Shown here one piece after another: positions 1-64,000 of a stretch of DNA of 64,000 bases. A program made the translations under genes and the position numbers. The notes under the pieces are model-generated. The model was not told the DNA's origin. It searched no databases and saw only the letters and a program-made list of their open reading frames with translations. Positions within the stretch are counted from its first letter, which is position 1, and each line of letters starts with the position of its first letter. Origin of the DNA: Lama guanicoe (lineage: Eukaryota); contig MU053810.1 in the NCBI GenBank assembly GCA_013239625.1, forward strand, positions 6,730,122-6,794,121. The letters run 5' to 3'.

Positions 1-559
1 AATCTAAGCGTTTCAGGATATTGGTTTTTGTAAAATGGAGTAAGATACATTTTTCTAGGATTGCCTTAAAATAAAATGAGAAAATTCTTCTATATCTTTT
101 AAAAAAGAGCTCTTGTTAGTCTACATAGGTTCACTGTCTAGAAACCAAGTTCTAAAAATGAAATCCTTAGACACGCAATTATTTGAAATACAGCTGTAGG
201 GAAAAATGCAATCATTAAATTTCTTATATAGATTAATTTTTCCACTATTTTTTTCATAGATAAATCTTTAAGCTACCATCTGTTTGGAAGGTTTTTACTA
301 TTTCTGAAGGAAAGCAGTAACATATACAAGAAGGCTGCAAAAAACTTCCAGAACTTAATATAAACAGGTATATTTAAAGTATCTTTTCAATTCTCATTAT
401 TAATATAGTTAATAAATTCATAGAAATTATGTTGAAATGATGAAAAAAAAAAGGTGCAGCCCAGGAATTGGCTATCATGATATTGCCTGCCTCTACTTTT
501 TCCCTTTCTGTACGTTTCTGGTTTGAGCCCATAAAATTCTTCGGTAACGACTTGTACTT

Positions 560-1620
560 AGGTTATTGGTTATCTTCTTCAAATAGCTAACTGATATTCT
601 TTCTCTTGTTTAACCTGATCTCTCTCCAGCTTTTGGCATGGTGGAAGCACGTGGCTTCCAGTAGGTCACAGTCTCTTGATTTTCTTCCTACTCTTCACTG
701 ATCAACTTTTTAGTCTGTATCACAGAGTCCTCTGCCTCAGGCTTCCCTTTAAGTAACTGTGTTCCTCAAGGATCCCCTAAACACAGTCAGCTATATTTTT
801 TTTTCCTATGGTGGTCCTGGGGATTGAACCCAGGACCTTGCACATGCCAAGCATATGCTCTGCCACTGAGCTACACCCCCTCCCCCATCTTCCATTCTCA
901 CTCTACACATTACATGTAGGCAATTCCATCACTGCCCTGTTTCCATTATTTATATCCTCAATCTGTGTCTTCAGTTTAGATCATTTTCCTGAGCCCAGTG
1001 ACCTACTGGACATCAACAGGCCCCAAGACAAAGGCATCACTGCCTCCACCCCTTTCTCCTCTAACCTGCTGCTCTTGAGTTACCTGTCTCAATGAGTAGT
1101 CTCACTTAATTGCTCAAAGTAGAAGCCTGGGAATGAACTTTGATATTTCTCCCTCATCTGTATTCCAGACCCCAAGTGTAATGCTAAGAAATTTAATTTC
1201 TACCTCTTAAATATCTTTCAAATCCTTCTATTTTTCTCCACCTTTCTGCCACTATACAGCTCCAGGTCATCAGTCTGTTCCTACAGTAGCTTTCTAAGCC
1301 GTCTCCTTACTGGTCATGCCCACTTTCAGTCCACGCTCTACACTAAAGCTACAGTGACCTTTCTACACTGCACTTCTGATCATGTTGCCCCCTGTTGACC
1401 GTCCTTCTGTGGCTCTCCACCCAAACCCTAGCTCCTTAGTATGGTAAAGGGGTTTTAAACATTGGTTCCTCCCTGCTTCAGGCTCATCTCTCCCCATTCT
1501 GCTTTTCCTAGGGTCCTGCACATCCCTGAGGACCACATGCAGGTGTCTTCTAGCTGAACCTTTGCCCTCAGCTTTCTGTACTGCCTCTGCCCACATCAGT
1601 ATGGACCCCTAATTTAGCTA
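560..1620 (+). mobile_element. Degraded LINE-2 (L2) fragments, interrupted by a SINE
   Basis: Pyrimidine-rich L2 3'-region-like phrases (tacctcttaaatatctttcaaatcc; ctacagtagctttctaagccgtctcc; cacttctgatcatgttgcccc). Boundaries approximate. Confidence 0.55.
796..886 (-). mobile_element. tRNA-derived SINE, short copy (camelid Vic-1-like)
   Basis: The reverse complement reads ggggtgtagctcagtggcagagcatatgcttggcatgtgcaaggtcctgggttcaatccccag, which has Pol III A and B boxes. A poly-T run at 796-804 is the tail. Confidence 0.85.
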
Positions 1621-1666
1621 ATTCCACATAGTTCATAGTTCAGCTGAGATATCACTTGCTCTAGGC

Positions 1667-1841
1667 CAGCAGTTCCCAAGCCAGTAGCATCAACGCTATC
1701 TTAAAACTTGTTAGAAATGCAAATTCCTGGGTCCCACTGAGAACTACTAAGTTAGAAACTCTGGGGGTTAGGGACAGAAATATGTATTTTAACAAAGCCT
1801 TTAGGTAAATTCTGATAAAGGCTACAGTTTGAGAACTGCTG
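1667..1841. mobile_element. MER5A-like hAT-Charlie MITE
   Basis: Termini cagcagttccc...gagaactgctg; core cttgttagaaatgcaaattcctggg; 8-bp TSD-like ctctaggc/ctctaaac. Confidence 0.8.
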
Positions 1842-4281
1842 CTCTAAACAGCTTTTCCTGAAAGCCTTAAGATTGGTGCAGGTGCCTTTCCCACGGGCTA
1901 ACTGCTCTAAACTATCAGATAACTTTCTGAGTTTACATTATGCTGACACCAAACTTTAAAGCCTCTAGGAACAGAAAGTTTTCCATTTTCAGAATATTTG
2001 CATTTGTTTGTGGTTTAGCAGCATCTCCTTTGTTTACTAGAAGGGAATGAAGATAATACATCCTTGAGCCATCCAGTCTTCTATTAATTTAATTTGGATA
2101 ATCCTAAAGTCTTGAAGTTCTCCATTAGAGTTGAATTTCTATTAATTTTATTGCTTTCTTAGAAATTCCAGAGAATCTGTGATGAAAGGTAGGAGGTGGT
2201 TATTATCTTTTATAACTATGAAGCCAATCAGTTCTTGACAAAAAGAGCCTTGAGAGTGAACCACACAAAAAGGGCTGAAGTCACTGCCGGTCAGTTTGCT
2301 TTCAATGGTCACAAGTGCTCCTGTTTATTAAGCTTTTCATTAATTTCTCAAAATTTCATTTTCAGAAATACACTAAAGCTAATTCTTGGTCGCTGGGTGG
2401 ATTTTAGGTATTTTAAGAAGGACTAGCATCACCTAGACAGAAACAGGTTTTAACATTTATCAGACATGAAGTTCAGTAAGATTATGATGAATATATTAAG
2501 TTATTGCTATTATAAGAAGGAAAACTCACAACTCAGTCTTCCAACTGTAGGCATTTTTTAAAAAGTGAATTTCAGGTACTGCTTTAGCTCTCATGTCTCA
2601 TCCTAATCTTCCTTTCTTCCAAGCCAATTATAAGTAGATAGAATAAGAAGGAAGAATGATGGAAAAAGAAAGTAGGAAGGGTTGCAAGATTGTTGCAAGT
2701 CAAATTTTTGATAGACCATGAAGGAACTTGCAGATGATCTCTCTTGATCCCACTAATGTAGAGAAAAGAAATGAGTCCCAGTGAGGGGAGTCACTTGTCC
2801 AAAGTCACAAAGTCCGTGAGCAGCAGAACATTACAAAACTCCTATCATTTTCTCTTATCTTAGTGCTTTTTTCTATTATATCTTCCCCAGAACTGTCTAT
2901 TAGCTAGTTCAGAGTTACATCAACTTTAAAAAGCACAACAGGAATCTGCCTCTCTAAACATGCCACATCTCCTCTACTCTCCTGTATTTTTCTAATTCAG
3001 ATACCCACAGTACCATCCCTTTTACCTAAACTGATTCAAATGCACATATCTTTGTAGATTCAGTTCAAGGACCTCATGCTACTTAGATCTTTGTCTGATG
3101 ATCCTAGTGCACAAAATTTTCCCCAATGATCACCATTACTCAATCGGTATCTCTCATACGCTTAGAATCTTTTTGAAGTCAGAGGATGCCTGCTTGTTTC
3201 CTAAACCCCCAGAGGATCTAGCACATGAAGGCAAGAAAATTTAGTTGACTAATTATTTACAAATGTCCTCCTGATAGCTAGCAAAGGAAGTTTTATTGTT
3301 ATCATTCACTGTATTGCTTGTGTTTTAAAGAAAACAAACCAGAGGAGGAAGAAGCTGGGTAAATCAGGGAATTTGAAAGAATTCTGGTAAAGATACAGGA
3401 ATGAGAGTAAATATTATCTCCTGTTATGTGTCAGCCCTTCAGTAAATCCTAGAAATTTAGTAAAGAAAATAGCAATTATCTACCTGCTTTCAGGTTTATT
3501 ATAAACTTAGAAGACATAAATAAATAGGCAATTAAAATATGATGGTTCTTGGGGAGTGGTATCAGCAAAAATGGTGAAACAGAGAACTCCAAAAGTCGAC
3601 CCATCCGTAAAAGCAATTAATAAATTGGTAAAAACTGTTGGAATCAACTTTTGGGAACACTAGAAACTAATCAAAAGCTTATAGCAACCAGGGGATACTT
3701 AACTAATAAAAAAAAAAATTGCTGAATTTGAGTAACGGAGCTTTGTGGCATTTTAACATACATTGGTCCCATCTCCCACTCACTAGCTCAGTGGTGGCCT
3801 TGAAGACAATATCCTATACTCTCTGTATAGGTACCTAGTACTAGATAAACACAGTGGATCTTGTTCTCAAAGAATTGTGGTTTTTCATTTTGACCTCTCT
3901 GGTGGCTCCCTAGAGAACTAGTTCAAGGCCTTCCTTATTTCACTCAGCTGGCTGAGGCAATGATATGGGGGTCATTTGTTTGAAACATTTAAAGGACAAT
4001 GGATTATCTGATGCCACCTGCGGCAAGGGATAATGGTTGGGACAAATAACAAACTAAACAAAAAGTTAGGAGGAAAGGCTGGAGAATAAGATGTGTTGGA
4101 GAATTAGGGCTTTGAAAAGCTTCCATATATTTCTGGGTATCTAGATGTCTGGAAGATGCTCAGAAAAGATACAAGAAGGCCCTAAGCTCTCATCCCCTGC
4201 TGACTGGAGGCTTGCACAAGCATGGAGTGAAGTCTAAGGCAAAGTTGTAAAGTCCTTGGCCAAGCAGTGAAGGCATGTCTC

Positions 4282-4320
<39 letters not shown>
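4282..4320. repeat. (CA)n microsatellite
   Basis: Perfect CA dinucleotide run inside the L1 5' UTR. Confidence 0.95.
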
Positions 4321-4323
<3 letters not shown>

Positions 4324-6294
4324 TTCATATGCAAAGAATGAGAAAATTTCAAAAGTTTTTGTTGTTGTTGTTTGTTACAGACTTTAAGGAGCTCTCTGCT
4401 GAACCACTAGCTGACCACTAAGCAAACAGAACAGAGACTTCAGTGGCCACACATAACAAAGAATATATATATAAATAATTAGTTCAGAAAAGCCACATAA
4501 CAAACAACAGCAACTACACTAGGGAACAACAATAAATCCTAGGTAGGATACAGAATCTGATTCTAGATTTACTACGTTATAACACTTGTCATTATAACAT
4601 TATAAAATGTCCAGTTTTCAAGAAAAAGCATGAGACATGTAAAGAAAAGCATATATGGCCCATACACATGAAAAAGAAATAGAAACTGTCCCTAAGAAAG
4701 CCCAGATGTTGCACTTACTAGACAAAGACTTTAGATCAGCTGTCTTAAATATGCTCAAAGAGCTAAAGGAAACCAAGAAAGTGATATTCCACCAAATAGA
4801 GGGTATCAATAAATAGACAGAAATTGCAAAAAGGAATCAAATAGAAATTCTGCACTTGAAAAGAATAGTAACTAAAATGAAAAATTCACTAAAAGGACTC
4901 AACAGCAGGCAAAAGAATCAGTGACTAGGTCAGAGAGATTATCCAGTATGAGGAGTAGCAAATAAAATAAAATAAAGAAACATAAATGGAGCCTAATAGA
5001 CTGTGGAATACTGTCAAAATAGGTATAATGGGAATTCCAGAAAGAAAGGAGAGAAAAGAAAGTCAGAAAGAATGTTTGAAGAAATAATGCCTGAAACTTC
5101 CCCAGAAAACAGACATGAATCTGTACATCTAAGAAGCTCAAGTACCTCAAAGTAGGTTAAACTCAAAGAGATTTACATTGAGACACATTGTAAATCAAGA
5201 GCAGCTTACACATTCTTCTCAAGTGCACATAGAACATTCTCCAAACTAGACATCTGTGAGGCCACAAAACAAGTCTCAATATATTTAAAAAGACTGAAAT
5301 CGTACGAACTATCTTCCCCAACCACAGTGGATTCAGATTAGAACTTACTAACAGAAGGAACTCTGGAAAGTTTACAAATATGTGGAAATTAAATGACGTA
5401 CTCTTAAACAACCAATCAGTTAAAGAAGAAATAATAAGTTAGAGAATAATTTGAAATAAATGAAAATGAAAGAACATATCAAAACTTAAGGCTTTCAGCA
5501 AATGTTTCAGAGAGAAATTTACAACGTACAAATACAAATATTAAAAAACGAAGAAACCTATCAAATCAATATCCGAACTTTCAATACTGTAAGGAACCAG
5601 AAAACGGAGAGTGAACTAAACCTAAAGCAAGCAGATGGAGGGAAATAATAAATACTGGAGTGGAATCAAATGAAATTCATAATAGAAAAACAATAGAGAC
5701 AATAAACAAAACCAAAGTTGTTCTTTGAAAAAATAAACAAAATTGACAAACCTTTATCTACTCTGACAAAGAAAAAAAAAGAGATAAGACTCCTACTACT
5801 AGAATTAGGAATGAGGATGGAGACATTATTACAACTCTATAGGAATAAACATGATTATAATGGAATACTATAAATAACTGTATGCTAAAAAATTAGTTAA
5901 CCTAAATGAATGGACAAATTTCTAGAAACACACAAATTACTAAAAGGTAGAACATCTTAAAAGACATATAATAAGTAAAGAGATTGACTCAGTAATCAAA
6001 AACTTGCCAATAAAGAAAAGTCCAGGACCAGATAACTTCACTGGTGAATTTTACCAAATATTTGAAGAAGAATTAATATCAGTTCTTCTCAAACTTTTCC
6101 AAAGAGTAGAAGAGGAAGGAACACTTCCTAAATTATTCTATGAGGCCAGCATTACTTTGATTCCAAAGCCAGATAAAGACATCACAAGAAAAGAAAATTA
6201 TAGGCGAATATCAGTTATGAATATATATGCAAAATTCCCAAGCAAAATACTAGCAAACAAAATCCAAAAGCATATTAAAAAGATTATACACCAT

Positions 6295-6872
6295 TGTCAC
6301 CCATTTCATGCAACCCAGGCCCCGGGTGCTGAAACTGTTTTTAACCATACAGGCTAGTTGTGTTTTATCAGCAGGATGCCACAAAGACCTAGGACAAAAC
6401 CAGACGGAACTGGCTCTGACTTGACCACAGGAAAGCACCTGCACAGATGAAACCTAGAAGTGTCTGAAAGTTACCTTTGCTTCATTACCATGTTAAGATG
6501 GCCCCCCAAAGGGGGATTGGTACTCTGCTGGGCACAATCTGTGCCACGTGCAAGGGAGCCTGAGGGACCGTGCGTGCTGTGCTGGCTGTTCCCGGAAATC
6601 TCTGCCCTATCCCCAGCTTCTGATGAAGCATTTGCCTCTTTCACCTCAATGTCCCCTCACTTTCCTTGCTTTGGGGAGAAGGTGCTTTTAGAGCATGAGC
6701 TCCCCTTCTCCTTTCTCTGGCCACTGAATAAAAGCTTGTCTTGCTTACACCAAACTCAGTTTCACTACACGCAGTGAGAACTGGAAGTGGGAGAGAACTC
6801 CCTGACCGAGCCAGAGGGCCTTCAGCTCGGCTAGGGCCCCGAGAGCGGGGCCTCGCATCTAATGTGGTAACA
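6295..6872 (+). mobile_element. Solo LTR (ERV1-like, 578 bp) inserted into L1 ORF2
   Basis: Termini TGTCAC...GTAACA; AATAAA at 6727-6732; 4-bp TSD ccat (6291-6294)/tcat (6873-6876). The L1 ORF2 sequence attatacaccat|...gaccaagtggg resumes on the other side. Confidence 0.88.
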
Positions 6873-9800
6873 TCATCATGACCAAGTGGGATTTATACCA
6901 GGAATGCAAGGCAGTTCCACATACAAAAATCAATTAATATAATATACCATATTAACAGAATGAAGGAAAAAAACCCATATGATTATAATTTATGCAGAAA
7001 AATATTTGACAAAATGCAATACTCTTTCATAATAATAAACATCAACAACTAGCTATAGAAGGTGTCTTCTTCAACCTGACCCTTACCAGGCTTCTATGAA
7101 ACAACCAAGGCTAATGCCGTACTCAGCGGTGGAAGACTGAAATCTTTCCCCTGGTATCAGTAACAAAGCAAGAAGCAAGAATGTCTGTTCTCACCACTTC
7201 TATTCATCATTGTACCAAAAGTCCTAGTCAGAGCAATTTGTCAAGAAAAAGAAATAAAAAGCACCCATATGGGAATGGGAGAAGTAAAGCTATCTTCATT
7301 AGTAGATGGCGTGGTCTTATATATAGAAAACCCTAAAGAACACACACACACACACACACACACAATTTGAGCTAAAAACCAAGTTCAGCAAATTTGTAAG
7401 ATACAAGTTAATATTAAAAAAGCAGTTTTATTTTTATGTACTAGTGATGAGCAATCTGAAAGTGAAATTGAGTTCCATTTACTGTAGTATCCAAAAAAAA
7501 AAATTAGGGGTAAATTTAATCAAGGAGTTTAAAAAATGTATATGCTGAAATCTACACAGCACTAGTGAAAGAAATTTTTAAAAGACCTAAAGAAATGGAA
7601 AGACATTTTGTGTTCATGGATTGGAAGACTTAATATTACTAAAATGGCAATATTCCCTAAACTGATCTACAGATTCAGGTCAATCTAACAAAACAGTGTG
7701 GCACTATCATAATGATAGACATGTAGAACAGTGGAATAAAACAGATCATCCAGAAATAAACCTGTACATCTCTAGTCAATTGATTTTTGACAATAGTGCC
7801 AAGATCAGCCAATAAAGAAAGAATAATCTTTTCAACAAATGGTCCTAAGGACAAGTGTATATCCAAATGCAAAAGAATGAATTTAGACCTCTGTCTCACC
7901 TAGTACACAAAAAATGAATTCCAAATGAATCAAAGACCCAAATGTAAGAGCTAAAACTATAAAACACTTAGAAGAAAACAGAGGTATCAATCCCCCTGAC
8001 CTGAGATCAGGCAATGCTTTCTTAAGTTTCATGACAAAAGCGTATGTAATGAAAGAAAACATAGATAAGTTAAACCTAATAAAAATGAAGAATTTATGCA
8101 TCAAAGTACACTATCAGAAATTGACAAAGAAAACCCACAGAACTAGAGAAAATATTTTCAAATAATTTTTCTGATAAGGATCTCACATTCAGAATGTATA
8201 AGAGCTCACACAATGCAATGACAAAAAGACAAACAACCCAATTAAAAATGGTCATAGAACTTAGACATTTCTCTAAGGAGACATATAAATGACTAATAAA
8301 CACCTAAAAACATTCTCAACATTACTGGTCATTGGGGATATGTATATCAAAACCACAATGAGATAGCACTTCACACACACTAGGACAGCAATAATAAAAA
8401 TAAATGGAAAATAAGCATTGATGAAGATGTGAAAAGATCAGAAGCCTCATACATTGCTGGTAGAAAAGTGAAATCGTACAGCCTCTCTGGAAAACAGTTT
8501 GGTGGGTCCTCAAAAATGTTAAACACAGATTTACCGTATGATCTAACACTTCCACTTCTACTTATTATATATCTATGAGAATTAAACATAAGGTTCACAC
8601 AGGAAACCTGTATATGAGTGTCCATAGTAACATTATGCAAAGAATGGAGACAATTCAATAGCCCATCAAATGATGAGTGGACAAACACAACGTAGTATAT
8701 GCAAACAGCAGGATATTATATCTATGAATAAAAAGGGTTAATTCTGATATACGCTACAATATGGATGAACCTTGAAAATGTGAAAGAAAGAAAGTGAAAG
8801 AAACCAAACACAAAAGGCCACAAATTCTATGATTGCATTTATCCGAAATGTTTGGAATAAGTAAATCCATAGAGACAAAAAGCAGATTTGTGTTTGCAGG
8901 GTTTGGGAGAGGAGAAGTGAGGGTGATCTGCTTAATGGGCTTGAAATTTATTCTTGGGGTGATGAAAATAATCTGGAATTAGATAATGGTAATTGTTACA
9001 TAACACTACGTATTAAAAGCCAGAACTGCACCCTTTAAAATGATTAAAATGGCAAATTTTGTATTATATGAATTCTACCTCAAAAATAAAACAAAAACAA
9101 AACCCCCCAAATGATTCTTATTGCAGAAGAGGAGAAAATTCTTCTGCACCTTTCTGAACACTGCATCCCTGTCTACTGTAGCCCCAGGCTATCCTCAACC
9201 ATCTGGTTGTTTTTTCCCTCTCCTGGCTGCTGAGGTGAGATTCACCAGGCTTAACACTAGTTTATTTGCAGTGTGACTATTTTAAACTTGCGTACATCAT
9301 TCCTCTCTCATATCATTCCTCTCTCATAAGAGTTCATTCCGCGATCTTAACACTGTAAGAAAAAATGTAAGAAATTTGAAAATCAATAAAGCATGGTTGA
9401 TTCCCTAAAATAGAGGTCAATAATACTAACTCATCTAAAATCAGACCTTCTTTGTTTTAACTTGGCATAAACACCTGTTTCCTAAACCACATTCCTTTGG
9501 AGCTGTTTCAATTGCAACAATAATGCAAATAAAGGACATTTTACAGCAATTGAGTTTTTGTGCTCTAGAGATGTTTAGTTTTGAAAAGTTTGGAATAAAA
9601 GCTTTCAGAGCAATAAATTCAAATATAGATACTATTGTTCCCTCCCCACTGCTCTTCCAGCCCCATCTCACAACAGAAAGATATTTTAAACAATAGCAGA
9701 TGGTGAATCAGTCTGAAGATGAAGGAAAATAAATCAGATTATCAACAGTTTAAGAATTACGTGCTTGTTCCTTTCCTTACATCCAGAGTGAATACAAATT

Positions 9801-12074
9801 CTATGACCATCATCTTCCAAATGGCTATGAGAACAGATTCTGTCCTTGTATTTCAATTATTTTAGCACCGATTAATCAACAGAAATAATTTTAAATTAAA
9901 TTTTCATTCTAGGATTAGGTGTTTCTAAAATTTAGTGTTTTACTATTTAATATAACATTTTGGTATTCAAGCACATGATTTCAGACAAATTACAAAAACA
10001 AAGTTATTTCAGATGGTTGCCTAATAGCATTATTACTTAAATGAGCAATTATATTACAATCTCAAAAAGGAAGCATCACTATTTGCATGATTTTGTAGTT
10101 AGAAAATTTCTAAAATGACACCGTATTAAATGACATTATTTAAATTTTGATCTGTTCTTACTTCTAATTCAAGATTTAGTTTTGCTGTCTGAAAAACAAC
10201 AACAACAACAATAACAAAAAAACACTATTCCTCTGAAATAGGTTAATCACAGTTAAGTATTTCCCAGGGATGTCCTAAGGCAAAGGTGTTTGAACATGTT
10301 TTCTCTTCAACTATGATTGTCCAAATTGGAATGCAGTGGAAATGACTAACAGAAAAACTTACTTCTCTTTCTAAGGAAAGTTTCAACCTAATTAAATGAG
10401 GCCTAATACTCTTCTTTTTCAGTCTCTTTAATACATTTATAGATAAAGAGCAGTAGTAGACCATGGGGATCACAAAAAGATGATAAAATTCTTTGCAAAT
10501 ACAAAGGTACACTTTAATATGTGATTAGTTATAAAAACAAACAAACAAACAAACAAAAAAACCCTACTAAATTCTTAAAGAATAGTTGCACATTAATATA
10601 GTCAACCTCTTTAAGGTGTTAGTCCCATATAAAAGAAATGTTAAAAAGTAATGTTTTTAAAAACTCTAAACTTACTCTTGCATTCACCGTCACATCAATC
10701 CACAGTTATACACAAAATACATTAGCTAGCAAATAGAGGATGTAACTACAGAAGAATTTTGGAGATCTGCTGTGTGAGTCTGTAACAATTGCTCAGTCTG
10801 TCTAACTCTAATATTTTTAACTGTTTAGATAGTATTATTAATCTTGAAGTAGAAGAACTTTCAGTTACTGTCATTGAAACTTTTGGAAATTAGTTTGAAA
10901 GTGCTCTTTGGTCATTGTGCTATTCAACTATTTACACTTTGTCTCATTACTAGATTTAAAACCCTTTGACTTAAATTTCTTGGCAGGTCCCAAGGTGCCC
11001 ACTACACTGTCTCAGTGATTATAGATCAGAAGTGTTATATAATGTAACAAACACTCAACTACTTTTGCAGGTGAATTGATTTCTCCATTAAAACTATAAT
11101 ACATGATCAAAGTAAAAAACCAGAAAATATAAGCAAATAAAAAGAAAAAGTGAAAACCATGTAAAACAGCCCTAGTTGTACACAGATCCTGTCAGCATTG
11201 TGGTGAATTTTATTCTCCAGTATTTTTTCTATACATATATAAAATATTTTAATAACATTAAGATTATAACATATAATTTACATTATACTTATTTCATATA
11301 ATCAGGTATTCTGAGTATTTTCATATAACCTGTATTTGTAAATAACATGATAGCACGTAATCATTTAGGCAAGTCATTATTTCTTTATTATAAGCTACAC
11401 TCTAATGAACATTCTTTTTTCCCCTCACTCCTCAAAGCTAGCAAAAGTCCAAGAATGGAAGACAGACAGCTACTGCATTAACTTCTATGCATATAAGCTG
11501 TTGTGATCTAAACTGGGGAATGTTTCATCTCTTTTATCAGGTTTAGAATGGATTGAAAGTTAATTGAGAAAGTAATTTGGAAGAAAGGTGGTAGTACAAT
11601 GTTGTACAGGTTTTAAATATATAAAATTTCATAATTTTATATTGGAACAGATGCCCAACTCAGGAAAAATTTTCTAGTGCCTAAGGACATAGGGAAATTT
11701 TTAATCTAGGTAAAATCTGGCTACAATGTCGGAAAAAAATAAACCTTCTGTCGATGCACTTTATTAAGCAAGTTAAGAAGTATTTGTGATTATAGCCTTC
11801 AAGGCCCTCTTTTACATGAGCTGGATCTACTTTTTAAGTGCTTTCCATCACATTCTTTGCTTATGGACTAGGGGATGCTGTATTCTGGCTTGTGTTTTTC
11901 TCTCCACCGTGTTCTAAAATCCTCCACATTCACGGACATCATCCCAAAACCTTCCTCTTCAGGCTACCTTCCCAGGCTGCCCGCCTGGATATTACGTCTC
12001 ACTGACCCTCAGGACATAATGACATGTATTATGATCACGCATATGTTTGTTCTACCTATTGATTGATATTTTAA

Positions 12075-13300
12075 GCATGAACATTCTTGCAGATAAATCT
12101 TTGTGCACATCCTTTTTTCTTTAGATGAAAAAAAAAACCAAGATGACTCAGTTTTATAAAAGTTCTTGATACATATTACCACTTATTTCTGGCAGATTGT
12201 ACCAATTTACACTTTCTTCAGCCAAGTATGACAGTGTTTTACTTGACTGGATACTTAATATTATTGACAATTATAATTAAAAACAAATCCTTTCCCTATT
12301 CCAGTTCATGAACCACAGTGTCTCATTTTGCTCTGCTTTAATTACTAGTTTCATTGAACATTTTTTTAAAATGTGGTTTTGCTAACTGCCTTTTTCTCCT
12401 TTGAATTGTCTGCCCCCAGCTTTAGCCTTTTTATTTATATTAACTTTATAACTAACTGCACTTTCTCACACCATAGCTGTTAGATATAATGGCCATTGAG
12501 CACCTGTCTGATCTGAGATGTGTTTAAGTGCCAAATGAACACTGGATTTTGAAGACTTAGTCCAAGCCAAGAATCGAAAATATCTTATTAATAATTTTGT
12601 ATATAAATTACCTGTTGGAATGGCAATAATTCAAATATGTTGGGTTAAATAAAATATCATTAAGTTTAATTTTACCTGCTTCTTTTTATTCTACTATACA
12701 TATGGGCTCACATTTGTGGCTTCAGTTATACTTTTATTGGACAGCACTCAGCTATAAAATATACCACAACCGTATTTCCTAGTTCATTATTTGCCTTTTA
12801 ATTTATGGGGTTTTTTTCCCCATGCAGAAGTTTAAAATTTAGGTAATCCAATCAATTGAATTTTTTCTCTTGATCTCTTCCATTGCCCAACCTGAAATAA
12901 ATAAAATATTAATCTATAATTTCTCACTGTTATTCTTTGTTGGATTTAGTTTCAGAATTTATTGATATTCTTATAAATTGAGATAAAACCCAACGGTACA
13001 TTTTTCTAGGTATATAGTTAATTTCCTAATCCTTATTTGTTGAACTGGCCCTTGTTCCCTCACTCCACTGTTTTGGAAAGCTTTCTTTACCAAATAGATC
13101 TTCTGGTAGAGAAGTCTGCCTGGGGCTCTCTACCTTGTCCTCTTGATCTACTGACTTACTCTTTTGAATATTGCTTATGGATAATACATTATAATATCTA
13201 TAATCTTGCCTTCTTGTTCTTATTTTTATGCAAATATTCCTAGCTCTTCTTTACTTTTAAAGAGGAATATTAGGATTATTTTGCTAGGATCTCTCCTTTG
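12075..13300 (-). mobile_element. Old antisense L1 (L1ME-like) fragments
   Basis: Antisense L1 phrases such as gaacattcttgcagataaatctttgtgcaca and gattgtaccaatttacact; interrupted by a MER33-like element. Confidence 0.55.
12470..12748. mobile_element. MER33-like hAT-Charlie MITE
   Basis: actggattttgaagacttagt...ttgggttaaataaaatat...tggctcacatttgtggct...ttttattggacagcact. Confidence 0.75.
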
Positions 13301-13484
13301 GCTTATCCATTCAACAAATGTTTACTTAGCACTTTAAGGTGCACGAGGCACCGTGCTCTGCACGGCTTTCGGGATACAGATGAGCCCTACCTCACAAGCT
13401 TATACAACTGCGAGTCTTCGTACCTCAAACCTTCCCATTCAGTGATAAGATGTGTCTCCTCATTTGTTTAAATTTAATGGGATT

Positions 13485-13672
13485 ATTCAAGGTATGAATA
13501 CACACAAAGTAGGTACTCTGACCACATGGAATTAAATTATAAATCAAAACCAGAAAGATTTATGGAAAATCCTTCAAATATTTGGAAACTAAGTAACACT
13601 TCTAAATAACAAGTAGGTCAAAGAATAAATCAAATTGGAAATGATTTTGAACCAAAGGAAAATGAAAAAAAC
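13485..13672 (+). mobile_element. L1 ORF2 fragment
   Basis: ctctgaccacatggaattaaatta...aaatatttggaaactaagtaacacttctaaataac resembles the end of the L1 endonuclease region. Confidence 0.65.
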
Positions 13673-13674
13673 AA

Positions 13675-13990
13675 GTCAGGCATTTTGGACTGGACACACA
13701 CGAATGCTGGGTGGGGGGCAGCAGACTACCAGAGGCCAGGTGAGCTGATGGTGCATCAGAAGGGACACAAGTGTATCCCCACAATAACACAAGTGGAACC
13801 CCTGCCTCTGGGCCCAGACAAGAGCAGCGGGCCGGCAATGGCAGCAAACGGCTGGCAGAAGCCAACTGCCTCACCTTGGCTTTTAAAGAAAACTGACTTC
13901 CCCTCTTTCCACTGCATGAATAAGTTAATCTCATTTCCCACACATTCTCTTACATCTACTCCAGATAAGGGAAATAAATATTTCCACTTG
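13675..13990 (+). mobile_element. Probable old LTR fragment
   Basis: GC-richer block with a TATA-like ttttaaagaaaa followed by a polyA-signal-like gaataagttaatctc. Termini not clear. Confidence 0.3.
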
Positions 13991-14130
13991 AGGGCAGACA
14001 AGATTTGTTAGTTGCTAACAGTGAACATTAGGATAAAGTATTTATCAACTGCAGCCTGAGATGTACTAATTCTGAATTACTAGATAGGTTTCCATTCATA
14101 ATTTTAAAGTTGATTAACATGCATGCAAGG

Positions 14131-14131
<1 letters not shown>

Positions 14132-14163
<32 letters not shown>
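14132..14163. repeat. (CA)n microsatellite
   Basis: Perfect CA run. Confidence 0.95.
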
Positions 14164-14164
<1 letters not shown>

Positions 14165-15650
14165 GTTGAAATCACAACCATCAAGGCAATAAAAATCTCC
14201 ATAGTTAAATGTGGCACAGAGCTCTGAAACTATACATTCTCAGGCAAACCATTTACCAGAAATCTAGACATAAAATACTGATGCTGTATTTAGAAACTAG
14301 AGCATGTATAGACATAAAACACAAAACAAAAAGAGAAGCTTAATACTGAAGAGCTTTGAACATAGATGTTATAAAATAAAGTGTATTTCAAAGATACGTT
14401 ATAAAACAAATCAAGTAGGACATTCAAAGCCAGACAAAATTAGGAAAGTTTTTAAGTCTCTTTAGTTTTCTATGAGATATATTCCTGTTTTGTTCGTGCT
14501 TAATGTTTAATATGTTCTGAAAGGACAAACTATAGAGAACAAAATTTGCTTTTATTTCTAGTTTTCTTGTAAAGGTACCTCTACTTACTAAAAGATACCT
14601 CTTATCAACGTGCTTAGTGCATTTTCCAAATCTTTGACTCATATGAGTAGAGTAAATGAAACATATCAATTTATACACTGGTCTATTTAAGGCAGAAACC
14701 CCTAATTAGCTTCTGAAAGTGACATGAATATACCAACATAATTAACAGTATTTAGGGCCATTCAGCTGGGTTCCTTCAAGAAGCTAGCAGGGCAATGTGA
14801 TAAGAGGTCATTAGAAAGAGCAGGTGGGGAGGAATGAGCAGCGGGAGCTGTCTTTTCCTCGGCTAGTCAGAGATTGTACAATATAAGAGCAACTCCCTGG
14901 AGCTCAGGAAAGTCTGTTTTCACAGTTATGGGGGGAGCCATTCGTAATGGGAGATTGTATGCAAAGTCCCAGAGGACTCGGCCTCAGGCAGCTCCCGGAC
15001 AGATTACAGGGAGCCTGGGAAGGGAAGATGAAGGCCAGAAGGGGAAGGGAGGGGGCGAGAACTGCTCCTGTCTCAGGGATTCAAGGGCCTCTCTTCTAGG
15101 CCCTTCCGACACACGAGCGATGAGAATGACAAAAATGTAGGGTCTGCAAAGCTAAGGCATGTAACGCCACCATTTCTGAAAATTATTTAGCTCGAGACTT
15201 TGTGGCGCCTTCCACACCAAGGCTTCCTGAATTAATGAAACGATGAAGGAAATTTACATTGTTAGGAGCCAAGTGACTTTGATCTTTCCTGTTTCATTAA
15301 AAACAACTTAAAATGGTGGGAATATCTCCAGGGAGAGTGTTCAAATCTTAGTCTCACAAAGCCCATGTGGGCACTTAATGAGTTAAAAAACAGGAAAAGA
15401 GTAAGTCAAATTACTTTTAAATCTAATTTTTTAAAATGTCTTAAAATATCAGCATTAGAGGTAGTTCTGAAAAATCGATTTGAAGCCTTTCTAGTCCAAG
15501 GTTTCACTTTAAGCATGACATTCTTCTGTAGGGCACCTTGTTACTTTCTACTATATGCAAACATATGACATATGAGAGAAGGCTTGGCTATTTTCTAATT
15601 TATGTCTGAACCTAAGTAATTTTCTTTGGCTTGGGAACTTAGCTTCCTAT

Positions 15651-16125
15651 TGACAAAGATTCTCTCCTTGTCTAAACTTCAGTCAGGCTCCTCTGAGCCC
15701 TGCCCTTCACTGAGCCTAACAAACCTTTGGGCACACGCACGTGTCTGTGTTTTTTCCTTGCTCCATGTTAGCCAGAATCCTGCTAGGCCTGTTTAGTGAG
15801 GATCTCCCATCCTTGATATCTGGGATCACGCCGGCTTCCCTTCAGCAAGAATCCTGCCAAGTTGGCTTATCCAGAAATTCTCTGTTACCCCTGAGGTTGC
15901 CCGCTTGTAATTTTCTATCCGGCGTATCCCCCCCTGCTCCTTGGCAATCAGTCCCCACTTTTTCTTGTTGTGTTCACAGTTGAGCCCAATCTCTTTCCCC
16001 TACTGTAAAAACAAAAACAAAAACAAAAACAAAAAACAAAAACCCATTGTAGTTGGCCCTCTTAATAAAATCTATCTTACCATTCTTTAACAAGTGTCCG
16101 AATAATTTTTTTTTTTCCTTTAACA
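15651..16125 (+). mobile_element. Solo LTR, ERV1 (MER31/MER67-like)
   Basis: Starts TGACAAAGATTCTCTCCTTG...AGTCAGGCTCCTCTGAGCCC and ends TTTAACA; AATAAA at ~16064; 4-bp TSD ctat/ctgt. Confidence 0.85.
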
Positions 16126-16932
16126 CTGTTCAAACAGTACACTTGCTGACCAGGAAAGAGACCTGCCTCAGAAACTTAAGAATGAGTCCCTTTTCTCTGG
16201 GAAAATGTGGTTCTTAGCAAACATCACTACTTCTATATCCAGAGCAGGCAGCCAGTGAAGATGAGAAATCACAGTGACCTCGGCAGAAGGGGCCTAAAAT
16301 CCTTATCTTTTCCAGGATCCACATGGCAAACTCTCCCCATTTCCTGTCAGAATGCAATGCCCACAGCTACATGTTCAAAGGATACCCTACTGATAGGTTA
16401 TTTTGGCTGAGGTGGGGAGCTGGTTAAAACTGTTGTGAAATTGGTTCACGTTGAAACTCTCTGGGTCACAATCTGGGATCTTAAACACCCTTCATCTGTG
16501 TGCTGGGGTGATTGCAAGAGGACTTTTAGAAGAATCTCATTGAGGCATTTGCTCAGCCACCTAAGAACAGAACAAAGGTTGCTATTTTGGGGGCTTTCAT
16601 AAATGAGGGCTGACCAACACCTTGCTCAGGGCTCTGCTGAGGCAGGTGGGTCTGCGCTTAACAGATCAAGCCTACTAACTTCAGGCGTTTGCCTAAGGCC
16701 CTATCTCAAATTCCCTGCCAACCCGGGTTATCACACGTTAAGCTAAAGGAGACGGCCTTCACTGTTACGAGCTCTCATTTTTTCTATATAGTTGCCCACT
16801 TGATTTTCTTTCTTTTGCTCTTCTAAAAATTTAAAATATCTTACAGTATTTTATGTATCCTTATAAGATTATGTAAAATAAATAAATATAAATCTTTTCC
16901 AGTGACTTTTCAAAATTTACTAGGAAACAATA

Positions 16933-16973
<41 letters not shown>
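16933..16973. repeat. (CTAT)n tetranucleotide microsatellite
   Basis: About 10 perfect CTAT units. Confidence 0.95.
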
Positions 16974-19219
16974 CCTTCCCACAAAGTGTAAATATTTGGA
17001 GCTAATGAGAGAAAACTGCTATGTATTGCATTGTAGCCAGAGCAAGTAGTACTGAATAATGTATGAAATGAAAATCTCTAGTCCAAAGCCAGAAGAAGGC
17101 TTTCTTGCTGCCTGCTTAAATATTCATTTTAAATATAATACAAAAAAACCATTTTGTTTTTTTCTTGATTAGCCTTAGAAAAAGGAAAAGTCAATTTGTT
17201 TTCAGAAACCATGTTACAGGGAGTAAGAAAATGTCCTAGCATTAACTTTCTTAATCTCTCTCCAGCCACTTTCATTTAAAACAGTTCCTCATTTTACCTC
17301 CTGAAAACATACTCAGCTTTTCTGAGCCCAGAGATACTGCCTTCCCAGGTTTCTTCAAACCAACAGACCAAGGAACCTAGTTTAGCAAGTATTCTGTGAA
17401 CCCACACATCCACGAAGTTGCTAGATGTTCTTTCAGATCTCTCCGATGTCGTTCATGTACCAAGTCAAACATATCTATGGTTACTGAAGGAAACTCCTTT
17501 TTATAAATGCACCTTCTTTATTTTTGTCTACTTCAGCTCTATTTTTCCTTATGATCCATACTACGCCAGCTAAAACCTGTCCCATTCTTCCTTTTATTTT
17601 CTTTCATCAAAGAGAGACAAACAGCTTCAGGTTCAAATAAGTTGTATTGCATGAATGGTCTGCCACTGAGCTGGGGAGGTGGGACTGCCCTGCCCAGGGT
17701 ACAGGTAACAGTGTCTGTAGAGAATTGAAGACAATCATGATGACAACTAAAAGTTGTTCTGCTTTTTATCACCACCACATGCTGGTCATTCTAAACAATG
17801 TCAGGGATAAAACCCTCCTCCCTGAAGGAGTGGACCACTTTCGCCCTCTCCCCTAACTTGTTACATCCCCATATTGCACTGCTAACAAACCAAAGACGTG
17901 CAATTTCCCTTCGGATTGGTATGATAGTCTTTGGCAGTATGACTCTCAAGTGCGGGGAAAGACCACTAAAGAAAAAGATGGGCGATTTGGTAAAAGTGAA
18001 TGAAACCCTTAAGTTCCCATTGCAGGCAAACAGTATCATTTCTAGTGACAGAGTGAGATCCTATTTCTTTTTCCTATTTTCTTCAAGTTCTCAGAGCTTC
18101 TGGAATTCTGTAAGCACTGCAGTCGATCAATGAGAGACCAGGAGATAGAAAAAGAAATATTCAACAATTGTGCTAAGCCTTGAGGGAAATCGCTAAAATA
18201 AAACAAAAATGCAAGTCTTTCCTCCCTATCCTATTCTTAAGGGACTAGAGCAGTCATTTTATTTATCAGTACTGATAATTGCCTTAGAATTTCTGCCTAA
18301 AGGGGTAAGATTTACTTTTTTTTGTAAATTTTGAAATAAAAAATGAAGTTCTATGAAAATGAGACTATGGCATCCAGGAGACTTCATCCCTTAGCCCAGG
18401 CTACCTTCATCCCTTCAGCTCCTTTGGGTCAGGTCCTCCAAAGCCTGGTATTTAGCTTCAACTCTGTGACTTTCCACATATCCTTCCAATGAATTCCCTT
18501 TTGGCTTAATTTAGTCATAGTCAGTGTCTGTCATTTGCAGCCAAAGCCCCCTCCTTGATATATTTACACATATTCCAGTTGTGTTTAAGATTTACAACAA
18601 CTCCACAGGTGAGGTGAGAAGTATTTCTAAGATGTTAAAGTAATTTATTCTTGGTTGTATAAATAATTAATGGCAGAACTGAAATTCAAATCTGGATTTG
18701 TAAAGAGTTATGTCTTTTCTCCCTATCCTGTTACCACAAAATCTTAGAAATCCTTTCTTGAGGACCACATGTTGCTTGATGACCAGAGATATCAACCAAA
18801 GACACCCCTTGAAGCTACATTCACTATAAATATCCACCATGCAGTCACTGCACAAGTATCTGAACGCATATAATATGGGCAAGATGCAGCACTGAGACTG
18901 GGCAACACAAAACTTGCTCAGCTAGTCACTTCCATCGGGCAGCTTACATCCTTCTAGGATGCTGATTCTTCAGTTTATAGACTTAAAAAATACTGGAATC
19001 AGTTGAATTTAAACAGTATGGGAAAAACCAATACAATATAAAGCCATATGGCTCAGACAGGATAAGAATAATTCAGCTCATTAAATGAGAAATAGTTTCC
19101 ACTCGATTTAAGCCACGTGTAGGTAATTCTTCACTGCAACGACTTCTAGAGACACAAAGTCAGAGAGAAAATAGTTTTAATTACAGTCTTTAAAATAAAC
19201 AAAAGAGTGATGAAGCAAT

Positions 19220-19712
19220 CCAGTTTCCCAAATTCCAATCATTTGTATACCACCCTCAAGATTTTGGCCTTTATCTGTGTACCAGCTAATATTTTCTTTA
19301 AATCAATTTATATTTCTTGCTTTAAAATATTTTAAAGAAAACTTTATATTGCTACTTTCAATGAAAAACTGATAGATAATCCAGTCATAGAAAGTAACTA
19401 TGGAAAAAATACAGTGAAATAAAGGTAATAAATTTCATCTAGACAGTGATACAGCAGGAAGCTCTGAGCCCGAAGTTTGATCCTCTTTTTGCTGTAAAGG
19501 AAAGCTAGCAACTGTTTGGCAGGTGTTAATGACCTAGTATTTCCAAACGAATATTTCTCCTGGAAATATACAGAAGGCTGGAAAGAGTAACTGAATGGAA
19601 GTAATTTTTGTATTATATGATTCAGTGTTAGTTACCACTGTGTTTTCGTCCCACCAAACAGCCTCTTGGAGATCACAGCATCGTGTGTTTCAGACACTTG
19701 AGGGCACACAGT
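19220..19712. mobile_element. Degraded hAT-Charlie-like non-autonomous DNA transposon
   Basis: Starts cagtttcccaaa...tttgtataccaccctcaagattttggcc; decayed complementary end cacttgagggcacacag. Confidence 0.4.
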
Positions 19713-22700
19713 GAGTCAGGGGAATGTGAGTGTGTAATGTGTGGAGAGAATTGTGGGGAGCAGTTCCAAGTCTGCATCTGCCATTTTCATTCGTTCACTC
19801 ATCAACTACCACGTATTAAGCACACGCTACATGTCAGTCAGTGTGCTAAGGGTCGGGATTCAATGGTAAGACCATCACTTCAAGGAGAAGGTAAATTAGG
19901 TAAAAATGAAAAACATAATTACATAAGCAAACTATACTATATAATAAAGGACCTAACAGACGCTCACTGCTAGACTTCTAGGGAGAGAGGTCATTTTCAA
20001 GTCTCAAGAGGCCAGCCTTTTTTTTTTTATTTCCAGGAAATCCAGATGTCTTGTTGTCCATTATAGGCTGTCAATGATTTCTCGCTTCCCTTGGTGAGCA
20101 GCAGTTGAAAACCAGCTATTACACAAGGAATGGAAAGCAGAAGGTACTTGAAGAATAGGGCACAAGAGCAAAGTGTGCTGGGACATGGAAAGACTAAAGT
20201 GAGCCTCAGAAAGAACATTAGAGATTGGTCTAATCCTTTCTTTTCTAGGAAACAGGGGACTATGATTTCCTAGAATTAGAGCCTCAACTGAGATTTAAAC
20301 TGGACCTCTTGAGATCCAGTCCAATACACTTTGCACTAGATGACATCTGTAAGAGAGGAATCTTGAGATATTAAGGATATTTACATTTGTTCCAAAAAGA
20401 TAATCTGGAGCACTCCCAGTAAATAAGTATCAAAAAATAAATAAATCAATAAAAGATGGAGATCCTCGTGTAGTCGAGAGTACAATGATCACATTTCAAG
20501 AAAGGTTGAAGGGGGGTGGCATTTAAAGATGAATACAACACATATTACAGCATCTAAGATATACTACTATATGAGCCATGTCAAAATACTTCTATTGAGA
20601 AATACTCATGGTCAAATTAGCAAGAAAATATGAATGGCTTACTGCAGTTATCAAAACAACATTAAAGCTGATCAGCGTAGTGTTTCCTCTCTAGAACTGT
20701 AACGTTTCCCTGCAGGAGGCATCTGTATTTTCTCTCCTGTGCTCTTTAGTACCACTGCATTAAGAAAACTTGGAAAGAGGAGGCAAAGGAAAGGCCTGGA
20801 ATAATTTCCAGCTCTCCCCAGCCTTTGTGGGGAGGTAATTTATTTTATTGCCTCTGTCTTTCTAGTAACTTCTCATGTACATTTTTAAAAGTAGGCGACT
20901 TTGAAACTAAAGGATAAGGAATTTACACCATTTTCCAATTTATAAGGTTGATAACCCTGAGCACGCTGATTAAGGAGGAAAGCCAAGAATACTGTTGTTT
21001 GGAAATTCATCCATAGCATTTTAGCAGGATTACCTGGGGCGTTGAACTTGGGAATGGAGGCCAATAGTTTCTGTCAAATAAGCATATTGCCGAATTCCTC
21101 TATATAGCATTCTTTGGTAGCTCTGGACTTGGATTATTATTTCAATTGTGTTGTCTTTGCATCTCTTTCTGTTCTTAGCTAGTAAATACTGTTTCACATT
21201 CATTTAAAACTTGTTTTTTATTCAGAATTAACCTTTCCATAAAGAATGGCACATTCTAGTAAAGCATGTTGCTCCAATTCAGTTGTATTAAAAGATTTTC
21301 CCAGAGAATCCTAAAGGTATTACTTTGAAAATGAAAACTATGTATCATCTTGCTATCTAAGTTCTTGAAATTTAACCATTTAAGTGGCTGAGCCAGCTTG
21401 CGATGACATGCTAAGCCAAACACTTTGATCCTCCCATGGGAATGAAAGGCAATAAAATATAATATACCTGTGAAGCTTGAGGGTGACAGTTCCATAAACA
21501 GTAGCAAAACCAAGAAGACGGACCCATCTTAGGAGAACACAGCGAAACGTGCTTGGCTCAAAGTACAAAATAACAACCTGTGGGGTGAGAAGAGAGAGAA
21601 AGAAACCTTCAGGATCAGCAGATGACCCACAGACTAAAATCAGGGCTTCATAATCTGATGTTTCGTATATTTGAATTTTGACATAAGCACATACTCATTT
21701 GAATAAAACTCTCAAATATTGTATCTCTCACTCATTGTCCAAATCAAAGGACTACAGAGTCTCCTTATTGCTTTCAAATCAGAGCTAAAGTCTTTAATTC
21801 TAACTTTCAAGAGTTTCTATCAATTGCCTCTACATTTTTGGTGTGTCCAAGCTTAACTCTCTTCACTTCCCCAGATGGGCTACAGGCGAGTTCCCACTGC
21901 CTTTCTCAACTGGAGCCCTGCTTATTTCCACCTCCACACTTCCAGCAATACCTTTTCCTGTCTGAAATATTCCTGAGAGGATTATCCGGTACTGTACCCC
22001 ATCCCAATCAATCTACCACTCTGTGTTTTTTAAGTTTATTACTTCACTCAGTATTTGGCTCAGTTACTTCACTAACTCCTTTCTTCTCACTCCAGAGTCT
22101 TCATTCAACAAATATTAATTAAGCATTGACCATGAGCCAGGCACTCTGCTAGATACTGTGGATACAAAGGCCAATGAGAAAGGGAAGAGAGCCATATCGA
22201 CAAGAAATTGCATCAAGGCAGTATGGATGCTGTGACAAATATCTGTGCAGGTTTGATGGGACACAAAGGAACAAGGGGCCATTTCCAGGCGGATGGTCAG
22301 AAGCCATGTGAAAGCACTGTATGCACCACCCTGCACCTGCCACTGTGGGTTTGGAGGAAGCCCTGAGAGAATGGGAAGTGGTTTGGCCCTGCTAAGGGAT
22401 TCATGCCGTTCAGAAGTACAGGCCTGGGCTCTTCTGCTGCAGCAGCTGGCCTGAACCGATTCTGCTGAACGTAAGGTCATTATAACAGAAAAATATGCCT
22501 GCTCCCCAAATCCTGAATATTTTTTTTTGTCCCAAAGATGTGAATATTGGAAAAGCATAAAGTACAGCTAGGGCACAGTGTGGGGGGGTTGGCACTGAGA
22601 TTTTTTGCAGATATCTTACCAATGGAGCCCCACTCTCCAGCAGTACCAACAATTCTCAAATAATTCCACTGTACAGATATGACACCAAGGACTGACAAGA

Positions 22701-23689
22701 CCATTAGGGTTAAATTCTCAAGGAGTGTGAAAAAGACTGGGCTAAAGTGTCAGGAAGAAATGAAATGAAGGTAAAAATAGGCATGGACAGGAGATAATGT
22801 TCCTTTGTGTATACATAGTACTTGTCCTTAATTTTCTAATTCACTAAATCTATGCTGAAGATATAGATAATGATTTGATTTCAGAATTTACTCTACCAGA
22901 AAATTGTTTGAATTCATCCAAAAATTGATATAAAAAAACCTTTCTTTTATTTTCACAAAATAAGTTCAAATTCTGTAAATTTGTATTCTAAGTTTTAGCA
23001 CATATACTTTAGACATAGTTGTTATGCAAAAGGGTCCAATGGTAATTATGAGTTCTGCAAAGTAAGCTGTACTGTTTACTAAGGAGTTGAAGCTTAAGGA
23101 AGAAGGGAAAACATATGGGGAAAAAAAAGCAGAGAAAACTTGATAAAAGATTAAGGGATTAGGGAAGCATATGTGTTCCTTCTCACGGCAGAGAGAAATG
23201 ATAGCTTAGAAACTAGAGAGATAGGCAGCTAAATTAAAGTCTAGAATATATAAAATCTCAAATATTTCCACTAGAGATGACTTCTGAGATTATTCTAGTT
23301 ATGGCGGATTCCTGGGGGCTGCAAAGTCCTGTGACTTATTGCAAAGTTTTCCATTTCACAACAAGCAATGACCAAGAGAATGAATAAGCAAAGGTGAACA
23401 ACTATGCCAAAGAAGTCTGCATAATTTTTTGTTTTTTTGAAAGAAAGAATTGCTCTTGAACTGTTAGGGAACTACTGATAGAGCTTCAAACTTCGATTTC
23501 ACAGATGAAAAATCTGAAGACTTGATACTGTAAGTGAAAGATTGAGTTGGTTAGAAATAAATGAAGGAGTAATAATTTTTTTCAGCATCCCTGGATGAGG
23601 TATAGAAAATGAAATTCCAGTATAGTAAATAAAATGTATTATTAGAAATAGTTCGGCAGACAGTGAAGTTGAACTCTCAAGTTTGCAGT

Positions 23690-23905
23690 ATCGTGATGAA
23701 GAACACAAGCTCTGAATCCAGTCTCCCTGGGTTTAGTCCTGGCTCTGTTCTTTATTAGTTCTGTGACTTTCACAGTGCCTTGCTATGCCTCAGTCTTCCC
23801 ACGTGTAAAATGAACACAACAATAATAATTGCAGATGGGACTATTTTGAAGTTTACAGTGAGCATTCAGTGAGTATACAGTGACTGTTCTGGCTAATATT
23901 ATTAT
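23690..23905 (+). mobile_element. MIR SINE
   Basis: Core: ctctgaatccagtctccctgggtttagtcctggctctg...tgcctcagtcttcccacgtgtaaaatg. Confidence 0.7.
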
Positions 23906-23949
23906 GAGAGTTGATTTATGAATGCTTTGTTCTAAAAGCTACCACTCCA

Positions 23950-24060
23950 TGCATTGCTGTATACCTGAAACCAACATTGTAAATCAACTACACTTCAATT
24001 AAAAATAAACTTGAAAAATAAATAAAAAGGTAAAATATAAATTTTAAAAAAATTTAAATA
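23950..24060 (+). mobile_element. Extremely 5'-truncated L1 3' end with A-rich tail
   Basis: gctgtatacctgaaaccaacattgtaaatcaactacacttcaattaaaaataaa is a laurasiatherian-type L1 terminus. Confidence 0.75.
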
Positions 24061-24303
24061 GAAGTTACTTTTCCAATGCAGTATAATTACATTTCATCAA
24101 CTCAATGAATTCTTTACTGATGGTTCCAGCCACTCCTGAATTCCTATAATCACTTTTTGACTGTATGCTTCTTTACCTTATGGTATAGTTATCTGTGGGT
24201 GTCTCTCTGAATCAAATGTAAAATCAGAGAAGGCAGGCTTCTCCATATAACCTGTGCGCTTTACATTTAAATGTGAAGTATTTGCTTAATGATCTCTTAG
24301 CTA

Positions 24304-24376
24304 ATTCAATAACTAAAATGTTACCTTCAAAATAAACTATTCAATAACTAAAATGTTACCTTCAAAATAAACTATT
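24304..24376. repeat. Perfect 35-bp tandem duplication
   Basis: attcaataactaaaatgttaccttcaaaataaact occurs at 24304-24338 and again at 24339-24373. Confidence 0.95.
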
Positions 24377-24559
24377 TGAAAAGTCTAACTAGGGTTCACT
24401 AGTCTTTGTGATTCTAATTTACACATTCACTATTATTTACTCTGTGTGAGGCAGTAAGGGATTTAGAAGCCATAAAAATAAATCAGATACAGATTAGGTC
24501 CTCAAGTTTAGAACAGTGGATGTTACATGTAAATGATGAAAAAACTGGTATGGTCATAC

Positions 24560-24770
24560 CACATTTTTACACAGCACCATCTCTAGATGCTAACTTATGC
24601 GTTACTTACTTATTTAATCTTTACAATATCTTTTAAAATAGGGACTTTTATTTTACAGAATAGAAATGAGGCACAGAGAATTTAAGTGATCTGCTCAGGG
24701 ACAGACAGCTAGGAAGTGTCTAAGCTAGAATCCGAATCCAGCAGTCTGGTTCCAGCATTTGTACTCTGGC
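24560..24770 (-). mobile_element. MIR SINE
   Basis: tttaatctttacaa...ttttacagaatagaaatgaggcacagagaatttaagtgatctgctcagg. Confidence 0.75.
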
Positions 24771-25140
24771 TTGTCTCTCCAAAGAGTTCTACCACGAGAG
24801 GGAGGGGACAAATGCCAGGATACCACAGACTGCATCAGACTGAGGGTTCAGAGAAAAGGGCAATTAATCTCAGTGGAAACAAATGAAGCTATCCTGGGAG
24901 GGCGGGCATCTGCGAGGACATGAAGGAGGAATGGGTTTAAGCAGGTAAGCAGGGGAAAGGGGAGGGAGCCCAAGACAGAGGCACGGCTGTGGGAGGACTT
25001 CAGTGTGTGGCGTATGTGGCTACAGCAGGAAGACATCAGGGCAGGGCTGAATATCAAGCTTTAAAGCAGAGATGGGGCCAGTTCACTGTCAGCTTTGCAT
25101 AACAGGGTGAGGAGCTGAGATTTTATTCTGTAAGCAGACA

Positions 25141-25190
25141 TGCCATTAAACTTCTTCTTCTTTTTTTTTTTTTTTGCCATTAAACTTCTT
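25141..25190 (-). mobile_element. Solitary poly(A) retro-insertion with 16-bp TSD
   Basis: tgccattaaacttctt at 25141-25156 and 25175-25190 flanks only cttc plus a T run. Confidence 0.75.
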
Positions 25191-26460
25191 AGAGTTGAGA
25201 TCGGAAGTGTGTTCCGGAAAGCTACTCTGGTTGCAGCATGCCAGAGGACTGGTTCCCATGGAGGGGGAAGATACTGCAAGTGAGAGGACCATTTGGAAAA
25301 AAGAAGAGCAACCTCAATCCATCATCTTTCCCATCAACCTTTCCCCTCTTCTTATATCTTACTCCAGCATCACTCGTTCCTCCAGTTCCCAAACGGCAGC
25401 CAGGAGGATGCTTCTGATGCCTCAGTCTCCTGCCTAGCGCCTCTCAGTGGCTCCCAGTGCTCTCATGAAAATGTCTAAATAATTCAAGGTGGTTGACAGC
25501 AGCTTACCTTTATTATATCATTACTTTCCATCCACTCTAGCCCTCCAATCCTGGTGTATGCTGTCCCCTCTGCCTGGATGTTCCTGATACAACCCCACAG
25601 TCTCACGTGGTCCTGGCTTACTCCTGTTTCCCCGCAGGCCTCAGCCTGAATATCTCTTCCTCCGGGAAGAGGAAGCCTTCCCCATGGCTTAGGACACTGT
25701 CCCTGCTTTACTGCAGCACAGGACCCATGACACCATGCTGGCATGTGGGCTCTGTGACAGTCATGTTTATCATATTCACTCCTTTAACTCTGGCACTAGT
25801 AGAGTCCTGGCACATGGAAAATGCTCCTAAATATTTGTTGAATGAAAGAAAAAAATAAAGCTGTAGGAAAAAAGGTAAAGACAGATGTACCTAATGTAGT
25901 GAGAATGGGAGTTCAGTCACTCATGGGAACGGATGAAAAGAAGACATTGAATCAAGAAAATGGGGCAGCTGTTTTTTTTAAGGCAAAAGAGAATAAGATA
26001 CCAGAGATAATATAGAGATTTAAAACCTGGGTGATTGGGAGGATGATTGTCTTTGAAAAGAAACAGATAAGAGAAAAGATGCATTAAGTCTGGGGGAATT
26101 ATGTTACCTCTGCTTAAAAACCTCCCCAGCCCCACCTCGTCCTTCACGTCTCACGTCAGGGTTGGCATCCCCAAGTGCTCCCCAGCTCCCCCAGGCTAAG
26201 TCAGGCTTCCATCTCGATTGCACATTATTTACATGTACTGAATTCTGAGCTTTCCTTCATCTCACTCATCAACTCTATTTTGATATAATTATTTCTGTAA
26301 TTCATCTATTGAATGTGTCTTACCAGCAGGTAAGATGTGAGGGCAGGGACTGTAACTACCTTATCCACGCCTGCATGCCCATTCCCTAGTATTGCACTTT
26401 GCCATAGGAGGCAACCAATAAGTGGATAAGGAAGGAATGAGATTTAAAAGAAGGAAGGGA

Positions 26461-26519
26461 TGATCACTATGCTGTACACCATTGTAAATCAATTATACTT
26501 CCACTAAAAAGAAAAGAAA
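26461..26519 (+). mobile_element. ~60-bp L1 3' terminus insertion
   Basis: actatgctgtacaccattgtaaatcaattatacttc plus A tail; TSD aaaagaaggaaggga (26446-26460)/aaaagaagggaggga (26520-26534) at a ttt/aaaa endonuclease site. Confidence 0.8.
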
Positions 26520-29500
26520 AAAAGAAGGGAGGGAGAGAAGGAGAGAGGAAGTGTGGAAGGAGAGACAATAATAAGCTCATTTTTGGATGCACTGACTGTA
26601 AGTATTCTATGCGATGTCCTGTCCAGACCTAGCTTCGTTGTAGTTAATAAAATCTATAATAAGAAGCAAACAAAAAGAAGGCTAGGATGTCTCAATGTTT
26701 TTCAAATCCCAGTATTTAACCTTTTCTTGATAAATACTGTGTATGTAAATATACATTTAACAAATTACTGTAAAATATATGCCCCTTCCCAAATCCCAAG
26801 TTAATAACGCATTTCATAAGAAACCTTGGTTGGAGAAGAAATGAAGAAAAACTAGGCCACTGAGCTGAAGATTTATGAATGACAATGACAGTACTGAGCT
26901 GCCATTTTTATGTACCAGTAATGACAGCTGCTCATGCCCCCCCCACACTGATCACTATGCTAGACATCTTACTTACATCTAAGGTCCAAGATGTACTTTA
27001 TTATCCCCATTTTAACGGTAGAGACTTACCGTTAATGGGGTTCACTAGTTTGCCTATAGTTACCAAAATAGTAAACTCATAAATTATTCCTTTACTGAAA
27101 GGTACATTTTCAAAGTACATATTTCAAGGGAAAAACGTCCCCATTTTCATTCCAATATGAGAGGCTAATGATAGACATGAAGACATTTTATTTAATGAGT
27201 GAGAAGCAGCGTGTGAACCACGTTGGCCAGTGAGTAACTAAGGACAGAAGAACATACCCAAGCGCTGGCCGAGTGCGCACAGGGTATAAACTGGTCGCAG
27301 GTTTAGGAGGGTGGGGAGAGAAAAAAAGAGAAGCATTCAGAGCCAGGGGGAGAAAATGTGTCACACCAAAGCCACCAATTTCCTTTTACCTTTAACATCA
27401 TGTCTTGGGAACTCACTATGCTTTGCCTACAGGTTGGTTACCCCCAAGCTTGTTGAAAAGAAGCCTTTGTGAAGGTCTACAGAGGACGCACCCTCCATTT
27501 TTAAGGACTTGGCTCTTCACCACGGGAAGTTTTTTCAGATGCTACAAAATTCAGTCAGTGGACCAGTAGTGAGACACTCTAGGCATTATGAGTTTTTAAA
27601 TTATTGCTGTTTTGGAAATAGCTTTCTGAGCATTCCCCTCATTACAAACACACAGGCACAGATCATCCACCCATTTCACCAAATGTGACGTTTTAAGCTA
27701 GTTTTGAAGTCAGCTTGATTGCCTTTTTGGATACTGAACACAGTGAATGAGGAGGAAAAAGGAAACAGAGAAAAGAATATTAGGCTTTTCAAATATGTAC
27801 GAAATAGAAGAACACTTTCGCTTTATTTTATAAATAAAGACACAATACCAGAGGGAGAAAATTAACCTCTGCTACGTCAGCAGATACAAGGTCCAGTGCT
27901 TCCGGAAGAGGAAAGCTTAGGAGGTAAAGTGGTCAGAAGTCAGTCCAGTCCGGCGCTTGTCCCGAAGCTCTGACAGTGAAAGGTGTGAAGCTCCTGGTTT
28001 AGGCCTGATGTTTTCAGGAACTGAGCAACAGTTTCCTAACAGTGTCGCACACAGCGGTTCCACTTTCCTAATTGACCCCTGAAGTGTTATTTGCTTCAGT
28101 TCAGTGAAGTTGGCTGTGAATTAAACCACTTTCACAGGTGAAGGAGGCGTTACCGTGCTTTGGGGTTTCTGTCAGTAGGTATGTGTGAACAGGTTTATTT
28201 ATAAGAGAAGATGACTGGGTCATGGGAGCACCGTGACAGATGCCAGGGGTGAGACTTTTGTCGACGAAGTTGCCTTTTAATAAGGATTTGAAGGATTTCT
28301 GGGCCTTTGAGAATTGCCTCCTGCTTTGTACAAGGAAAAGTCTTGCTGCTCAAATACTTCCCAGGGCCACCATCCCCCTCCGGGTCACTCTGCTCCCACA
28401 ATCCTGACCGAACACGTGAAGGATGCAGCTGATACCCTGATGGAGGACAGACCACAAGGGTAACACTTGGAACTAGCCGATGTTGAATCCTAGCACTTAA
28501 ACTATCCAGGTTTGCTGTCCTTTGAAGTAGGAGGCTGGAAACCAATCATTTAGGCAGGACTATGTATATTCAAGCATTTTATACATGATTTGCTTTAAAA
28601 AGAAGTAGCTACAAAGTCCCTGAGTGTTTTCTAAATTATTCTTCCTGTATTTGGCAAGATATATGGTTCCATACACAGGAAATATTTAGGGTGAAAATAC
28701 ATGTCCTGTAAGTGTTTAACTAATTATCTAAAGTTGGAGTCAAACTGCAAAAAGTAAAAAAATACTTAATACAAATTACTACACACATGAAGGGATGGTG
28801 GTGATTATGTCCTCATACCACCATGGGCTAAAACTTACTACTTTGCACTTGGCTCCTTTTGTTCTAAAGCAACAAAACAGGGGTAAATTAAATAGATAAA
28901 TTAAATTAAAAGTATAAAGTATATACCTAACTTTAAAATTGTATAATATATACAATAACATTTTTGAGTTATCATGACAGTAGATGAGATATGACACAGC
29001 CCCTCTAAAATTCCCAATGTAATGCTCCTGAAAAAATAAAAAGAAATCAAAGGGTCACAGATGTAAAAGCTAAAGGCAGAGATGATAAGATTCCACAGTG
29101 TCTGAAGTGATTCTACCCACTGCTTGGTAGATGGTGCAGAACTAACAAGCATTTCTTAAATGAAACACCTCACACCTTATTCCCTGAACCAGAGTAAGAT
29201 ATGAACGCCCAAAGATAACAGAGAAAGATCTGCAATCACCCTCCTTGCCAGGGTCTAACTCTGAGACCCATAGGCTCTTGCCAAACAAAACAAACAGATT
29301 TAAACATTTTTGGTTGTGTCCTGTGAAGGAGCCTTTCTCCATCAGTCAGTCCTGGGGCCTCCTAGTCCTTTACCATCCTCCCCTATCAGCTCCTCTCTTC
29401 TCCATCCATTCACAGACTACAACTCCCAGAATGCAGCATTCAGAAACGTGATGCTCAGCTCCCTATGGAAAAGCACAGCGAGGTGGAGACAAGCACACAG

Positions 29501-31462
29501 AGAGGACGATGCTGGAAAGTACCGGGAGCCTCCCTGGTCTGTCTTCCCATTGCTCCACAAGAAGAGGTGCTTAGTGGAAATATTTCATCCTAACAAATAT
29601 AATAAGTGTAGGAACAGATGACTATTTTTTAAACTTTTATGACCTCAGTTTATGTGTTCAAAAGAAATAATGTTTTGTTGAAGATTAAATTATGGTGCAT
29701 GACTTACGATAGAAGACTATACCATCCTTTATGATCACACTTTCAAAAATATCAGCAAATACGGGAAAGCTCTCAGGATTTATATTAAGTGAAAAAAACA
29801 AGAAGCACATAAAAGATATAAACAGTTTACAATGTGATATTGGTCATGCTTAAAATGTATTTGTATATATGAATACATATGTACACATATACACACACAT
29901 AAATGAAAGTAGACTTATCACCTATTATTCTTAATTTAATCCTTAATTTATTCTAGAAAACAGGCCATAAAGGGGCTACACATAAGAACCAATGGGAAAA
30001 ATGTGTTGCTCTGTATGTTTCTATGAAGACATCCAACTAGAAATTATACTTTCTATAGTTATCAAAAAGAGCAAAACAAAAACAAAGAAACACAAAATCT
30101 GAAGCTACAGTTCTGCCTCCTATTTTCTCTCTTGATGCTCTTATGAGCAAACTGCATGCTCCTCTGAGAGAACACTCATTCGTGAGCAGCGGTGAGATTA
30201 TGACAAGATCCTTACAGTTAACTTTTGTTTTTAGTTTTATTTTGTTACAATGAAAAAAATTTTATTTCTAAAATGTGCATAAATTCTTGTTAGATTCAGT
30301 TCAAAACCTTACTATAAATGTATATTAAGCAAATTTATAGGTGTATGTGTATATGTGTATACATATACACATGTGTGTATATATGTCTATGTACACACAC
30401 ACATAGTTAACGGTCTTGACAGTGACTCTCTGGTGTTAGTATTAGGTATGCATGTACTCCTTAGCATTTAAAATTTTTTCTAAAATTAGAAAAAAGGCTA
30501 ATTTAAACAAGAAACTACTCTAATATCTGTTAGAAGAGCTCAGTAAATAGTAAGCTAGCATAACTGAATCTTTTTGTTTAATCCATGCAGATAGTGGGAA
30601 CATAAACTTAAACTTTCTAAATGTGACTGCCTAAAATGTGGCTACCAGAAAGATGCCATTTATCTATGAGCTAATAAATTGGCAGAGAGGTAAAAAATAT
30701 ATCTCTTGAGAAGTAGACAAGTTTAGAAACAAATGAGCTCTGAATACGATCAATGATTTAATAATTCAGTTTTCTTATATAATGGACAAAAATAGTACAA
30801 GAGTTGGTAAATAGAACAATAATGACAGGCCATTAGAAACTGGGAGACTTTATTTCAGAATAAAAATATTTGTAACGTGTATCTTGGAAATTTTTGCTGT
30901 GATTTCTGGCAGAATGATAACCAGCTTCAAGATTTGGTAAGACAAAAAAATTTAAAAAGACATTGAAAAAATTCATTTGCAAAAATAGTGCAAATATGTG
31001 AGTTGCCTACAAGTCAGGTGCAGGGAGACTGCAGCCTGGTGCAGTGGATGAAATGAGAGATTTTGAGTTAGCTGCCCTAAATGCCAATCTGGGCTCCACC
31101 ACTAGACATATGTCCTGGGACAAATCCCTTAAGTTCTGGGGGCCTCCCTTTCCTCAACAGTTTAATGAAAATAATGCAAAATCCTATAGTATTTATGGAA
31201 GTACTTTATAAACCACGGATAAATGGAGAAATGCCAGTTTTATTCTTAACGTACGTTAATTACTTTTGATATTTGCCATATTTGAATGAACAATCTGTTT
31301 AGTCCTCCTGTACAATTATCTTCAAATGAAAAGAAGCTTCTGAATACTGTGCAGTCAGAACGGAGTATGTAGGGAAATGGAAAGAAACAGACAAGGCAAA
31401 CTGAGTGTCCTTAATGCAGTAACAGAGCTATTAGTATGATGGTAAAGGCAGGGGGAGCCAGG

Positions 31463-31994
31463 TGTATTAATGCTCTACTGCTACATCACAAATTGCTACA
31501 AACTTAACGGCTTAAAACAATACACATCTATTATCTCATGGTATCTATGGGTTAGCAATCTAGCCTTTGCCAGTCTTTGGGTCTCTCCTGAGACAGCAAC
31601 GAAAGTGTTATGCAGAGTTGGGAGTTCTCATCTGAAGGCTCAACTGGGAAAGGCTACACTTCCAAGCTCATGTGATTGTTGAAAGGCTTTGGTTCCTCGA
31701 AGGTCCAGGAAATGAGGTCCTTAATCCCTGCTGGCTGTTGGCTGAAGGCCATGTTCAGTTCCTTGCCATGGAGACCTCTCCAACATAACAACTTTCTTCA
31801 TCAAAGCCAGCAAGAGAGTCTGCTAGCAAGATGGCATTCATTATCTTTTGTAACCTCATTGTGGAAGTGACAATCTCTCAATATTGATGTGTTTTATGAA
31901 TTAGAAATGGATTGGTCAAAGGGAGGGGAGTACACAGGCTGTGAAAACCAGGAGGCAGGGATCACTGGGGCCATCTTAGAAGCTACCTACCACA
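31463..31994 (-). mobile_element. MLT1-type (ERVL-MaLR) solo LTR
   Basis: tgtattaatgctctactgct...ggcttaaaacaatacacatctattatctca at the left end and ggggccatcttagaagctacctaccaca at the right end. Confidence 0.85.
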
Positions 31995-32149
31995 AAAGGA
32001 GACCCTACTTTGAAATAATTAGAAATGCTATTATCTACCTGTGTTCAAAGCAAATGATGTAAGAAGAATATAGAACAAAAAGCCATTAAATACTTAGGGC
32101 ATGCATTTAAAGAAAGAATAATGTAAAAAATAACTTTAAGGAAGATTTT

Positions 32150-32785
32150 CTCCCCATTATGGTTTATTACAGGATAGTGAATATAGCTCCCAGTGCTCTA
32201 CAGTAGAAGCTTGTTGTTTTATCTATTTTCCCTATAGTAGTTTGTATCTGCTAATCCAAGACTCCTAATTTATCCCTCCCCCATCTCCTTTTCCCTTTGG
32301 CGACCGTAAGTTCATTTTCTATGTCTGTGAGTCTGTTTGTTTTGTAAATAAGTTCATTTGTATCATGTTTTAGAGTCACACAGTAAGTGATAGCATATGA
32401 TACATATGTTTTTCTGTTTCTGGCTTACTTCACTTAGTATGATAATCTCTAGGTCCATCCATGTTGCTGCAAATGGCATTATTTATTCCTTTTTATGGCT
32501 GAGTAGTATTCCATTATATATATACCACATCTTCTTTATCCAGTCAGCTACAGATGGACATTTGGGTTATTTCCATGTCTTGGCTATTGTAAATAGTGCT
32601 GCTGTGAACATTGGGGTGCATGTACCTTTTTGAATTAGAGTTTTCTCTGGATATATGCCTGGGAGTGGGATTGCTGGATAACACAGTATCTCTATTTTTA
32701 GTTTTTTAAGGAACCTCCATAGTGTTTTCCATAGTGGCCGCACTGATTTACATTCCCACCAACAGTGTAGGAGGAGTCCCTTTTT
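32150..32785 (-). mobile_element. Antisense L1 3' region fragment
   Basis: tctggcttacttcacttagtatgataatctctaggtccatccatgttgctgcaaatggcatt...tttacattcccaccaacagtg. Confidence 0.92.
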
Positions 32786-33303
32786 TAAAAGAAGATATTT
32801 TTTAAAGATGAAAAGAAATCTACCAAGGATGTTTTCTCCAGTGGAGTCTAATTCATTATCAAGTTCCTAATTCTGAGATTGTTTCACATGGCTCATGACT
32901 AGGAGCTGTTGAGAAATGAGTTTTTTGGTTGTAATATTTTTAAACAAAGAGAAAACCATGATCATAGTGTGTTGGGAGAAATAATTTGGATCTTTTCAAG
33001 AATTTATATCTATGTTTAAATTGTAGCTAAGAAAGAGTGAAGACTTTAAGTTAAACCTGGCAGATTGAACGTGTTTATGTCTGCTGCTTCTGGAAACTCT
33101 AGTTAAATAACCGTAAAACACTTAAGGCCAAAGAGAGTATGAGTAGAAATGACAACAAATGATAGACATCAGCAGAATTCTGGTTGATGTAAAGCAGATG
33201 GCAGTGTGGGACTCGATGGAGAAGCTAAAGAAAGAGGAACTCTGCACCCGAAGAGAAGGAGGGCCCTCAGAGGTCTGTCCATCATCTTTTTTGGAGGGAT
33301 TTG

Positions 33304-33304
33304 T

Positions 33305-33336
<32 letters not shown>

Positions 33337-33340
33337 TAAT
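33304..33340. repeat. (AAT)n microsatellite at the edge of a MIR
   Basis: taataataataat run. Confidence 0.9.
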
Positions 33341-33585
33341 GACATCTAATGAGTGTGGCTACATTCCAATTACTTTTAAAGGGACTTAACATGGAACAAC
33401 TTATTGTTCCTTACAACAATCCTTTGAGAGGCATTATCATCTCCATTTTACCTACAGGAAACCTGAGGCACAGAAAAGTTAAGGAAGTTTTACAAGGTCA
33501 CACAGCCAATGAGTGGTAGAGCTGGGGTTTAAACTCAGCTTGAGTCTAACTGGAGCTGGAAATGGTTATCGCTACGCCTTACTGT
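33341..33585 (-). mobile_element. MIR SINE
   Basis: ccattttacctacaggaaacctgaggcacagaaaagttaagg...aaggtcacacagc...gagctggggtttaaactcag. Confidence 0.75.
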
Positions 33586-34617
33586 CCGCCCTTATACAGG
33601 AAGGGTAGAGTCTTAAGGCAAAGGCAGTGGCCGGTCCCTGAAGGGGGCTGGATGTTGTCCACTGCCTGGTGCCCTAGAACTCTGGCTTATTCAGGGTATT
33701 AAACAAGGAGGGGCTAAACTGAATAATGCTATTTATTGGGTAAAAATAATCTTCAAGTAAAAAGAAATGAAAGCTATAACTAAAGATAAAAGAATGCATT
33801 TAACAAATGGGGAAATGAATGCTAAAAAACAAAATTGGAATTGTTCCTGAAGAGAAACTGTGAAATCAGCTCAGAGATAGAACAACTCAGTCAGAGAGAA
33901 GATCGAGCCGTAATCATGGGAGGCCAGGAACTGATTCCGTGGTCTTCAACTCCAACCAACATCAGCATCGCCTGTGGTGGTGTTATGAAAGCCCAGATTT
34001 CCCTTGTGAAAGCTTGGATTCAGTAGTTACGGGGCACAGCCTGAATAACCTGCTTTTTAAAAATGCTCTACAGATGGTTTTAACTTAGCACAGATTAAGA
34101 GCTCCTGATACTAGTGTATAGCCCAGAAGCCAGCCACACATGGAGCTGGGCTAGCCACAGCTCAGACCAAGACCAGCGAAGAGTGAGGAAAGTGCCCAAG
34201 ACCTAGTAAAATGCAGTAGGAATTCTATTTCTAGAAAAACGCTCTACATATACACGCATTCAAAATATGTAAAGATGTGTGTCCAGGGATATTCACTCAA
34301 GCGTCGTGTGTAACAGAGAAACAATGGAAACATTCTCCACTCAGATGGACAGCTCAGATCTGTAATTCATGTTACACCCATACAAAATGCAAAACCATAA
34401 ACTTCAGAATAATAAATGGATCTGATTCTGTTGCTGTAAAAAAAATCTTTAAGAGAAATTATAAATGAAAAGAAAGTTGCATAACAGTATGAAAATATGA
34501 TTGTATATATATGAAAAAGGAATGTCTGGCTGCACACTCAATGGGCTAATAAGATTATTTACCTCTGGGGTAGATGGCTTGGGGATTGAGGAGGTAGGGA
34601 AAGAGAGGGGGATTTTT

Positions 34618-34766
34618 ACTTTGGTTTGTTTGTTTCAAGGGGAGGTAACTGGGTTTATTTATTTATTTATTTATTTATTTATTAAATTGAGGTTCTGGGG
34701 ATCGAATCCAGGACCTGTTGCATGCTAAGCACACACTCTACCACTGAGCTACACCCTCCCCTCCCC
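34618..34766 (-). mobile_element. tRNA-derived SINE, full copy (camelid Vic-1-like)
   Basis: The reverse complement reads ggagggtgtagctcagtggtagagtgtgtgcttagcatgcaacaggtcctggattcgatccccag, then (taaa)n, acctcccc and an A-rich tail. Confidence 0.88.
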
Positions 34767-34811
34767 GAATTTTAACTTTTTAATGTATCTTATGGTGCTA
34801 GTTAACTTTTT

Positions 34812-34996
34812 TATAATGAGAATATATTACATTTTGTAGTAAGGGCATTAAAAATGCATGAAAAGATTTCTAACTAATTCACTGTAATCACTATAAATGC
34901 CTATATAATGAGAATATATTACATTTTGTAGTAAGGGCTTTTAAAAAATGCATGAAAAGATTTCTAACTAATTCACTGTAATCACTATAAATGCCT
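34812..34996. repeat. ~92-bp near-perfect tandem duplication
   Basis: Copy 1 (34812-34902) and copy 2 (34904-34996) differ only at gggcattaaaaatg versus gggctttttaaaaaatg. Confidence 0.93.
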
Positions 34997-37900
34997 GGCT
35001 GTTGTGGGGTCTGGAGGGGTTGTTTCTTAGTACTGGGGATCCGAGAGCCAAATGGAGAAGGTACCATACGTGGTATCTATGAATTGACGTTACATGGAAG
35101 TGGCAAGATGTAGAAAAATGACCTCAGAGAAACTGGAGGATCTTAGGAACCCCAGACAGAACTCGATAAAGAAAGATGCAACAGAATTCACAAAAAAAGA
35201 GTTGAGGTACAGCATTTTGAGAAGAAATGAGAAAAAATGATGAAGAGACACAATACACAATAAGATAATTATTTTTAAAGCCAAGAAGAGAATACACAAA
35301 GTGCTTGATTGCTGTTCCACTTCCTGGTCCTTAGGCAGCACTTGGCCCTTGGCCCTTGGCCATGGCCCATCGGCTTACTTTAGCTTTGTGGGTCATCCTT
35401 TCTTCCACAAAGCTAAGAGAGAAGAGTGTCCCAATTTGCAGAAGAAAGTGTGCAGAACATATAAAACAACAGGTTCTATAAACCACAACTTAAAGCCTAA
35501 AAAAGTAATTATTCAAGCCACAGCCAAGAGCCAGGCTCAGAATTGGACTTTCAATCACATCTCCTGTGGTGGAGAAGTCATCATGGCGGGTACCAACTCT
35601 CAATGCCCTGGGCAGAAGCAAGCATGTCTTTCTTGAGAAGCAGAGGAATACAGTGGAAAGATGTTAGTATCTGGAGACACAGGGACTGCACTGCCACTTA
35701 CTAACTGCATGATCTTGAGCAGATCATTCTGACCACCTCCTTCTTCATCTGGAAAGCTGAGTGAATAACTCCCTCCCTCCCTCCCTCTTATGTGAAAGCA
35801 CTGTATCACCTGGAGTGGTACAATGACTTCTCCTGAGTTTATTCCTTAAGGATGGATGCAAAACTCTTTTCATTTCTGTTTAAATTGAGCAGTAGGTGAT
35901 TTTACCTGATCCTTATAAATTCTCTCTCAATCACAAATGAACATAAACATCAAGTTCCTATGATGAGGGAACTGCTCAGCCAGCCCAATTCAGTCTGAGT
36001 CATTCACTGCCTCGCTCCTTTTGGAGAGGACACATTCTTATTACTCAGTTCCAAATAAAGGGCTGAAAATAAAAATCTAAGTTTAACTGTAGGTTTCCAT
36101 AAAAGCTCTTCAAGAATTAGTAAGTGGTGACAAATGGATTTTTCTCAATATATTTTTAGTCCTCCACCTCTTCAGTTTCTTGTTCTGCAGAGCTGTTTAA
36201 CACATAATCCTGTAATCATTACCAATAACAAAAGTCTATCTGTACATGGAATTGTTCCTGTTTATTACACACACAATTATGTTTTCCTGAGCAGAGATAC
36301 TTTGTAGGTTTAGTGACTTGCCTGTGATGACAGAGTTTAAACATGTCAAAGGTGGGATTACCCTAAATTGTCAACATTTTCAAAGAATGTTCCCTCTTCT
36401 TTTTAATAAAAAAAAAATGGTTCAGTATCCAAAAATTGCGTTTCCTTATTGGTAAATGTCAAGTTACTAATTGCCCCACAACCTAAGTATTTCAAAGTCA
36501 GTGTTCTTTAGATAATTACTCTTCTATATTTAGACACAGGCCTTTCCTTTTGAAATTCTTGCAATATACTACCCCACCCCTCCTTGTCTCTATGGGAACT
36601 GAACTCTCAGGCATTTCCCATGCACAGAACCTTCCATCAACTGCCATTCATTGTCCTCTGCACTTCCATGTACCCTAATTCCACAATTCCTCCACCTCCT
36701 CTACTCCATTGTCTTCCTTGGCCTAGAGGAGATCTACATGGCCATGTCCTGGATCACGTGGCAAGCTAGTATCACCCGGAGAAGTTGTCTTCTGAACCAT
36801 AGGCCACAGGCTCAACACTACAGAAATAAAGGTGTTTTGATGAACACTACTTGCTTATTACCTTGAGAACATCTTTATATTGGTGAATAGAAGTTGTACT
36901 CCATATTTTTCTAGAGGTTTTCTATCTAAAACACAAATCTGATAATATCTCACCCATGTCTAGAAATCACTTTTGGCTTCCTGCTTTTCTTTAAATAAAA
37001 TTTACATTGCTTACAATGGCCTACAAATTCCCCTTGCTTTATGTCCCCACCATCCTTTGTTAGTCCTCTCTTCCAATACCATCTCCATCTATCCATATTG
37101 TAGCCACATGGATTTCGCAGGCTTTCATAACTCCATGCCTGTATTTGTACCATTAATCCTAAAATATTCTCCCCCCCCCTTTTTTTTTGCCCAGCAACCT
37201 CCCTACTCGTTATTCCAGAAAGCAAATATTTCCTCCTTCCTGTAGCCTTTCCTGTATTCCATAGGTAGTAGCCCCTCTGTGCTCACAGTGCCTTTTGTTC
37301 CTCTGTTTCGGAACATATTATGTTGCATTATGATACCATTTTAATACTATGTCTCTCTCCTCGACTGGGCAGTATGTTCAATTTATGCTAACTGAATGAA
37401 CGAATGAAAGTGTTTTTCATTTAGGAATCATCAGCTCCAAATTCAGCTGCCTTCTTAGGTTGAACAAACTTAATGCACTGTGATAAACTCAGAAACACGG
37501 TAAAATGTCCAAGTCACAAAAAAAAGGGGCAGCTCTTGGAATAACCTTTGGTAAGAGTCACTGAGTAAGATGTGTCACCATGTTCTCATAAGGCAAGTGC
37601 AATAGCCTTATGATGTGTCATGAATAGTTTAATTTTAGAGGCACTAACAAAAAGATAAATTATTTAAAAATATTTTTCTTACTGGTTGTCACAGTGCCTA
37701 AAATATCTACCATCAGAATGACTTTTTATATCTTCAAAAAATCCCTAATGAAATTTATCTTAAAGGATTAGAGTGATGATAGCTAAATGAAAGTCACTTA
37801 GGATAATATATATGAGTTCTTGATAGGGAAGTTTTGGTGGAAACAGAAGGAAAGAAACCATTCAGGATGTGGTCTACTGCTCAGACTGGGAGAGCCCAGT

Positions 37901-38705
37901 GAGGCTGGCTCCAGGATGCCAGGGGGAGCTGGCACCCAGGTTGGAAAGGGTTTGGTACTGACGCAAGAAGAGGTGCTGAAAAGAGAGGCAGAGAGAGACC
38001 AAGAAAGGGAGGAGCAGATCCTGAGCCTGTTTCCCATTGCTTCTTGGAAAGACGTCTCTCCAAGCGTGTGGTCACATCAAAATTCCTAATTTATGCAAGA
38101 CCTTAAAAAGAACTTTAGCATGCATTTATTTTCTCTGCATATGTGTTTATTTATCTGGATAACTGAGGAGTAGTGTTTATTTGATAGACTTTTAACCTTT
38201 CCTCTTGCTGCTGACTCACTAGCAGCAGGCTGGCTGTGGGGAGTGGGAAGCACACTTAGCGGCAGCCGCTTCCAAGGGCTGTCAGATGGGCCGCCTACCT
38301 TTCCACTGAGTCTAGACAGGTTCTAAGCTCTGTGGATTCTAATTTGCAACATTTCATGACCATAGGCCAGTTTGGGCTGTTCTTGAACATGACAGAAATG
38401 GAATCATTGAGTGTATATTCTTTCTTGAGACTGAATGACTATTACATTCTTGGCCCAGTAACCAGCTTCACACTGGCATTACAGTGCCTTTATAAAGCCT
38501 CTGACTTAATTTGTGAAATAAATAAATAAATAAAGGAAAGGCCCGTTTTCTTGTGTGTGTTAGGATCGAGGAGGCGAAAGACACTGATCCTGTGTGAGTG
38601 GGATGAAACTAGAATTCTTTTGTGGTGTCACACTGAAGCAGTTAGGTAAGAAGGGCCAGTGGGGGATTTTGTTTCTTTGAACTCAAACTGATGGGAAAGT
38701 AAGAA

Positions 38706-38853
38706 CAAAAAAAAAAAAAAAAAAAGGGAAAAAAAAAAAAAAAGGGAAAAAAAAAAAAAAAGGTATGCAAACTACTGTTGCTCTCTTGCCAGTTATTAGA
38801 AAGACAGGAACAAGGCAAAAAAAAACAAAAACCAAAAAAACAAAAACAAAAAA
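38706..38853. repeat. A-rich low-complexity tracts ((A)nGGG repeats and (CAAAA)n-like)
   Basis: Long A runs punctuated by ggg at 38706-38763 and an A/C tract at 38817-38853. Confidence 0.85.
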
Positions 38854-39169
38854 CAGGCAGAATAGGGCAGACCTGGGAGGTAGGACCGAGGTCTCTTACG
38901 AAAAACGAAAAGGGAAGCCATGAAAAGGAAGAGATCAGGCCCCGCCTCCATTGGTCAGGAATGAAGGATGTTTTGACAGTCGTTGCAGGGTCTTCTCTGT
39001 TACAGCAGTCACCAGGCCAACCGGTAATGGAATTCATGTGTTCCCTTTAATCCCATTTCAACCCTCCCAGTACAGCTACTGTGGTGTCAAAGTGTTTCAC
39101 CAGAGTTTTTTGGTTATCGTTTTTGTATTAGTAACCCTCCCTTTCCGCTTTTACTTCCTACTTGTGTGA

Positions 39170-41740
<2,571 letters not shown>

Positions 41741-44700
41741 CATGCACAACTGTGACGTATTACAGTCTCAAGGAATTTATAGGCAAGGGCTCTGGCCTTC
41801 CGGCCAGCCATGCTCTGACTCATACATGCATCCTTAGCACAGGTACCTCCACCCTGAGGTCTCCTAATTGGAAGACCTTGAAGTCATTTTTCTCCACTCT
41901 GACTCAGTACTGAGTACTTTTCCATTCCTAGTTCTTCCCCTGGCCTCTGGGTCCACAAAACTGCCAGGGCCTTTTGTCTGGGGCTCCTTCTGCAGTGAGA
42001 CGATTCCCCACACCTGTGCTGACCCATCTGCCCCTTTCCTGATGCCATTTCCATGGGAGACAATGGAACAGTGGGGACGCCAGCACTTGCTCTGTGTCAG
42101 CCTCTTGCTGATGCTATTGCCGTGAGTGCTGAAAGGCTCGACTGCTACTTTTATTTTGCCTTGTGGCCTTAATCAGGTATTTTGACACCTGGCAGCTCAG
42201 CTCCCTTCAGCTCAGCTTAGATCTTGACAGGACTCTTTCAATACAACTTTATCTTATTATTTTCTGAACAGTCTTTTAAAAATACAGAAGTTGACTGAGA
42301 ATAATAGAACCTTGATATCTGCACACCACACAAATTAATAATAAACATGTATAGTTTTGTGATTCTTTGCTTTTGGCTTTTAGATAACCAAATAGAAGCT
42401 TCTTAATTCCCCTCCGTAGTTCCACTGTCTCCTACCTTCTCCAGAGGCAAGCACTAAAATGAATTTGATGTATATGCATCCAGGGCATTTTTTCTACTTC
42501 TGTTCCATTTATATGTATCCATAAATAATATATAACCTCATATTGTGAGTTTTAAAATTTGTATATAAGTGGTAAATTGTATATTAGCCTTTTGAAATTT
42601 ATAGTGAATTGAATTAAACTGTTCCAGTTTCCATTTAGGCCAAGTCAAATCCAGATCTCTTTTCTAATCTTTCATTTTTCCCCAACTCCTATATCTCATT
42701 ACTAAAGCCAAGGAGAATTAGATGAAAATTGGCATTATCCTCAACAGGGTTACAGGAATAAGGAAGCTATATCTCTGTTGGGAGATCTCTCTTTATAAAA
42801 AAGTGGGCATATAATTTCCTTGAAAACAGGATCCAAATAAATTTTCAGAGCTCTTTGAAAACAGGGGATCTGTTACTGTCTAAACCCTGCCACGCTCTGG
42901 TCTCTCTCTTGAGGAGTAACGGGATTAACAGAAACTAGTTGAAAATGCAGAACTCAGTAGGAATGCCCTAGATGGCCACAGAGTTGAGGTTTGCTGTTGT
43001 TGGTCCTGACTCTGAAGGTGATAAGGAGTTAGAGGCATCTCCCAGACGAGGGACTGTATAAGGTGGTGTTCTCCACGTGAAAGCTGGCCCAGGGTTAGAA
43101 AGTAAGAAACCAGGCAAGGCTGAGACCGGGGTCTCTTCTTGGGCCACAGAACTAAAGCAGTACATTTCCTGGATCTAATGAGGATAAAAGAAAGTCAAGT
43201 TGGGGGCTCAGTATATTTAGGAAAAGGCAGAGAGACTTGGTTGACCACTCTATCACACTCGTTCATTTACTCAGCTCTTCATTCACTCATTTATTCAACA
43301 AATATTTGAGTTTATGTGACAGGTACTGTGCCAAGAAAAGAACAATATACTAGTAAGTAAAAATATGCAGTCCCTGAACTCGTGGATTTGAAACCAAATG
43401 AAGAAGAGATCCATAAATAAGTCAATAAAATAGTACTAATGATCAATTATTTTAAATGTTACTGATGAGGCAGACAGCATGCAAAGGTAGGAGACAACAG
43501 TGAGGGAGGGTCCTCTGGGTAAAGGAGGCCAGAAGGCAGGACAGAGAACTGAACTTCAGCCACATGACAAGCAGTGGACAGTAATTCCAGGCAGAGATCA
43601 CAGCCTGTCTATTTGTGCAGAGTTTCGCAAGTCATGAGGAAGTTGAAAGAAATAGAATTACCCAGATAGTGCTCTCCTGACACTAACAGAGTAGGGGTTT
43701 TACTTTAGGAAGTGAGTTAAACTCCTCTGCCTGTGGCGAATGCCTGGGACTGACTCTTATTTGGAGTTTTCTCTGCTCAACAGTACAGAATCTGTTACAA
43801 AGAGCCACAAGTCTGTAGATACTCAGATATCTATAATAAAGGTTGGGATTTTTGCTTAATGTTAAAATAAGACTGAATTAAACTCTGATATTATATGGTG
43901 TAGATTTTTTTCCACAACTATGAAGTTAGACACTCATGAATTCAGACCATGTGTTTTAAAATTACTGGCCCTGAAACTTTTTATCAAAGAAGAAAAGCTT
44001 TGCCCTTTTGATAACACTATCCACAGCTGAAAAAAAATTTTTTTTTTTAAAGCTGCCTTGGGAATTTGTTCTAGAATTTTTTGGTAATTCTATGGGAAAG
44101 TTACCAGTCAACATACGACCTGTTTATAATTTTGGCCATATCGATGGAAGGAATGTGATAAATGTCACAGCCCTTTACATGCGAAAGGCACAAGGAGGTA
44201 AAAGTATCTTAAAAAAATGTAAATATAAATCAAGGCCTTTCCTTGCTTGAGATGAACTCATAGTCCATTTCCTCGGCAGCAGAGGTGGCCCCAGCTGTAG
44301 ACCATGTGCTTGGAAGTTAGCACCTCTCGGCCTCCTGGTCTGCATGTCGTACTTTTTGCAGGCTAGTCCCTCAACACTAGAAGCCTGTCGACTACGGCAT
44401 CATTGCCCATTGGGGACAGGAAAAACAAGCCAGCTTATTTTGAGCATTTGGAGAACTAGCAGACTGCAAAGTGGTCCCACCTTGACTCTCGATCACAACA
44501 GGGCAACTTTATAAATGTGGTGCTTAATTAAAACATCACTCAGAGATGTGGCTGGATCCCACACTTACCTTGGTTCACCTTATGTGGGATAATCTACATA
44601 AAGTGTCTCACACACGGTAGGTGCTTGGTGCATGGTAGAATTATCCTCCCTTCCAAGGGTCCTGGGGGGGGGTAGTTCATTGTGGAAGCATGTTGGCTAC

Positions 44701-47700
44701 ACCTACTTTAACCTGCTCTGCAGTAAGCTTTGAAAATCATGACTGTTCTGAGGTTATATAAGCTTATCTCCGTCTTAGGGGAAGCTTAAAATAGTCTTAG
44801 ACTCAGGCATTCCTTCTTTGGGACTATTCCCAGGCTCGACTGTCTCGCTGCAAGAAGCAGTCATCAGAAATGGAAATCTTCCAGGGCAAAGGGTGTGTGA
44901 TGCAGCGTCTCCTGTGGTATTCGGGGGAGCCATCAGGTTGGCTTTGGAGGCTGAAGCGTTACAGAACTTAGGGACAAGTCTCTGGTACTGGTGCAGGGAA
45001 GGAAGAGCTCACAGCTGCTGGGACACCTGGGATATGGAGCACAGTGTCAGGAGATGACGTGGAAGGGAACACAGGGCCTGGCCTTGGGCTTCAGATCCTG
45101 GCTCTGCTAGGTATCAGCCCTGTGAGTTGGAGAGCTTCTTTCACAGTGGGTCCTGCTCTCACCACACTGGGAGGGGAGCTATGATTTCCTTAGTCTGTGT
45201 CACAGGACATCAGGGGGATGGATGAGGTGGTGTCGGGCACCCTCACCCACCTGATCTTCTGCAAGTTAATGTCTGCTCTCCTCCGTCTGAGTGTGGAACA
45301 TCTCTCTGCGTGCACCCTGACCAGAGCCGCACCCCCAAGACTAACGTACGTGGGCTAGAATCCCATCCACAGCTGATATTGGATTATTTTCCTCCAGGCT
45401 CTGTATATCCATTCAACACTTCTTACCTGCCTAACTGTCTGCCAGGCAGAGTTAGTGCCGAACGCGAATGCACGGCTGGGAAAACCCTGGCAAAGAAAAC
45501 AGGATGCTGCCCTGTCTTGCAAACTGTGGTTAATTTAGTAAGGGAGAGAGATAATACCTACATAAACACACAGATAAAGAAATAATTTCAAATTGTCATC
45601 AAGGAAAACAAAACTAGGTTCAGTGATAGAAAATCATGGAAGGAGAGGTTTTGGTAAGATGATCAGGAAACGTCCCTGGGAAGAGTGACATCTGAGCAGA
45701 GACTTGGAGGATGAGCAAGATGGATGCCGTGCTCCGTCACGGGGTTGCCTGGTGCGGCACCGCTGTGAGGAGCCCCCGACTTCCTGGTGCTAATCTCCCC
45801 TCTCTTCCTTATCAATTCTCTCCCCAGAGCAGCCCTGACTTTTTCATTCTGTGCTGTGAGTGGGGCATGTCTCCAGCCCAGTTTGCCCCAGGCAGGTCTG
45901 CACTATCGCTCTTCCTCCGGCCCTTTCCGGCTTCCACTTCCTACCAGAAATGATTTCTGTAAAACATCCATTTATTTATGCGCACGACAGACTGAAACCA
46001 TTGCGTGCTGGGTAACTTCAAGTCTTAAAGCACGTTTTCCTTCAGTGTGAATGTGGCCTGATGCCAGACACAGCTGGAGATCCCCAAGCAAACTGTTCTC
46101 AGGGGAATAAAATGTCCAAATGATTCCCAAATTAATTTGATCTCACACAGCAACCTCATTTTTTCTTCCATTCTTCCACCTTGCAGCATTTTAATTTATA
46201 TGCCAATAAGCTACCATGTGCATTAACTTTGCAGTTGTAAGCCCTGTTCATTTATCAGTCACTTCACACTGTGTATGCCTCTCCAAGATTTAAATGCATG
46301 CATCTGCTTCAGTGTAAGACCAAACAGTTCTGTGTGTCAACAAAGGAAACATCCAGAAAAAAATCCGCCAGCTTTTATGCTTTAATACCAAACAAATGAA
46401 TAAAAACTCGATCGTTTAAGATTGATCATCTCAAATAAACCACTGTGTAAAGGTTATATGTGTTACATTCTACAGTAACTTAATAAGGGTCCTGTCTGAT
46501 TTTTTTTTCAGGATTTAAAAGTGATAGGTATCCAGCCCGTGCTTTCATTTCTTCCTGTTTTTTCCTGCCAAAAGGCATGGAATGATCCCCAGGTATTTTG
46601 AAAAAGTCAAAGTAGACTGTCAAATGAAAAGCAAATATCATTCTAAAAGTCAATGAAGGTCTCACACCAGCGCTTCTTTCCATATTTATCTGCAGTACAT
46701 AGAGAATGTAATTTTATAAAATGTAGGTTTTCAAAGAAATCTCAAGCTCTCAGCAAATCAAATTCAATTAAAGTAATGATTACCACAGACCACTAGCTCC
46801 ACTGCCACCAAGGTGAAGGGCAAGAATCCAGCCACAGGTCTCTCTCATATCTTCCTCTGAGATAATGGTACTAATACTCCTGAGGTGAACAGGGAGGTGG
46901 CAAGAAAAGCCACAAATGTCTGATCTGAGAAAAAAAATGGATTCATTCCACTTTATTAAACAAAATCCGTTCATTGTATGCTCAATTCAAATCAAGTGAA
47001 TCCAGCCATCCTTTGCTGGATTCAAATGCTTCCCACTGAATTTAGGATACAATCCTAACTCCTTGACTTAGCCTGTCTACCTCCCGAGCTCCTCCCATCC
47101 TCACTGCGCTTCAGCCACTCCCAGCTTCTTTTTGATCCTCAAACATGTCAAAGCCTATTCCTTCCTCAAGGTTTTTTCACTCACCTTTTTTTTTTTTCTT
47201 GGCCTAGAATGCTGTGGCTGTGGGTGTTCACTAAAACGGCTCCTTCTCTTCATCTGAGTCTTGTCTCACATGCCTCTTCGTAGAGAGGTCTCTGAAATCC
47301 TTATCTGTTTATTAGCCAACATTATTTTCTGTCTCTTCTACTAGCATATAAGATCCTTGAGAGCAGGGGTCTTGTCTCTCATGAACTGCTCTATCCTCAA
47401 AAAGCAAATAGATAGCTAGTTCAGACCACAGGAAATGCACAAAGGGAAGAAACAAACAACACAGGATCTTCAGAGAACGGGCAGGAACAGCCCAGGCTCT
47501 TCAATGGCTGGGGGTCAATATTATCACCATGGTGTAAAGACATCCCAGGGTGATAAGGAACAGCACCAGCTCTTCTAAAGTTGGGGGTGGGTAGGACGGG
47601 GTGAGAAGCATTCATAAGGAGACTTGCAAAATGGATTGGAGCCTCTGGGTTCGGAACTGAAGGTCCCACTGTATTTCAGGGAAGGTAAATTGTCCTTTCA

Positions 47701-48437
47701 ATGAATCATAAAGAACCTCTTCCAGGCTTTTGAAATTTGCAAGTTATCATTTGTAAGATAAAATCCTTTCAAAATTTTACTAACCTCAAAAAACTTTTGG
47801 GAACAAATGAAGAAAAAGACATGAAATATATTCAGTTTTATCAGCTTGCTGCTGAGTCAATTTTCAGGCTAAAATGAAAATACTTTCATAGAATTCAGAT
47901 GCTTCGGCACTTCCCACTTACCCGAATTCCTGAGAGCTCAACTCTGTGTTCCTCCAAGTCTGAAATATCTTAGTCCCCCTGAGGGCTTCCTCTGAGAAGA
48001 AAATCTCTGAGAAGAAAATCACCCCCAGCTCCCAGGGCCATCACCAGGCCCCGAAGGCTTCCAGGGGTCCCTAAAGCTCTCAGGCAAATGAGTCACTGCT
48101 CTCCAGTCTCAGTGCCAGGATGTAATGCCTTTTGACACAAATCTGACAGTTCTGCAATCTGGTGCTTGTGACATTCCAACATCTTATAAGCAGAGGCTGT
48201 TCTAAAGCAAGGCAAACCGATTTACCTCCCACGCAGTCCCAAATTCAAAAGTGGTTTGCTGCCCAGGTGACAGATCGTGGGAGGGTTATTAGTCACATGT
48301 AATATCTACTTCTTCTGCCGCATCACAACCTAAACTCTAGACACAGAGAGCCCAGGTTTACAAATATTAGTCAGTTAGGCTTAAAGCTAGTGCCAGTATT
48401 ATGTAAACATCTATGGTTTTACTTTCAACACGTTGAC

Positions 48438-48620
48438 AGTAGTTATGCTCAACGTTCAGTGCACGTTAGAATCACCCGGAGAGCTTTTCAGCTGCTGTTG
48501 CCCAGGCCTTACCTTATGCCAAATACATTAAGTACCTCTTTGGGTGGGATTCAGATGTGAGTAATCTTCAAATCTCCTAGTTGTTTCCAGTGTGTGTGTG
48601 ACCAAGTTTAAGAATCACTG
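48438..48620. mobile_element. MER5A-like MITE
   Basis: gtgcacgttagaatcacccggagagcttt...ccaagtttaagaatcactg. Confidence 0.65.
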
Positions 48621-48947
48621 AACTACAGAAAGCTCTGGATATAGAACCCAATGTGCCTTCTTGGCTTCCTTCAAAATTCTCTATGTAACAAACGCCTTTA
48701 TTTATATATGACGCACACGGAGGCAAACTGAATGAATCCATGGCTGAAAGAAGCTGGGATGGTGATTACACTAGCAGGCAGGGAAGGCTGTAACAGAAGG
48801 AAACTAAGGGATGTTTTGCGAGAGCTGATCATGTTTTGTTGTTTTCAGTTTGTGAAGATTAATCAAGCTGCACCTTTATGATATGTGTACTTTTCTGCAT
48901 ATATAATATATTAAACAAAAGTAAAAAAACCCAAAACTTCTCTTGAC

Positions 48948-49025
48948 TGGGACATTGTGCTGTCTACCAGAAACTGACACATTGTAACAGACCATACATG
49001 CATTAAAAACAAACAAACAAACAAC
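48948..49025 (+). mobile_element. Tiny L1 3' terminus with (AAAC)n tail
   Basis: gggacattgtgctgtctaccagaaactgacacattgtaac, the reverse-complement equivalent of the young L1 end at 49520-49580. Confidence 0.7.
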
Positions 49026-49513
49026 TACTTCTCTCTCTCCTTATACTTTCTTTCCTCCTTCAAATGGGTATTTTGAAATGTTATTTCCAAAATGTTAAGC
49101 TGGTCCAAGATTAAATAAAGCTATACTTCAACACTGAAACCAGCAAAGTTAAATTTAACAAGATTGAGTGATACTGCTAATATTAAAACAGATACTTCAT
49201 GACATATTTAAGATGAAATTAAAAGATCTCTTTCAGCACTGGCGTTCAACAGAATAGTAGAAGAGTACTCTCTTTCTTTCTGTTTTTTTAACAGTTCTCA
49301 TAAAAAATTAAATCTATGTTTGTCTTCTTCCTTTGGAATCTAAACTCCATGATGGCAGGGACCATGTCTCCCTTCTTTACCATGTAATTTACCTTGCTTA
49401 GCACACAGCATAGAGTATTTGCTTAATAAATGTTTTTGGAGGGATGAAAGGATGAAAAAATAAATTAACAAGTTCCTGGAACAGAAGCTCTCTCCTTATG
49501 GGCCCTATCTTTT

Positions 49514-49956
49514 TTTTTTCAATCGAAGTATAATCAGTTACAGTGTATCAATTTCTGGTGTACAGCATAATGTCCCAGTCATGCATATACATACAAATAA
49601 TCATTTTCATATTCTTTTCTATTAAAGGTTATTACAAGATATTGAATACAGTTCCTTGTGCTATACAGACGAAATTTGGGTGTTTTTTTTTTAAATCTGC
49701 TTTTAAATATAGTGGCTAACATTTGCAAATCTCAAACTCCCAAATTTATCCCTTCCCACCCCCTTTCCCCTGGTAACCATAAGATTGTTTACTATGTCTG
49801 CAAGTCCATTTTTATTTTGTAGATGAGTTCATTAGTGTCCTGTTTTCTTCTTTTTTTAGATTCCAAATGTGAGTGATGTCATATGTTATTTTTCTTTCTC
49901 TTTCTGGCTTGCTTCACTTAGAATGACGATCTCTATGTCCATTCATGTTGCTGCAG
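49514..49956 (-). mobile_element. Young, 5'-truncated L1 (3' UTR only) with perfect 16-bp TSD
   Basis: TSD atgggccctatctttt at 49498-49513 and 49957-49972; poly-T followed by aatcgaagtataatcagttacagtgtatcaatttctggtgtacagcat. Confidence 0.93.
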
Positions 49957-49986
49957 ATGGGCCCTATCTTTTGAATACTTTATGTG

Positions 49987-50215
49987 TGGTTGACTCTTCA
50001 ACAATACAGGTTTGAACTGCATGGATCCACTTATACCTGGATTTTTTTCAGCAGTAAATATTACAGTGCTACAGGATCCACGATTATTTCAATCAGTGGA
50101 TGAGGAACCACAAATGAGGAGGACCTTGGTACAGAGGGGGTTGATTATATGCAGATTTTTCAACTGCGCTGACAGTCGGTGCCCCTAAACTCTGGCGCTG
50201 TTCAAGGGCCAACTG
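49987..50215. mobile_element. MER8-like (Tigger2-derived) MITE
   Basis: TIRs (tg)gttgactcttcaacaa...gttcaagggccaactg followed by TA; ggtttgaactgcatggatccacttata. Confidence 0.82.
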
Positions 50216-50680
50216 TATATTTTTTTTTAATCTGTCTACAAGCTGATACTGACTGAAATATTTCTCTGATAATATCACCTCTTGTTTCAAAACAGTTAAA
50301 CCTTCCCTTTCATCAAATTGCAAGTTCTCCACACTTGGCGGGACACATCCCAGGGACTCAACCGAGACCTGGGACATGGACATCTTCTCGCCCCACATTT
50401 TCCTGTGTCAATATCTGCAAAGTGTCTCTCCATTTTTCACGGTCCTAGACAGTGGCATTCCAAAGGGTGCCTTAGCTTAGTTGATGTTCATAAGTAACTT
50501 GGGTGCATACAGACATATGACAGCCAAGGCCTGTCAAAGTCTGCCTCACTAATCTGAAATCACAGCAGGACAGAAAGACCAGAGCCTAATAATCAAAAGA
50601 ATACTCACATGATTGAAGGAGAGACAAGTGTAATAAAGGAAATATTGATAATACAATAAAGTGCTGGATTATCCTTAAGT

Positions 50681-50873
50681 CAGTGGTTTTCAACCAGGAG
50701 TGATTTTGCTCCCTCAAAGGATGTTTGGCAATATCTGGAAGCATTTTTGGTTGTCACAACCGGGGCTGGGGTGTTACTGATATCTAGTTAGGCCATGGAT
50801 GCTGCCAAACATCCCAAAATGCACAGGGCAGCACCCTACAGCATGTCAGTAGGGCCAGGGATGAGAGGCCCTG
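50681..50873. mobile_element. MER20-like hAT-Charlie MITE
   Basis: cagtggttttcaaccaggagtgattttgctccc...tttggcaatatctggaagcatttttggttgtcacaac...ggatgctgccaaacatcc. Confidence 0.85.
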
Positions 50874-53800
50874 CTCTAAGATCATTAATGGGACCTAATG
50901 AAGTGTGGAAAATTCCTCAGCTGAAGGAAGGAAAAGGATGTTAATGTTTCATTTAAATGCATATTAATAATTTTATAAGCAGGTTGCTAACCATTTTAGA
51001 CAATCTCCACTTTTTTATTTTTTGGTAATATGCAGTGGAGATCAAAGCTGCAAAATCAATTAACAGGAAAAAGACTCAGTTAATATACAATTCATGATCA
51101 TTTGGCAATTTCTCCTTACTGTCGAATGACACAGCAATGCACGATATTAAAACATTTTTTTTTAACATCGGAAAAGAATGACAGCTTAAAATCATCTCAA
51201 GAATAGCAAAAGCAGTAGTGTTACTCATGAGATCTTGCCTGCTTAGTCAATAAATAAACCTCATTAAATAGAATTTGGTCCTCATGTACTTACATTATCT
51301 AAAAAGGTATGCTATACAAATCTCTAAATGGTGAGATAACTTCCTTCTCTTTGCTTGTCTATACTTCCTAAATTTTCTATAGTTAGTCAATTCTCACCTG
51401 TCACCTTTGGCTCCAAGCAACCACTGCTTTCCATTACTGTGAATTAGATTTGTACTTCCTGACGTTTCATGTAAGTGAAATTGTACAGTATATACTTTTG
51501 AGTGTCAATATGCTCATGTTTGTGAACATCAAGGTTGTTTCCGGTTTTTGGCCATTATGAATAAATAGAAAATAAATAACTTATTCTTTAAATAAATAAA
51601 TAAATAAATAGAAATTATTTTAAAATAGTAAATTCATTTAAAAATGTTTACATTTTTAAACACGAAAGAGTTTGTATTCTTTAATCCATGCATAGAGCGA
51701 CATACTGTATAGAAACAATTAGATTCAAATAGTCATATATAAAGTACTTCACTATGGAGTGGTTTAAATAAACTGAAACATTAAAAAAAAGGAGAAACTA
51801 AAAGTCTAGGAGTAGCTAAATAAATGTCGTTACTATAGCACATACATATAGTCAAACTTCTATGGAACTGTTATTAAGTATAATGCTGGTGAGTACTTAA
51901 TGACATAGGTAAATGAATAAACAAAAAAGATAACATTATTTACAGTAAGATCTAATTTTCCCACTTAGACAAAACTAATAGTGACCAAAATGTATGATTA
52001 TGCTACAATAGTTACCTCTGAGTGATAGAATATGAGTGATCTTAATTTGTGTCATACAGCTTTACATTTAATAAATTTCTAAATGCAGCATAAAAATTTA
52101 TGATCAGAAAAAAAATCAATCCACGTAGATGTTAGCGAACAAGTATCTGAATTAAAATTAGTTCATAATAGAGATCAGTGAGTTATCTTCGTATGTTGAT
52201 TTATACTATGTCAACAAATACTATTTAGCAATACAATTACATATACCAGGGACTCCACCCGCTACCATATGGTATCTCGGTAGATTTTATTCTTGGCTTC
52301 TCTCTCCCTCCTCTTTCCCTCAGGTTAGCGTAGGGACTACTGAGGACCCCAGGTGTAGAAGTCAGCCTGCTTCTCTGGTATGCAACACTTTTGCGACTTT
52401 ATAACGGATGAATTTGTTTTAACTGAATCATGTATAGCAGTTAAATGACATTTGCTCCTATGCTACATGTTTAAATGATTTAAATTTTAAATGCAGTCAT
52501 TTAGAACTTATTTAAACACCATAGGCAGCTATTCATGAAGTTCTGAAGAAAATATTAAGCACAATAAACAGGTAACTACAAAATCATCCCATAAACCCTT
52601 TTGTAAATAAAGAAGAAAGCCCTCAAAGGTCATCTACATTATCAGCTCTAACAAAACAATCTGAAGCTGCCCAAACTGTCACAAAAATAATTTTCATAGC
52701 CTTGAGATTCAGATTATTAGTTATATTATAGGTGTTTAATTCACTAGTCTACATGGTTGACGTTGCTTGAATAATTTCCCAGTACAGTTGCTGACAACCT
52801 GCAACAGATGTGGTCCCCAAACCCGGCTGCCTGCATCAGACACTGCAGACTGCATCTATCAGACCTGTTTCACTCCATGCTTATCCACCGAACAAGTCCA
52901 GTGAGTTTCCTGAGTCAATGATGGGCTACCTGCTCTGTCTCCAGGTGTTCTCCTGAGAGGTTAAAAAAAAAAATAGCCCCCAACTCAAACTATCCTTCAG
53001 AGTACATTCAGTCAGTGAACCCTTTAAAAACCAATTCTTCCAGAAAGCACCCTAAAACAATCTTCTTATAGGAGTGACATTTACAGAGAGCAGCCTGGGG
53101 CTTATCTGAGCGGTGCAGAGATAAGCTTGGCTTGAACAGAATGGCACTGGGTTATGTAAAAGGAAGAGGGACTGAGTGTGTAATGCTGAAGTCAGACCAG
53201 AGGGGAGGAGAGCACAGGGCTTCCCTGCAATTGTATTTAAGTTGGCCCTATACTAGGGGACCTCTCCAAGTCCGGCTCTTCAGTGAGGCCCGAACAAAGG
53301 CATCAATGATTCAACAATGAACACACACCAAATTTCTCTTTTTGTAAAAGGGCTGTATGTCAATAATTTCTTAAAAAATGTACTAGGAGATATGGCTTTC
53401 TCTTAAGTTGCAGTTCTGCACATGAAGGTCTTTGGAGTCAACTGTGATTTCACTCTTTGTAAATGCTAAATTTTACTCAAATATGATAAATTATTTTCCA
53501 ATATTAAAAAAATAGAAAGGAAAATTTAGGAAAACAAGCCTTCTAAACACAAATTTACCGTACTGGATAATGAATATTGTTAGTATCAAAGTAGAAAAAA
53601 CTCATTTTTCATTGATTAAATAGGTTGAATTATTTATCATTTGTTACAAGGCCAATAAAATCAGCCCACTATGATAAATTTCATTTTCACCCTTCAGGTG
53701 AAATGTCTCCATTTATTGCTCTAGTCTCTTTTTCCACTAAATGTTCAAAAAGCCTTGGCCATATGCAGATGAAGCCTAGTCAAAAAGTCTGTGATGTTTT

Positions 53801-54534
53801 GGATTTGAGCATAAGGAGAGAGCTTAGAGTCCAAATAGGAAACTACTTTTCTTTTCAAGATAGTATTTAATCTAAGACCAAAGGATGAAAAGGGTGCGGA
53901 CTAGAAGGAATAACTCTTTCATTATTTACAACATACTCACAATAGATGATGAGCAATGCATTTTAACAGTCATATGTCCTAAACCACATGCGACAGAATT
54001 AAAAAACGGTGCCACTGAAGAAGCCAGAAGTGGTGGAGGAAAGTCTGTCAGCAAGGAATAGTGTTTAATAGAAGAAATTCACCATCCTCTCTTCTGTTTG
54101 AACAGTGTTTTTGATTCAAGGATGGTCTTCATAGCACAACTTGTAATGATAAATACAGGAAACCACATAAATGTCTAACATGTGGTGACTTGTAAATGCA
54201 TTTTGGTCCATCCACATAATGGTAAGGTAAACAGTTATTAAACAGAATGTTTTTCAGTGATATGAAGAACAAATATATATTTAGGAAGGCAAGATAATGA
54301 TGAAACTGTCAACAAGTTATCCTTGTCATAGAATTATGGGTAATTTTTATTATCTTTCTATTTATCTTCAATTCTTACCTTTGATAATAATAATAAACAT
54401 TAAAATCACATTTAAAATTTAGAGAATAAATCTGAGTACTTTTACGGATGCAGGGAGAATCTAGGTGGGTTACAGTGAATGATAAATGATAATTTATCTC
54501 AACAATTTTTGAGAAATGTGTATTTATTTGGAGA

Positions 54535-54872
54535 TAGTTATTAGTCAACATTCAATGAGGCTAAGCTCCAGAAACAAACTCAGAAGGCCAGTAACTTAAA
54601 CAAAGGCTACATCTCACTCATGCAAAGTCCATTTGCCTCAGGCAGCCCTCCATCCTGCAGCCACCTCATGTAGGAACTACGTCCTCCGAAACTGCCTCAG
54701 CAGAGAAAGAGAAAGGTAAAGGGGACACTCTGGCTCAATCCATTTTACAAGTCAGTGTGCACATTTCATTGTCCCATCTGCTCATATGGCTCTCAAACTT
54801 ACCTCAAGGGAGAATGGGAAATGTAAAACAACACACAAATATTTGGTGAATGATATTTGGTCCCTGCTATAA
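54535..54872 (-). mobile_element. Old MLT1-type LTR
   Basis: attagtca...aggctaagctccagaaacaaac...aacttaaacaaagg...tctcactcatgcaaagtcc; highly diverged. Confidence 0.5.
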
Positions 54873-55064
54873 GGGTTCATAGAAAAGCTAATTTAAAATA
54901 ATTGAATCATGATCATTTTTTCACACACACGCACACAGCACATATCTTACACATCCATACTGAAAAATCTACCTTGAACTTCACAAAGCTCAATTCTTCA
55001 TGCTTTTCTTTGGTTTTCAAAGTTTCTAAAATGAACACATACTTATTTTCTTTTCCAAGTTGGT

Positions 55065-55760
55065 GAACATTTAAGGCATCCTCCACAAATTTTCACTGAG
55101 AACATTCTTAAACATGTCCACTTTTAAGCAAGTGTGAGTCTTTCTCTAAAGTATATATTTAGAAATAGTATTTTGGGGCTGTACATCATATATAATTTTA
55201 CATCTACACATGCAAAATGTACATATATTTTAAATTTGTATAAACACTGACAATTTGCATTCTAAAGTGGCTGTGCATACAAATACAACAAGTGAGAATT
55301 TTGGTTTCAGTTTCCACATATCCATACAGTGGATGAATGTGAAGTGGTATCTCTATTTCCATTTGCATTTCCTTAATTGCACTTAAGGTTGGGCATCTAT
55401 ACATATATATTGCCCACTTGTGTTTCTTCTTATATAAATTTTCTTTTGATTTACTTTACCTTGTCTCTATTTATTTCTTCACACAGAAGTTCTCAATTTT
55501 GATGATAAAAATCTGCCTTTATGGTTTTTGCTTTTTGTGTACTAGTCAAGAAGTCTTTTCAAGGTCACAAAGATAGTCTTCTGTATTTTTTCCTGAAAGG
55601 CTAATTTAAAATTTTTTCAAATTTATATCTCCAATTTTTCTGGATGTTCTCTGAGTGTATGTGTGTGTGTGTGGTGTGAGGTAAGGATCTAATTTTATTT
55701 CCTCCACATATAAGTCCTTGTCTCTAGCATTCACTGAAGACTCTTTCCTCTCTCCACTAT
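55065..55760 (-). mobile_element. Old antisense L1 (L1ME-like) 3' fragment
   Basis: gttggtgaacatttaagg...gaagtggtatctc...tttgcatttccttaatt...aggtcacaaagatagtcttctgtattt. Confidence 0.7.
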
Positions 55761-56146
55761 TTTTAAATGGTGCCTTGTTTGCATATAGGAGTGAAGTGGG
55801 GATGGGTGAAGAAAGAAAAGGTGACTGAAGGGAGCAGTTTAAGGAAGTCTCGCCCCGGGAACCTGAAATTTAAGTTGTGACCTGAAGGATAATGAAAAGT
55901 TAAACAGGGAACTTTGTTGTGGTGGTGAGGAACAGGAAGCCCTGAAGGGTCAAAAGAAATATAAAAGCAAAGGCTATTTTCTATCTCTCTTTTTTTTCTT
56001 TTTCCTTCTTTCTTTCTCTTTTTCCCAAAGAGGGAGCGGCCTTTGCAGTGGCAGTTTGGGGTGGGCACTGCCGAGGTGAGGGGGCCTCGCCTTCTGCACG
56101 CTGGTAGATGCCTAGACAGCCAGGTTACTTCAGACTGCTCTTTACA

Positions 56147-56397
56147 AATAACGTTCTCCAGGAGCATCCATGTTGCTGTAAATGGCATTGTGTTGTCGGT
56201 TTTTGTGGCTGGGTAGTGTTCCATTGTATGGATGTGCCACGTCTTCTTTGTCCAGTCATCTGTTGATGGACGTTTGGGCTGTTTCCATGTCTTGGCTATT
56301 GTGGGTGGTGCTGCTGTGAACGTTGGGGTGTGGGTGTCATTCTGGAGTGGGGTTCCTTCTGGATGTGTGCCCAGGAGCGGGATTCCTGGGTCATATG
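56147..56397 (-). mobile_element. Antisense L1 3'-region segment embedded in the retrocopy 5' UTR (exonised, A>G hyper-mutated)
   Basis: Homologous to the in-window L1 at ~32440-32685. It has no TSD or poly(A/T) tail of its own. It starts immediately after the cacttAG position seen in the homologues and ends at tcatatg. Confidence 0.9.
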
Positions 56398-56412
56398 ATT
56401 GATTGATCCATT

Positions 56413-57177
56413 ATGGATGGAGGGGATGATGGTAACCTTGTCATCAAAAAGAGGTTTGTGTCTGAGGCAGAGCTAGATGAACGGTGCAAAAGGAGGCAAG
56501 AAGAATGGGAGAAAGTTCGGAAACCTGAAGATCCTGAAGAATGCCCAGGGGAGGTTTATGACCCTTGGTCTCTGTATGAAAAGCTACAGGAACAGAAAGA
56601 CAGGAAGCAGCAGGAGTATGAGGAACAGTTCAAATTCAAAAACACGGTAAGAGGCTTAGATGAAGATGAGACCAACTTCCTTGATGAGGTTTCTTGGCAG
56701 CAGGAACTAATAGAAAAGCAGCGAAGAGAGGAAGAACTGAAAGAACTGAAGGAATACAGAAGTAATCTCAAAAAGGTTGGAATTTCTCCAGAAAACAAGA
56801 AAGAAGTGGAGAAGAAAGTGACTGTGAAACCCAAAGAAACCAAGAACAAGTTCTCGCAGGCAAAGCTGTTGGCAGGAGCTGTGAAGCCTAAGAGCTCAGA
56901 GAGTGGCAACAGTGTGAAAAGACTGAAATCGGACCCTGACCCAGATGACAAGAATCAAGAAGCCCCACCCTGCATGTCTCCTGGAAGCACATCCCTGAGC
57001 GGTCCCTCCATCCACTGCCCCTCCGCCGCTGTCTGCATTGGCATCCTCCCAGGCTTGGGCGCCTACTCCGGGAGCAGCGACTCTGAGTCCAGCTCAGACA
57101 GCGAGGGTACCATCAACGCCACCGGCAAGATCGTCTCCTCCATCTTCCGAACCAACACCTTCCTCGAGGGCCCCTAG
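56413..57177 (+). CDS. PSME3IP1: Intact 254-aa ORF of the PSME3IP1 (PIP30/NIP30/FAM192A) retrocopy; expression unknown
   Basis: [24 protein letters not shown]...[27 protein letters not shown]...[47 protein letters not shown]. Same length as the mammalian protein as I recall it, with no stops or frameshifts. Confidence 0.85.
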
Positions 57178-59074
57178 CTCCTCTGTCCTTACCTCAAGGA
57201 GCCCCGCCCCAAAAGTAGACCGGACAGTTTATTTATTCTGCCTCCAGGCTCTTCTGCCCTCAGAAAACTCCTTTCCCTGCTCCCTGTGCACACCGTGATG
57301 TTTTTAACCTCATCTAAAAATGTGCGAGAATCTACTTGTGGCCCAAATTGTTTGGTTTCTCTTTCCAACCTGTACAGAGGCCCAGACCTGTCCCATGGCC
57401 TCTGTCCTCACTGATGAAATAGGGTGAGCAGAAATTCCCCTAAAAATGCTGTGGGAAGATAGGCACTAGCTGGCTTAGAAAGGGTTTGGGTTTGGTTGCT
57501 TTCTTTTTTGTTTTTTTGTTTGTTTGTTTGTTTGTTTTTCTTTCCCAACATCAGAAAGAAGCAAGGGCAGTTATTGGACAGATATTATTTAAACTTTCTA
57601 TTCTAGATGAATGCGCTGTTTGGTTATACTGCGTTGTAGAGCATGTGGCGGGAGAGAAGGACCCAAGGGATGGAATGGCGCGTTGCCCTGGAACTAACTG
57701 ATTCTTGATGTTCTGTGACTAAGTAAAGATTCTAAACCACAAAAAACCCCCACAAAACAAAACAAAACAAAAACAAACAAAGAAAACAACAACAAAACAA
57801 CAAAAAAAGAAAAGTTAAACAGGTGAAGAGGATAGGTGCAGGTAGAGGTGAGGAGGAGGGAGCAACCATGATTCAAAAGTAACCATGATTCAAACAGGCA
57901 CTGTAGTGTGAAACCCTTGAACTCTTTGAAAATGCCATACCTCATTCAGTGCTCCATAATATCTATGAATTTAATTTGTAAATGGCTTCTCCAAATACGT
58001 CCTCTCAGTCGTTTTAAAATTCCTACCAGCACTCTATACATTATGAAACCTTATCACTGCCATCTACTTAGTGACTGAAGAAAATCTCGATGTGTGGAAT
58101 GTACACAAAAATAGAAGCAAAGGCTAAATATATACAATGACAACCACCAGTTGCCAAAAGTTGTTTCCAACCATAATCCAGATAAAATTTCCTGAGTTTT
58201 GAGAAGCTACCTTAAACAAATTTCTTTAGCAACTCTTCTCATTTGAGATACTGCTAATTTCTAGATAGACAGAGATTTCAATAGATAATTACCTGGTTTT
58301 ATTTTAGAAAAGCCACTTGGGAGGAAAATTTTGTTTTGTTTCATTATTTTTCCTTTTAACTAGGATGTCACGCCAACAAAGGTTCCTGTCTTCTTTTCTC
58401 CTCTCAATTCAAAGAAATTCTACACATTTTGTTATACATCGAAATCAATTTGTGGCAATATTGCTTTCTTAAAAAAACCAACCAAACAAACAAAAAACCC
58501 CTCATAGCTAAGGAAATGAAGCTTAGAGTAAAACTACAGCCCCCCCCCAGATTTAACATACTTAGTGTGCCTACACTATAGCTTAAAATAACTTCCAAAG
58601 AGTTTTGAGCCATTGAAATTAGCGCACCCTAAAAGGAATCGAGCTGTCAACAGAAAACCCATAGGAGAAAATCCATCTTAGGTGAGTCCCTCTTTTGTAG
58701 TTACCTAATAGCCCCATAAATTAAATAAGGACATTCTTTCCTGTCTGGATCACATGTATTACATAATTACTTTCTTTCCAAGCAAGTGAAAGAAGCAAGA
58801 AGGAAGAGCTATATAAAGATTACAATTAATAATGACAGGCAGTTTTCCACCAGATGAAGTCTGTACTGTGAGTTGCATAATCAGTACCTCAGCAAATTTT
58901 GTTCTCTCCCCAAAAGTCATGGCTAGGCAGAGTCAGAGACAGGACTTCTTTTCCTTTATTTTCTTTTGCTAAAGATTACATATATACATATGCATTAAAG
59001 AAATGCAGAAAATATAAATCAGCAATTAGATGAAAATAAAAACCACACGCATAACGGAGAAGAGACCTCACCAC

Positions 59075-59435
59075 AGACATCACTTCCTTCACCCAGGTTT
59101 TCAGTTAAGCACATGGCTACCCAGATAAAAGACTGTTTCCCGGACTTCTCTGAAGCTACGAGTGACCATGTAATTAAATTCTGACTTATTATTTAAGTAT
59201 TCCCTCCCTCTTCCCCATTTCTTTTTGCCTGCTTCCTTGGAAAAGATGTGATGGTTGGAAGGGACAGAGGGAATAAATCACCCAGGATTCTGTAACTGTG
59301 AAATGCAATTTAGCTTTGAACTAGTCACTTCCATACTTCTCTTTATGGGAAAGCTTAGCTTTTTAGAGCTTCTATTCTTATATTCCTTGGTACCTGCAGC
59401 TAATCCTGATTCTGACACCTATCTAATCCTAACAG
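59075..59435 (+). mobile_element. Old MLT1-type LTR
   Basis: gcacatggctacccagataaaagactgtttccc...gtgaccatgtaattaaattctgac...tgcagctaatcctgattctgac. Confidence 0.55.
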
Positions 59436-60821
59436 CACCTTACTTTTTGTTATCTACCTTGTGAGTTTTAAAATAGTCACAATTATGCACTACCTCTTTA
59501 AATTTTTGTTCAGCTTGTTTATTTTACTTTGGGAACATGGAGCATATGGGAGGCTTCCTTATTTTCATTAATTTAAATGCAGTTTTATTCTTTTGAACTG
59601 GAATTTTAAGTAGGTGTCAGAAGAGGGATGTTTTTCCTTTTTATTGTCAAAACTTTCAGCAAAATCAAACATTGTACTGAAAGCCAGGCAGTAACTTTGC
59701 ATGAATAAAATGGGTGGGGTGAGACTGTGAGAAAACCCGGAAAACACAGGCACGTTCCTAGTCGGGATCCACTGTGCAGGTCCAACAGATGGCTGGCGTT
59801 GAGGGACTGAGGGCCCAGGATTTAATAGGAACTCTGCTAATTTTCTTTTCACTTTTCAGTTTTATTAGGTAGAATCTGTTACAATTTGACTGTATATATA
59901 CACTATATTGCATGTAAATACACATATACAATATACTGCACATTTTTTTTTAGTTAGCATATATGTACTGGTTATTGTTTTTAAGAACAGTTAAGAGCTT
60001 TAGCTTTTTAAACTTACATAGTTATCAAAGGAATAAAGCCAACCACAAAATAAGAATCAACAGAATGTGGTAATCCAATCATAAAGGACAGTCAAATATG
60101 CTTACGCATATTCAAGAAATCAATCATATAAGTCATAAATAATAAGTAGTTCCTTTGCGAAGTTTTAAATGATTTTGGCAAGGAATTATGATGAAGTAAA
60201 TTAATCCCTACACAGAGCACACCTGCCTGAAGGGCAAATTCATAGCAGAGGCAACAAAAGACAGAATTGTTTGTTCGTTTCAGAGGCTGATTACATTTAA
60301 AACCAGGCTTTGAAAAATAGATAAATAAAATCAGGTTTTGGATATCAGAGTGCCTCAAAGACTTGTAGTAGCTCTAGTTGGATCAGGGTTGGAATCTGAA
60401 CTTTTGATGACTGTTGTGCTGGGCAGAAAAAGAGCACCCAAAAATCTCTATATCTTAATCCCAGGAGTTTGTGAATACATTATGTCTTGCTCTCCATTTG
60501 GAAGAGGGTAATAGAAAGTATTGCTGAAATAGCAGAAGGGACTGTATAGCCTAACGTGAAACATAAAGGTGCACATTCACTTGATTTCCTGTATGAATTT
60601 TCTCCCGTTTTGAAGGTATGAACAAAAAATTTGCATTTCTCTGAAAATAAAATCAACTGGAAAATGAAAGAATACCTTTTTTTTCATTTTACTTTCCTAG
60701 TAATTCCTATTTATTGTATTTTACCGCAGAATTTGTCTATGACAGATTAGAATAAACAAAACAAGCAAGTGAAAAATAACCACTCTTTCACCACACCTAG
60801 TTTGAAAAGCACTACTGTTGG

Positions 60822-61013
60822 CCAAAGGTTTTCAAAGTGTGGCTCAGGGACCAAGAACCAGTAGCATGGGAGCCCCTTCGGAACTTATTTGCAATGTAAT
60901 TCTCTGACCCTACCCCAGATTTAGTGAATCCGAAACTCAGGGGAGGGGCCCAGTAATCCAGGATTTAACAAGCCCTATGTGATTCTGATGCTTGTAAAGT
61001 TGGAGAACCACTG
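60822..61013. mobile_element. MER5A-like MITE
   Basis: ggttttcaaagtgtggctcagggacc...gtgaatccgaaactcaggggaggggcccagtaatc...aaagttggagaaccactg. Confidence 0.8.
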
Positions 61014-61039
61014 CTTCAGGATATGCTACTCTGTTAACT

Positions 61040-61222
61040 AACACTTACACACTCGTGATGTGTGTCAGGCACTATTCTAAGCATCCTGCACGCATAAAAT
61101 CGTCCAAAGATACCTTTATTATCCCCATATGACATAATGGAGGTCTGGAGAGGTTAAAGGGCTAACCTAAGGTCACACAGTTACTGTAGTTCCACAGTCC
61201 ATGCTCTTAACTGTTACACTGT
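61040..61222 (-). mobile_element. MIR SINE
   Basis: tgtgtcaggcactattctaagc...ggaggtctggagaggttaaagggctaacctaaggtcacacag...catgctcttaac. Confidence 0.7.
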
Positions 61223-64000
61223 GAAGACTGACTGACCACATAGGTGAATACTAAGAGATAAGGCGTTCACTAGTTAGTGTATTAAGCTTTTCAGGAAACA
61301 ACTGCTATAACACAATTTAATCACATGTCTCTAGAAAGTTGAGAAACAGTTCTAATTTTATTAGCATGCCAACTACGGAGACATATTTGCTAATATGGTT
61401 CTGTCAGAGCCTTTTATATCATATTATGGGGCAGTCATCTTTTTGTCATGTTGAAGCTCTGCATTGTTGGCATGTTTAATGCCTTGTTTACAAGTAACTG
61501 GGAAAATCATTTATTGGATTCTTACCATATGCCAGCACTATGCTACACACTGGGGGATGCAAAGATACATCAGACATAAGATAACACACAGAAAGCACTT
61601 AGGATATATAATGTGGTACAGAGGATGGAAAATCACGCAATAAACGTCAGCTCTCATGATCATTAAGCTGATCCCTTCTGCTGTTGCTTATAATAGTGAA
61701 ACACAGGAACGCAACTACAAACCCAGACAGAACACAGGAATACTGCAGCATAATGCTTAGTTGTTCTGTAATACTAATACTTCCATACCAATTTCATGAA
61801 CAGTATTAACATGAGGGAGAATCTCCTCCCCGCCTCCCATTCTCTTCTTTTTCCTCATCCCTGAGGTTGAGCACCCTGAATGCAGGACTCCATTTCTGAA
61901 TGTTTTCAGGATGTCATCATAAAGCCTTTTCTGGAACTGAATCATGGATTCACTTTTCTCAAATACAAAGGGACAGAAATAAAAAAGATCTTCCTGAGGA
62001 AGAACTGAGAAGATGCCCAGCGACAGATGAGCCACTTCCTAGAAGCCAAGATTCCCAAGGTGAAAAAAATGCCATTTAAATACTGTCTAAAAATTGTAGT
62101 TTGCCAATGTTCAGCATTCAAATTTTACCTTCAACGCTCTGTTTATGTAGAGTAGGACAGAAGAAGGTGAAATAAAATGGCAAAACAGTTAATTGAGTGA
62201 AGGGAAACAATTCCAGCACTAGTCAATGTTGTAAAGAGCTGCCCAAGAGCCTGGGTTATTAAGTGTTTCATCCACTTTCGTGGCTTAAATTTTTTAATTA
62301 AAATTCTATCTGAATTCATGTGACAGACAATTCAGTTCTAGCCCTGAAGACCTCTACTATCTGTCTGTATGAATTAGAATAACTAGGCAATCATCAAATT
62401 TTTAATTTACTGTATGATGGCAAAAATAGCCTAAGAAACTGAATGGCTGATACAGTGACAGCCCTGAAAAGTACATGGATCCAAACACATCAGAATCTGA
62501 ACTGAACAGGGCTTGACAGGCAGTGTTATCATCTGGAGTCACCATTCTATCAGTCATTTTGCCGCAGAATGTACAACTGTTTGGAGGAGAGACATGAAGC
62601 CAGACCACTGGGTAGTATGAAATAGTTACACAGAGTCTGAGAAGTCGCTGCCAGTTATCAGAATGTTGTAGTTTACTTATCAGGGCTCCCAACCTCAGCT
62701 GCACTGAGATCCTGCCTGACTCCCCTGTGAGGTTCTGAACAACAGGAAAAGTGATAGAAATAGCCCCAAACTACACATTCTTGGAGATGTCTCACATTCT
62801 CATTTTTGCCTCACCCCCGGTTTCCATCTGACTTTTATGGAAGAGAAGTCTTGGTACCTCCTTCTTTCTTATAATGAATGAAATGGATGTGCTCTACATT
62901 CAGCCCCTCCACTTACTCACTGAATCCCATGTCCTTTTGTCTATTTAAGGGCTTCCCTAATGACAATATTCACTTCTCTCCTGCCCCAACATTTTCCATC
63001 CACAGCCCTGAAAACATGTTGTACTTTTCCTCATTAAAAATAGTCTCACCTGATCTACAACTTCCTCTAGCACCCAAATTCTCTACTTCCCTACACTGCA
63101 AAACTTGCAGAAAGAATGCTTTCTACTTGCTGTCTCTATTTCATCTCATCCACTTCCTCTTTAGAATCACTGTTAGCCTTTCATCATCCACTGCACCAAA
63201 ATGGTCTTGTCAATACCATCTCAGCAGTGTCAAATGCAGCAGGCAATTCTCTCACAAGACCAATCAGTAGTTTCTGAAGGAACTGACCACTCTCTTCTTT
63301 TTCTTGAAAGGCAATATGTACATTCAATTTATCCTTCTATTTTCCTGCTAGATCATTCCCAGTCTCCTTTGCTGAATCCTTTTCATCTTCCAGATTGATA
63401 ACAAACAGAGCAACTCAAGATATATATATATATATCTTGGAACTGATATATATATTCATATGCCATAATATGGAACCATATTAACATAATGTGGAACAGA
63501 AAGTAATGTTTGGATTAGAATGGCATCTGGACATGTCTATACTTGAGTTAACCATATTATCTCCAAAGCCTAGAGATGGCATTCGAAATAAATCTCAATT
63601 AGGAATACCTGAGGATAGACAAATCATGGAGACCACAGACATCTAATCATAAATAACATCTTAGATTATTTATATTAAATATTTATAAAGGTCCATCAAT
63701 AGTGATTAAGTTTTCACAAAATACGGTCTATTTTCCTCATATTATAGAAATTATAACACGAAGAGATATTTATATACCGTAATCACAGCTTTAGATGAAG
63801 GTATAACTAAAATAAACATATAAATTTACATACTTCTCTGATATATTCTAGGCAAGCAATCTGTTCTTTCTCCTAAAAGCTCACGTTGACCCCTCTAATT
63901 TAAACGATAGGTTCAAATTCTTCCTTCAGTCACACTGATACCAGGATCTGGATATGCTGAGGTCGGTTGGGTTTTTGTTACTATCATTCCATGTTAGTGT

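Follow-up and report, generated by a model that had tools for sequence, protein, structure and literature searches.

APOBEC3 deaminases act on cDNA and leave G>A changes on the RNA-sense strand. Footprints of this kind were reportedly described in endogenous retroelements by Carmi et al. in 2011 and by Knisbacher and Levanon in 2015-2016. The locus described here, a retrocopied exon carrying a dense cluster of A>G differences, resembles them in that a deaminase mark would have been fixed through retrotransposition in the germline, and in that the mismatches form a one-directional cluster when the sequence is set against its relatives. Its chemistry and substrate are, however, the opposite ones: the changes are A>G, and G>A was found at only 1 of 61 G.

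At the RNA level, clusters of ADAR hyper-editing that lie in double-stranded RNA of repeat origin have been described from RNA-seq data by Porath et al. 2014 (PMC4365171), and the present cluster shares with them a dense, strand-specific series of A>G changes within a repeat and the scarcity of G upstream of the changed sites. It differs from these RNA-seq clusters in being carried by genomic DNA and in representing one molecule, and also in that no complementary partner was found within reach and no enrichment of G downstream of the changed sites was observed. A further precedent is provided by the A>G hypermutated genomes of avian retroviruses (RAV-1 and another), whose attribution to ADAR is cited in PMC8586724. 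In those genomes, as is proposed for the present locus, edited RNA was reverse-transcribed, inosine becoming G in the DNA. Unlike the avian retroviruses as presented in that source, our case would involve a cellular mRNA as template and the L1 enzyme, and the product is a heritable processed retrocopy in which a single transposon-derived exon is affected.

The origin of such an exon also has well-documented counterparts, since cassette exons using the splice sites of antisense L1 elements are known from mouse cDNAs, and 43 of the 52 L1 exonisation events reported by Zemojtel et al. 2007 were antisense (PMC2176070). As in these cases, an intronic antisense L1 would have supplied GT/AG sites and become a cassette exon. 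Unlike the mouse cases set out in that report, the exonised form survives here in a retrocopy alone, and the assembled parental gene lacks the donor L1. A full-text literature search, with most subscription journals outside its scope, found no published case of a cellular mRNA that had been hyper-edited by ADAR and then kept in the germline as a retrocopy. A finding of this type is expected in principle and has rarely, if ever, been demonstrated so cleanly.

A processed retrocopy of a PSME3IP1-like gene

The window, i.e., the whole stretch of 64,000 nucleotides that was analysed, corresponds to G000:C1724:6730122-6794121 in a 2.05-Gb assembly of 55231 contigs. Positions 55909-57808 of this window are a processed retrocopy, made by L1, of a PSME3IP1-like gene. 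The retrocopy consists of eight abutting blocks with seven intronless joints; the parental exons span about 31 kb on the minus strand of another contig, C7236, and their identity to the retrocopy, exon by exon, is 91-100%. The features considered in this work are the following:

32440-32685, + strand: antisense L1 within the window, used as comparator by the first-pass annotation; an older, more diverged copy
55894-55908, no strand: 5' target-site duplication, GAAAAGTTAAACAGG, an identical 15-mer being present at 57809-57823
55909-56107, + strand: retrocopied exon 1 (5' UTR) of the PSME3IP1-like parent, 91.7% identity over 204 bases to G000:C7236:997056-996853
56108-56146, + strand: cassette exon of 39 nt, matching C7236:993291-993253, with one T>C at 56145
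56147-56397, + strand: cassette exon of 251 nt, antisense to the C-terminal end of L1 ORF2, with 24 A>G changes, the first at 56153 and the last at 56367
56398-56401, + strand: ATTG, four extra bases that tandemly repeat the first four bases of the ATG exon and are absent from the parent
56402-57740, + strand: remaining retrocopied exons, with the ATG exon from 56402, the coding sequence at 56413-57177, and the 3' UTR to 57740
57741-57808, + strand: degenerate poly(A) tail, an A-rich run starting at the end of the homology with the parental last exon
57809-57823, no strand: 3' target-site duplication, identical to 55894-55908

The hallmarks of a retrocopy are present. A 14-mer within the target-site duplication occurs only twice in the window, both times at the duplication sites, and the A-rich run starts about 15 nt 3' of a signal-like hexamer, AGTAAA. 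The target consensus of the L1-type endonuclease is TTTT/AA on the bottom strand; the duplication starts with GAAAAG after TAAT, and the bottom strand thus reads ...CTTTTC/ATTA, which is T-rich and differs from the exact consensus. The coding sequence at 56413-57177 is still open, with 254 codons and a stop codon, and diverges from the parent by 2-5%. Several of its differences from the parent are CpG-type changes at the DNA level. The ATTG at 56398-56401 looks like the product of slippage after insertion, as judged from its repetition of the adjoining bases.

A second retrocopy fragment of the same PSME3IP1-like gene, much older (68-72% identity), was found at G000:C51468:1-946. Its homology starts at ...caggtag/atcgatcc, and exon 1 appears to be joined straight to the ATG exon, which looks like an isoform without both cassette exons.

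An exon spliced from an antisense L1

The joints of the retrocopy were compared with the exon borders of the parental gene. Parental exon 1 ends with ...GCTGGTAG, immediately followed by gtgagt, and this end corresponds to position 56107. In the parent, the 39-nt exon is preceded by ...ttttttag and followed by gtaagt, and the ATG exon is preceded by ...tttttgtag. The L1 homology fills 56147-56397 exactly, between the end of the 39-nt exon (56146) and the ATG exon (56402), with ATTG intervening. The limits that the first-pass annotation gave for the segment are exact: the antisense-L1 segment, bounded by parental exon junctions, begins and ends on these very bases.

Antisense splice sites are present at the same borders in genomic L1 copies. 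TTAG stands directly before the equivalent stretch in 9 of the 9 aligned copies, and the stretch is then followed by GTAAGT in 8 of them and by GTGAGT in 1. Positions 56147-56397 are therefore a spliced antisense-L1 cassette exon and not a retained intron. The segment had initially been read as a piece of the first intron; it is instead a 251-nt exon that follows the 39-nt cassette exon.

The exon matches thousands of genomic L1 copies; 40 of 4654 first-look candidates were scored, and the L1 matches are 87-89% identical to it. In one of these copies (L005), the sense-strand frame matched residues 1106-1236 of human L1 ORF2p, of about 1275 residues, in a search of PDB sequences (E 2e-63), which places the exon in antisense to the final portion of ORF2. 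A Pfam search with the L1 open reading frame piece returned a chance-level match alone (E 0.55). The ORF2 stop codon adjoins the antisense acceptor.

Two other origins of the L1 segment were considered and rejected. Given an L1 that runs antisense to the mRNA and has splice sites as its borders, a switch of the reverse transcriptase to an L1 RNA template is ruled out, and a later insertion at the DNA level is not credible. A metagenome scan with 37 bases spanning the junction between the 39-nt exon and the L1 exon gave 0 matches.

Mismatch spectrum and sequence context of the L1 exon

When compared to its 29 closest L1 copies, the exon shows 28 differences, namely 24 A>G, 1 T>C, 1 G>A and 2 C>T, with 0 transversions; comparison with the 9 closest genomic copies likewise gave 28 differences, 24 of them A>G. 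The changed fraction is 24/56 (43%) for A, 1/90 for T, 1/61 for G, and 2/44 for C (A versus T, binomial p = 1.6e-9). Each of the 29 copies was also scored against the others as a control, and showed 2-13 differences with 0-4 A>G. The comparators had been chosen by similarity to the query, 40 of the 4654 candidates having been scored; choosing the best matches to a G-rich query works against the detection of A>G. The bases of the L1 exon were taken as they stand in the assembly sequence.

The support varied from site to site. At 16 of the 24 changed sites, A is present in at least 27 of the 29 copies, and at 7 sites it is present in 23-26; position 56241 is variable (A in 12 copies, C in 8, T in 7, and a gap in 2). 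Eight of the 24 sites are less uniform, being variable or having G in 3 to 6 of the 29 L1 sequences. G at these weaker sites could represent variants of the source copy, which gives a conservative count of 16 A>G. The first-pass annotation had counted about 16 such changes, in agreement with this stricter figure, against a total of 24 when the closest L1 copies are used. Its comparator, the L1 at 32440-32685, differs from the exon at 49 positions, including 25 A>G and 1 G>A; the age and divergence of this copy inflate the other mismatch classes. Of the 24 changed sites, 19 have A in this copy, 2 have G, and 3 are not aligned. The first-pass observation is confirmed, and it is stronger than first described.

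We considered whether the Gs were already present in the genomic source L1 copy or its sub-lineage, so that no RNA editing took place. The assembled parental locus offers no source copy with which the exon could be compared, and some L1 copies carry G, or are variable, at 8 of the 24 sites. However, no L1 copy in the assembly was more than 89% identical to the exon among the 40 scored of the 4654 candidates, 89% being the next best genomic match after the exon itself, and none of these copies resembled the G-rich form. The nearest L1 subfamily, as represented by the 29 copies, carries A and not G at the changed sites, at 16 of them in at least 27 copies, and even the older L1 in the window has A at 19 of 24. 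Moreover, if the L1's own RNA had been edited before its insertion, A>G on the L1 sense strand would appear here as T>C, which was seen at only 1 of 90 T. This explanation ranks first among the rivals, and we nevertheless consider it very unlikely.

Apart from the A>G changes, the exon diverges from its subfamily at only 4 of 251 positions. For comparison, the L1 copies each show 2-13 differences from their own majority, and divergence between retrocopy and parent is 4.6%. The source L1 was therefore young when it was copied, and its subfamily was probably active when the retrocopy formed. At 56331-56332, all 29 L1 copies have CA and the retrocopy has TG, as would be expected if a new CpG had been created by A>G and had later decayed. 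Four other A>G sites (56153, 56241, 56272, and 56322) still form a CpG.

The rest of the retrocopy shows a different spectrum. Against the parental exons, 72 mismatches were found over 1551 aligned bases (4.6%), and the largest single source of them is 14 CpG transitions, in line with the ordinary CpG-type changes that had been noted in the adjacent coding sequence. There are also 16 apparent T>C, many of them at CpGs that were kept in the retrocopy and lost in the parent. Outside the L1 exon, A>G was found at 8 of 424 A sites, versus 24 of 56 within it (Fisher p = 1.3e-18), which bears out the bias that the first-pass reading had proposed, and neither flanking exon, of 39 nt upstream and of 139 nt (the ATG exon) downstream, contains any A>G. 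The A>G cluster is thus strand-specific, made up of transitions only, and bounded by RNA splice joints.

These features weigh on a second alternative, namely a process acting on the DNA after insertion, such as GC-biased gene conversion, a strand asymmetry associated with transcription, or error-prone synthesis at WA motifs. A>G at TA and AA motifs resembles errors of the polymerase-eta type, and the A>G changes have enriched the region in GC. Gene conversion bias would, however, raise T>C equally, and 24 A>G were observed versus 1 T>C; errors of the polymerase-eta type include A>T and A>C, but 0 transversions were observed; and a bias linked to transcription would hit the retrocopy throughout, yet outside the exon no more than 8 of 424 A are changed. 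A DNA process at the new locus would also have no reason to respect the RNA splice joints at which the cluster ends. Such a process is, in our opinion, highly improbable and comes second among the rivals.

A third alternative places the changes at the time of insertion, either through misincorporation by the reverse transcriptase under a skewed nucleotide pool or through ADAR acting on the RNA:DNA hybrid. Hypermutation driven by nucleotide pools is known in retroviruses, and ADAR is able to deaminate DNA in hybrids; a preprint also deals with ADAR1 as a DNA mutator. Either process would nevertheless act on the entire cDNA and not on one 251-nt exon, and a dA deaminated in the first cDNA strand would show up as T>C on the mRNA strand, again seen at 1 of 90 T. 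We give this explanation a very slim chance, below that of a process acting after insertion.

An artefact of assembly or sequencing is the least probable of the rivals. The assembly is fragmented, with its 55231 contigs, but no common sequencing error yields 24 one-directional transitions within 251 bases with clean flanks. In addition, four sequencing-run entries from two studies contain half or more of the 31-mers sampled from 55909-56700, a share that exceeds what the parental exons alone should supply, these counts being for the whole segment and not by part. All other entries in the run search hold a smaller share of the words of this segment than the four best.

The bases that precede the changed A were then considered. 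A change was found at 14 of 18 A preceded by T (78%), 3 of 9 preceded by A (33%), 5 of 18 preceded by C (28%), and 2 of 10 preceded by G (20%), so that 17 of the 24 changed A have a 5' T or A, as had been remarked from the sequence at the outset. TA differs from the other contexts (Fisher p = 4e-4), and depletion of a 5' G taken alone is not significant (2/10 versus 22/46, p = 0.16). On long perfect duplexes, human ADAR1 and ADAR2 are reported to follow the 5'-neighbour order U>A>C>G (PMC3113232), and the order in the L1 exon is the ADAR order given in that source. The context also agrees with the depletion of upstream G described for hyper-edited RNA-seq reads by Porath et al. 2014 (PMC4365171), the 5' G depletion here having a p value of 0.16. 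At the 3' side, the enrichment of G expected for ADAR was absent in this small set of sites, which counts against the ADAR reading (next base of changed A: T 13, G 5, A 5, C 1; of unchanged A: T 17, G 7, A 4, C 4).

In the L1 exon, about 43% of A are changed, and the A>G changes span 56153-56367, i.e., nearly its entire length; this is the outcome of promiscuous editing on a long, near-perfect duplex. Self-folding of the exon as the source of double-stranded RNA was rejected: the unedited equivalent folds no better than shuffled sequences (z -0.26, with 73 of 200 shuffles as good), and the present, G-rich sequence gave z -1.36.

The data are best explained by ADAR having hyper-edited a single transcript which L1 then reverse-transcribed, an explanation that we judge probable; all rivals together are unlikely to account for the locus. 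The proposal that one hyper-edited PSME3IP1-like transcript was copied by the L1 machinery, put forward in the first-pass annotation, is supported: two of the refuting outcomes named there did not occur, since the nearest L1 subfamily has A at the changed sites and A>G is in excess within the exon alone, and the retrocopy hallmarks are present.

Source L1, duplex partner, and proposed course of events

The parental locus was searched for the L1 from which the exon would derive. No match to the L1 stretch was found in C7236:985900-1000800, a region that includes the 7-kb intron and contains no N (BLASTN, word size 7, E <= 1e-3). No source L1 lies between the flanking parental exons, and the search of 45 kb of this locus detected, apart from two old fragments of about 67-74% identity, no match to the stretch; both fragments are located in a 3' intron, in the same antisense orientation. 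The exon was accordingly compared with 9 and then with 29 subfamily copies in place of a parental intronic L1. Likewise, an inverted, sense-oriented young L1, which had been suggested as a pairing partner, is absent from these 45 kb. The lack of both source and partner counts against the ADAR reading.

Two other candidates were rejected. Parental intron 1 contains an old sense-oriented L1 fragment of about 75% identity at C7236:995766-995938, whose homology to young L1 begins beside the stretch equivalent to the exon, at the border between the ORF2 stop and the 3' UTR. It was discarded as source or partner, for it covers the 3' UTR and not the stretch itself, lies upstream of the 39-nt exon, and is too old. 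The fragment shows no complementarity to the exon. Three of the seven best L1 matches (L002, L004, and L007) are found within 50 kb of each other at G000:C5737:15015639-15064654, an arrangement that may reflect a local duplication containing the L1. These three were rejected as source since they are on a different contig, outside the PSME3IP1-like locus on C7236.

The simplest account is that the source was a young, probably polymorphic L1 insertion that has since been lost or is missing from the assembled haplotype. The duplex partner may then have been an inverted copy within this lost insertion, the insertion's own sense transcript, or an L1 mRNA acting in trans.

We propose the following course of events for ADAR hyper-editing. 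In the PSME3IP1-like gene, a young antisense L1 would have occupied the intron that separates the 39-nt exon from the ATG exon, and its antisense splice sites (TTAG before and GTAAGT after the stretch) would have led to the splicing of 251 nt into a minor mRNA isoform. The L1-derived stretch would have paired with a complementary L1 sequence, supplied by a sense L1 RNA or by an inverted copy within the pre-mRNA itself, and ADAR, the presumed agent, would have deaminated about 43% of the adenosines in it. The L1 reverse transcriptase would then have read inosine as G, and insertion at a TTTT-like target would have produced the target-site duplication and the poly(A) tail. The editing pattern of one molecule would thereby have been fixed in germline DNA.

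Data from cell culture bear on this model in two ways. ADAR1 is reported to be bound to the L1 ribonucleoprotein particle (PMC5224506). According to the same source, no editing was seen in more than 2.5 kb of an L1 reporter RNA, and the effect of ADAR1 in restricting L1 was independent of editing; we count this lack of editing in the reporter against the ADAR reading. A bolder version of the model is that the antisense-L1 exon paired in trans with sense L1 mRNA, and that this pairing both drew in ADAR and tethered the rare isoform to the L1 particle, where ORF2p copied it in place of its own RNA. We regard this version as unlikely. If it were true, hyper-edited repeat exons would mark a piggy-back route by which cellular mRNAs containing antisense L1 are preferentially retrocopied, and A>G scars would trace, across the genome, the RNA:RNA contacts that took place in the ancestral germline.

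RNA editing as a rule leaves no trace in heredity. Under ADAR hyper-editing, the present retrocopy shows a route by which it can reach the germline, with about two dozen substitutions introduced in one step. The retrocopy would also be a single-molecule record from an ancestral germ cell or early embryo, both of an isoform that existed and of the editing level of one molecule, and the isoform thus recorded contains an exonised young L1 that is now absent from the parental gene. The locus provides a simple, searchable signature: on the mRNA strand, a repeat-derived exon or UTR, and no other part, carries a cluster made up only of A>G when it is compared with the relatives of the repeat. Applied to all retrocopies in any genome, it could indicate how frequently editing enters DNA and whether antisense-L1 content favours retrocopying.

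Finally, the parental intron just 3' of the 39-nt exon (minus strand, G000:C7236 at about 993250-993000) contains a tandem duplication of about 125 bp. This duplication repeats the donor sequence (tatagtaagtattctaaatatgag...), and the GTAAGT donor context is thus present twice.
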